Assembly: GCF_037042905.1 (NCBI RefSeq)
Contig: NC_087251.1
Location: 48,112,001-48,176,000, forward strand
Reading direction: 5' to 3'
DNA: 64,000 nucleotides
DNA from: Lytechinus pictus
Lineage: Eukaryota
A program made the position numbers and the translations under genes. Shown here one piece after another: positions 1 through 64,000 of the stretch (positions within the stretch are counted from its first letter, which is position 1; each line of letters opens with the position of its first letter). The notes beneath the pieces are model-generated. The model searched no databases. It saw nothing but the letters and a program-made list of their open reading frames with translations, and was not told the DNA's origin.

Positions 1-10
1 TTCCTCATTC

Positions 11-124
11 ATGCTACAGTCACACCGTTGAAACCGATTCTAAACCGACCGATGGTAAGTCATTTGTGATAACGTAATGGTTTTAATCGGTTTCGGTTCG
101 GTTTTGTCGATGTGACCGCAGCAT
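11..124. mobile_element. Short MITE with imperfect TIRs
   Basis: ATGCTACAGTCACACCG at 11 versus CGATGTGACCGCAGCAT ending at 124 (reverse complement, 3 mismatches). Related copies at about 16819-16932 and 51056-51162. Confidence 0.6.
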
Positions 125-1077
125 TGACTCCAGCGCTCTTGTGCCTACGATCAACATGTGCCTCTCCTTTTTCCATCTATTGTTAGCCCCGATTAACCGG
201 CAATGCCCTCCTTACCCGGTCTACCACAACCATCACGGGATAAATCAAGAGGAGTGAGGGGGTAGAATTGGATAATACCCCAAATTGGGCGAATCTCATC
301 TTGCCGGGAAACCAGAGAAGTCAATATTCTCACAATGAATGGGTCCTCGGGGAGATCCTTCACACCACTTAGAAATTCCTTGGAGAACCCGGACGGTCTC
401 AGTCATGCCCGTACTGTCTTGCGTGTCTCCTTACAGAAGCGAGCCGGAATTCCGCAAGAATTATAATCACGATCATACGACACCTGTTCTTCAGCGTTGA
501 CTCAAAGGAGCTTTTAAAACAAATAGAAATGTTTTCTTTCTCATTGTCAAGGCGAGTTTTCTGTTGATTTTTCAACAGCGCAAACAGGTGATGGGCCAGC
601 TTAAGCTGAGAAAAACAGTAAATTTGACAAGTTTGAAAAAGTTCATTCTACGAGCAAAAAATAAAAAAGCAAGATAATAAAGGCCAGTAGGACTTACATT
701 GACACATGAAAATAACTTTAAAAATATACATCATTCTGTTTATGGTATCAAATGATTTCTTAAACAAATTGCATCGCATTATTTTCATCTGACGTTCATT
801 ATACATATGGTTTTTCCTTTCTCAATCAAAACAGTGTTGTAGAATTAAAAAATATAATAATTCGTTCGTTCTATATCCATTTTTTACTTTAAAACGTAAG
901 ATCCAAAGTGGATGCAAGTTGTAAGAGTAAATGAATATCCTTTAAAGTTAATCGATATGGCGATACAAGGCTATATTCATCATGTCATATCACACACAAC
1001 CATAAAGTTCACTCTAATGTCTGATGATTTTTCAGAGAAAAATAAAAATAATGCACTGTCCTTTTCCGTCTTTAATG

Positions 1078-1236
1078 CACATACCCTCCCACACATTCAC
1101 ACAATCAACGAACGTTCACACAAAATCCACACACACACACACGCCACGCACAACTCTTACACACAACCCACACACGCACATTTAACTTCCGCACACTCAC
1201 ATTCACCCATACACGCACCTTCCCACGCCACACGAC
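1078..1236. repeat. Degenerate (CA)n-rich microsatellite
   Basis: Runs of CACACAC/CACGCAC, which explain the His/Thr-rich ORF 912-1253. Confidence 0.8.
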
Positions 1237-1849
1237 ATGTATTTTACGAATAGCCTCAATGATTTTATACCGATTTTTCCAGCATGTACTAATGTTGTTT
1301 ATCTTGCTTTCGAGTAAATTTTCTTTAAAATTCCTAACGACTACATAAAGTAATTAAAGAAGTATCGGTATTAATAAACTAACTGTATATAAACATTCAG
1401 GATAGGAGGCATCTGCCCGTTTTATAGTGAGCACTGCTTAAAAAACCGATTTCTAAACTATCGCTGACATGGCGTCAGAGATACAGCCTTTTCTTGGTCA
1501 ATTACAAGACGCGGGAGACTCATTATCACAACAAGATGGAAAGAAATTCAAAGGTAACCTTGTTCAATTCTACAACCTCTGAATACATCGTGATTAAAGA
1601 CATCAATCTTGTTTCTTTAGCAAAACTGAGTGCATTTAATCTACAGAATTCAACAAGTGGGAGCACGCATCTTTGAATAGAAGGCAAGATACTCTTTATG
1701 TAAATAATTTCTTTGAGACAAGATTCGGCGCTTTCGTAAAGTCAGCATTTTATCAAAAGACCAAAATTTCTTACTCATTTCTTCATCGTGTATCAAAAAT
1801 CGATAATCAAACCACTGGAGAGTTCTAAAACTCTCAGTGAACGAGAAGA

Positions 1850-1954
1850 CTACTATACTAGTCCACTGAATTATACTACTCCTACTATACTACTACTACT
1901 ACTACTACTACTACTAATACTTTTACTACTACTACGGTAGTAGTAGTAGTAGTA
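1850..1954. repeat. (TAC)n tract followed by an inverted (GTA)n tract
   Basis: TACTACTACTAC-G-GTAGTAGTAGTAGTAGTA at about 1924-1954, abutting the LINE 5' break. Confidence 0.85.
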
Positions 1955-2850
1955 CATGAATTTAAATATTTAGGTGTTGTTCTTGATGATTGTTTTTCAT
2001 GGAACAAACATATTGAAAAAAGTATTTACGAAGATTTCAAGAATGATTGGTTGTATCAGACAGATAAAGCACAATATTCCGCAAAATATATTAATCATGT
2101 TATATAATGCATTAATCTTGCCACATATTGATAACTGTATCGTTATTTGGGGCAGAACTAGTGCAATATTAAGAAAATACAATAACTCCAAAACAAGTAT
2201 GCTCGTTTGATTTTTAATGTTGATTTTTCAATACCTTCCAATGTTCTTCGCACACAATTAAACTGGCAAACCATTGTACAAAGACAACAGTATCAGACCT
2301 TCCTCATCATGTTTAAATTAATTAATGATTTAGTTCCAACATATTTAAAGGAAATAATTGTTCATCGTGATATTAACTTTCAAACTCGATATGCACATTC
2401 TTGCCCATTAAAAATCAAAACACCTCGAGCAGAGTACTACAAGAAATCTTTGCATTTTTATGGTTCAAATCTATGGAACAGTTTACCCCAGAATATGCAA
2501 ACTATAACATCTTTTCCCATATTTAAGAAACAATCTAGAATTTTAACTCTTAACTCCTAATTAAAAAAAGCAGTATTAACTTTGATTTAATGTAAATATT
2601 ATGGTTGTGTTATTTTAGATTTAATTTAAACTTAATATAAATACTCTGCTTGTCTGTGATTTTAGTTTTTTTAATTTTAATTTAATGTGATTTTACTTGA
2701 GTAAATATTTGTAGTAAAGTATATAGTTTTAAGTTTTCTGTGTGTAAATTGTTATTTATATGTACTTGTTTTTTATTGTGCAGGGCCCCTTGGTAGAGCA
2801 GTTTTGTAACTGAAAGGGCTACCCTGTTGAAATAAAACGGAAATAAATCA
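1955..2850 (+). mobile_element. 5'-truncated non-LTR retrotransposon (L2/Crack-like): RT C-terminus plus 3' UTR
   Basis: Three frames joined by two frameshifts read HEFKYLGVVLDDCFSWNKHIEK / VFTKISRMIGCIRQIK...LYNALILPHIDNCIVIWG / QNKYARLIF...LNWQTIVQRQQ...YGSNLWNSLP, with a stop at 2560. The 3' end CAGGGCCCC...CTACCCTGTTGAAATAAA runs into the gap. Confidence 0.9.
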
Positions 2851-2987
2851 NNNNNNNNNNNNNNNNNNNNNNNNNNNNNNNNNNNNNNNNNNNNNNNNNN
2901 NNNNNNNNNNNNNNNNNNNNNNNNNNNNNNNNNNNNNNNNNNNNNNNNNNNNNNNNNNNNNNNNNNNNNNNNNNNNNNNNNNNNNNN
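2851..2987. other. Assembly gap (137 N)
   Basis: Run of N. Confidence 1.
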
Positions 2988-4725
2988 CACTGCTGCAGCC
3001 GTTGTAGTGAATTAAGAATAGAATCCCAGGATTCTAAAAATGTTATAGATATCCAAGAACTTCAAAATGTACATTGTATACATAAAGCAAATAATAAAAG
3101 TCTTAAAACCCAAATGTAGATCCATCTTTATATTCTTTAAAAATCTTGTTTATTAAGTTCGAATGTCAATTTTGGGAAACGAAATTATTAAAAACAAATA
3201 CATATTTTTCTCAAGTTATTTGTTACAGATGTCTGTTTCTTTATAAGTACAGTCATTAAATAAAAAAAAAGGAATTTCTCCTATTAAGACATACGGTTAC
3301 ACAAGATGAGTTGTGAACCACATATCAACCTATTTTGCATAAAAGATTTATTTCATAGTCAATAAGAAAAATAAAAATCAAGACATAAATATTAGTCAAA
3401 TCATTCATTGCCATGGATTGTTCAAATCAAATTTCAGAAATAAATCACACGTGATATAATTGCAGATTTCCTGGAAGACAAATAAGTCTCCATGCGGTCA
3501 TTAGGTTAGAATTGCAAGCCGTAAATGTGACAAGAAGCAATTAGGAAAAGGTACTGATGTATACCTTCACATTGAGTTTCCTTTGGGAAAATCAATCATA
3601 AATCCGTAAAATGGCTATTCTCCCCATAAACTCTTGTTTCGATTACTGTCATGTTAAGTATTATTTATCATATTTCAAGACATACTAACAATGCTTGGAC
3701 AAGTGCAAGAATAATCTTAGGCTCAGTATGATAATTGTTTGACGAAGAAATGGAAATACATTTTTTTAAACATTGTTACAAAACCATTTTGATGCATCTT
3801 CCATCAGCGGACAAGAAGAACTTGTTATATTCATTGTTTAATGACAAAACTAATTACAATATGGTACAATTCCATCCATTAAGGTCCTTAGTCATTATCT
3901 AGAACCGTCGAAGAATATGAGACATTAGTCATTCATTAAAACGCTATTTCTCTGAGTTAACACTTTAATGAAGCATTACGTCATATCAAATTTAATTGGG
4001 CGAGATGTTGTCTCCCATAGTAGTGGATGTCCCCCGTAGAAGACGAGGTGTAATGCTGTCATAAATAGTTTATTATTTCACGAACATGTGGAATTGTATA
4101 TGTACAATAATGTCATCGCGATGATTATGTCATAAAATTTACATAAGTATTCTGCATTTCGGTGTAAGAAATGGTAACAATGTCTGTAAAAAGTTATATA
4201 CTGTATAGGGCGCCATTGAATAGGCAACTATAGATAATGGGCGCCTCATAAATGCTGTATATATATATTATCATTATTATTAGAGTCTTATTAATGTTGG
4301 ATTAAAAACAATCATGGAAAAAGATTTTGAGAATGTAAGAATCACTGTCGGGAGAGTGTGTTTTTTCTCACATTTTGTCTTTCATACATAAGATCTTCAT
4401 GACATGTTTATTAATCGAGTATCATCCAACCCCCACATCGCTTGATAATCTATGACAAACCAAACAAATATGAATGAAAAGTTGAAAATAATGATATCCC
4501 GTTCGTAAAGTTAAAGGAGATTATTACGCAGTACCTCTTTATCTTGATGCCCAACATGAAATAGTGAAATGAATAAAACCCTCAATACCTTTACAATAGC
4601 TTATCATCTATCATCCAAGGTTCTCTGAAAATAAAAATACACCACAATATGAATGATTTTGAAACTTACGAATAAACAGGCAAAAAAATGAAGGAAAAGG
4701 ACAAGAAAAAGAAAAGGTTTCTCAC

Positions 4726-4860
4726 CTGACAAAAGTGTGATGTGAAGAGATTGCAAGGGCAGGCGGTTCGCAATTTTTTTTTTCGACTATTATATTACCG
4801 ATGTTTCGTCTTCGCTGTCACTACACGGTATAAAAAGAGAACGTCGGCTTATTGTTTAGA
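4726..4860 (-). other. Candidate non-coding first exon (5' UTR) of a minus-strand gene
   Basis: Minus strand reads ...TTTTGTCAG|GTGAGA at 4726/4725, a strong donor, just downstream of a promoter-like motif cluster. The TSS position is a guess. Confidence 0.4.
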
Positions 4861-5475
4861 TGTCCTCCAAAGTACTCAGTCTTTTATCCCTAAATGGCTA
4901 ATCAGGATGCTGTCCGTTGCTTCCTTTCTCACTCACTGCCTCCCTTACCCGTAAACTCAACTATTTTATACACCCATTCAGGGAACTTGTCATGCTGGAG
5001 GAGCTGCCATGGTAACCGGGAGACAGACTTAACGATACTTTTCTTTAGTCTTCTCGGCCGCCCGCCACTTTCCACCCAACGCATGAAGTTTTCCCACCCT
5101 ACCCGTCAACCAATCTACATTCATAACATGAAATGATATGAAATGGGGCTATGTGTTATGACGTAGACGTAAAATCATTAGACTTTATGCTTTAAGTTGC
5201 CCTTAATTAGCGATTCTGAAGAGGTCTCTATTTCATTCGCGCCGCATATCGTGTAACCCTTCCTGTTTCCGCCTATCTTTAGCTAGCCACGCCCATCTCC
5301 TCTCTCATTGGTCAGGGTATCATTACGACATGACTCTCTCACAAAGTAGTTTGTAGTGCGATAGTTCACCACTTACAAGATGGATGATTTGTTGTAGGAG
5401 TATTTAGGGGCTGTCTTCAAACAATGTCCTCTTTACACCCTCTTCCAATACGTCACACTACGTCATATGTCGTCA
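4860..5475. promoter_or_regulatory. Promoter-like cluster
   Basis: RFX X-box-like GCTGCCATGGTAAC (about 5003-5016), CCAAT/ATTGG (about 5110, 5307, 5446), KLF/SP-type GCCACGCCC (about 5286), CRE half sites TGACG/CGTCA (about 5159, 5451, 5461) and locally raised CpG. Confidence 0.5.
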
Positions 5476-8400
5476 TAACACCTTTTATTTGACTGAAAGT
5501 AAAGATCTAAATCTCTTCCTATACCTGGGAGAAATGTGCTGTTTCATGATATGTCATATTTTGATTGTCTACCTGTGTCGGATGTTAGTTATCATGAATT
5601 AAGAAGACATAACCCTTGTTTCATTATACGCAATCCATAGTTGAAACATACAAGAAATTAATTTCATGATTTTAATCATGTATTCATATAAACCAACGTT
5701 CAAACTGACAACAAACCATTTCAAGCGACTGCACCTTTCTCCTATACCCGATATAAATTTCTTTGATCGAAAGTTGTTGTAAACAATTGTGATTCGAGTG
5801 AAAATGTATAGTTATAAATTTGATAACAAAAGTAACAACTTTGATTTAAATGCAAGATGTTTAAGGAAAATGATTGACATAAAAGACCAATCCAAAAGTA
5901 AATTTAACAATCAATCTATAGCATCGATTTAATTCTAATGCCATAGTTACATAAAGGTTTTAAATAAACGAACTAAGTTATCATTTTTTTGTAACTAATG
6001 AAAGAATGTCTAATAGACTGAACTTAAAACTTTAGCATAAAAAAATCTTATGCTTCTGTCATAGTTCCTGAGCAAAAATACAATAACGTTTTTTGTTGTA
6101 TACGTACAATATAACGGGAAAAAGGTCGAAGGAGTTGAAATATAGTTTCAAGATTAAAATATATATATATATATTAGAGCAGATTTGGCGAAGTTCGATA
6201 AAAGAAAAAAAAATCAATATAAAGGAATGATAATGTTTACCATAACGTTTTTCTTTAAAAGGTTCATAAAAAGAATAATAATTACCAAAGAATTATTGCA
6301 TTCCGTTCGATTAGTCAATATTCATTCTTGCTATCTTAAATATTCTGGTTTAAAAATCTAAATGCTAAGAGAATGCTGTAAATAATAATTCATTTTAAGT
6401 CCCATTAAAGGCTTTCAAACACTCTAACCTGATTCATCTAAAGTTGAAACTTCAGTTCAGTAATTAAAATCATCCTAATAGTTTTCTAACGCTTTTGTTA
6501 CTGTTCACAAAAAGTGTTACTACATATTTTTTCGGTTAGAAAATGTTAAAGAAGGGTTTCGGTTTTCAGAAACCATAATTTATAGGCCTACTAACATTTT
6601 CGTGAAATAAGTACCGAAGCAAAATCTAAACGTATTGGCTCATATTCTGAAGTCGGGTTTAACTTAAACTCAGTTTTAAAGTTGTGGTTTAAGTATGGGA
6701 AGCCAAAAGTATCAAAATTTGTATTAAGTTGTATGTTTCTTATGTTTACTGTGCTCTTTCCTGATTCATCGATGGTGAAGGCAATCATCTATTTATACTT
6801 CCTATCATAAATAGTTTGAGAGCCAAATAAGCTGAAGTATGATATCTCTACTGTTAGTGATTTATGTAACAATTGGCTATCCATACTTAAACAACAACTT
6901 TAAACCTGCTATCAGAATACGGGCCATTGTGTTACTTTTGTATGTAATATTATCACATGCTTTTTTGCTTTGTTTTTTATAAATTCCTTGGCACAAACTA
7001 ATGTTCCAAAACTATTGAGAATATATGATTTGGAATTTTTAATTGTTTCTTTCATTAGATTTCCTTACAAGTACTCAGCGTTTCCTTTAACTGATAAAAT
7101 CGTGCAATTGGCGTGGGAGTTGACGATAAATTGCAGCTTTTATTTTATGGGTTGGCAATGGCAAACAGGATCAACATGCCAATCAAATACACGCGAACGT
7201 TTTAATGAGATGCTTTAATTGTACATTTTGCTCGCAGTTTCAACCCTTATATGTTGTAAGCATTATAATCTTGTATAAATATCACAATCTTTTTAAGAGG
7301 TAGTTTTTATTTGGGAATATACAGAAAATAGATTTTAACAGAATTGCATTCTTTGTCCAAATAACCCTTATGGAAAGATCTCACCGGGAGACCCACTGGC
7401 GTACAGATTGGGGGGGGGGGGGGGTAGGGGATATGGACCCCAAAGTTTCACTATCAAGAAAATGGGAGAAATAAAATAGAAAGAAAATGAGACGAAAAGC
7501 ATGAAATATCATACATCGTTTATATCTGAATATTACGTTCTTGAAATCTTCACAACATTAGATTTTTCTTTTAATAACCAACGTCAACATTTTGGCTCCC
7601 CGCTTCGCTCACAGTTTTTTTTAAAATATACTTTGCCCCCCAACACAATGTCTGGTCCCTCTTTTTCATTGCTTATTATGAGCTAGGTCTTCGGATGTCG
7701 AAGTAAATATTAAAAACAAATTCGAATGGGTAAGGGAGGTTGGCAGAGTAAAAATTCACCTCTCCTCAAGCATCTCTCATCAATGAACATGCGTATTCTT
7801 GCAACCTTGTCATAAATACGTCGCGACACATGCAATATATCCAAAATACGTTGGAACAAACGCTGCGGCGCCACGCGTCGTTGCAACCTTAAGGTGGATG
7901 AATAATTAGTTTGTCAGGAAAGTTCGAGGTCTTCGAGAACGAGAGTAATATTTTACCCTCGTGAAAAGTGCTAGTTAGGGGCGTCTCCGACAGTTAGATA
8001 GGGCCTTCAAATGTGACATCAGCCTGTCAAAGAATGAAAGCTGACCTCATTAGTGGGCTTTAGCGATAGAGAGAAGTAACTGTTGTACATAATATCTATA
8101 TTTTGATAGTGGAAAGGCTGGGCTTGGTTTATCGCCAATATGTTTATTGTTTAATACCTCGTTTTCTCCATAGATTTTGCATATTTGTTTACGGTAGAAT
8201 AAACTGACACTAACAAAATACATCACAATATCATCTTTCATTTGTCACAAAAATCTACAATAGTTTATACTATTTTATAGCCATCACTTGCCGGAAGGTA
8301 TTTTTCATTATTAAGTTATACATCCGTACATCTCTTATTTTTAATCTTTCAGCATTCTAGAATGATTTTATTCTTCTTTATTCTATTCCCCTACATCTCA

Positions 8401-9189
8401 ACAGTGATCTGGAACCATATAAATACGTCGAAGCTGCCTCGGCTGCCTTATAGCAAAACCTCGGTGTCATAACAGCTGGAAAGCATTCGAATTAAATAAT
8501 TGAAAGATGTATGCAGATTAAGCGATGCTAGTGTTTACATCAGTAAACATTTTTTTCAACATTTTCCCCATGATATCAAACGATTGTTTGGAATATTCAT
8601 TAAAAAAATCAGGTAAAATCGCGCACAAATTTTTATAGATAAATCCAATCATTAAATATCGGATGCCTTAGAATAGAATTGGAGACTATCTATAGCATCT
8701 ATAGTTCTTCATAAGGAAGGTAGAGAACATATACAATAAAGCAAAATCAACGTACAAGCAATGAATCACGGCGCATATAGAAGACAACGTGAGCGAATTT
8801 AAACTCGAAGAGGATAATACCCATATTTTTTTCTCTTCACAAGTCAGTTTCTCTGCCTTCTCCTGCACCATCCTCATATCTATTAAATGGTGCATTCAAG
8901 GCACCATTCTTCTTGAGTGTTGTATTCAGGTTGTCCAAATTTCCTGTATCGTCCCATTTTACTAATTAAACGACGGACTGAAAGGCTCGAGTTCCGGGTA
9001 TTTTTGTCTTCAATATCTAGTTTTTTTTACTTGCTTCATGTAGTTAATGATGATTTTCATCGAACAAAGAGTGGAATAGAAAAAATATATATATTCTGAA
9101 AGTCATTCATAAAAGACTTGTGTAATTCTGAGTTGCAATTTGTAGTCAAATACCAGTTACGTGTAATATTCTTTCATCACACGTTTAGA

Positions 9190-9360
9190 TAACAATGATA
9201 ATAATAATAATTATAATGATAATAATAATGATAATAAAAATGATGATAATAATAACAATAATGATGATAATAATTTTGATTATTATTATTATAATAATAG
9301 TAATAAATTTGACTTATATCACGCCAAATCCACTATGTAGAGTGCTCAAGGCGATTTTCA
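9190..9360 (-). repeat. (ATA/ATG)n tract with an adjoining probable L2-type 3' end
   Basis: AAT/GAT repeats followed by TTATATCACGCC...CTCAAGGCG. Similar tails at about 4205-4282 (+) and 22330-22425 (-). Confidence 0.5.
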
Positions 9361-9619
9361 AGAATTTTGAATGAAATCAAGAACAAGTGAAGAGAAATGT
9401 TGTATACATTATGTCAAACAAGTGGGATCTTTGAGAAGTCTTAAGAGTCAAAATGATTAGAATGGGTAATGAAATTCAACAACCATAATTCGATGATGTG
9501 AAGTATGTTTCGCGAAGATGGTAATTGTTGTTTTCATCATTTAGTATCCTATTTCCCTTTATATCGTGGACGTCAGAACATTCATTTAAAATGTGTGTTT
9601 GGCATTCTTAGGAAATGAG

Positions 9620-10223
9620 GGACATTATCCTGAATGTTATTGACAGGTGAACACCAATAACTCAATTATTGTATTTTCCGACGGGATATTGTTACATTAG
9701 AGAGTGTTGTGAGTAGAAGTAACTCGTCACATCTTACAACCGTACAAGGTAGAAATCCTTTACGTCTAAATGACAATGCTGACTGCTGACGCCTCTCAAT
9801 AGGCTCTAAATTAAATATACTTCAAATAAAAATGTGCAAGTGGGGATGCGTAACGCAGACATCGTAGAGAATGAAATTTTGATGTGTCAAATCAAATCTG
9901 AAAATATTATCCTTATGCCAATTTTGTTCGTTATTTGACCATTATCTCGAATTAATATGAAGGTGAACAGAATGTAACTCAAATACTCAATTATTATTGT
10001 ATTGTCCGACGGTGTATTGCCACACTGCAGAATATTTGAGTTAAAATAACTCGCATCAAAACCCACAAGGCAGAAGTCCTTCACGTCTTTACGGCAGTGC
10101 TGCTGATGCCTCTCAACAGATTCCCAATCCAATATACTTCAATCAAAATATGCAATTGGTGATGAAATTTTGGTGTATAAACTATACGAAAATATAATCC
10201 CAATGACAATTTTATTCGTTATT
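9620..10223. repeat. Diverged tandem duplication, unit about 290-330 bp
   Basis: Colinear anchors: ATTGTATT(T/G)TCCGACGG at 9668/9996, AATATACTTCA at 9814/10131, GAAAATAT...TTCGTTATT at 9900/10188. Confidence 0.8.
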
Positions 10224-10439
10224 CCAATGAATGAACTAGGCACCACTGGTTGGTTGATACTTCTTATAAAGAGAACTTTTTGAAGATTGGCAATTTGTAG
10301 AAACGATTTAAAAATTGAAAGCTTTCTTTGCATGTAGGAATAGGGTGTAAACATTCTATCGTAAAATGAGCGCGAATCAGGAACTGTAACTGTGAAGGCA
10401 CAACCACCGTCTTTTGAACGGGGAAGGGGTGTCACAGCA

Positions 10440-10713
10440 GGGCCCCGTCTTCCAAAGAGTTACAATTGATCCGATCAATCGTAACTATGGAAGGCCAGCA
10501 ACGTCAGCATCTTATAAATGCATGTTAGTTCAAAATATTTTCTAGATATTTGTATATTCATAAATTCATTGTTTTCTTGACAATTTGGAGTTTTCCCCTT
10601 TGTTTACAAAGGACATTTTGCAAATTTCCTGTAGAAAAAAATTATGACACTGATGGATTTCCATAGAGTTACAAGTGATTGGATCAATCGTAACTCTTTG
10701 AAATACGGGGCCC
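10440..10713. mobile_element. MITE (PIF/Harbinger-like termini)
   Basis: About 33-bp TIRs GGGCCCCGTCTTCCAAAGAGTTACAATTGATCC / GGATCAATCGTAACTCTTTGAAATACGGGGCCC. Second copy at 61330-61532. Confidence 0.85.
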
Positions 10714-10753
10714 TGGACCCCATGAACAAATACAAAAAAACTTTTGATACCAT

Positions 10754-11340
10754 GAGGTGTTTGACAAAGCTGTTCGTACGTCAAGAGCGTCTTTAGGAAC
10801 GACTGCTGAACCTTTACTCTAGTGCTTATTCATCGCCAATGAACATTTTGGTTTGATGTAAACATTTAGCACCAGTCGTTTTTGAAGTCGCTCTAATACC
10901 CTAGCCACACAAGAGGCGGAATGGGCCAGAATGCCGTCGGAATGAAAATTCTTGGCACATTCCTGGATATTCGAAGTGCATTCTAAAAACTCTGGTCCAT
11001 TCTTGTGTCCGGCCCGGAAAAATATCGAACGGCATTCATAGTGCAGTCCAACAGCACTCTGACTGCATTCCAAATATTCTGACGACATTTCAACAACATT
11101 CGAAACATTGCGATCGCATTCATGGGAGAATCGAATCGCATAAAAGCACGGATAGCTGTTGCTGCAACGTCAGTCAGCACTGAGGAGTCACTGAGGAGCA
11201 TTGGGGTCATCGAACGGCATTTTTACAAATTTATATCAATTCGAAATTCAATCCCGAATGTGGCTCGAATTTGGAAAATGTTTCATCCCGGCTGGTTCTG
11301 ATTGGGGCTTACTAACGAACGGCTTCATGAAACACACACC
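10754..11340. mobile_element. MITE split by a nested about 410-bp insertion (10897-11308)
   Basis: 10754-10896 and 11309-11340 match the two parts of the intact copy at 47473-47647. The insert has CCCTAGCCACAC / TCTGATTGGGG ends. Confidence 0.7.
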
Positions 11341-11365
11341 AGTAGCGTAATGAGAAGATAAAATT

Positions 11366-11612
11366 CAGGAGGCCAGACTGAGTCATGAGGTATGGGACCA
11401 AAAAGGTGCGATCGAGCGAAGCAAGCGAGTAATTTTTTTCCAGTTTAAGTATACAAATTTTCCTTTCAATCTTTTTCACATAGATTTTGACATAATATTC
11501 CGAAAAAAGTGCCACATTTTACCCACTTTCCTTTTCTCCTTTCTTTTAGTCGTGAAAAATTTGGGGGTCAATGTCCCCCAAGCCCCCCCCCCCCCCATTC
11601 TGTACGCCAGTG
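11366..11612. mobile_element. G/C-run MITE fragment
   Basis: Ends in CCCCATTCTGTACGCCAGTG, the reverse complement of CACTGGCGTACAGATTGGGG at 7394. Contains CGAGCGAAGCAAGCGAG. Confidence 0.55.
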
Positions 11613-12784
11613 TTTGACACTTGAGATATTTGCAGTATTCTTATGAAACTGTTGATTATTAATAGACCCCGGTAAAACTGATAGGTGTTTTTTTATATAA
11701 ATCTTTATCCTTATCGATATCACATCTTCCTTTACACGTGCATGTGTTATGAAAGTAGGAAAATATTGGTAGGTAAGCAAGGTACGTGTATAAGCCAAAG
11801 TTACTACCAGTAACACAAACGAAAATTACCGAAGGAAATAAGATTTAGCATCGGTCGGTTTGGAGTCGGATTTGCCAGTGTAACCTGTTGACTACTGAAT
11901 ATCCTGTGATTCTGATAGGCTTTGTACATGAAACACCACGTTCCAGTAGACAATGGGTTAATATGTCTGAGTGACTAATAATACTGCATATAGCTCTTGT
12001 GATATTCTCAAACCATGCGAGTGTTCTGAATTTATTTTTACACATACTTGTTCATGCATTGGGTTAGACCTGCAAACAGCTGCAGGTCATGGGGATACCT
12101 AGAATCCGGAGTACCTTCGTCTATGTTACATACATGCATCATTCAGTCTAATTGCACTTCTTCTATGCGGTGAAAATCATTGAAAAACCATAAAATTCAA
12201 TTTGCAATTTTTCATTACAGATATACATTTATTTTGAAGAGATTTTACTTCGTTTTGGGATGATAAGATTGTTCGACGAGATTTTCCTTCGCTTTTGGGA
12301 TAATAAGATTGTCTGTAGCCAAGGAATGGGCGGAACAAGGGCTTCGGAATCGGGGGGGGGGGGGGGCTTCAAATTTGCCAGTAACCATGTACAAATACGT
12401 GAAAATGACCATCCAAGAGTAGTTTTTTGCATGTAAACGCCACACTTTTCGATTTTTTTTCCTCGGCTCATGAAGGCTTGAAATATATATTTTGACACAT
12501 TTGCATAGTTTTGACCTTTAAATACTTATTTATCTTCAATTACGTGTTGCTATGGGTTACTGTAAGGCTTCCTAGGATCACGAAAGAAAATCTAGTGTCG
12601 ACGTGTTCAGAATGGATAAGATTTGTATCAAGTTACCCCAAAGTTTTTCCTTCTGCATCAGTTTTGATTGGGTTACATTAGTTCCCAGGAAGGTACAGAA
12701 TTATATTTACAGTTTTGCTTCTCATTTACAAGCATTTGACCGAGTCGATATCATCCAAACCACACCCATATCCACCAACCTTAC

Positions 12785-12960
12785 TGTTCTTTACTGCTCT
12801 TACAGCAACCTTATCTTCCTATCAAAGAGCAAAGTAAATCTCGGAGATTGTGTTTTGGATGATTTTTTTTATGCAGCTCCAAAAACTTGGTATAAACTGT
12901 CTGAGGATATAAAAAAAAGGGTTTCACTACTGTCTTTTCACATCTCTGCTCTCTTTTCAC
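12785..12960 (+). mobile_element. Decayed L2-like ORF2 C-terminal fragment
   Basis: Translation ...SKSKVNLGD...FFYAAPKTWYKLSEDIKKRVSLLSF resembles the F-x-x-AAP-x-x-WN-x-LP C-terminal motif of L2/CR1-group ORF2. Confidence 0.55.
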
Positions 12961-13074
12961 TACTTTGTAACAAAAACTAAAATACTCGTTTTTATCGTAA
13001 TTATAATAAGTTTCAATAAAAGCAAAAAAAATAAATTAAAAACAGAGAAAATGTACTAAATGTATTTCTGTGGG

Positions 13075-13101
13075 GGAGAGAGAGAGTGAGAGGAAGAGGA
13101 A

Positions 13102-13138
<37 letters not shown>

Positions 13139-13145
13139 GAAGAGA
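13075..13145. repeat. (GA)n microsatellite
   Basis: GAGAGA run. Confidence 0.95.
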
Positions 13146-14511
13146 TGCATAGAACAAGCGCACACCTACAGAATGATAATTAGTCATCTAAAAAGCTGTT
13201 TTTCACAACTATCTGAACACGATCACTTAATTTCATAAGAGAAGACTCAATAGTTATTCAACCCTTATAATTATTCTCACTAGTCTTGGCAAAACGTACC
13301 TATCATTTCCCATGCTTTATCAAATAGAACAGATATCAAGCAAACCTTACCTGGGCAATAGGAAGCGATATTTTCTGACATGATATCTATAAGGTATAAG
13401 CTATTAATCCGTGGATCACGGTAAAATGCTTCTGAGTGGCACGGAATATTGGTTGGATTAGGCTATACTTTGTTGAGGGTTTCTTTTCATGTGGAATGCA
13501 ATTATTTTATCGTTGTCTACATACCCCTATCTCGATCAGCCTCATCCGGTAAATGGAAATAAAATTAGGGAAATATCTTTTCCAGATCAAATGAAGAAAA
13601 AAAATGCTAGAAAATATGTTATTCTGAATACTAATGAGAATGGGGGATATGTAAGTAAAAAAAAGCAGGAGTATGTTCTGTCAGCATCAGAGAATAGTGT
13701 TGTATACAACATGGAATGGAGCACACGAAATTGTATTAGTTCATACCTCTTTTGTTAATCATGTTAATGAGAGATAAAGAATCAAGCATTTTTAAAGGAA
13801 TGTACTGGCTTCAATTCACAAGGGATTAGCTCGTTAATGATTAAAAAACCGAAATCAGGATTTCCAAGACTTCCTCATGCAAAAAAGACTAAGTAGCAAT
13901 AACAAACATGAAGACTATCATGATATTCAACATTCGCAACGTTACCATGACATATAATATGTTTTTTTGCAACAATATGCAACAGCGATGTTAGTAATGT
14001 GCGCTCAATTTCAACTTATTCAAGTGCACCTGTTCTTACAGCGTGTTTCACAGTAATGAAGATAAACGCACTGGTGGTTGTAGGTGTGCGTGTGCGTGTT
14101 TTAGGGTGTGTGTCTGTTGCTGTGTGTTCAACTTTTCACATAGAAAATTAATACAAAGTTTTGTCCTTGAAGTACAGGTAAATATATACATGTGTAAGTT
14201 TTGTGGTGATTACACTTCTGGTCTTATACAAAACAATGTGCATTTTATAACAACTCACAGTGTGAAATCAACAAGGAAAAACCACCATAGGATGAGTGAT
14301 GGGACAATTATCTATAATCTACAAACCGTATTACCAGATTTACATAAAGTGAATATAATATTGTGTATATATCTTTTTTATATTCTCATAATTTTTGGCA
14401 TTACAAGATGTTTTTCGGCTGGCGATGTTCATATCTTCATAAGATTGTTACCAGGTTTGTTTCCCATTCATTTACCATTAATTTCATTGCAAAAGACCTT
14501 AATTTTTTTCA

Positions 14512-14685
14512 ATTAATTACCCAGGATACCCATTTTAGTTGTAAGCTGTTCTCCCAGCGGGCCCTGCATAACATAATAATTTATGTTCTTATTAACCTTC
14601 TCCAATTTCATACGTCGAGCAGCTGACAAGAAGGCAAAAGGTCTTTGGTATGACCTGGTCGAGGATTGAACTCACGGCCTCATGA
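14512..14685 (-). mobile_element. tRNA-derived SINE with LINE-like 3' tail
   Basis: Minus strand: B-box GAGTTCAATCC, then GTCATACCAAAGAC, then tail GCAGGGCCCGCTGGGAGAACAGC...GGGTATCCTGGGTAA. Homologous to 21403-21600. Confidence 0.75.
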
Positions 14686-17328
14686 CTGACCTTTCAAGGG
14701 AATGAGGGGGAAGGGGAGGGGGTGCGCTGTAGAGGCTCCTTATTTTTTTAAGAGAATGATATTTCACTGAAATCCTTTAATATCGGGTTTATTTCACTCA
14801 TGCATCTGATTATTTTATGAAAATTGAAATATGCAAATATTTTTCTGCTCACAGCATTCGTACTCTCGCAAATTATCATCTCCAACGCAGATCACTATTT
14901 TTTATTTTCCTTTTTTATGAGAATGCTTCGAATTACCCCCCTCTTTGTGTTAATTCTTTGAATGCATGTTTAAAAACGATTCATTGTAGGTCTGAGTGCT
15001 ACCTTGCATGTGTAATGAAAGTACTATTTTGCGAATAGATTTGCCCTCCTGATTTATCACAATTTCTACCAGTTTGATATAATTCGTTTTCATCACTGTT
15101 ACAATCACAATCATTATCAATATAATTTTTATTAGTAGTATTGTTTGAGTTTTGTTATTATCGTTTATTATTAAGAACTATTTAGCAAAATCATAAGACA
15201 TAAGACATTATTATCATCATCGATAACAAGAACCAATGTGTGGTTAAATAATTATTAATTCATAATCATTAATTCTTCGTAGGATTTGAAGACCGAGATA
15301 AGGAAAGATAAAAAGTGAAAGGATGAGGATATTTTAGAAACGCACGATGATACAATTTAGTATGTGAGAAATTATTGAAAAGGCGGCGGATACCAAGTCA
15401 CGTGGTTCGTTTAACTATCGTATGCGACATGTTTGTGCCGCCATGCCGGATGTGACATGGGTTCAAATCAGTTTCTATCAATGCGTAATCGAAAGTATGG
15501 CGTAAAAGAGCTGTTCCAAAGCGTGCCCATATTTTTAACGAGTCTCATCGGGGACGTCTTAACTCACTTTCGCACCCTGGCCGTCAATTATGCCTAGAAA
15601 TCTGCTAAATGCCACCATGATCAGAGGGGGTAGTTAAAAGAGGGCACATGGCTGGATCCTCGACGAGAAAATACTTTGTGACATGTTATCCACTCGCCTT
15701 TCACACGCCCAGGGAAATGAAAGGGGAGAAATTGAAGCAAATCTTCGTCCAATATCTCCCGAAAATACGTCTAAGCTCAAACGGGATGCGCGAGTTAAGC
15801 CGAAAATTAATAGTTTCTCATGTGTCAGGGAAAGACACGAGGTGAAGTGGGGCAGCTAAAGGGGGTTGTCTCACCCGCCTTAATAGGTCTAGAATCCCTC
15901 TCCATCCTCCTATGCCAGGAATCTAATGGGGTAACATGATGAAAATGGAATTGATAATGGGCACAACCGGTAAAGCCAGCAGAAAATTGACGATTATTTC
16001 CTGGAGTAAATGAACTCTCGAAGTACAATAGCGATCATAATGATTCTCCTTTCTTTCTATTTCCCGGAAAGTCTAACTCATATTTCACTTTCTTTTGATA
16101 TGAGAAATATCTGTGAAACACGTGAAAAAAGGAGGGATGTCTTTCAGAAGACCATTAATATCGCAAATCAAATTTCATGTTATTCTACACAAAAAAACTT
16201 TGGTTTAATTGGACGAAAAGGACGACAGCGGTGTTAAATTTGTTATGCTGGTTCAACACCTGTATACATGGGTGTAATTACAACACCTTTGCTTGTTACT
16301 TTTACACTCTTTGGTGTTATTTTCAATGACCAGGGTGTGATTTTACCACAGTGTGTGGTTCTCTAGTTAAACCGATTGGTGTAAGTTTTAACGTTCCATT
16401 TTTTACCTTGAATCTGATCGACGTACAGCATTTTCAGATACGGGAATATGAAGGTGACATCATGATTTCAATAAAAAAAAAAGACAGAACATGAAGAAAG
16501 TAAACCTTTAAGAAATTAATCAATTAAGCATGTTAGAAGTTCCAACTAGGCAGCTTCTAAAAAGACTGTACACTCACGGTTCTCCAAGCTATGATTGCAG
16601 CCCCTACATAAATTGGCTCTAAGAAAATGCCACTGAATATCCAAGACATGTTCAACGAACATTATGGCTGAGAAAAAAAAATAGAACATGTGAGGTAAAC
16701 TGGAATTTCTCTAGTCACCAGTAATTTGTGCAGGCTATTCAATACCAAACTGTCATTCGATACCTCATATCGAAACACTCATTTTCTTTCCATTTCGTTC
16801 ATTGCTATCCATTGGAATGCGGCAGTCCCACCGGTTTATGCGACACAAGCCCGATATAAACTATTACGTTATTACCAATGACTGTCTATCGGTCGGTTTG
16901 AAGTAGGTTTCGTTGGTGTAACTGTAACCTAACCTGCCATGCATAAACGGAAAAGACTTTAATGGAGGAAGAACATGAGAAAGATGTCCATGTAGATAAT
17001 CCATGGAACAGTTTTTTTAGATTGAAGAAATAGCTCTTTCGTAGCTCTCGGCGGTTCGAAGGGGATCTCCGAGTACTGACAAGACGATATTTATTTGAGG
17101 GAAGAAATAACATTGCTTAATGAATGTCAAAATACATGAAACATGCTTTGGTACAATGATTTAGGACTGATAAACATTCTTCGAGAAAGCATGGAATCGT
17201 ATTCCGGACATATTGTATTATGATGCGCAATAAAGCGTGGGTATATGGTCGCTTTCTCCTGTAGATGTTCATTTTAATTGTTATGTTCGCAATACCGTTC
17301 CTTTACTTCTAACACAAATATTTATTTT

Positions 17329-18241
17329 CAGGGGCGGCGGAGCAAAAGACGAAAGTGGGAGGGGGCACTTTTCTTTCGAAAAGGGGAACTTAAACATGGC
17401 CTTATGCATAACTTTTTTCGCTGGGGGCAGCACTTGTAAACTTTTTGGGAAAAAACTCAAAATTGAGCTTACCATTGAAGCGCTTTTGCATTTTGTTAAG
17501 TGAAATTAATGGATTTTGAGCATACTTTTGGTGGAAATCTGCAGTAGAATAATGTGATTTTTCTCAATTTAGGGGGGGGGGGCAACTGCCTCTACCCCCT
17601 GCTGCGTACGGCCATGATCTTAAAACAAAGAAAAACGACTTATCTACCCCACTCACATGACTCATGAAATTTATTTTTCCAATTTTTTTTTTCAGGACAA
17701 CTTATCTGATATGAAGAACATGCACCTATGGGAATGCAAAGGGGCACTCGTTTACACAAAACAGGTCCTTCTTAGGCACAGAACACGTTCGTGGGGTCAC
17801 TTTTCTTGAGTAAAAAGGGGCACTGATTCGAGAAAGGACACTAACAAGAAGACGAGGGGCACTTGCTCAGACATAAAACGGCTCCTTCTCAGGTGAAAGG
17901 GGCACAGAACACATTCATGACGGGGATTTTTTTGGGGTTGAATTTGGCACTGATATGATATATGGCACTTGTTAACAAATATAACGGACCCTTCTTGGGT
18001 GAAAATGGCACAGAACACGTCAGTGAGGGGGCATTTTTTTGGGGAAAGATTGCACTTATACGAGAAAGGGCACTTAATAACACTTAAAACGGGCCCTCTT
18101 CCGATGAAAGCGGCACAGTACTATGGTGCGCGCGAGAAGGGCATTTTTCTTTCGTAAAAAGGGCACTTTTCAGTGCTTCAAAAAGTGTGTGTGTGGGGGG
18201 AAGGGGGGAACTACGTCCCCGGTCCCCAGGATCGCCCCCTG
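17329..18241. mobile_element. Non-autonomous DNA transposon with repeated AGGGGCAC motif (hAT-like)
   Basis: Ends CAGGGGCGG / ATCGCCCCCTG. Flanks TTTATTTT and TGTATTTT form an 8-bp TSD with 1 mismatch. About 10 A(G)GGGCAC-type motifs inside, and a probable nested fragment ending GCGTACGGCCATG at 17616. Confidence 0.6.
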
Positions 18242-18583
18242 TGTATTTTATCTCCTTCCATAACTCGTCTTTATATTCATTAATGTTTCAACATACAGTC
18301 CTCAAAATAAACTACTTAAAAAATATTCAGCAACCTGCAAGGTTGAATTATTAGGATAAACTAAAACAAAAACAATTACAACCGGTTAATTATCGAGGAT
18401 AGATAAAGAAATAAGAATGATTTTGTGCATACAAAATAAAGTAAAATACCTTTTCATAATCATCAAACAGAATAGTACTGCACTTTAAATTGCGCTTTAA
18501 ATTTTAATCGTATCCTTATCACCCAGCGGTTTCATTGAGGAACACAAGTTTATAATTTTAAAATTCCTTGAATAGGTTTTAAG

Positions 18584-19226
18584 AAACAAATAAGTGGAGC
18601 GCCTATGGCAGTCTCGCCTGCATCACACGATTCGATATAGCAGTGCTGACTTTGAAAATGACTACAAAATAATTATTCACAAAAAACACCATTCATATAA
18701 AAATATATAATTTTACGTTCATTGACCTTAAATGACATTTGACCTTGGTGACTATGTCCACATTTCATTATCTATATTCATAAACTGTTAAAGTTACGAT
18801 AGAAATTCAAATACCGCCAATATGGCAAAAGTTCATTGGCCTTTAACGACCTTTGACCTTGATCATGTGACCTGAAACTTAAGCATGATCTTCAGTAATA
18901 CTTCATCTACTAGGATCATATACTTTCTAAGTTATGATGGCATTTCAAAAACTTAACCTAAGGTTAAGATTGCGATGTTGATTCCCCAAACATGGTCTAA
19001 GTTCATTGACTCTAAATGACATTTGCCCTTGGTCATGTGACCTGAAACTCGGGCAGGATGTTAAGTAATATTTGATTATTGCTATGTCTAAGTTTCATGA
19101 ACTGGGTTCATACACTTATGATGTCATTTCAAAAACTTAACCTTGGGTTAAGATTTCAAGTTGACGCCGCCGCTGTCGGAAAAACAGCGCCTATAGTCTC
19201 GCTCTGCTATGCAGGCGAGACAAAAA
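18584..19226. mobile_element. Non-autonomous Helentron-like (HINE) element
   Basis: Subterminal IR GTCTCGCCTGCAT (18611-18623) / ATGCAGGCGAGAC (19209-19221), terminal hairpin GTCTCGC...GCGAGAC, A-run ends, and three internal GTTCATTGAC...GACCTTG repeats (18717, 18831, 19001). Confidence 0.75.
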
Positions 19227-21402
19227 CTTATTCATGATTCGTAAAACTGATATTTTTATTAGATTGAGAACACATATGCTGGTCTAATCACAATACCGTA
19301 AGAAACAATGATTTAAAACGCAATTTTTTTTTATATCATCTGGGTAATTGTAAGTCTGTATACCACAAGCTTAAACACGCACATGGAGAAAATAGAAAAG
19401 AGAGCGAGAGACTAAAGAGGGGTGAAAGGGGGGCGTTAAAGCTCTTTATCAAAAAAAGATGCCGCTGATGCAATATCTATTACGAGACACATAAGTCGCG
19501 AAATTCGGTCAGCAATTTCCATGACACGGCAGCATCATTTTCTTAAGTACTCAAATCGTGTAACACAATGAAAATGCCCTTTAAACATTAAAGCTTATGA
19601 TTTCAGACCACAACCCCATTTGCAGTCGTATTATATGATTATCTGGCAACCGCCATCTCTTTAGATGATAAACGTAATAATGCTCTAGCTACCCAAGGGG
19701 ATAAATCATGAATGTCATATGCGGAAGAGAAAATCATTCACATCTTACATTGCATTGCTACACGCAAAAGGCCATAGAATTATGACCATATAATTATGGA
19801 ATGGTTTGGTAACCCCTCTCGTTTGATGAGGCCATCTAAAAAAAAAAGAAGCTAGCGGCCACATTACTTTATTTACCGGACAACTCTTCCCGCGTTCAAG
19901 TTTTATTTTCACTGCTTACCGAAAACTCATTACACAGAGTTCGTCTACGGTGATGTTTCGGTTTGCAGAGTGAACTGCTTCTTGGTCTGAAGCAAGGCTT
20001 AAGAGCTTTTAGAGTTGTTGATGAATCAGCTCGAGTGTGGTTAATCGACATTTAACAACTCACTTTTAATTCTCGATGAAGTTTACTTTGCCCGAAGGTT
20101 TGGCTGTGACCTGGGCGAAGTCAAATTTGCGGTTTATGGCCACTCGCCACAGAATCTGATATAGCTGGAGTATATGTGGCAAATTAGAGTAAACGGGTAT
20201 AGGCCTACTTAAAGTTACATTAGATGACTACTGGAGATTAAACGCTTAAAGCTTGGCGATTTCAGAATGAAAGTCAGCAAGAAGTGTGTTTTCAGCATCC
20301 GCCTAGCAGAAAGTGCCACTTATTATCTTTATTTTCTTCAATTATTTGACATGTTCTTTGAGAGTAATTGTGTTAATAGTGCAGATAATGCCTTCAAAAT
20401 GGATTGAACTGCAATATAGGCATTGACCTGAGAGCATGCCTTTTGCGAAATACAGTCGTAGTTGATGCTTTTTTTATTATTTGATAGTAATTGCGTTTAT
20501 ACATCGTCCATGTGTTGTATATAGGATTTACTGTTTATAAGATTCTCTTCTATGAAGCCCACACATACAAAGGTGCCATATAACATATTTCTTTTAATAA
20601 CATTTTCTTCAATAAAGAACATATAGACAATAGAGAATCTATTTGAAATGTGCAACTGTAGAGCTATTTGTGGGAAGCTTCAGTGTTTTTGCGAAGGAGA
20701 AGTATACAATTTTTCAGTACACATGCATATAGTTCTAGTTGTACGAAAACATAACAAGGAATGGTGCATAATTAGGTACTCCCATTCTGGAAAATAATTA
20801 ACCTCTTTTCTCTAATTCTTCTTCCTCTAGACACAAAATACCCTCATTAAACATTCGAATTTAGATCCAGAGTCAATCTTTTCCTACAATTCAATTTTCC
20901 GAAAGACACTCAAGATTTCATCAGCTTCCTTAGTTATTAGCATCTTGTATCAATGTGTCACTACATGTCTTCTGAAAGATAAAAATTGAACCTCGAAAGA
21001 TAAAAGCTGGCGTTGATTTTAGCTTGATTAGATAAAATAGGTGTAATCAAAATAATGTAATCATTTTTCGACAGATGCATTGAATAAGATGTCGAATTCT
21101 GAAGAAGGGTTTTGATTGTTTTTTTTTTGCAAGATGAAGGTTGTGCTTGGAAAGAAATAATTCCAAGAGCAGATATCGAATGGTGCTCGAAATAGATACA
21201 GAAGGTTTTCCCAAGCCATTGCCTCTGGAATCAATATTGGGATGTCCCAGAAGCCACAAGTGGATTATTTAGCCACATGGCTGTCATGTATTGATCAGAA
21301 TGCTCAGAAAAATCATTGGAATTTATTAAAATTACGTTTTATCAGTTTCGCTGCTTTAATGTGCTGAATACATTTAATGTACTGAATACACACAATACCA
21401 GG

Positions 21403-21600
21403 CATGACGGCTCAGTGCATTAGCTGGATATCATGGGTTCGTGCCTAGTCCGGGGCATACCAAACACTTTTTAAAAGTGGACATTCTCCTTTTTTGACAG
21501 GCCCTCGACCTATGCGGATGGAGAATGGTAATAATAACATGTTATGTTAGACAGAGCCCGTTTTTAGAACATCTTACATCTGAAGTGGCTACCCAAGTAA
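21403..21600 (+). mobile_element. tRNA-derived SINE (same family as 14512-14685)
   Basis: A-box-like GGCTCAGTG, B-box GGTTCG, GCATACCAAACAC, tail CAGAGCCCG...GGCTACCC. Confidence 0.7.
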
Positions 21601-22807
21601 TGATTTGAAAGTTCGAGAATTTCATCATGCCGGTTTATGAAACGAATGTGCCACTAACAATAACAAATTTGCAGATTTTCCATGCTCGAACTCTAGCAAA
21701 AGTTGTAGTGGTCCCATTCTTGCAGATTGGTGTCACGCGTCTTGCCCGCCGTTACCATGGGAATGTTAGTGATGTGTGAAATCCTCAGGTGACACCAACG
21801 ATGGAAGTTCTCCAAAGTCCACTTCTCTCAGACACCCATGTATCCAGTTCATACAAGCGAAAAAGGTCGTCAAGTGCCGTCTTGATAAAGGGTCCTAAAT
21901 AATATATCGATTGTTTAAGCACGTCCAGGTTATTCATTCGTACATTTTTCTATTCATTGACTCCAAGGATGCATAAAAGTTCAACAGAAAGAGTAATACG
22001 ACTTTAAAGTTTATTTTGTTTAAAACAGCTATTGATTTTGCGGTGTGTTTGAGTCAAAATAATACTCCAAAATTCTAAGTATGTAACGTAAATGGATAAA
22101 TTATAAAGAGGAATCGATGAATCCGTAAAGTAAATAGATAAATGAAAATAAATGTTTCATTAAAATAAATAAATGAATAAAAATAAGATACATGATTCCC
22201 GATAGTAAATCAAGTTAATAGGCTGTTTATTTCCACACGCGTTGAATTATTATCTGATTATCCCGGTAATCTTAAAAAAAAAAAAGATAATGATAACAAT
22301 ACAAAAACGATATCAGTATCAATAAAAATAACAATGATGATAATAATGATTATTATAATGATAATAATAACAATATTGGTTACTTATATAGCATCTAAGT
22401 CCAGCTCGGTAGTCATGGCGCTATAATAAATGTATTTATAAATATAATTCAGTTACATAATATAATTTTTTCTTTAAAATATTTTCGTTGAAACTTTAAC
22501 CATAATTAATGTAACAGATAGAAGCTATGAACTATAGATGTATCACCTAAATACTGAGATTTATACATGTAGCCTCAATAAAAACAACAATATATCATAT
22601 CATATCTGAGCATTATGCAGTCATAGATGACCACACAGGTCATGTGGTCCAGTGGTTAGAGCATTGGACTCATAATCGCAATGTTGTAAGTTAGAATCCC
22701 TACTCTGCCATTGTCTCTACTTTAATTAAAAAAAAGGCCCGAGAGTAATATATGTCGTCTATAAAGTCAGCCTGATTAACCTGGACGTAAAATGTTTCCT
22801 AAATGGT

Positions 22808-25183
22808 CAGGGGCGGAAATCTCTCCCAAAAGGTAGGGGGGACACAGGGGCGGATCCAGCCTTCGCCAATAGGGGGGGGGGCGGACATTTTTTTCAGCCA
22901 TATTTTCCCGATCGGCAGCACGAAGATGATTTTTGGTTGTTTCTTTGAAGGGTTTGTCCTTATAAGTCACTTCTTAGCTTTATTCTTATAAATTAATATA
23001 TAATATCATAATACTTATTTATATGATGCGAACGCGAAGCGTGAGCTAATTTTTTTGGAAATTTTATTTATTTTTTCCTAAAATTTGAACCGATTCTGGG
23101 CAATGTTTGTTATCCTGAAAAAGATGTGTATGCAACTTAATAATTACTACGAACGCAACGCGCGAGCAGAAATGAATTGATGGAAAAGATACCTGTTAAA
23201 GGAGCATTTAACAATCAAATAATGCGAGCGCGAAGCGCGAGCTGAATTTTTTTTGACATTTTCACCTAAAGAATGGAAATTTTAAGCACTTTTTGTAACT
23301 CAAGCAGAATAGGTATATAAGTAAACGATTAATGCGAGCGCAAAGCGCGAGCGGAAAATTTTGAGATTTGGTCCTATAATATTTACTGAACGAGACACTC
23401 TATTCATGTTTTGTAAATCCTGAAAAGGATGAGTATTAATAATGCGAGCGCAAAGCGTTGAACTGGTACCTGTTGAAAAGGTACCTGTTAAGGACTGCTT
23501 TCACTTAGCCATGAAGGCGTTACATATTTCAACAATCAAAAAATGCGAGCGCGAAGCGCGAGCTGAAAAATTTTGAACTTTTTAAAGAAAGAATGAAAAA
23601 ATTTTAATCAGTTTTTGTAATAGCAGGATAGCTATATAATTTAACAATTGATGCGAGCGCGAAGCGCGAGCAGAAAAAATTCGAGATTTAGATCTAAAAA
23701 TGGGGCACTCTGTTCATGTTTTGTAAATCATCAAAAGTATGAGTAATATGGGGTCTTCCTACATTAATAATGCGAGCACAAAGCGCGAGCAGAAAAATTG
23801 TGATCTGAAACTGGATAATGATTTAAATTAGAGAACAAGTTGAGTATCTGAATAAACATGCGCGAGCGTGTTTCATATTTAGACCTAGAATCTAGGCATT
23901 CTAAATACAACTTTAATCATGAAAATCATGAAACTTTGATATTCCGATCTGAAAAAAGAGTCAATTTCAGCTTTATATTTCAAGCACTTTGTTGAAAAAT
24001 TGTAAGGTGGATATGGATCGCACTTAAAAAGAGCTGATATTATTACTTTGAGTTTTGACATAGGACCGGGACATCCTTACGACATGTCATCATATGAAAA
24101 TGATGACTATCTTCCTATTCCTCTTGCTAAGCGCGAGATGAAACAAAAGGGACAATTTAATTATTAAATTAATATCATATTTATTAATGCCTAATGAAGG
24201 CGCAAAATCTGATGATATCATGGCATAAAAACTGGACATTTCACTTTTGTGATCATGAATAGGATGCATCAGTTAATATATTTTTAACCATTAATGCGAG
24301 CGCAAATCGCGAGCTAAAATTTTTGATCAACTGTCATGAAAAGGGGATTTTAAGTAGTTTGTTGTATAATCAATATTGAAACATTTATATAACTCGCCAA
24401 TCAAAATGCGATTGTACAGCGCGCTAGCTGATACGTCTTGACAATCTGACCTGAAAAAGGGATATTTTGAAAACTTTATGGAATACACGAAAATAAAGTA
24501 CCTGATAAATCAAAATTTGCGAGCGCGCAACGCAAGCAGCAAATGTTAACATTCAGACAATAAAACTGACATTTTTACAGTGCACTTTTTAAAAACAAAT
24601 TTGTAAATTACACAAATTAATGAAAGTTCGATTTCCGAGGTGAAATATGTTTTGTATGTTGACTTCCTAATCCAAACTTGACATTCGAACTCCATATTGA
24701 ACAAGATATGTAAATCACCTAACAGGCAATGCGAGCGCGAAGCGCGAGCGAAAATTTTATATAGTGGCACGGAAGATACTTTTTATTTTCCAAGTCTTCC
24801 CCTCATCTTATTTTATGCACTCGTCGTCCTTCTCTTCCTTTTCTCCTCTCTTTTCCCTCCTTTTTTCCTTCTTTCTTTCCCTTTTGTCTTTTTTTGCTCC
24901 GCCAAGAGGGGGGGGGGGGGGGGGGGGGGCGGGCCCCTCGGCCCCCTGGATCCGCCTATGGGGACAAGGGGCGGGAAAATTTGACAAGCAAAAAAAAGGT
25001 TATCATCGCCAAAGTAAGGTCATCTCGTCCAAAAATACATGTTTTATTTCGATTTAAAATGATGTATTTCTTACCATCATAAAAGACCAAAAATAGTAGG
25101 GGGGACATTTGATATTGTGTCCCCCCTACTATTTTGAGTAGGGGGGACACGTCCCCCTGTCCCCCCTGGGATTTCCGCCCATG
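22808..25183. mobile_element. hAT-like MITE (8-bp TSD) carrying a nested element
   Basis: TIRs CAGGGGCGGAAATC / GATTTCCGCCCATG. Perfect TSD TAAATGGT at 22800-22807 and 25184-25191. Confidence 0.9.
22845..24960. mobile_element. 2.1-kb non-autonomous DNA transposon with periodic GCGAGCGCGAAGCGCGAGC motifs
   Basis: TIRs CAGGGGCGGATCCAG / CTGGATCCGCCTATG. GGGACA is duplicated on both sides. No ORF. Confidence 0.9.
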
Positions 25184-25254
25184 TAAATGGTTATACACCA
25201 ACTTGGCGTTTACCAGCAAAACGCTGTCCTGTCGAGTTCCTACGGGAGTTACCA

Positions 25255-25787
25255 TAAACAGAAACAGAAGTTACTTTCACTCGCAATAAGCACTTAACGA
25301 TCTTTATTCTTTAAAATAATCATATTCTTTCTAAACAGAAACAGAAGTTACTTTCACTCGTATAAGCACTTAACGATCTTTATTCTTTAAAATAATTATA
25401 TTCTTTCTAAACAGAAACAGAAGTTACTTTTACTCGTAATAAGAACTTAACGCTCTTTATTCTTTAAAATAATTATATTCTTTCTAAACAGAAACAGAAG
25501 TTACTTTCACTCGTAATAAGCACTTAACGCTCTTTATTCTTTAAAATAATTATATTCTTTCTAAACAGAAACAGAAGTTACTTTCACTCGTATAAGCACT
25601 TAACGATCTTTATTCTTTAAAATAATTATATTCTTTCTAAACAGAAACAGAAGTTACTTTTACTCGTAATAAGAACTTAACGCTCTTTATTCTTTAAAAT
25701 AATTATATTCTTTCCAAAGAGAAACAGAAGTTACTTTCACTCGTAATAAGCACTTAACGCTCTTTATTCTTTAATCTTTAAAATAAA
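25255..25787. repeat. 76-77 bp minisatellite, 7 units
   Basis: Units start at 25255, 25332, 25408, 25485, 25562, 25638 and 25715. Confidence 0.97.
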
Positions 25788-28214
25788 TCTATATATATGA
25801 ATCGGCAAAAATTGATATTTGCAACCTTGTCATCAAAACATTCAAGTTTCCAATTAAGCAACAATATGACGTCATGTAGTATTCCCATCTTGATCAACTT
25901 TTTACAGCCAACCATATTCCGCTGGTCTGTATCGCAAGTAATTAAACACACTGTAGATTACGACAAAATCTCATGGGTCCAAATTAGTAAATTAGGGCCT
26001 ATGTGTAGATATGAAGAAAAATAGATCGATGGATAAATGTTTATAAAGAGGATATAAAGGTCGATTGAAAGAGTATTATTTATTTTTTGAAGAAGGAAAA
26101 CGTCACCATAGTGAACTTTCAAACGTGAACACGGCCTTGTAAACAAGTCATTGATTTTAAGGCGTCCAAGCGGTCAGTAGTCTGAATTCATACATTCGTT
26201 ATACAATTGGGCTCAACTTAATTCTTTCTTCGTAGAATTTGCAGAAGGTCAGCAGTGTGCTTGGGGCTGCTTAAAATAATCGGTTTCCTGTTCAAGGTTT
26301 CTAGTTTAAATATATGTTATCATGGTGGGTTATTTTTACCAATAAGCTTTCATCAACTAAAAAATACATACTGGTAGATTAATTGTTCATGCTTCAACAC
26401 TCGGAGCCACTTTTTGGTGAAACTTCGCACCCATAAATTTGCACCTTTAGGGGTACAGGTGTATTTTATTTTGCACCCCGAATAATGCAGAGTTTTACCA
26501 TTTGTTTAAGAAAAAAATGTATATCAATCTCTTGAATGCAGAAGAATCTTAAGCGTCTAAACTTCGTACCTTAAGTGAAGGGTGCAAATGGACATTCCCG
26601 GATACATGTAAACAAAAATCAGAGTGTTTATTTTTGAGATGCTATTTGAATTCAAAGCAGTATCTACATACTATTATTATCTATTCAGGTAAATTGTAAA
26701 ATTGTAATTTTTTTTCAATGAACCTGAATGTTATTTTCATTGCAGAGGTGCTTTGCTGATATTTCACATGAAGCTGCGTTGCGCTTCGGGCGAGGAAAAA
26801 AAAGAGGATAATGAAATACAATTTTAAGCACACGATAAAGAAGGCATACATAATATTCTAGCAAGATAGACGAAAGAACAACCGGGAAACAAAATAAAGT
26901 TTGCGAGACTTGTTGAGTGAAACCTGTAATTGAATTGAGCTGGAAGTGAAGAGTGGGTTTGTGTAACAGAATCTGTCTGCATGTCTCTCGCATCCGAATA
27001 TTCTGCATTTCAACTCCCGTCGAAAGCCAATCAAACATCGCTGACCCATTTAACAACTCTACGTAATCACTCTGGAAACTAAAGTCACATAAAAATTTCC
27101 TGAGGGATGGTTCTGGAATAGTCTCTACCCAAGTTACGTTATCATACTATATCGGGCTTTGCACTAATTGTGTTTGAAAATAGAAACTCAAATTGATAAT
27201 GTCTTCTTATTATTCCAATGCGCGACAGTGATAATAATATGTGTTACACAACCATGTTACCCGCTTTCTATGAATTTATTGTTAAAAATATTGTCCAGAT
27301 GGCCTTCCTAAATTTTGTAGCTTTTCAAAGTATTATTTTGTAGTGATGAAACTATATTTACACTAAGGTGACAAGCAGCATGATAGTACTACAGAATGGC
27401 GGATTTGGAGAGGGGGTAGACCGCTTACCCCATTCGGTTTTCTATCTCTCGCTCTATTTGGCCTATTAACGTTGTTACCCGCCCTCTTATTCGAAAATGG
27501 TCAAAGTGGGTGCGTCACGAATAATGTCTAATCTAATATTTGAGTTCATCCATGTCACTGCTACTAAAAGAACAGAGTAATAGGGAAAATAAGATTTTAT
27601 ATTTGTAACTTGAAATAGAGGAGGAATACGATCAACCAAGGTTATCATTTTATACAATTCATCAAGTTGTCTTCTTTCTACTTTTTTCGTCATTCATTTC
27701 CCCCTCTCTAGCCCTCTCCTCTTCTTCTCTCTCCAGATATATTTCTTAACATCTCTCTGCCCGTAATTTCGTCACCTGTCATTTCCTTTCCATATTATTC
27801 AAATGCAAGTCACATCACACTTTCTTTTGTTTGGGTAAAGGGGGTGGGAGGGGGGGGGGTTAAAGTAAACACAAATACATTGGTGTTATATGTCATATTG
27901 CAGATATGGCAGATCCATTACATTTATAAGTACCTTTTTTTTGCACACTGTGTAAATTGCCATAACCTGGGCATTCATTTCCTTCTGGTGATACAGATTC
28001 TGAAACAGTATTATTATGTGCCAATTATTTTTCAGAATATGATAATATTCAAGGGACTCATCACTATGATGAGATAAATGTTTTAACATTCTCATATGAT
28101 ATAACAGTCTAAGATCCTTAGGGGGATGAGGAAAAACAATAAGTGATGGGACGAGGGTGACAATGGAAGGAGACAAAAGAGAAAAAAATGTTACATGGAA
28201 GGAATCAGAAAAAG

Positions 28215-28460
28215 TGGATGAGTGAGAAAATGTGTGCGCATATGTATGTGCGTTGCTTTTCGAAAGGTGCGTGTGAGAGCGAATGAGGGAGAGAAGGGGA
28301 GGGTGCACACGCGCGTGGGTGTGAGTTTGTGTGTGTGTGAGAGAGACGGCATATGCATGCATTGGGAGGGTGTATGAGGGTACGTGTGACAGAGAGAGAA
28401 AATGGGGTACGGGGAGTGCGTGCGTGTCTGTGTGTGTGAGAAAGAGGAAAAGAAAGGGAG
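28215..28460. repeat. GT/GA-rich low-complexity tract
   Basis: GTGT/GAGA runs, which explain the 208-aa His/Thr/Ser ORF. Confidence 0.8.
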
Positions 28461-31436
28461 CCACAGAGTAAGAACAGTTAAAATCTACTTCACAGTATAA
28501 CACTCGTTTCATTTCATCTCAATCGCGGAACTCCTCTCAGAGGAGTAATTGAGATAAATGCAACCAACTACATGAAAAAAAGTGGTGATCCACGAGAAAG
28601 CTTAGCCCTCACTTCACTCTCAATGAAATACAGAAATTAATCACTCCTAACTGTCAAAGATCGTGCTCGGCTGTTTGCGAAGTTCTTCGATTTTAGTACG
28701 CCGCTCCTCGCCCCTACGTTATTGCCGTTGTCATAATTACTGTCATTTCGAATAAATATGATTTAAAGTCCACGGATTTAATCATCCCTCTGTCACTTGT
28801 TAGATATCGTTTTACACCGAATCCCTAAAGAGGGACTCTCTCGGCAGTAGTTCCAAGATTAAAGCAGTCGCAATAACCGTCAACATTCATTAAAATTTTG
28901 CGTGCGTTCAAAGGCAGAATATTATTTAGCGGACTGGTTTTTAAAAATTACAATCCAAGTAAATTAACTTCCGCTGGATTAAGTATGCACTTGGTGTGAT
29001 CCCCGTAGTCGCTTCTGACGCTTCCAATATTTGTGAAAATGTCATTATTAAAATGAAAATGACATCGGGGACTTTAGTCAATTTAACACACGGCTAGGTA
29101 ATCGGTGGTGTGAATAATAGATGAAGACTTTCACGATCCCTTAAGCCCCTGTATCGAATTCGAAAGATGAAAATTGTCGTTTATGAAGGTAAACCTGAGG
29201 TTACTTGCACGAAGCAATCTTAAATGCTGTTAGTGATTGTCTCCTCTTGGAACAGAAGGCCTAATTATGATGTTTGTAAGTTGTCAAAAATAAAGTGTAT
29301 CAAAGGGCCCTATATTTAATGTACAATTGAGCTACGATTCATGAAGGTGAAATGCGCTGTAATGTAAATCATGCAGCCGAAAAAAAAAGTTTTGCCAAAT
29401 TTCCCTTTCGGTAATTTACCCCTTAATTTCAAAACACGCTTAAATAACATTAATGTGACTTTTGTGTAACTACCATAATCCACTTCTAGTGATTCGTATC
29501 CAAATTGGGAAAGTAGATAAATTGTCACATTTCTTTGCAATTTCAGGTACCAAACACTTTACACATTAAAAAAACAAGAGGAACAAACACGAACAAGCAA
29601 CCAAACAGATATAGCAGGTGCACATTATACCTTCTCTAAAATATCATTCAAAGAATGAATGCTTATGAGTAATGGCATAATTTTTGAATGTTTTTGTTGC
29701 ACAATATATTATGAAGGAGAAACATAAAATTTCCAGTTCTTTTCAAATTTAGATAATTGTCTTTTTTTTAATGGCAATTTGTTTTTTGATAAAAAAAAAG
29801 TAGACATTTTTCTCCATTAAAGCATTATTGAATCACTCCTGCTTGTGATTCTCCTTCACTATCCTCTCGGAATCAACCACTGCATTTCACTGACACTTGA
29901 AATGTTAGTCATTAATAAAAAGAAGACTGGGACTCTAACTCGCCATCAGGAAATCATTACAACAAAGCAAGCAACGGGTGGGACTGTACACTGGTCCGCC
30001 GGAAGTCGTTGGCGTTTCGTGGACAGGCCAATTTGAAGAGCTGTCGTATTTTGGAAGCAATCAGTAGAATGATGGGATATTACCCTAAAGTATGAAGGAT
30101 CTTCAATATCATGATGTAATTGCAAGATGAATTGGTAGGCCTCTGTCCAAATGATGTCTGTTATCTGTTCGGAACACATGGTAAATCTATGTCCTCTCAT
30201 CGATATTCAAGACCAACCCCATAGCACAGAATCTGAATGTGCTATCAATAATAGAAAAAGTATATATCCAATGTCCATTAAAGTAAAGATATCTAAAGCC
30301 CTTTCTATTAGTTGGATGCCTTTATACTAACCCATAGCCCCAGACCAAGCTCCAATTTCTCGGCGACGTTCAGGGGCAAAAAGACATTCAGGGTGAGAGT
30401 ACCATCCCTTTCCCAGGTCAAACTAAACAAGTCTTTTATGCATTTAATCAAGTAGGTCGTCCCGAAAGGATTGAAAAGTGAGAATACTCTTATACAGATT
30501 ACAATCTAAAAGACATTCATCCGTTACACTCAATTTATCTGCCAAATCAAGGTAACTGGCATAAACTTCTGGAGGTGTACATAGGCAATGGTGTAATCGA
30601 AAGATCATGTGACCTGAAGAGGGTTTAATTTACACTTTCCTCTCACCCATCACTCTCTTATTGAGTAAATAAAGCACTAGATGAGAGGTGATTGAAAATA
30701 AACATGGACCAGCTGAGACGACGATGTCGCGTTACCATCCCCTTGACTTGGATCGATCGGAAACAAGTGGCATCCTTCGACCTTAAACTTCGTAGCTCTT
30801 ACCACGCCATAGCCCAAATTTCGTCACCACGGAATGCACACAAATGCCATAGAGTTGCCATTTCTGTAGCATATTGAGAGTTTTAAAGGTGTCATTAAAG
30901 ATCAAGAGCCATTGATGAAAGTAATTTCAATACTACAATAAGGACAGGAGAGTGGTCACAACTGGATTTAGTACGCTAGGATAAATAGCCGGTGGACCGT
31001 AACGCATGAACAACAACCTTTTTGGAAAATGGAGAACAGAAAATCAATAAACATCTTAATATGCAATACGAACTTGATTTCTGGACGATTATCTGAAGGG
31101 CTGAATGGGAAAAAAAATTATTGCGGGAGTGGTAAAGAAAAAAAAATCACATGATCACCATGCGTCATTGTTAAATTAATTTCGAATATCAGGGATTCTA
31201 GATGGTCTGCATAGATGTCATTGAAGTGTATGGTATAAATCGGGACAGCCCCCCCCCCCAAACTTTTTAAAAGATCCAGAAAATGTCTTAAAAACAAAAA
31301 TTTTCAAAAGGCGTTACTCAGAATAATATTATGCTTTTATGTTATTCAACGATATGCTAGGTATTAGATATTTGATTACCACTCAATATAAAAGGTAATT
31401 AGAGGAGAAAACGACAAATCCTTAGTCCACTTGTTA

Positions 31437-31597
31437 CACTCTTAAAAAGTCGGGCAACGTACTGTCAACACAACAATTTGTTAAAAATGTATCAAATTTT
31501 GGGTAGTTTTAAACTAATAATGTGTGCTTTGGGTGAAAACTACAGAGTTGAATACAATTGTTGTGTGGACAAAATGTTGCCCAATATTTTAAGAGTG
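31437..31597. mobile_element. CAC-terminated MITE with 2-bp flanks (EnSpm/CACTA-like)
   Basis: CACTCTTAAAA...GGGCAAC / GTTGCCC...TTTTAAGAGTG, with TA on both sides. Relatives at 33530-33697 and 39256-39481. Confidence 0.8.
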
Positions 31598-32072
31598 TAC
31601 AATCTACCCAACAAGTTGCTAATATAAATATATATATATGTATTGATCAAATTTGTAATGATGTCAAATAATTCTTATTCCAGTTCAGCTTTATTTTAGG
31701 GCCGCGGAACCAGGGGTAGGTACTTTTTTCAAAACTGCGTACAAAAATGCAAAAAATGAAAAATTACCATCTGATTGTATTTTTTTTCCATGGTCAGCCC
31801 CATCTTCAAAATCGTTCTGCTGCCCCTCTATTTCACTTTTCACCTTTTTTACATTTTTATTGTTCTGACAAATCTACCGTGGTTGTATTCTTATAAAGGG
31901 TCCGGCCACATTGCACATGTACAATCAAGAAGGCTAACACCACAATAATGACATTTTTTAATAAGGGCGCAAATAGTGAACTATCATGATTTTCCTTCCA
32001 AAATTACCCTTCAAACTTCAAACTTATTCTTTATTTCAAAGGAGAAAGATGACGTAAAATATACTGAGAATA

Positions 32073-32137
32073 GTCATTTTGCCTCCGACGAAGATTCTGC
32101 TAGGATCGAAAGCTTAGGCCCCTTTTTGACTTTCTAA
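32073..32137 (+). ncRNA. Minimal type-I hammerhead-ribozyme-like cassette (Penelope-like element terminus)
   Basis: GCCT-CCGACGA-A-GATTCT-GCT-AGGATC-GAAA-GCTT-AGGC: stem I GCCT/AGGC, 6-bp stem II, palindromic stem III. Identical inverted copy at 46521-46585. Confidence 0.65.
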
Positions 32138-33529
32138 TAGTTATTTTAGTGTAGTTTATTATTTTACCGTTTTCATAATTTTACCAACGTGCACTTACAA
32201 AATCATTCTTTTTCATTATGAAATATTTCATTAATAAATTGTTAATGTTATCGGTCACAAGCCATTATCTCACAGAGATTTGAAATTTTCGGCAACCCAT
32301 TGGCATGCTGTGCCGGAGAATGCGACAAAAACAAGAGAACATAATTTCCCGTCACATGAATAGTGACAAGACCTGTTGATATTAATATATCATTAATTAA
32401 GGATATCGCAGTCAACAATATAAAACATTTCAATGCTAGTGTGAGAGGCGATCACAAAACATGGGGGAATTGATAAGTTGATGTGAGTAACATTCAGTGA
32501 AAATCATACAAATATTTGCAATTGTATCGGCAGTAAGTCAACACCTGAATACAGTTACTATCGAATTTAATTCTACATAGCAAAACGCCTCACTTAATTT
32601 GGTTACGTGTGAAAGGGACTCTCATTGACTAAGCGCAACCTTTTTTAAAAATATATATTGAAACACAATGAGTACCCTTTTATCAATGATTTTAATTTGT
32701 TGGCCAAAGAAAGGATTGTAATTTAATTTTCCGTGATACATGGTGAGGAAAAGTCTGCCGTCTGTTTTGCTATGTGCCATGACGTTTTAAAAGAAATTAC
32801 GTTCCTTAAATTTTAAATCCGATTACGGAACCTTGGTCTCCGCAATGAAGTAGTTCAACATGTTCAGACGTAGAAAATTGCCTTGATACGTGATTTGGGT
32901 GAATTTTCTCTCGCCTATACTTTCAAAAATAATCTACTTAAACTTTATTTTGTTAATATAAAAAGAGTATCATAATTTGTTTCTGAATGCATCCCTTTTG
33001 TGTACTGTGAATGTCGATTTAAATGGTGTGCCGCAATCGTATAAAGACTCAAACCATGAATTATATTACGTTGCTTTGATAATATTAATACAAGGTGAGC
33101 TTAGCGGGAGTTTCATTATTGAATCGCAGTTGTTTGGTCTCGGTAGAAATTAAATAGATCTGCTTGTCGCTCAATATTAACGATATCAATCAAGATGGAT
33201 GAAAAGTATTATGTTCAGTAGCAGTAATTTCACATGGATCATATTCCATTGATTTCGGAGGTGTCTTCTTAATTGACTCAGTTGAACATCTAGCAGAATA
33301 TTTACAAAATTAAAAGGAACGTAGGACGAAAATAATCAGGGTCATCTAAATGATATTTATCACTCATACCTTTAAATTGCCAAGAACTTCCGATTCCACT
33401 TTATGCCGGATAAACACTAACAAGCAGAATTACATCACCAACTCTCGTAGCTTACAAGCTTTATGCACCTTTAATGGTGCAGTGCAGTCCGCATCGTAAA
33501 GAGTGCAGCGTATAGTACTTTTTAAGGAA

Positions 33530-33697
33530 CACACTTAAAATGTTGGGCAACATACTGTTCACTGTGTTGGGTAATGTATGTTGGTAAAAAATATATATTC
33601 TGGGCAAATATTATCAAATCGAGCAAATTTATTACCCAATTATTAGTTTTTATTACCCAATTTGGACAGATTTTAACCAATAGTTGTGCGGACAGTA
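33530..33697. mobile_element. Truncated copy of the 39256-39481 MITE
   Basis: CACACTTAAAATGTTGGGCAACATACTG... is colinear with 39256. Followed by another CACTCTAAAA end and a SINE-like tail (about 33760-33856, AGCGCTTTG...AAAGCGCTATA). Confidence 0.75.
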
Positions 33698-34137
33698 CAC
33701 TCTAAAAAATGAAGAGGTGAATGGGCAGCCGGCATGATTAAATCCTTGCATGAACTAACGGCAGGTGAAGGTAGCTCGAGCTAAAGTCGGGGTAATAATA
33801 GCAAGCGCTTTGTATCCTCATGCAAAAAGCGCTATATGACCCTAGCTATTACTATTGTAGGTTAAATTAAATTATTTTCCCATTACAACACCTATCATTA
33901 CATGACGAGCATGCTTTTTTAATATACTGTGTATTATTAAAAATCATTTTACCATTTATGGGTCTCTCTCTCTCTATATATATATATATATTCAGATATC
34001 GACAGAAAGTCCATTACGAATTGTAAACTTAGGTGTTAGTAAAACTGATTAAAAGCAGCTTAAATATGTACCTGTGGGGTTCACAAAATACGTTTCGATT
34101 ACATTGAACTCATTTGAACGTATTGAATTTAAAAACA

Positions 34138-34357
34138 CACTGCAAACAATCCGGTGTTGATTTACCGCCAGCCCGCAATCTATATTTATGTCCACACCAG
34201 AGAAGTGTTAAACTAAACCAGTTTGGTTTTGGTCTAACACCAGATAGGTGTTTATACAACACCAATTAGGATTAAAGCAGTATCGGTTTGATTCCAAACT
34301 TGTGTTGTGTCAAATATACTTCTCTGGTGTAAAATCAACACCGGAGTTTTTGCAGTG
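34138..34357. mobile_element. CACTG-terminated MITE, 2-bp TSD (EnSpm/CACTA-like)
   Basis: TIRs CACTGCAAACAATCCGGTGTTGATTT / AAATCAACACCGGAGTTTTTGCAGTG, with CA on both sides. Confidence 0.85.
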
Positions 34358-34614
34358 CAATGTTAGTGTAGGCCTATTCCGTTATGAAATGAATGACGGG
34401 TTAAACCATAACCAGGAGCACAAATAGAAAGATGTTAAATAAAAATATTCTTCAATAACTTTATATACATACATGCAATTCTAATCAATTTCCATGATAG
34501 GTGTTACTTTATCTCCAAAATAAATAGGTTATTTTGCGATTGGGTGTTATGTTGTAAAACGAGCTTTAAATAGGTAACAAGGTATTCAATGATACTAGTA
34601 GTTACCTTATTTAA

Positions 34615-35209
34615 AGGGGAATCCAGCCTTGGCCATAAAATGTTGTGTTGGGAAGGAGAAAAATAGATTAAACAGAATGGTGAAAGTTTAAAAGAAATCA
34701 GACAAGCTATAAGAAAGTTATAGCTGCTTTAAAATTGAGATCACTAATACTATGTAGATTTCAAATTGGCAACTGGGTAAGTAAATTATTACAAGGGGCA
34801 AGGACAACTTTCCCATAGGCCATGTACTTTATTATCAGGGATTTGTGGTTTTCTCTTAAGTACCCATTCCCCTGGGGCAGTAATCTAAATATAACCCAGG
34901 TAGTATATTGTTTTATGTCCTCATGAAAGAAAAATATAATTTGAAATAAAACTTTTAGGAAAAATGACATTTTAGCCATAATATGTATTGGAGTACATGG
35001 AAGAGTAGTCCTTGCCTTACATCACTATGACATCCCATATGCGGCCAATTTGAAGTCCCCATGGGTATAGTGATTACCAATATTTACAACTTTTACAAAT
35101 TCATAACTTTCTTGTTGTTTGTCCAATATTGTTGAAACTTTCACCTATCAACTTGTCTGATTTTTCTTTTCCTTATAAAAACAAGTTTTTATTTGGGTTG
35201 GATTCCCCT
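34615..35209. mobile_element. Kolobok-like non-autonomous element (TTAA TSD)
   Basis: TTAA|AGGGGAATCCAGCC...GGTTGGATTCCCCT|TTAA. Highly similar inverted copy at 43072-43655. Confidence 0.9.
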
Positions 35210-38200
35210 TTAAACACATAGATGAATCATAATAGCAGTTACTGCTATCATTAATTCTGAGAGTGAGAGTGACTAAGCAAATGTGATATTCGATAGCCTT
35301 GCAAGCAAAGCCAGTATTAAGTCGTGAAAATTCAAGCTTGGGTAAAAAAAAGTATGTAACGCTTTTTTTTTCCGGACAATCCTAAATACCCAAGACGCCA
35401 AGAACATCTTTAGCAATACACCCTCCCGGCGATTTCCTGTTCTAGAGTCTTGTATTGGCAGTAGAATACACATCTTATCCAGTGTCTTGCCGCGGGGAAT
35501 CGAATCATAGAGACTTTGTGTGCACCCTATAAGGCAGCTATTTGAAGTTGAAATGGGTGGTGAGATTAGATGAGACTTTAAATGGAATGAAGACGTTGAC
35601 AGTAACATCGTAATCCTAAGGAGGTTTTGTAAAGTTCGGTGTAACATGGAAATTGTAAGTGGAGGTAGGATGTGGTGGACTTCTTGATATTTTGGTGCCA
35701 AGCGAACCGTACATTTTTCATCCCGTTTGATTTATTCATTTTTATTTCTAGAGCGTTAGGGAGAGGGGGGGGGGGTCTGTCTGGCGCCCTTGCCATTACT
35801 CACTTCTTATTATGAAATCAAGCCCATGAGCTTAGAAAACGTGAGTGGAATGTGTGAAATCATGTTATTCCTTTGATATTATATGAGAAACACAAGTAGC
35901 ATGCTCAATCAAATGTATTCAACGATGTGCCCGAACTAAGATATATACATGCATTCATTTGTTTTTCTGAATTTAACTAGCTTCGGCTCAATCGAAAAAA
36001 CAACAGTTTCCGGTCTGACACTTTGCGGTGAACACACTGGCATCACTCAACAAAACATAATATAAACTGTGTTTGCAATTCAAACTCATTTTAATTGTTT
36101 GATTTTATCAATGTTTTACTTTCATATCTGATCAATAAACAGTTACAGCTCTCCTTTCAACCAGCCGGGCATATGCACACTTATTGAGTTACGGAGCAGC
36201 GGTTCATTAAAGTTCTCGGAAGAATAAATATTATGAAGGAGAGCGCAAGAACGGTTTTCGCATCGGTTCGGAACGAGCAAGTCAAATCAAGTAATTTGAA
36301 ACTCCTTCTGTTTATAGTCTGTCAGCAAAATAAATGTGATTTTGCATCATTTTAGAATAAACGAGTAGTTACCAGCAAAAAAACATTGAAGATACCATCA
36401 ATTTTCCACCGGAAAGTAGAGTTCCTCTCTCTCTCTCTCAGCCAAGTAATTAAGCTTTGGAATGGCGTGTGTACGTAGAAGAGCCGGGTTTGCAAATCTG
36501 TGTGGGTTTTTTTTTGTTGGGAAGGGGATTCGGTGTTAGGTTTTTTTTTCCCTTTCCTCTTGAAAATGTTCAATCAGAGCTTGTGGTTTCTTCTTAATAT
36601 ACGAGTAATCTATACTTCTGAAACAGAGAAAAATAATATAGTATGAAGCAGACGATAAAACTTACCCCTAGCATTACTAGTGGTAGTTCGACCATGACTG
36701 TTATATTGTCATGGGAACTAAACGTGCTATGAAAATGAAAATAAACGTTTCCTTGGAAGCTACCATTCATCAGCAAGTTAACCTGACTGGTAAAATAAAT
36801 GCCGCGAGGCAGTAGTGTTAATACTATTTCAAAGGTTTTATGCTTGAGTAGTATCAAGCGATTGATTTGATTATCTTAAAGTATATCATAACTGTGATTG
36901 TCATTTGCGAGATTAGATTACCTGCCATATTTGATTCACGACACAGTAAACTGCTGTAAGGAATAATATTTAGATATGGATTTGACATTTTAAAATTCTG
37001 TTTGAAGAGAAAGGGGCGGGGTATTCAGCCCCCAACCGATCCCCATTGGCTGTGCTCATTTAACCTGCTCGTAGTCAATGCCTTTATTTTACTTTCACAT
37101 GTCTTTTTGTAATATCACTGGTAAGCATTGTTCACGAAAATTTAATCTCATTATTCATTCATATACTTTTATATAAAGTAAAAATTGATTTTTCAATTAC
37201 CAATTGTTTTTGCACATCCGTTATAAATAGAAAGACTTGGAAAGCAAATGTTAGAGATGCACAATAAGAGACAATTTAGATAAGTCGCACACACCTCACC
37301 AAATCCTTTAAGTAATCTTGTATTCAGCTTATTACTACTTCATCATGCCTATAAAACGTACATCGAATCTTTACAATTGGTCCTTATACCACCACAGGCA
37401 TGTATTAGCCCTATTCTTACCGCCTGTCCGATATACAGGCATGAATGTAGCCTGGAAAATAAATAACCTTTGGAACTTGGTGAATTGTTTTTTAATCAAG
37501 TCCCCCATTCACTTCTTAGCATCCCTCTATTTTATCTCGCAAGATGACAAAGTGCAGGAAATTGGAGTTTCGCCGGAATCAATAAAAACGTCATAGGTAT
37601 ATGCTTGGGGTCTGATTAAAACTTTTTTTTTAATTCGTCGCCAATCGAGATGTTATTGAATAATTTTCCATCCATTGTACAAGTATCGATGAGGATATTG
37701 AAAGACGCCATCGTTAAATGGCGCCGCACAATTGCCCCTTAATTATGAAAAATATGTGAAGGCGTATCCAGAAGCGGGGGCACGCACTACGTGTTTCCGG
37801 GTTAAAAAGAACAAAACTTGAACACGATTTATCCTTTCATATTTCATTTTTTCACTCTAAAAATGACTGACTCATTATTGGGATAAAAGGGAATAATATG
37901 TAGGTTCTACGAAATGATATAATGCTTTTTGTTGCCCAACAAACATACATGTTCACCTTACCCCAATATTGGGTAGCTTTTTATTCAATCTCTTTGTATA
38001 GCGTTCCCTTTTTTCATTTTCTTCACATGTCGGAGAGGGTATATTGACAGGTAAGTTGTTCCATCTTCTTTTAATTTCACAATTGTTTTAAAAGATTTAA
38101 ATTGTCCTGATTTAAAACTTGTATCTTTGATTTGAAAATGCTTTTAAGGAATGTTGAAGCTTATTTTGCATTTTTCTAATATGTAATACAGAGCCCTCTA

Positions 38201-39255
38201 AAAATGCATTTTTTATGTACTAAACAGGCCACCCTGTCTAAATAAATAAGTGAATAAATAATTAATCAAGTTAATGTCCGAATTTAATCTAATCTTATTT
38301 GAATTACTATTTCGGGACCAGAATATTTTATTTATTTTTGTATAAATACACAACAAACAAGCTGAATATTATTTTATAAGTGGTGTTAATACAATTACAA
38401 TCGTTTCTCGTTCTCTTAAACTGCTATCTCAATGTACCAGTTTGGGTGAGTAGTTTGTTGGTATATTATTGTATTGTATATTTATTTCTATTTTTTTCAA
38501 TGTGTTATTATTATTTGGAAAGCTTTTACCAGGTGTATTTCCTCTCGTAAAAAATAATGGTATTATGATTTTATTTGGATTTTGTACCTTTGTTCGTTTA
38601 TTTATAACATATGTTTGTTTTTGCAATTACTAATAAAATACAATGAAATAAAATTAAACTAGACTTAACTATCCAACTATCTCAGATACACAAAGTTGTC
38701 CATGAAAATGAAACAAAACTCAAATCTTCCTATCCCTCTTCGTCATTCATCTTCTTCTTCAAACAAGTCAGTTAATAAATTACTTTCCCCCGTTGGTGCT
38801 TGAGAAATCGAGTGTACATAATTAGTATAATCTGAAGAGTTATTACAACATTAGAATAAAGAGTGTCTCATTAATACTCAATCTATAACAAGCTTTATTC
38901 TTATCTGACCTGAAAGCATATTACACTATGGAAATCGACCAAATTCGCTATCATAATGAATAACGACGTTTACCATGAGTGTATTCTAACAATGATGAAT
39001 GCATTCTTACAAGGATATTAACACTGGTATAATTGAATAAGCTCATCTATACGTAATAGAAACAATTTATTTTATCGCAATGATATTCTTAAGAAAGACA
39101 CATTAAACATCTTAAATAATGAGGAACAAATATTAAAGAGTAATACGAAATACAAAGAACAATTTTCTATATTTCTGGGTTTTATTTGTGAAAAATAATT
39201 ATTTGTAGGATAAGCTATTTCAAGCAAAATTTGTATTCTAACTAAAAACTAACTA

Positions 39256-39481
39256 CACACTTAAAATGTTGGGCAACATACTGTCCACTGTGTTGGATGA
39301 TGTATGCTGGTAAAGCATATATATATTATGGGCAATTATTATCCAATTGAGGAAAATTTATTACCCTATTATTAGTTTTTATTATTCAAATTGGGAAGAT
39401 TTTAACCAATAGTTGTGTGGACAGTATGTTGCCCAGGGTTAGATAAAAGTTGGGCATTTTTGCCCAACTATTTAAAGAGTG
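39256..39481. mobile_element. CAC-terminated MITE with TA flanks
   Basis: CACACTTAAAATGTTGGGCAA / TTGCCCAACTATTTAAAGAGTG. Confidence 0.8.
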
Positions 39482-40417
39482 TAATCTAACTAAGATATGA
39501 ACATATACCCAACAACGTTACAATCAAAATGGTATGTCAATACTAAGAAAATGTTAATAGATTATCGCTAATAGGATTCTAAATATTTTAATATTAAAAT
39601 ATGGATTTATTATTTGATCAATGTCTGTTTCGATGGTCAGATACTAAATACACTGAAACAGACGCTAGAGAACCACGGGATGATCGCCATGAAAGTGGGA
39701 GCATAAAAATACCAGAATTCTTTCGAGCATTCTTCAGTTAAAGTTTGTAAAAGTTTTCCATGCACACATTTTGTATTCATTTAGTATTCATTACAAAGAA
39801 AAAAATCACAAAGGAGGTCCGGGTTCTTTCTGCCGAAAGTGTGAAGGAAATGTGTGTATGTGGGTGTGTGTGTGTGGGAGGACTATGCCATTTTTTTTTT
39901 TTTTTGGGGGGGGATATACCAATTGGGGGCAAAAAAGGTGCCCATGAAGGCCAACATTTGCGCATGTTATCCAATGCATCCCATACATAGGCCTACTGAG
40001 CGAATTAATGTTCGGAAATCAGATTAACATGAATAAAATGCTTGGTTACGTATTTAACTGAAAATCTAGAAAAAAATTAATGATAAATAAACAACTCCTA
40101 TGATTTAGCTTCTTAATCACAATACAACGCCTAATCAGAGTGCTTTCAGCCTTTCTAATCAGAGTAAAACCCGAAGAGGCGTCAAAACCTAACCTAGATG
40201 AATGCAAATTTGGCCTGATGTCATGTGATCTGAGACAAATAACCGTTTTCTCCAATCATCAAATCCCTTGGAATTGACCTTTATAATCAAATGACGCTCT
40301 CCGATGGACCGAGGTCGAAATATTAACGCTTTACCAATGAACTGATTACGAAACCAATGTTCTATCAACTACGCCATCGCATCTTATCCAGCCTGTCCGG
40401 AAAGGAGGTCTGTACAG

Positions 40418-40552
40418 AAGCATTTCATGAAACACATAATAGGTGATTTCAATAATTCTTTGTTATAAGCTACTGAAATCATTTTATCTGATTGGCTCCG
40501 AGAAAAATTGCCAGTGAAAATCACTAACTTTTTTTTCTTTTGATGAAACGTT
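40418..40552. mobile_element. Decayed MITE carrying a TCTGATTGGCT core
   Basis: Shares TATAAGCTACTG(A/T)AATC...ATCTGATTGGCTC...CAGTGAAA with 51353-51512. Confidence 0.6.
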
Positions 40553-43071
40553 TTCCTGAGTTGTTGTCCAAGTTGATGAAGAATGCATTGATTAAATGAC
40601 ATCGATATATATAAGTTTGGTTGCAACGCATTATTATCAGATCGATACTGGTTCAATTTGATAGATGAACTATATATTCTAGGGTTAGTTCACTTCCATA
40701 TCAACTCAACGAGTAGAATGTTTCAACCTGTTAGAGACATCAATTCTTATCTCAGTTTTATATAAACTCCAAGTTGTATTTCGGAATTATCTCTTTTATA
40801 ACCAAGGTCTCGACGTTACAGCTTTCTTTTTCTTATAAGCACACTTTTTTTTCAGATAACCTTCTGCTAACAAATAGCGGCATGATTCAGTAGTGGATTT
40901 AGTAATGAAAACATCTGGAAATGAATGGAATGATGCGGTACGTATCCATGTGGCGTGATCAGTTGAAAATTTTGAAGGGCACAATATGGCGCCCCCCATC
41001 TACAGTCGTGATATTACCGATGTTTATTTTGGCAAAGTATATTGCATGTTATTGCAATATTTGATACGTATTTCATATATTGAACGTCATTGACATTCGC
41101 CAATATTCTGAAAAGAAACATTTACCATATTGGGCTTCAGAATTTGCCTTCCCAATCAGTGCTAGATCTAAATCAATGGGTTCTTCTTGAAAGCCCCTCA
41201 CGCACAATCACGCAGGTTAATATTCGATGACATCATTCAGAAAGCCAGTGAATGAAACAATATTGGTTCACAATATAGTGCAATATCCATAGATGCTGTA
41301 TCAATAGCTCCAGAAGACACAAATGACGTCACACGATACATTAGAAAACGCTATTGACACGATTGAATGAGGAATTGCACTTCCCAGTCTGGATCCGTGT
41401 AGTACTACGTGAGAAGACTAAAAATAGAGATCAATCCTGGATTTCAATCCCTCCTCCAGAACCGGAAGATGCAATAAAATGAGGGAACAGTGACGCGATC
41501 GAGATTTTGGTTTTGTGTTATATTTAAGTACAAAAATGGAGATTACAAATAATGTTTTGATATCAATACTCAGAAAGATACGAATACATCGCTCTATTTA
41601 GAACCTTTGATATGATGGTTCTGTTCTTCTGTTTGCTGATTCTGAGATGGGCAATATAATGTAAAGTTCGGAAAGAAAACAAACGACAAAAAGCGTATAA
41701 GTCAAAGAGGGCTCGGGGAATTTTGTGGCAACAACTTATATCGAGGGTTAAGAAATAACCATAACTCTTGGCACAAATACACACACACACATGCACACAA
41801 AACCCTCACACGCAAAGTGTTTTCTCACATATCCTAACTGCTTGTTATTACAACTTAGGAGCGCTTGTTTTTTTCTCTATTGTTCTCCCGTCCTCAGAAG
41901 TCTGTTGGAGTAAAACTCAACTAACATTTGATACAGGTTTGTGACAGAGGACTTTATCTGATGCCCTCACTTATACTGAAAATAGAAACCACACGTGACA
42001 CAGCTAATTTATGCGGAGTTCTCTCCATTCTGCAATGGTTGATTATCTTCCCTTGGAGAAAGATGGAGTCCGAAGTTCGACTATTTTTTTTTTTACTATT
42101 TCTGTACCAAAGGTATTACTTGCATATATTTTTCATAGTATGTTTGAATATTTTAACAATATATTGCTTAACAATGTAGGGGATTATGAAAAATAACATC
42201 GATGAAGGTCGTGTGAACCATCAACATCAACAACAGTTTGTAAATATAGGGGTTGGCCGACAGTTCGGAAACCAAGGCACGTACTATTTTCACCGGAAAT
42301 TCTTCGAAAGTGTGATACAAGCTACACCGTGTCTGCTCAGTGGCGTGTATTTTTTGGCAGATTCGCCGCTCCAGAGGAAGTGCACTGGAAATATGCAAAT
42401 GGTAACCAAAATTCTGGAAACAATTTAGAAGAGAAAATTGAATTAGAACCTTCAAGGAACCGGCGAGATGGAATAACAGCTAATTCAAGTGAAATGTAGC
42501 ATACGGAACCGTGGCTGAATAGATTTTGCGCTTCGTGGTTGATAAAGAAGAAAACAGAAAGAGACCTCTTCCTTAACCTATTTAGACGTCGGTCCGTCAG
42601 GTTATATAGAAATAGATTCGCTGTGTCACCAAACACCACGGTTAGACGACTTATTGTATCCAATCTTTTGGTACAGCGAACTTTCAAAGTTATTCATTTA
42701 GCATTTACACGAAGAGTGTCCGCTCACGAGATTGCGTTTTCTATTTCATCTCCCTCTAAAGTGAATATCACTACTGCCAGTTCTAAAGTGCTTAAACAAG
42801 CAACTTTTCCTTCTTTAAAGTTTCATTGTACTATAGTTTCCGAAATTTGCCCTTTCGTTTCGTCTACGCTTCCCTTCCGGCTTAGACATGTAAAAATAGA
42901 TACATGAAACATTTTTTGTTTGGTTTTGTTTATGTTCTAAATGTGTAATTGCAATGGACTTCTTACGGGAAAACATGAAAATATTGCTCAATCAGATCTG
43001 AAATATAAAGGTTTGATTTTCAATCCAAGAAATTAGCTTACAAATATTGAAATGCAATTATTATCTATTAA

Positions 43072-43655
43072 AGGGGAATCCAACCCAAATAAAAACTTGT
43101 TTTTATAAGAAAAAGAAAAATCAGACAAGTTGATAGTAGAAAGTTTGAACAATATTGGATAAACAACAAGAAAGTTGTGAATTTTTTCAAGTTGTAAATA
43201 TTGATAATCACTATACCCATGGAGACTTCAAATTGGCCGCATATGGGATGTCATAGTGATGTAAGGCAAGGACTACTCTTTCATGTACTCCAATACATAT
43301 TATGGCTAAAATGTCATTTTCCCCAAAAGTTTTATTTCAAATTATATTTTTCTTTCATGAGGACATAAAACAATATACTACCTGGGTTATATTTAGATTA
43401 CTGCCCCAGGGGAATGGGTACTTAGGAAAAAACCACAAATCCCTGATAATAAAGTACATGGCCTATGGGAAAGTTGTCCTTGCCCCTTGTAATAATTGAC
43501 TTACCCAGTTGCCAATTTGATATCTACATATTATTAGTGATCTCAATTTTAAAGCAGCTATAACTTTCTTATTGCTAGTCAAACTTTCATCATTCTGTTT
43601 AATTTATTTTTCTCCTTCCCAACACAACATTTTATGGCCAAGGCTGGATTCCCCT
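43072..43655. mobile_element. Kolobok-like non-autonomous element (TTAA TSD), inverted relative to the 34615 copy
   Basis: TTAA|AGGGGAATCCAACC...GGCTGGATTCCCCT|TTAA. Confidence 0.9.
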
Positions 43656-44609
43656 TTAAGTATCAACATCTTTATGTCACTATGTAAATAAGAGCTGTAT
43701 ACAAAAACAAAAATGTTTTGAGCAAAGTCTAAATAGTACAAGAATACTCCATTTTGTGGTTCTATTTCTAATTCCCTTGGGAGTAAAGTACGTTTAGAAA
43801 ATACCTCTATAAAACCACATAATTTATAACTCCATGGGATTAGTCATGATTCATTCATAAACCACAAAGCTAGACCCTTGTGAGGATTTTTGTTTTCAAT
43901 TTTTTTTAACGAAAGCTTGAAGAAAAATGTTCAGTGATAGAAAAAACTGTGACTATATTTCGGAATTCAAAGCCTCTTTTTGTATGGCGTTCTGAATATG
44001 CATTTTTTTCATTTAGAAGCGGTTGTGATACGAGCTATAAGTTTCTACTTTTTCTATACTTGAATTATAGAAAATACACTTCTCTCAAAAATTCCTAGAC
44101 AATTTTTTAAAATAGTTGCTTAATATACGATTAGAATAATAAGATAACATGTCGTTAGGTTAAGCAGATATTTCTTTATCACACATCATCATAATTAACA
44201 AAACTGTAGCTGAAAGAAAAACATCGTAGCAGCTAATCTACAAAATAAAGTTTTGCCAATTTTCAATCAAGAATTTCGTTTTTTAGTATGAAAGTTCCTG
44301 TACCTGTTTATTTAAATTTTGCTCTGAGATCTGTTATCAATTTTTGTTTGCTTTTGATTAAATTTGGAGTTTCATTTTTCATCTAGCTATCGCTTGAAAG
44401 ACAGGGGAATGTCATTTTTGTCATCACTTTTGTAGAAAATGTTTAGTGGCATATGAGAAGTTAAAATTTATTTCATCCATTATGCATTTCATCGTATTAA
44501 AATTATATAGAACTGGGCCCATTTCATAAAAAAAAAAAAGAAATTGAGTGACAGATTCTGTCTAGAGAATCGAAATAATTACTGGGATTTAATTGCGTTT
44601 CAGTCTCCC

Positions 44610-44826
44610 ACTCTAAATTACAGAGATTTAAAATAATTTTATTTGGGGACCAATCGAATTCTAGATTTATTTTGAATCATACAGTTTAATTTTTTTAATC
44701 TCAAAGGATTTAAATTAAAATCCTCGATATTCAAAGCTAAATATTTAGGTTTCAAACAAAATCCAGAATTCCATTGGTCCCTATCTACAGTCAATTTGAA
44801 TTTATTTAAAATCCCTGTAAGTTAGA
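44610..44826. mobile_element. Decayed foldback MITE
   Basis: TTACAGAGATTTAAAAT...GGGACCAATCGAATTCTAGATTT versus AAATCCAGAATTCCATTGGTCCC...ATTTAAAATCCCTGTAA. Confidence 0.55.
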
Positions 44827-46520
44827 CTTTTATTGAATTTCGATGTCATTGACCTCAATTATCTCTATACCCACTTTTTGAAAGAAGTGATTATGCATTT
44901 ATGTAGGAGCGTGATAAACTTTTTCATAACAATTCTATTCTTACTTTTACCGTACATCCCACTGATCATCGTGTGTGTGTTTTATGTTCATGTACTGTGT
45001 TTGCGTGGGTTTACCCTCAATGTTTTTTTTTTTATCTTACTTAAACCACGGACGCCCGAAAAGTGGGGGTGTCCCCGATACAGTAAACCATAGCAGTTTC
45101 ATAGACAATGCATAATCCGTAAAAAGACACCATTAGGCCGATCAATCACACACTGAATGTATGGCGTTATGAAGTGTCCCAGGATTATGCTTGAATTCAA
45201 AATTTCGAGCGTTTAATATTGAACACACAGATTCCCCAATTTAGGTTGTATAAAATAATTCGCTTCTCCTCTAATACTTAACACGATTCTGTGTGAGGGA
45301 ATATAAAAAGTTATCTAATTTAGTTCAAATACTTTCCTCGTATCTATTGGTAAATATGACATTATGAAATCAACATGAAACTCACGATTTCATATCCTGA
45401 CAGGGGATTCTTTACCTTTATGGTCATAAGAGGATCATCCTACAGCTAATATTAGAAATATGATACGGCTCTTAAGTCATCTCCCTATTTACATTGCCAT
45501 TAATACAACAATGAACTTCAAGCAACATGAATATTAATACATGGGTAGAAGAGTTGTAAAGCAGAATAGCATAAGCTGTGAGTGTACACACGGTCACTTA
45601 CCTTTTTCGCATCATCGACGCTACTGATCGTCAGGTATAGATATTTTAAAGAATTCTAAATGATTATTTAAATTGTCTGTAAATTATTGATCTTGAGTTC
45701 GAGCTGGGCTACCATGACATGTCTTCGGTTTCACCTTCTCTACTACAAGAACGCAACTTGTAACTTTTTATACATGTAAATGTCACTGGAATTTTAAAGA
45801 TTTCTCCGTTTAAACCAAATGTCATTGAATACATGTCGGAATATATTTCTTAATTATTGATCACATTGACTTTGTAATGTCCATTGTTTGTGCAGTGATG
45901 AAAGGGTGGCAATATTTAGTTTTTACGTATTCAATAATAAACATACACAGTTTTAGTCTGGTCTCATTTGCATACTTAATGAGCGTTCCCTATTCTACCT
46001 GCTCCACTGCGCCATTGCGGAACGCAAAGTTTTTAATAAATCATGCTCGTAAGCCACTAAGCATAAACTATTAGAAATAATTTCAAATGTAAAGTGAATC
46101 AAACTTCGGTTCTATACAAAATAGGAGTGGCACTTAGCCGTACACAGTCAGGCCCATCTTATGTTTAATTTGGAATAAACCCGATAAAAATTATCAGACA
46201 CGTCTGGAAAATAGAATTCATGTTGGCTGAATCTAAAATATGATAACGCTGCTTCTATCGAGAATCTTATTCCCTTGAGGTAAGTTTGAGGTATATGCTT
46301 AATTCGACCACAAGGACTCGATATCAGAGGTAACTTACTGTCCATTAATGTAGAGCACGGTTTGTTTTATCACAAAATGTGTGAAAATATCTTCTTTTTT
46401 TGTGTGTGTATCTAATCCCTATCTTTATCTCATTCTACAATTCGACGGAAAACGTTTTCGTTATCAAATACATTGTATAGTGAAGTACTTGATACGAAAT
46501 GTATTAGTAAATTTATTAGT

Positions 46521-46592
46521 TTAGAAAGTCAAAAAGGGGCCTAAGCTTTCGATCCTAGCAGAATCTTCGTCGGAGGCAAAATGACAAACATA
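46521..46592 (-). ncRNA. Second hammerhead-like cassette inserted with a 13-bp TSD
   Basis: 46521-46585 is the exact reverse complement of 32073-32137. TAAATTTATTAGT occurs at 46508-46520 and 46593-46605. Confidence 0.7.
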
Positions 46593-47029
46593 TAAATTTA
46601 TTAGTAATATACAAATAGACTGAGTGTATTACGTCATCCACTCTCTCATTAATATGGTGTATACCAACCAATGCGAATGTCATGCTTCTTGTTTCCTTTT
46701 TCTTTTAAAGGAATATTTGATATTATTCATTTAAATGGACAATACGGTCTCAGGTTAAAGGGAAATATACCCCTAACAAGTTGATTTGCATAAACAGAGA
46801 TTAAAAAAATAAATAAATAAACAAGCGCAATGCTGAAAATTTCATCGCCGTTGTTGTAACCTGTTGAATTCAATCAAGAGGGCCCTTGTCATATTTGCAT
46901 CAATAACAAAAAACAATAAGGGAATATTCTTTACAGTGAATTTTATGTGACATTCGACACATTATTTTGGAGAGGTACCCTTAAATTTGTGCCTCTTTCA
47001 TAAACAAATATTTTCTGATAATGTCAATT

Positions 47030-47242
47030 ACGCGGTAGCTCAGTCGGTAAAGCGGGGGATTCGTATTGCGGTGACCCTGGTTCGATTCCCACTTGGTGCG
47101 CTAGTGCCTTTTGGTAAGGCATTAATCCTCAGTACCAGGTCCTTCGGAGAGGACCTTAAGCCGTCGGTCCTCTGGTTGCTTGCTTACAAGCATTCATGCT
47201 TTCTTAGCAATCAGGTAAAAAATCACTACCAAATCACTACCA
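47030..47242 (+). mobile_element. tRNA-derived SINE
   Basis: A-box TAGCTCAGTCGG, B-box GGTTCGATTCC, non-tRNA body with AGGTCCTTCGGAGAGGACCT hairpin, and (AAATCACTACC)2 tail. Confidence 0.8.
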
Positions 47243-47472
47243 CGTTTCATGTGTTGGTTGCATATTATGTACCGAGACCTCCTCAATAAATGAAGCGTTT
47301 CAAATTGACAAATGCTCAGCATTATATCTGGCATAGATTCTTGTTTCACTTTACTCCCACTTTAATTTTCCATGATAGCTGATAAGTTTTTAATGAATGC
47401 CAGTTCGGTTTCTTAGTTATTGTTGTTTTAATGAACCCATTTAAAAACACGAATTAGTGTCTCCCTCGACCC

Positions 47473-47647
47473 GGGTGGGTGTTTCATAAAGCTGTTCGTA
47501 AGTTGAGAGCGACTTTAAGAACGACTGGTGATCCTTTCTTTTGGAAAATGGTATATTCCTTGGCGAAGGTTTAAGCGCGTAAGAAGGGATCACCAGTCGT
47601 TCTTAAAGTCGATCTTAACTTTTGAACAGCTATATGAAACGGCACCC
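47473..47647. mobile_element. Foldback MITE (Harbinger-like)
   Basis: About 65-bp imperfect TIRs GTTTCATAAAGCTGTTC...GACTTTAAGAACGACTGGTGATCC / GGATCACCAGTCGTTCTTAAAGTC...GAACAGCTATATGAAAC. Confidence 0.85.
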
Positions 47648-48416
47648 AGCTGTATCTTGTAAACCGGTTCTTTAAAATGGAAAATATACCGATAATGCTT
47701 GAGGAGTGCTCATTTACATATACCATCTTCACCATCGTCGTGATTGTAGTATACAAACTCGGCGAAAAAACATCATTTTTGTCACGCGGGGGCTGGAAAT
47801 CAAGTTTTGTTCACTTGCTGACTTGGTTTTTCAACAGTTTTTTCGAATCTCTCCACAATCCAACGAGTTTCATTACTTTTACTATCGACCGAATCTACGG
47901 CACGTAGAATGTGATGCGACCGTACCACATACATCTACAAAAAAAGAAAGAGGAAATGGGCCGCCATTTTGAAATTGTCTATTCCATGGAGGCAGTTCTG
48001 GATGTTTGTACGATCGAGCTTGAGACATCACGTCAAATATTTGACTTTCCAGGACAGATGTTTTCCAAGCCATTGATTTTTTTATCGAGAGTGGGCATGG
48101 CCTAGCACCACAACGGCGAAGGACTTGGCTTTGGATTCTCTTTAGCTAATGTAATAAATCTTTACTTCTTTCTCCATAATCCTAATTTTGTCGTTGATTT
48201 TGCGACATTGCCTTCATTTTCTTACTATGAAGCCCATGCCAAGGGCCGTGGAACAGGAGGGGGGGGGGGGGCTGTAGCCCCACACAGTAAAAAAGCTGAT
48301 TAAAATATTTATGCAACGCTGATAAACCTTACAGCACTTGTCTAAACAGTTTAAAGACGTGTATTACATCTTAAACGACAGAGTTAAATTTTTAATACTT
48401 CATTCTAAATCAATCA

Positions 48417-49016
48417 AAGGGCTGAAAATATTTATATCTAGATAAGTAAAGTAAAATTCACAGAGCGAAATGCTGAAAAATTCATCAAAATCGGATAATA
48501 AATACCGAAGTTATTGAATTTAAAGTTCATCAATATTTTTAAGAAAAAGTTATATGCACATCGTCATGAATATTCATTAGGTGGGCTCATGATGTCATAT
48601 CTACTCTTTCCTTTTTATTACATTATTTCATGAAATCATAATTGTTTGAAATTTTCATATATGTGTAAATGATGTGTCTCCATAATGCTGAAATACATGT
48701 CACTTGTGGCAATAAATAACTAATGCTCTTAATCAGTTGTCAATCCAATTGTTTTAGTTCTCGGTGGAAATTTTTTTCAGAAAACTAATTCCATATAATA
48801 AAATACAAAAGAACAAGTGGGGATATGACATCATCAGCCCACCTAATGAATATTCATGAAGACATGCTTAGAACTGTTTCACCGGAATAATGCAAATATT
48901 CAAAATTCAATAACTTCGTTATTTGTTGTCCAATTTTGATCAGATTTTCAGCATTTTGCTTTGTGAATTTTACTCTATTTATTGAGATATAGAGTTCTCT
49001 AGCATGGACCATCCCT
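48417..49016. mobile_element. Long-TIR Kolobok-like element
   Basis: About 190-bp inverted arms (TCATGAATATTCATTAGGTGGGCT / AGCCCACCTAATGAATATTCATGA), right end ATCCCT|TTAA. Fragments at about 46757-46846 and 62481-62570. Confidence 0.8.
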
Positions 49017-49087
49017 TTAACCATGGATGTTTAAACTGTTAAACAACTCCTGTAAGGTTCATAAAGTAAACGTCGTATATATGAAAA

Positions 49088-49757
49088 AATATTATACAGA
49101 TATTGCCTACCTAAAGTTTGAATATAACATTTCCTCTCCCCGACGGAGTTATATTTTTCCCAAGGGAAAATATTCTCCCGAGGGAAAAATATAGCTTCGG
49201 AGGGGAGTTGAAATGTTATTTATTAAAACGATATACCAGGCAATATTTGTTATATTACATAGTTTATGTGAATTCGCCATCAGAGATTGCATTCATCATC
49301 TGGCTCCAACCTGAAATTCTTGCTACAGCTCTGATCCATCTACTGTACGTCATAATAGATTTTTGTTTTTTAAAATACATCAAGCGCGTTCTTCATGCAA
49401 TCGACGCGTTAACACTAGCGCGTACATAAAAAAACTACCTGATTACGCAACTTGTAAGCAGCGAGTGACGTCACTTTAGTGAATATAACGCCGCAATTGA
49501 CAAAACAACGCATTTATATTCACTGAGGTGACGTAAAAACCCAGAATATAACAAATGTGATCCTCGCAGCTATGGTCACGTGATGGCGTATTGACCTATC
49601 ACTGATTCGAATCTACATAACATATGTAATATGAAACAAATATATCAGGCTTTGAGAAAGTATAGTGGAATTATTTATCCGAGGTTGGTCTGGCAATTAC
49701 TATTTTTCCCGAGGTTATTTATCAAAACGATAGACCAGGCAATATCTGTATAATATT
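49088..49757. mobile_element. MITE with perfect 21-bp TIRs
   Basis: AATATTATACAGATATTGCCT / AGGCAATATCTGTATAATATT. Internal repeat of AAAACGATA-ACCAGGCAATAT. Confidence 0.8.
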
Positions 49758-51754
49758 GCACTTTTTTATTAAACGTATAGAAAAGTGCACCCCTCACTTT
49801 AAAAACAGTTTTGTGGTCCCTGCCTTTGATATTTTCGATGTAGACTGTCTTTTAAAAGAAAATAGAGGACTTGGGGCCTCAATGAATTCCGCGGGGAATC
49901 GGTCCCAGGCCTTTAGCTTTGAACGACAATGTCCTAACCGCTAAATCACGGAGATGGGTCAGTGATTTCTTCGACTCCAGTAATAATTCCCATTTTCTTT
50001 CGTTTTTATTCTCGATAAAGAAATCGTATAAAATTCATGGTTTAAGAAACAAATCAACTTAAAAATATTTGTTCGTTTAATTTTCAAACCTGACAAAATA
50101 ATTGAAATAAACATTGATGCAGCGTTTTATAATTTTTATTGCCCCCCACCCCCCCGAAATAAAAGGATCTATTACAATTGTTCAAGATATATCTAATCAG
50201 AGTTTTTCATTAAGTGGTAATAGAAATAAATAATGTGTCCCTGATTTTAAAACGAATGTGCTTGCATATCATTAAGTTTTATTATTACAAAGCCTATTTC
50301 GAAAATCATCCTTGTACTCTCCTTTTCCATTTTCATAACTCAGAAAAAAGGCTGATTTCGTATATGATTGAAATTACTTAGTGTCACTCATCACTCATAC
50401 GAAAAAAATCCCTCTCTCTCCTCCAGATAACTGTATCTGATCATAATTTGATAAACGTCAAAAATAATGAACCATCCGATCCTTTTCCTTGACAACTGAC
50501 TTCTCAAGAACATGAGTGTTTCGAAAATGACATTACGACATAATACCCCTGGAAAATGAACTGTCACAGTAGCAATCACACACTGCCTTGTCTCCTTTGG
50601 GAAATTTGTATGTCACTTCGAAATGAGATCGTGGGGGAGAAGCTCCCCGACGATTACCCACACGTGAGCCGAGAAACAAAGTCTTCATTACCAGTAACTA
50701 GAGGCTTGGGTTAAAGCGGTCTACCACACGACCGCCTCCGAATGAGATATTCTAATTAACCCAATCAGAGAGTGTTTTATGTTTGGAGGTCTACTCCAGA
50801 CTTGCAATCTTGCGTTCGATTTTGTTTGGACACAGATTCACGAACACGTTTTTAACATCGCGAGAAGATTTAGTTGACTTTCGTGATCTTGTCAGATCGG
50901 AGAGCGGGACAAGAGTCAGCTAAATTTACAGTATCTTTCAGTAGCTGAGTAAGGTTATTGTTCAGCATTTACGTTGAAAAAATGAAAGGCTTGGAGGAGA
51001 GGAGAGGAAAACATGGATGCGGCCAAACTCTGAAAAACCCCCAATCCAATATAATGGGCTACAGTCACACCAATAGAACTGACCCCAGACCGATCGAAGC
51101 TATTACGTTATTTCCAATAGCATTCCCTTGATCGTTTGGGAGTTTCATTGGTGTGACAGGGCACTACACTATTAATGGAGAGGAGACATTAATTAATGTG
51201 GAATAGACTGCGGCCTAGGGGGTAGATGTTAACCTTTAACGTTATTCGCATTTCGTTTTTGTTTTAAACAATTTGTTTTTCCTCATAGCGATACACACAT
51301 CTAAAGTATATAATCTGTAATGGCATTAATTCACCCATTCCACTAATCATTGGAGCTTTGTCAGAAGCAAATCTGAGAAGCATTACGTGAAATAAATTGT
51401 AAGTGATTTCTCTGACAACTGATATAAGCTACTGTAATCCTTGCATCTGATTGGCTCAGAACGCACCAGACAGTGAAATTCAATGACAAAGATGCTTCAT
51501 GGAACACGCTCCTTGTTTCTATTGAGTGAAAATGTCCGATCGTCTCGATGAGTTTCTATGAAAACTCATTTTTAGTTTTGTTTCGATTTCTTTGGAGATC
51601 TTCTTTTCGATAAATAAACTAGTACAGATCAGACACCGATCAGATTGTAGTATAAGGATGAACCTTTCATGACCTTCCACATTGATTGAAGATTTTATGG
51701 TATTTATTTCACCGCAGAATCCTATCACAAGTCTCGAAGTGTTTAATCTTCTCA

Positions 51755-52307
51755 TACCCTTTTTACACAGGATTTTCTTAACCCCGGACTATCGCTAACC
51801 CCGTACTTTCCTTAACCCCGTACTATTTTTTTTCCTTTTCACACATGCCAAATTGTAATCGCTAACCCCGGATAAGAAATGCTTGCTTTTTACACACGAA
51901 ACTCGCTAACCCCGGACTAGTGGTTTTTGTCGATCATTCGTAGTACAAGTACTTCACTCGTACCTTTTTACACACGCTAAAATGTCCTTAACCCCGTACT
52001 ATAGGTGGGGCTAAATTGCCATTTAGCCCCACCTATAGTACGGGGTTAAGCTTAGCCCACTTTCGTTTTACACTAGCGATCTTAACCCCGTACTATCGCT
52101 CTTAGCACCGCAATTGCTGGGATAACCCTGCTTTTTTGCAGGGCCAAATAATCCCGTACTAAAGGTGGGGTTAGCCCACTTTGCAAAAATGCTGTGTAAA
52201 AAGAAAGTGGGCTAAGCTTAACCCCGTACTATAGGTGGGGCTAAATGGCAATTTAGCCCCACCTATAGTACGGGGTTAAGGAAATTTTAGCGTGTGTAAA
52301 AAGGGTA
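51755..52307. mobile_element. PIF/Harbinger-like MITE, 3-bp TSD, nested palindromes
   Basis: TCA|TACCCTTTTTACAC...GTGTAAAAAGGGTA|TCA, with many TAACCCCG(T/G)ACT motifs. Confidence 0.9.
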
Positions 52308-52899
52308 TCACACTTGTTTTCAGGATATAAGCCATATTTTACTCCTGTTGGAAATCGGTGATGAATATCACTCTCTAGTGAATAGGTGCTAAATGGACAT
52401 CAGAGGTATTTGGCCGAAGGTTTCAATCAGATAAGTGTTCGATGACTGTTTATGGTCGGTCACCACAGCTTGCAAAACATAAGGCTAACCCGCATAGACT
52501 GACTGTGGCAACAATTAATCTGACAATCACTCGATGGTCTACCCGAAGAGCGTCAGATGGCGAACTGAGGAGCGTTTCTTCAACAATTATGTTGTCTGAC
52601 AAGTTGCCAGATCTGAAGATAGACCTTGATTTTGATTGGCTGCCAGTGAGAAACACAGGTGTCCGTCTGTTACTATGGTAACTGTCGGGTAAAAGTTCCG
52701 ACCAACAAGTATTTCATTAAACGCTCGTCAGAACTCAGAGATTTCCAGCAGGCGATCATACACCAGATGATTCAGATTACACTCGACGCATGAGACACTG
52801 CATCTGGTATCCGGCCAACACGAATCTGATTCATCGGTCATACGACATTCGTACTACGGTGAAATAAATTTTGATTCTGTTGAACGAAATCCGTGGAAC

Positions 52900-53620
52900 A
52901 GCGGTGCATCATTAAAGCGAATGTATGTAATGTCCATCCACAACGATTAGTATGTGTAGATGGAAAACACTTTTACTACCAGCCTGTAATAAGTGGAACA
53001 CCGCAAGGTACTGTTAACGTCCCACATCTGTTCCGGTTTTATACGAAAGATATTCACCACAAGGTCAGAAGTGCCACCAAATTATTTACTGATTATCGCC
53101 TGCAAATGATCTAGTCATTCTCCAGACGGACCTTGACAAAATGTTCAAATGTTAACAAACCTGGGGAATAGATTTCAACCCATATTAATGTGAATTATTG
53201 CGCTTCACAAGAGATCTAAAAATAAGCGTGAAGCTTCATATAGCATACTTGGTGTCACCTTGAACGAAATGTAAGCAAACCAAGCACTTCAGTCTTCTGA
53301 TCAAGAACGATCTCCGATGGAGCAGCCAAACTCACCTTGCAATAATCAAAGCACTATGAGTCCTGAGATTCTTAAGACGCTACTCATCATTGCTCAAGTT
53401 CTGCTAGGCCTAAAGGGAGACTCTATCCTACCCTTGCGAGACTACACCTAAGTTACACATTTGCTGCATAAGAACACCATACATCTGAAGAAGTCCAGAG
53501 AGATTCAATCCGATTTGTTACAAATACAAGACAAAAGCAATTGTAAACCAACTCTTAAATTCACACAACCGGGACGCTCTCGAAGACAGCCACAGGGCAC
53601 ATCAATCTCTCAAAAACGTT
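52900..53620 (+). mobile_element. Old CR1/Jockey-group LINE RT fragment with stops and frameshifts
   Basis: VISGTPQGTV...LFRFYTKDI...KLFTDY (degenerate GVPQG and FADD motifs), then LQTDLDKMFKC*QTWGIDFNPY*C, NDLRWSSQ and EEVQRDSIRFV. Confidence 0.85.
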
Positions 53621-54885
53621 ACACTGAAATTTGCCCGTAGATTGAAAAGCAAGACCAAACCTAAACCAGACAGGAACAGGCGTGGACACTCAGTCCAGTC
53701 TGAAGTATTTCCAAGCTAGATGTGTACAATATGTTTACAATTGTAATAATATACACATGATACCATCATCTCGGGCATTAGACACGCGGGGTTTAGGTTT
53801 AATTGTTTCAAAGGTAACAAAACTTTGTTTGGGTCATTATAATGTCCGAGCAATATGTCTATTAGGCCCCTAAATATTCACAAGACAGTGATGTGCAGCC
53901 TTGTACTTTGACAAACTATTCTCGTCTCAAATCCAAGGCCGGTCATTATACTTTACTCATGACAGCTCATCACAGGTCATTTGTAAATCTACACGTGAGG
54001 CCAAATAAATGACCTGCCACATGAACGCATGCAACCAATCATAACTTGTCATTAGTATCAACTTCGTCAACTTACAAGATCTCTTACCTACCTAGGAAAG
54101 CTCCATCAGATTTCGTCAGTCAAATAGCTCGTCTACAGTGGATCCGGCATCACACGCTGTCGTGGTTTATGGAAAATAAATCTAAATATGTCTTAACCAC
54201 TTTGATGGTAGTTGAAGGTTTAATTGTTCGAGGATAAGTAAGCACTGAATGAAAATTTTCCGTACATGATTTTGCAACACTATTTTCACACCCATGAAGT
54301 ATCACAGTGAGGGTCCTGTATGTGAACGATGTTCAAACATGTATGTGTAATCATGGGATTTTTTGGTTTTGAAAAATTCGACAAGCAAAAACAAAAAGGG
54401 GTGAAAAAAAAGTCTTCAATCCAGAATGAAAGTGAAAGTGGCGATTCCCCAGCACCCCGCTTTCATGGGCCATAATCACTGTTCATCTTCAAAATATTTT
54501 CGACTATGTGGCATTATTAATCAAGGTAATCAGTATCCTGATCTGAGATCCGAATCAAAATATTTGATGTAATTACATTCCTACCACGGTAGAATGTGAA
54601 TAGGTATTTTGTTCCTACCCTCTATCAATATGCCACATTAAGATGATGACAATGTTTTACTATTTGATTAACTCGTTCGCAGTGTTGCCCAAATTAATTT
54701 AGGCGACCTTGGAGGGTAAAGCAAGTTTCTCACTCACATTCGTTACAATTGACTTTCTAGAGTGTTCTATTCTTTCAATTCAACTTCAATGCATCGGCTC
54801 AAGAATAAGTGAGCAAATTAAACGAAATTTGTCCTTGTCACACGGCTATGTTGACGAATTTAGGCGTGATCTCTAGGTGTGTGCG

Positions 54886-55019
54886 TAGTCTAGATCTGGA
54901 CGTTAGTAGTTATTTGTTTGGAAATCCCTACATCAGTTCTCTCTCTTTTCACCTTCTCAGAGACTGGACTGATGTAGGAATTTCCATACAAATAACTACT
55001 AACGTCCAGATCTAGACTA
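54886..55019. mobile_element. TAG...CTA MITE with 9-bp TSD
   Basis: About 50-bp TIRs starting TAGTCTAGATCTGGACGTTAGTAGTTATTTG. GTGTGTGCG occurs at 54877-54885 and 55020-55028. Confidence 0.9.
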
Positions 55020-55330
55020 GTGTGTGCGCTGTGGTGACGTTGGCTGGATGTGTGTGAGTGCGTAAATGAGGGTGTGCGTGTGTATGAGTGGTGAGTATTT
55101 TTTTGTATATGACATAAGCTCCCACAAACTCCCATAAACCTCTCACCCTCATTCTCTCTCGCGCGCACACAGACACACCCACATCATAAACCAACAGCAA
55201 ACGCACAACTTGTCAAAAACACGTACCAGATCATATACATGTATTATTTGGTCATGGTTGCAATCGAAAGCATATACATTTCCTTTCAATTATATTTCTC
55301 GTCGAAAATCACGGGGCATATGTAATTATG

Positions 55331-55742
55331 CAGGGGTGGATCTAGTCTGCTATGCAGACTCTGAATGGCTCGTGAGATGGGATCTCAGCGCGCGGCGCCC
55401 CGGGGCGGCGCCACGCGCTGCTGCTGGTTTGCGAAGCACACCAGCCTGAAAGGGTGAGCGAAGCGAGCCATTTCTGCAGCCACAGTAGACTTAGTCTGCT
55501 ATGCATCAGCTGTGGCCTGTGATATACACACACTGCAGATGTGGGTTTACATTTGTAGTCTAGAGTGGATCCGGGTTTGACCAAAGGGGTTGGAGCAGTG
55601 GTGTACAAACATTTATTGTTAGGTCCTAAAAGTACAATGGTCACTTTCATAGAAACTAGAAGCATTTGCTTAGATAAAAATACAAGAAAAAGACAGTGAC
55701 AAAATACAAAAGTCTATTCCAACCTCCCTCGATCCGCCCGTG
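55331..55742. mobile_element. CAGGGG-type MITE with a nested TAG...CTA element (55343-55562)
   Basis: Host ends CAGGGGTGGATC / GATCCGCCCGTG. The insert is flanked by GGGTGGATC / GAGTGGATC (9 bp, 1 mismatch). Confidence 0.7.
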
Positions 55743-57661
55743 GGCGTGTGGTGAGGGTCGAAAACTCTGAAACAAAACAGATTTGAGTTAGATAGTCATG
55801 ATCAAAGGGACATGAATAATACCTTTGACAAGTATTCTCGGGTGTCCTTCGTGACACTTTGCACTCATTCAAGGATGATCTATCGTGGAGCAGTAAATGA
55901 ATATCAAGTGTTTATTTCAAAAATGAGAAAAGATATTGCATAAGCTCGAAAGAAACATTGTCATAACCATACTCCTGATGTTTTTTATGGGTATGTGAGT
56001 GTGTGGGGTAGGCTCATTAAAGTGGATTAAGAAGATACAATATGCTCAAAATCCAGATTGGGTAAATTATTTCCTGGCTTCCCTCTCCCCATCAAATCTT
56101 TTCCGCCATTAAAGGGACAGGGGGCGAGGTACATTGCCCTATCACTCACTAAAATTGCGGCCATGGATATAATACCATCGACTCTTGTAAAATGTAGATA
56201 GAAGAATGATTGATGAGGCGGTATTTGGGGGAAAACAATCTTTTTCGCGCTCAGGATGGAACCAGAGACAGTGTTTTAATACTGATTACGAGAGCCGAGA
56301 CAAATATCCTCAAAAAGTTTGATGCAACCGAAGAAGGGTTGTTTAATGTGAACAAACTACGGGCCCCCAAGGCGATGCAAGAAGTGGCGTCTGTTTTAGG
56401 AATCTCTTCGTACATTATCATTCCAAGATGTGCTATCAAGTTGCAGTACAGTCGCCAATGACAGAAAATGTTGTCTTAAAATGTTTTCTCTCCTTTCCCG
56501 TAATAACGTGCAAAACATCCTGACATCATTCGATCGAAAAAAGCATTATAATAAGGAATAGTATTAGAAATTAACATACAGACAACCATGGCTCTCGGGA
56601 ATAATCAACCATCGAACGTGAATTCGGTGAATAGATGCATGTTTACCGAAAACCAATTACGTGGTAAAATAAGTTGAGCGGTATGTGACTTGAGCAAGCA
56701 CATAAAGTTCAAATTGGCACAGTTAACAGAACTAGAATAAGTGTTCATCGTTTAATTATATATATAGAAGTATATAAAGTAAAATGTGCTTATTGGTGAC
56801 AGAGAAATACTAAAATCGCAGCAGCTTTTTAAAATTTATCTTTTGAAAACTTAAATCAGACATATTTGGATAAATTTGGCACCGCATCATGAACAATCAC
56901 ATTCGTCATCAATATTTTCTCCTCTTCTATCTTTCAACCTCTATTCCTAAACGTATAAGCAATCTTCAAAACGTTACCTTTTAACAAGAATGTATAGTTT
57001 CTGATAAGTACATGGACGATGAAATATTAAATATGATTAAGTGTAAAAAAAAGTTGAACTGGATGATAAAAGTTAATATTTGTTAAAATTCTATCAGAAT
57101 GGGACTGCTGACTGTTCTGGCCCTTCGGGGAAGTTGCATATGGGGAGGGTTCAGGTGCAGAGGTTCGGGAGGTTTTTTTTTAATATTTTTTATTGGGATC
57201 CGTTTTATGATTGCCTTGGTATTGCGTTGCACGATATATCGGTTGAAAAAATCTCTTCTTTTTATATTGAGATTTTCGCCACGTTTTAGCAAAAAGTAAT
57301 TTTTACATCGATTTTCCCAGCGTTTATTTGTCATTATAACTTTATTACAATCTTATGGAGTTGAATATCCGATACCAAATTTCCACTGGGATTACGGAAG
57401 TTGAAACTAGCCACGAAAAAAGTGACAAAAATCATATCACGAAATCTTAAGAGGTTTATATTTATCGATTTTCAAGATATTGTCTAATTATACTAGCGAT
57501 GCGGAAGCAGAAACTAATTTGCTGCTGCGAGGTAACTGTAAAACAAAAAGAAAGTGAGGAGCACTAGTTATTCATAAAATCATCAATCGAATTTCGAAGC
57601 TGGGGTATAGTCCCAATATATATGAAGTTAACAGCGTCAAGAATTATATCATGTATTTACG

Positions 57662-57703
57662 TTTTCCCTGATGAAGGGGAAGGACCACCGAAAATTTAGA
57701 AAA
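57662..57703 (+). ncRNA. Degenerate minimal hammerhead-like motif
   Basis: TTTTCC-CTGATGA-A-GGGG-AAGGA-CCACC-GAAA-ATTT-AGAAAA: canonical core, palindromic stem III, imperfect stems I and II. Confidence 0.45.
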
Positions 57704-58551
57704 TATAATTATTTGGAATTGACATTCAATGCAATCGAGTCAACATAAATTATATTGGATAAAAATATGACATAGGCTTGAAAGAGAGGAAATACCTAAC
57801 ATGCCTAAGAATGCCGATTCTTGGACATCGTAAGACGGTAAAGGTTGATGGTATCTGTCAGAGAAGGTATATGCATATCAGTCAATTAGTGTCAAAATTG
57901 AGATGATTCCCTTGTCCTGTCGCTTTGTGACCTCGTATTGTAGATACTATCGCATTATAATGGTCATGCGATGCGGTCCAGTCAGAATTAGTGATGACAT
58001 TTTGTGGCATTGTCCAAACTGTCAAAAAAAATGCTGATACATTCCCTTACCCGTCACTCCTGATATGAACTCATCGATATCATTAGAGAAAATTAAGTGG
58101 TGCATAGATACGTGGTGTGCATTTGATCATTTTTATTATTATTCTTATTTTCTTTTTTTTATTGGGGTGGGGTGTAATTTAACTATCGTGATACGAATAT
58201 ACTATCTTGCTGCTGGCTTACAATATACGGGGGACGGTAGATCCTTGCTCAATCTTATGTTTTGTGCTATTTTCGTCAGAGGAACATTAAGCCACTGAAC
58301 AGAGAAAACTTTAATGACGGTAACATTGATAGCCGAAATTATGATAATGACAATGATAATAATGATAATAATGTTATGATTATAATTTACTGTCAACATG
58401 CAAGACTAAGAAGAACCGGTAAATTTGTTCAAAAACTGCCAGATCACAAAATGTGGTGAGGGAGTAAAGAATATGTTAAAAGAGCTAGAAATGTGCAGCA
58501 AATTTTGATATACAGGCACTTCTACAAGCAATTATATATAGTTTCGTCATA

Positions 58552-58668
58552 AAGGGGCTTTCACAATTGCTCGTGCGATCGTTTGCGATCATTATTTTGG
58601 TCACAATTTATGTTGCACAGAATCGCAACGGTTGTAAGCAGTCGCACCATCAATTGTGAAAGGGGTTT
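58552..58668. mobile_element. Short MITE
   Basis: CTTTCACAATTGCTCGTGCGA / TCGCACCATCAATTGTGAAAG inverted repeats. Confidence 0.65.
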
Positions 58669-59519
58669 AATGAAGACGGTAGAGAAAACCGATATATCTT
58701 TAAATATTGCTGAAATAAATAACGACCATTCTGCTTTTTATGGGTTCGGGGAAGTGCTTGTTTGAACCGTTTATAATAAAATTACACTTACAATTATTAC
58801 ATTTTTTTAATCCTGTCTGTTTAAAAATTGTGTTAACAACAACGGGTCTTGAGGTAACAATCGTTATGACAAGAGACGCACAAGCAATGCCATTATTAAG
58901 TCCATGTTACTTTGTGTCCCCAAACGTTTTTGGTCTCTTGCTTGGAGATCAATCATGTTTTTACACCGCCTTCGGCGTGATCGAAGCTTCATGCCTGATC
59001 ACCATCTGTCTACTGACATAACAAAACGACTTAAAATAGAGCTGATGTTACTAACTGCATCTGCTTCCTCCAGCCACCAACCCCTAGCGAAACAAGAGAA
59101 TGATAGAAGGGAAGAAAGGATGATGAAAAAAGGAGGTGGTCGAGTCATCTTGATATCTCTAATTAATTCTTTCCAATTTTGTATTTCCTTTTGTACAAGA
59201 TGCTGTGAACTAGATCGGCTTGAGCCAAGAATTTGTTTGAATTTGCTTAAAATGATGTTCACAATTTCATCGATATCCGCAAACTATTACAAAATTGGAA
59301 TATTATGAATATGGGGCGGAGGATGAGGGTGGAAAGAATTGGTCTATAAAATCTTGTCGTATTCAAAACGAATTTTTTTTTGGGTCTCCTACCACCAAAG
59401 CCGAAAAGCAGGAAAAGGGACGATGATTAAAAAGAACGCTGAAAATAAATTCCGTTACAATTCCAACAACTTTAAGCCCCAAAAAATAATTATCATCTCT
59501 ATTCGCCAGTACTTAAAAC

Positions 59520-59642
59520 GGAAGAAATAGCGTAGGAGGAAGAAGACAAAGAAAGGACAAGAAGAAAGAAAGAACAGACATGAAGGAAAGAGAGAGAAAA
59601 AAGAAGAAACCGTAGAATCGGAAGAAGAAAAAAAAGAGAAGT
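59520..59642. repeat. Purine-rich (GAA) low-complexity tract
   Basis: GAAGAAAGAAA runs. Confidence 0.75.
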
Positions 59643-61002
59643 TCTTATTATATAGCTGAGTGCTGGTTATAAAAGACGTGACATTTGTGCGAGTAACGAT
59701 GATGTCAAGGATACTACGCAAAGAATGACGAAATTGGTGGTAATAGGGATAATGAAGGAAATATTTATCAGAATTTGAAGAGGAAGAGGCAAAGAAAGAA
59801 AAGTCTGCCAAAGGTTGTACCAGAAACGACAGATTCACGATGCAATAGAAATGTTCATTAAAATATATAAGCTGTTACATTACAGGACTGTCACTTAGGT
59901 GTAATATAGTCAAAAGTAAATGGAGTAATCTTTAGAGGAAGATTTATACTAATTCTGAAAACGAAAATAGCGTCATTCTATGACCTTTTCATGTAAATCA
60001 AAAGCATTTGAAAGGAAAAAAAAGGAAGCAGTTATGGTTATGCTCAATACCTTGAGTAAGTCGCCTAAATGTCTAAATGCAAATCCAGTTCTTGCAATCG
60101 GAAATAACTGGGGGTGTCAAAGTGCTTTGCTAATCCATTATTTTGCTTTCTACCGCCTTCACTTCTTCCGTAGATAGGAAACAGTGAGACAATCGGGGTA
60201 GCAACCAAATTGACCACGACTCATTGCTCCAAATTCCCGCCGTCCTTCTTCCCGTTAAGAAACAATTTTCCAAATCAAAATTTGAATATTCTTCTTTAAA
60301 TTCTCTGCTTGATATTTTTGTAATATGTATTTTTGTCTTTCTCGACAGATATCATCGTAATCTTTAGATGGGCTACTCTTAAACCGTCATTTCAAGATTA
60401 TGACAATAAACGAAGATGGTGAACAAATATCCGTTAGAGATATACGGTAGTTGGAACTATGATGGATCCCGAAGGACGCAATTGCGTCGCTGAGGGGACC
60501 AGCCGATGGAAGGCCATATATACTTGGTGTACATGTATATTCATTATCATGAGGAATTCCGGGGCGGTATTCTGAACATTGTCTTTTCTCGCCGATTGAT
60601 AAATTGTATTTACAACATTTGATAAAGGTGCAGTGATCGATCATTGCGTTTATACGATTAGCAAAGCACTTTTTATCTTTTTTTTCTCTCTTATCATTCA
60701 TACATCTTGTTAATATTTCATTTTGTAATTGCTGAAACGCATTAGTATTAATTTCTAGTATCTTTGAAGTTTGATGTATAGTTTGTATAATTATATTTGT
60801 TATGGATTTATTGTATAATTTATAATCATGTTTCAAATAGTTTGTACAACTACAACTTGCTTATGGAATGTGAATGTTTATTTTGATTTGAGAGAATACA
60901 ATAAAACATCCTTTAAAAAAAAATCGTACGATCAATCGCTAGGCTTTGGATTAAAGAAGTCATTAAAGAATTGGAAAAGATTATCAAACTCAAAAAATAC
61001 GC

Positions 61003-61228
61003 AATGGAGGTGCTGTGGCCGAGTGGTCTAAGGCGCCTGACTATACATGGAAAGTCCGGGGTTCGATCCCCGGCCGCGGCACCTATGCCCATGAACAAGA
61101 CATTTAATTTACAATGCTCTCTTATCCTGCTTTCAAATAAATGAAAATGCTATATGCATTATTGGTAACTAGGTGTGCACTTGTTTTTAAAAAAATATAT
61201 ATACATATATTTAAAAAAAATAAAAAAT
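61003..61228 (+). mobile_element. tRNA-derived SINE with 10-bp TSD
   Basis: A-box GTGGCCGAGTGGTCTAAGGCG, B-box GGTTCGATCCC, A-rich tail. AAAAATACGC occurs at 60993-61002 and 61229-61238. Confidence 0.85.
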
Positions 61229-61329
61229 AAAAATACGCGCACTGTTGCAATCTCCATGCGATTGCCCCGCCCATCAAGCTGTAGTTTTCAAACTACAGCA
61301 CGGGGTATTATTCACGGCTTGTGACATTA

Positions 61330-61532
61330 GGGCCCCGTCTTACAAAGAGTTACGATCTATCCCATCAACCTCTCAACTGTATGGAAATCCATCAATGTCG
61401 ATCATAATATTTTCTAAAGGTAATCAACACAATGTCCTTTGTAAACAAAGGGGAGCACAATTAATAAATGATGAATGCATAAATATGCATCATTATCTTT
61501 AAAAAATCGTAACTCTTTGTAAGACGGGGTCC
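61330..61532. mobile_element. Internally deleted copy of the 10440 MITE, opposite orientation
   Basis: GGGCCCCGTCTTACAAAGAGTTACGAT / ATCGTAACTCTTTGTAAGACGGGGTCC. Confidence 0.85.
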
Positions 61533-64000
61533 TGATGTCGCGATTTGTGGTACTTTCCCCAATTTCCTGCTAGCGATTGGAACAATCTTTTGTCACAAGT
61601 CATGACGAGGTTTAGACTCCGGGGTCCAGACCAATCGGCTGTTCAGATTATTATTATGACGGATATAAAACGCCATAGTCGCTGCAGTGAGCACAGTCAA
61701 AAGCTCCAGTGGTTTCTCCAATGACGTCCTTGTAGCGACAACTAGTTTTACAGCACCTAAAGTCATCCCTCAACTCATTGTTTATGCTCATCACGTTGTG
61801 AACTACGAACAAAGGACATTTGTAAATCTAAATATGCATTTTCATATCACCACAACTAACACAATTGCATTGCGTAGTTTTTACATGAATGACGCCAACT
61901 CAGAGGTTTACTTTAGGATAGTGCCTTTTTTGTATCCGTTCGACTGTTTGTCGAAAGGATGACAGGAAACGTTGAAAAGGTGATTTACCCTTTCCTCTCT
62001 ACATTGACAAGTTTTTCAATGTCAAGATTAATGATAACTTTCCCTCATCTTAATTGATGTACTACCCACGCCCGTGCTATTTACAGGTGACTATTTTTAC
62101 ATATAAATCTAATCTTCATTGGGAGGAAATTGATCTTTATTATCAAAGAAACGCAAAAGCTTGAAAAGGGAATTGTATTGATAATAGCTGCCCTAATTAA
62201 ATTAAGGATGATTAAAGTAAGATCCAGTACTTATTTGTATTGGAAGATGTGTGTGTCACCGTCCGAAAAACTTGACCAGGGTTCGAACCTCTGCATCAAC
62301 TTCCACCGAGTAAATTGTGTTACAGGCGCATGGCACAACGCCAAGATCATCCAAAAAATATTTTAAATCCTATAAATAAGTGGTGACCGTCATTGAATTT
62401 GTTCATTGATCTTTTTCTTAATTTGAATTTGAACGTTAAATTGGATTTAGCGCCATCTCCCGGCAATGCTTTAATTTCTTTTAATGGAGCAGTCTCCCCT
62501 GAGATTAAATTGACTTGAATAAAGAGAAGCACAGCGCTGAAAAATTCATCAAATATCTGATGGAAATAATATAGCGTTTATGTATTGTTCAGAAAAGATA
62601 CAATAAACGACGAAGCGTTAAATGATCGGGATTATGATTAAAGTAGGTTTGTTTTCAGTTTATACGAATTATCATCAATAAAGGGTCACTTTTCGTAATC
62701 GAATAAATGGGTCATGATAAAAAAATAACCCTTCAGACAAGTGACCCTTAAGTAGAATCTACGATGATTGGCCCCGAATGCATATTATGATTAGTACTTT
62801 TTCTTTAGCATTATGAATAATGACCCTAATGTCGGATCATTTATAGTGTTTTTAATAGTGGTGCTATGATTAATTACCCTCATGGTGAGCTACAAGAAGT
62901 GAATTTAAATAATGGTCATCATGGTCCATTGTGTATAGTGACTCCCTTTCCGTTTTATGCCTTGAGGACCCTCGGGTATAGGCACTAGTGGCCCCTATAT
63001 TATGGCGAGTGGTGTTCATGACCGCCGGGTTTGCGGCCCCCATTTATTCGCCCGGCATATTTCCATATCTCCTTTTATTTGTTTATTATGAAAAAAAAAA
63101 TATTTTTTTACAATTATCAAATAAGAAAACATATACAGTTATATGAAACAAACTAAGTAATCATTTTATTGTGATTTGATTGATATCATATTTATCAAGA
63201 CATGCAGAATATGAACCAAAACAAAATATGTAATAGAGTTCATATATTGGGAATGACTTTGTGACTTCATGCAGGTTCCTTCTATTCCTATTATGATTTA
63301 TACTGTTGTATAATGACAGAAATTTAACCAAAGAATAAAAAGTGACGTTAAATTCTTATTTTATACATCTGATTTTGTATTGTTTTCATAATGGTTTAAC
63401 TTTTGTTTTGGTGGTCATAATTACAGGATGTAGATGTGGATTTTCAAATCGACGAGAATTTTATATATATTTCGTATTATAATGTTACAATCAGGGATTC
63501 TCCCAACTCCCTGATACAATGTAGAGATATTCATATAATGATATCATGGTCATTTCACAAGAAGTAATCACAAGAAATATTGGCTGGCCTATCACTATAT
63601 GATCCAAAAAATATCCTATAAGGACTAACCTTTAAAACCCTCAAAATGATTTTAGCCAGTATTGAGGGGGGGGGGGGGGGAGTTATACAGTGGATATGAC
63701 CTTCACTGTCATCTCGCCCTACAACTTCTTCACATGATGTACTTTCCGTTTCGTTCCATCGATCTGTCCAAAATGGGTCTTGAAGCGGCTCGGTCTCAGG
63801 TGGGAAGGTGTGTGACGTCACGTAATCACTCCCATGAGGTCACATGTACTCAGTCCATCATCTTTCCATCCCGATCCCTCTTTTTTTCTCTCTCTCTCTC
63901 TGTTTGTCTACCTTTCTTTTGTTCCCTTATTAAATATATTCCTATAATATCCTTTTATCCCCTACTTTTCCTTATCTATTTTTTATTGTGCCTTTTCCCC

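Follow-up and report, generated by a model that had tools for sequence, protein, structure and literature searches.

A 65-nt hammerhead cassette in Lytechinus pictus is the terminal module of a young Penelope-like element with a C4 core

The 65-nt hammerhead-like cassette that occurs twice in a 64,000-nt stretch of Lytechinus pictus DNA (the window) is the 3'-terminal module of a Penelope-like element (PLE) and not an independent mobile element. The element itself is young, autonomous and present in very high copy number. The evidence below makes it likely that this module, whose master-copy state has C in place of U at hammerhead core position 4, is inserted into the genome in 65-nt form as a strong-stop-like cDNA, with no visible part played by hammerhead cleavage.

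Copy 1, on the forward strand at 32073-32137, is a solo terminal module that is 100% identical to the family consensus and matches positions 4244-4308 of a full-length copy of the element (L049:3506-7813). It starts exactly at the first base of the unit, G1, and carries neither upstream 3' UTR sequence nor a tail. Copy 2, on the reverse strand at 46521-46596, consists of the 65-nt module (46521-46585) and 7-11 nt of the element's 3' UTR; it gives a 76-nt alignment to positions 4233-4308 of the full-length copy, and its upstream limit is at 46592 or 46596. The two 65-nt units, 32073-32137 (+) and 46521-46585 (-), are 100% identical. A clean 13-nt target-site duplication (TSD), ACTAATAAATTTA, flanks copy 2 on the reverse strand (3'-side copy at 46508-46520, 5'-side copy at 46593-46605), and the last 4 nt (TTTA) of the 5'-side copy are microhomology that overlaps the element sequence. 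Copy 2 is thus an ordinary, extreme 5'-truncated PLE copy. Copy 1 has an ambiguous duplication of no more than AATAG (32069-32073 and 32136-32140), because GTCATTTT is the element's own sequence in every copy. The proposal of a TSD with microhomology at copy 1, made in an earlier reading of this DNA (the sequence-only reading), holds only in part: the 12-mer that it cites takes in the element's first 8 nt. Both copies are surrounded by non-coding, non-repetitive DNA, and no other part of the PLE was found in the 64,000-nt window. The two are independent target-primed insertions.

Other repeats were seen in the window. A pair of ~600-nt inverted repeats (34608-35213 and 43068-43662), 96% complementary and 7.9 kb apart, sits between the two hammerhead copies and probably represents two copies of another transposable element. 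Direct repeats of ~170 nt with ~90% identity (33529-33697 and 39255-39426), 5.7 kb apart, belong to another dispersed repeat.

The full-length copy at L049:3506-7813 is ~4.3 kb long and is flanked by a 9-nt TSD, CCTTGAATC. From 5' to 3' it contains the 65-nt unit, a 57-nt stretch, a 5' UTR, a 911-amino acid ORF (L049:4140-6875), a ~0.94-kb 3' UTR, and a second 65-nt unit, so that the hammerhead lies ~570 nt upstream of the ORF. The ORF product matches the RVT_1 profile above the cut-off (E = 9.7e-9, 35.7 bits), which identifies a reverse transcriptase (RT) domain. Matches to the GIY-YIG profile PF01541 (E = 1.5e-4, 22.5 bits, and E = 8.8e-4, 20.0 bits, the second E value being that of the L049 ORF) just missed the Pfam cut-off of 22.6 bits, but the endonuclease motif VYLITC...YIGET is visible downstream of a CX4CxxC linker, and we assign a C-terminal GIY-YIG domain to the protein. 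The CX4CxxC motif suggests that the linker may be of the Neptune/Nematis type. A ~157-nt internal duplication is present in the element's 5' UTR (L049:3822-4133), and the DNA just outside this copy, on its upstream side, contains a ~117-nt tandem repeat (L049:2621-3159).

This 911-amino acid ORF bears out the proposal of a young Penelope-like family, made in the sequence-only reading, and provides the linkage to RT and GIY-YIG ORFs that the reading had suggested looking for. The copy number, which that reading had suggested counting, is more than 1000 in the genome (1236 for an exact 39-mer). When 30 loci were fetched, the 65 nt were preceded by a common sequence in most of them and ended in TTTCTAA in all. 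The extended loci revealed a 5'-truncation series, adjacent head-to-head inverted partial copies, and the ORF with the GIY-YIG motif. Truncation is strongly 5', with 268 first-look candidates for the endonuclease region versus 1111 for the 3' end, and a longer upstream pseudo-LTR is present in 20 of 25 full-length 5' regions. Pseudo-LTRs, inverted 5'-truncated neighbours and steep 5' truncation thus all mark this family as a PLE, and a partial-tandem arrangement with a pseudo-LTR is usual in these elements (PMC8557442).

The 3' end of the family also has the PLE form. Copies can end at either of two points, of which TTTCTAA (32131-32137, + strand, in copy 1) comes first and is a putative internal RT start site. 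In 232 copies (~19%) it is followed by a 57-nt tail, and these copies end in TTTTTGC(C). The tail is identical to the first 57 nt of the element's internal region, as in the PLE "tail" that was described as the interval between two internal RT start sites (PMC11167929). In the opposite direction, 799 of ~1027 copies continue at least 6 nt upstream into the element's 3' UTR. The view of the cassette as a tiny retro-insert therefore stands in part: a discrete class of ~62-65-nt, TSD-flanked solo units is real, but the cassette is the 3'-terminal module of a 4.3-kb element.

The hammerhead architecture of the unit is described here for copy 1, with all positions on the forward strand. The 5' strand of helix I, GCCT (32081-32084), pairs with AGGC (32116-32119), and this helix has a potential outer extension, GTCA/TGAC (32073-32076 and 32127-32130), seen in the sequence. 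The core box CCGACGA (C3 C4 G5 A6 C7 G8 A9; 32085-32091), in which U4 is replaced by C, is followed by an extra A (32092) between A9 and G10.1. Helix II is a hairpin of GATTCT and AGGATC with a GCT loop (32093-32098 and 32102-32107); it has 6 bp, including one G.U pair, and retains the G10.1-C11.1 pair. The GAA of G12, A13 and A14 (32108-32110) precedes the loop-less palindrome AGCT of helix III (15.1, 15.2/16.2, 16.1; 32111-32114) and U17 (32115), directly after which cleavage is predicted. The minimum-free-energy RNA fold of the unit gives exactly the described helices, with helices I and II both formed (-12.2 kcal/mol), and the unit has no extra stability over shuffled sequence (z = -0.35). 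When two units were co-folded with RNAcofold, helix II was extended between the molecules; this prediction is silent on a helix III dimer. The stems, core, GAAA, AGCT palindrome and predicted cut are all where the sequence-only reading had placed them.

That reading had also assigned the motif to the PLE-type minimal hammerheads with a palindromic helix III, and the architecture agrees with the published description of this class. PLE minimal hammerheads have a short helix I, a long helix II, an extra nucleotide between A9 and G10.1, and a G10.1-C11.1 pair; their 15.2-16.2 positions are palindromic and helix III is small or absent, which implies that they act as dimers (PMC4209133). All of these ancillary features are present in the 65-nt unit. 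Compared with the strict hammerhead core (C3 U4 G5 A6 N7 G8 A9, G12 A13 A14, A15.1-U16.1, H17), the unit fits at every position except U4. The motif is thus a PLE minimal hammerhead homologue that fails strict membership at one defining core position. The Rfam hammerhead models gave no match, either across the whole window at the gathering score or locally at E ≤ 10. This silence is uninformative because these models likewise miss a canonical-core minimal hammerhead at L023:2369-2416 in the same genome.

Two other candidates were set aside. A weak Rfam match to CRISPR-DR65 (32131-32167, E = 0.13) is an AT-rich chance hit. A different hammerhead register, with its cut at GUC|A near the unit's 5' end, allows, by inspection, no helix I hairpin between that site and the core box. 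Elsewhere in the window, a degenerate minimal-hammerhead-like motif (57660-57705, + strand) forms poor helices, although it has a canonical CTGATGA, GAAA and an AATT palindrome, and may have been left behind by a different PLE family.

To establish the status of the C4 core, exact copies of the 39-mer and of its core variants were counted in the 811-Mb genome. The CCGACGA core was found in 1236 copies, CUGACGA (CTGACGA) in 18, CCGAUGA (CCGATGA) in 16, and CUGAUGA (CTGATGA) in 1, so that position 4 is C in 1236 of the 1271 exact copies. Both core C positions lie in CpG, and the two single variants are similarly rare. For these reasons, we interpret the U4 copies as products of CpG-to-TpG decay and C4 as the master-copy state of this PLE family. 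The claim of the sequence-only reading that the change of U4 to C is a family trait rather than decay is upheld by the 1236 CCGACGA copies versus 18 with CTGACGA. The sole copy with the canonical CUGAUGA core (G000:C14:3183466-3183504) lies in a full-length 5' region and arose by two CpG-to-TpG changes; here, decay makes the consensus core.

A hammerhead search that tolerates U4C, as had been suggested at the outset, was performed with a generic minimal-hammerhead pattern that allowed C or U at position 4, with the reversed pattern as a control. It gave 2792 genomic matches versus 16 for the control, a ~175-fold enrichment. Among the first 100 matches (contig C1), we recognized at least six other minimal-hammerhead families, all of them with CUGANGA cores, so that among these matches C4 occurs only in the PLE family described here. 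The other families have AGCU or ACGU in helix III and A or C as the bulge, and, judged by eye in the same 100 matches, they differ considerably in the sequence of helices I and II while keeping the strands complementary. Within the C4 family itself, the copies are near-identical and too similar to display covariation. Relative to the literature cited here, the fixation of C4 in so successful a PLE family is new.

The ends of the genomic copies were used to ask where their templates began. Boundary counts were taken from exact pattern counts rather than aligned copies. For each unit position tested, a copy was counted when its preceding base was not the consensus base, and the counts are lower bounds for 5' ends. 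By this measure, 136 copies have 5' ends before G1, 70 before T2, 41 before C3, and 104 before A4, so that at least 351 of ~1250 copies start within the 4-nt stretch GTCA at the unit's 5' edge (positions 1-4); the consensus T precedes G1 in 891 copies. The base before G1 is not random: among the first 100 listed copies of the G1 class, it is G in 73, A in 19 and C in 8, where 26% G is expected (p = 1.6e-22). This extra G is confined to G1 and is absent at the A4 peak. The G-preceded copies among the fetched loci are genuine short inserts with 8-14-nt TSDs and sometimes a few filler bases. A further cluster of 5' ends, immediately ahead of the core box, was considered and rejected, since only 19 copies have 5' ends before T12 and about half of these can be explained as C-to-T changes. 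Some solo 65-nt units also occur as head-to-head inverted pairs that meet at G1, with 0-7 nt between the two (for example L006, G000:C3:41896223-41896357, and L022, C2:29442334-29442448). In the pairs among the listed copies of the G1 class, the base before G1 is usually alike in both units (G/G or C/C).

No such clustering was found at the predicted cleavage site. Only 2 copies have 5' ends before A44, the first base past the cut, and 14 possible ends at the cut (base after CUU other than A) include 9 A-to-G changes. None of the 25 full-length 5' regions that could be examined starts at the cut; all of them hold the 5' half of the unit. These boundaries argue that the templates would have been uncut at the predicted site and that hammerhead cleavage has no visible part in making the genomic copies. 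The sharply defined solo-module class with an extra 5' G and the boundary statistics for uncut templates are likewise new relative to the literature cited.

These results bear on the proposal that the C4 hammerhead is a working ribozyme, one that cleaves as a dimer in vivo and processes PLE transcripts with C4 either tolerated or tuned. We consider this unlikely. More than 1200 copies retain C4 together with the entire motif, and the architecture is conserved across families, but conservation among the copies reflects youth and not selection, and no class of copies starts or stops at the cut. The U4C change occurs naturally in a viroid hammerhead that functions in vivo, although its activity in vitro is considerably lowered (PMC3088659). 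PLE minimal hammerheads are slightly active as dimers in vitro, but they are poor catalysts even when the core is canonical (PMC4209133). A cut in the 3' pseudo-LTR would also strip the RT start sites from the body of the RNA. As a ribozyme, the C4 core thus probably has little or no activity; some activity may persist, because the natural U4C viroid hammerhead retains enough of it in vivo (PMC3088659).

The model that we favor, in which the 65-nt inserts are strong-stop-like cDNAs of an uncleaved PLE template, can be outlined as follows. Reverse transcription would begin at TTTCTAA or 57 nt further on, these start sites being deduced from the genomic ends, and would then copy through the intact hammerhead region. 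It would next either go on into the 3' UTR, with variable truncation, or end 62-65 nt upstream at a discrete point, which may be a real RNA 5' end, most likely a transcription start in the pseudo-LTR. An RNA initiated in the pseudo-LTR would carry the RT start site twice. If the RT used the 5'-proximal site, the 65-nt strong-stop-like inserts would result; if it used the distal site, the result would be full-length copies of the L049 type. The extra G at G1 could be a copied cap or an end-dependent untemplated addition. A uniform cap-copying explanation is incomplete, because the extra G is seen only at G1 and not at the A4 peak, and GTCA is not the sole template 5' end, because 20 of the 25 full-length copies extend upstream of G1. 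As an alternative for the discrete end point, an identical boundary pattern would be expected if the RT halted where a protein-bound hammerhead domain begins.

The unit contains TCATTT at positions 2-7 and GGATC at +28 to +32 from A4. We take the first to be Inr-like and the second to fit the DPE consensus RGWYV, which would be weak hints of an internal promoter. In Penelope, the pseudo-LTR holds the transcription start and an internal promoter of the Inr/DPE type (PMC2377424). Under the strong-stop model, cleavage at either hammerhead would leave the RNA body without its 5' end or without the RT start sites, and for this reason a weakened catalytic core would be no handicap to the element. 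A broader possibility, which we regard as doubtful but worth stating, is that the 65-nt module serves as a compact multi-purpose control unit that would combine a transcription start in its first bases, an RT start in its last, and between them a hammerhead fold switched off for catalysis by U4C and used as a platform for the RT complex, with the 62-65-nt inserts as strong-stop-like cDNAs. A cut would then detach the cap as well as the RT start sites from the rest of the RNA.

The origin of the solo units could also be sought in recombination between the 65-nt direct repeats of full-length insertions, which would make them solo pseudo-LTRs. This fits with the L049 copy, which is bounded by exactly the 65-nt repeat and a TSD, so that recombination would leave the unit between two TSD copies. 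Such a history is nevertheless very unlikely, since a 65-nt repeat with nothing further upstream is present in at most ~5 full-length copies, compared with a minimum of 136-351 solo units. Recombination would also have had to act on repeats of only 65 nt and, in a nearly mutation-free family, within little time, and the head-to-head solo pairs at L006 and L022 are not recombination products.

The sequence-only reading had offered a retrozyme-like family as another possibility, and in this form the 65-nt cassette would be a tiny non-autonomous element that is released by self-cleavage, perhaps circularized, and mobilized in trans. A discrete class of TSD-flanked ~65-nt inserts exists, and a 2026 preprint traces animal retrozymes to PLE pseudo-LTRs (10.64898/2026.07.22.740005), but we judge this origin to be highly improbable. 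The predicted cut is internal (position 43 of 65), so that a unit released by cleavage would be permuted, and no permuted unit was seen. No tandem repeats were found around the copy; across the genome the copies lie scattered, and those close to one another form inverted pairs rather than the tandem arrays of retrozymes. In addition, the unit agrees with the 3' end of the 4.3-kb element at all of its positions, and most copies (799 of ~1027, as above) continue into that element's 3' UTR. Finally, that the resemblance to a hammerhead is a coincidence in a retrotransposon 3' UTR is scarcely credible: the unit has no Rfam hammerhead match even at E ≤ 10, a fold no more stable than shuffles and one core position off consensus, but Rfam is also silent on the canonical core at L023:2369-2416, the generic motif exceeds its control ~175-fold, the motif lies in the pseudo-LTR end, exactly the PLE hammerhead site, and all of the ancillary minimal-hammerhead features are present (PMC4209133).

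The role of hammerheads in PLEs is an open question, as Naiads that lack them proliferate (PMC8557442) and PLE mutants with a catalytically dead hammerhead still insert in vitro (PMC11167929). The family described here amounts to a natural experiment on this question, with more than 1200 near-identical copies, a change in a near-invariant catalytic base, and boundaries of the kind left by uncut templates. It supports the view that the element needs the fold rather than cleavage, or that the motif is a passenger. The sharp 5' end with an extra G provides a testable handle on where the PLE template RNA starts relative to the internal RT start site. For genome annotation, 65-nt "ribozyme cassettes" of this kind are PLE end-fragments.

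Among known systems, the metazoan PLE minimal hammerheads (Cervera and De la Pena 2014, PMC4209133) share the location of the motif, in the pseudo-LTR and 3' end of an element with RT and GIY-YIG domains, and the occurrence of thousands of mostly solo copies that derive from truncated elements. They also share the 4-bp helix I, long helix II, unpaired nucleotide between A9 and G10.1, G10.1-C11.1 pair, and loop-less palindromic helix III that implies dependence on a dimer. The core differs, being CCGACGA with C4 in the present family, whereas the variant core reported in that study is U3-A8 and not C4. The same C4 substitution, at the same core position, is found in the viroid U4C hammerhead (cited in Perreault et al. 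2011, PMC3088659), but that ribozyme, part of a replicating RNA, is a full type III hammerhead that makes tertiary contacts, whereas the present one is minimal, dimer-dependent in design, DNA-encoded and fixed in more than 1200 genomic copies.

The arrangement of the 3' end resembles the PLE tail system (Frangieh et al. 2024, PMC11167929) in its two 3' ends, in an optional extension that equals the start of the internal region, and in a hammerhead beside the RT start sites on templates that appear uncleaved. In contrast to that system, the tail is 57 nt long rather than the usual 30-40 nt, the hammerhead does not overlap the start of the ORF but lies ~570 nt before it, and the positions at which the RT starts are deduced from genomic ends. 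A discrete 5' end within the terminal repeat is shared with Penelope of D. virilis (Schostak et al. 2008, PMC2377424), although the promoter reading offered here draws on genomic 5' ends and weak consensus matches only. Metazoan non-LTR retrozymes are also short hammerhead-bearing sequences related to PLE pseudo-LTRs (10.64898/2026.07.22.740005); they are tandem repeats of a few hundred nucleotides that give circular RNAs, whereas the 65-nt unit is dispersed, single and colinear with the end of its parent element.
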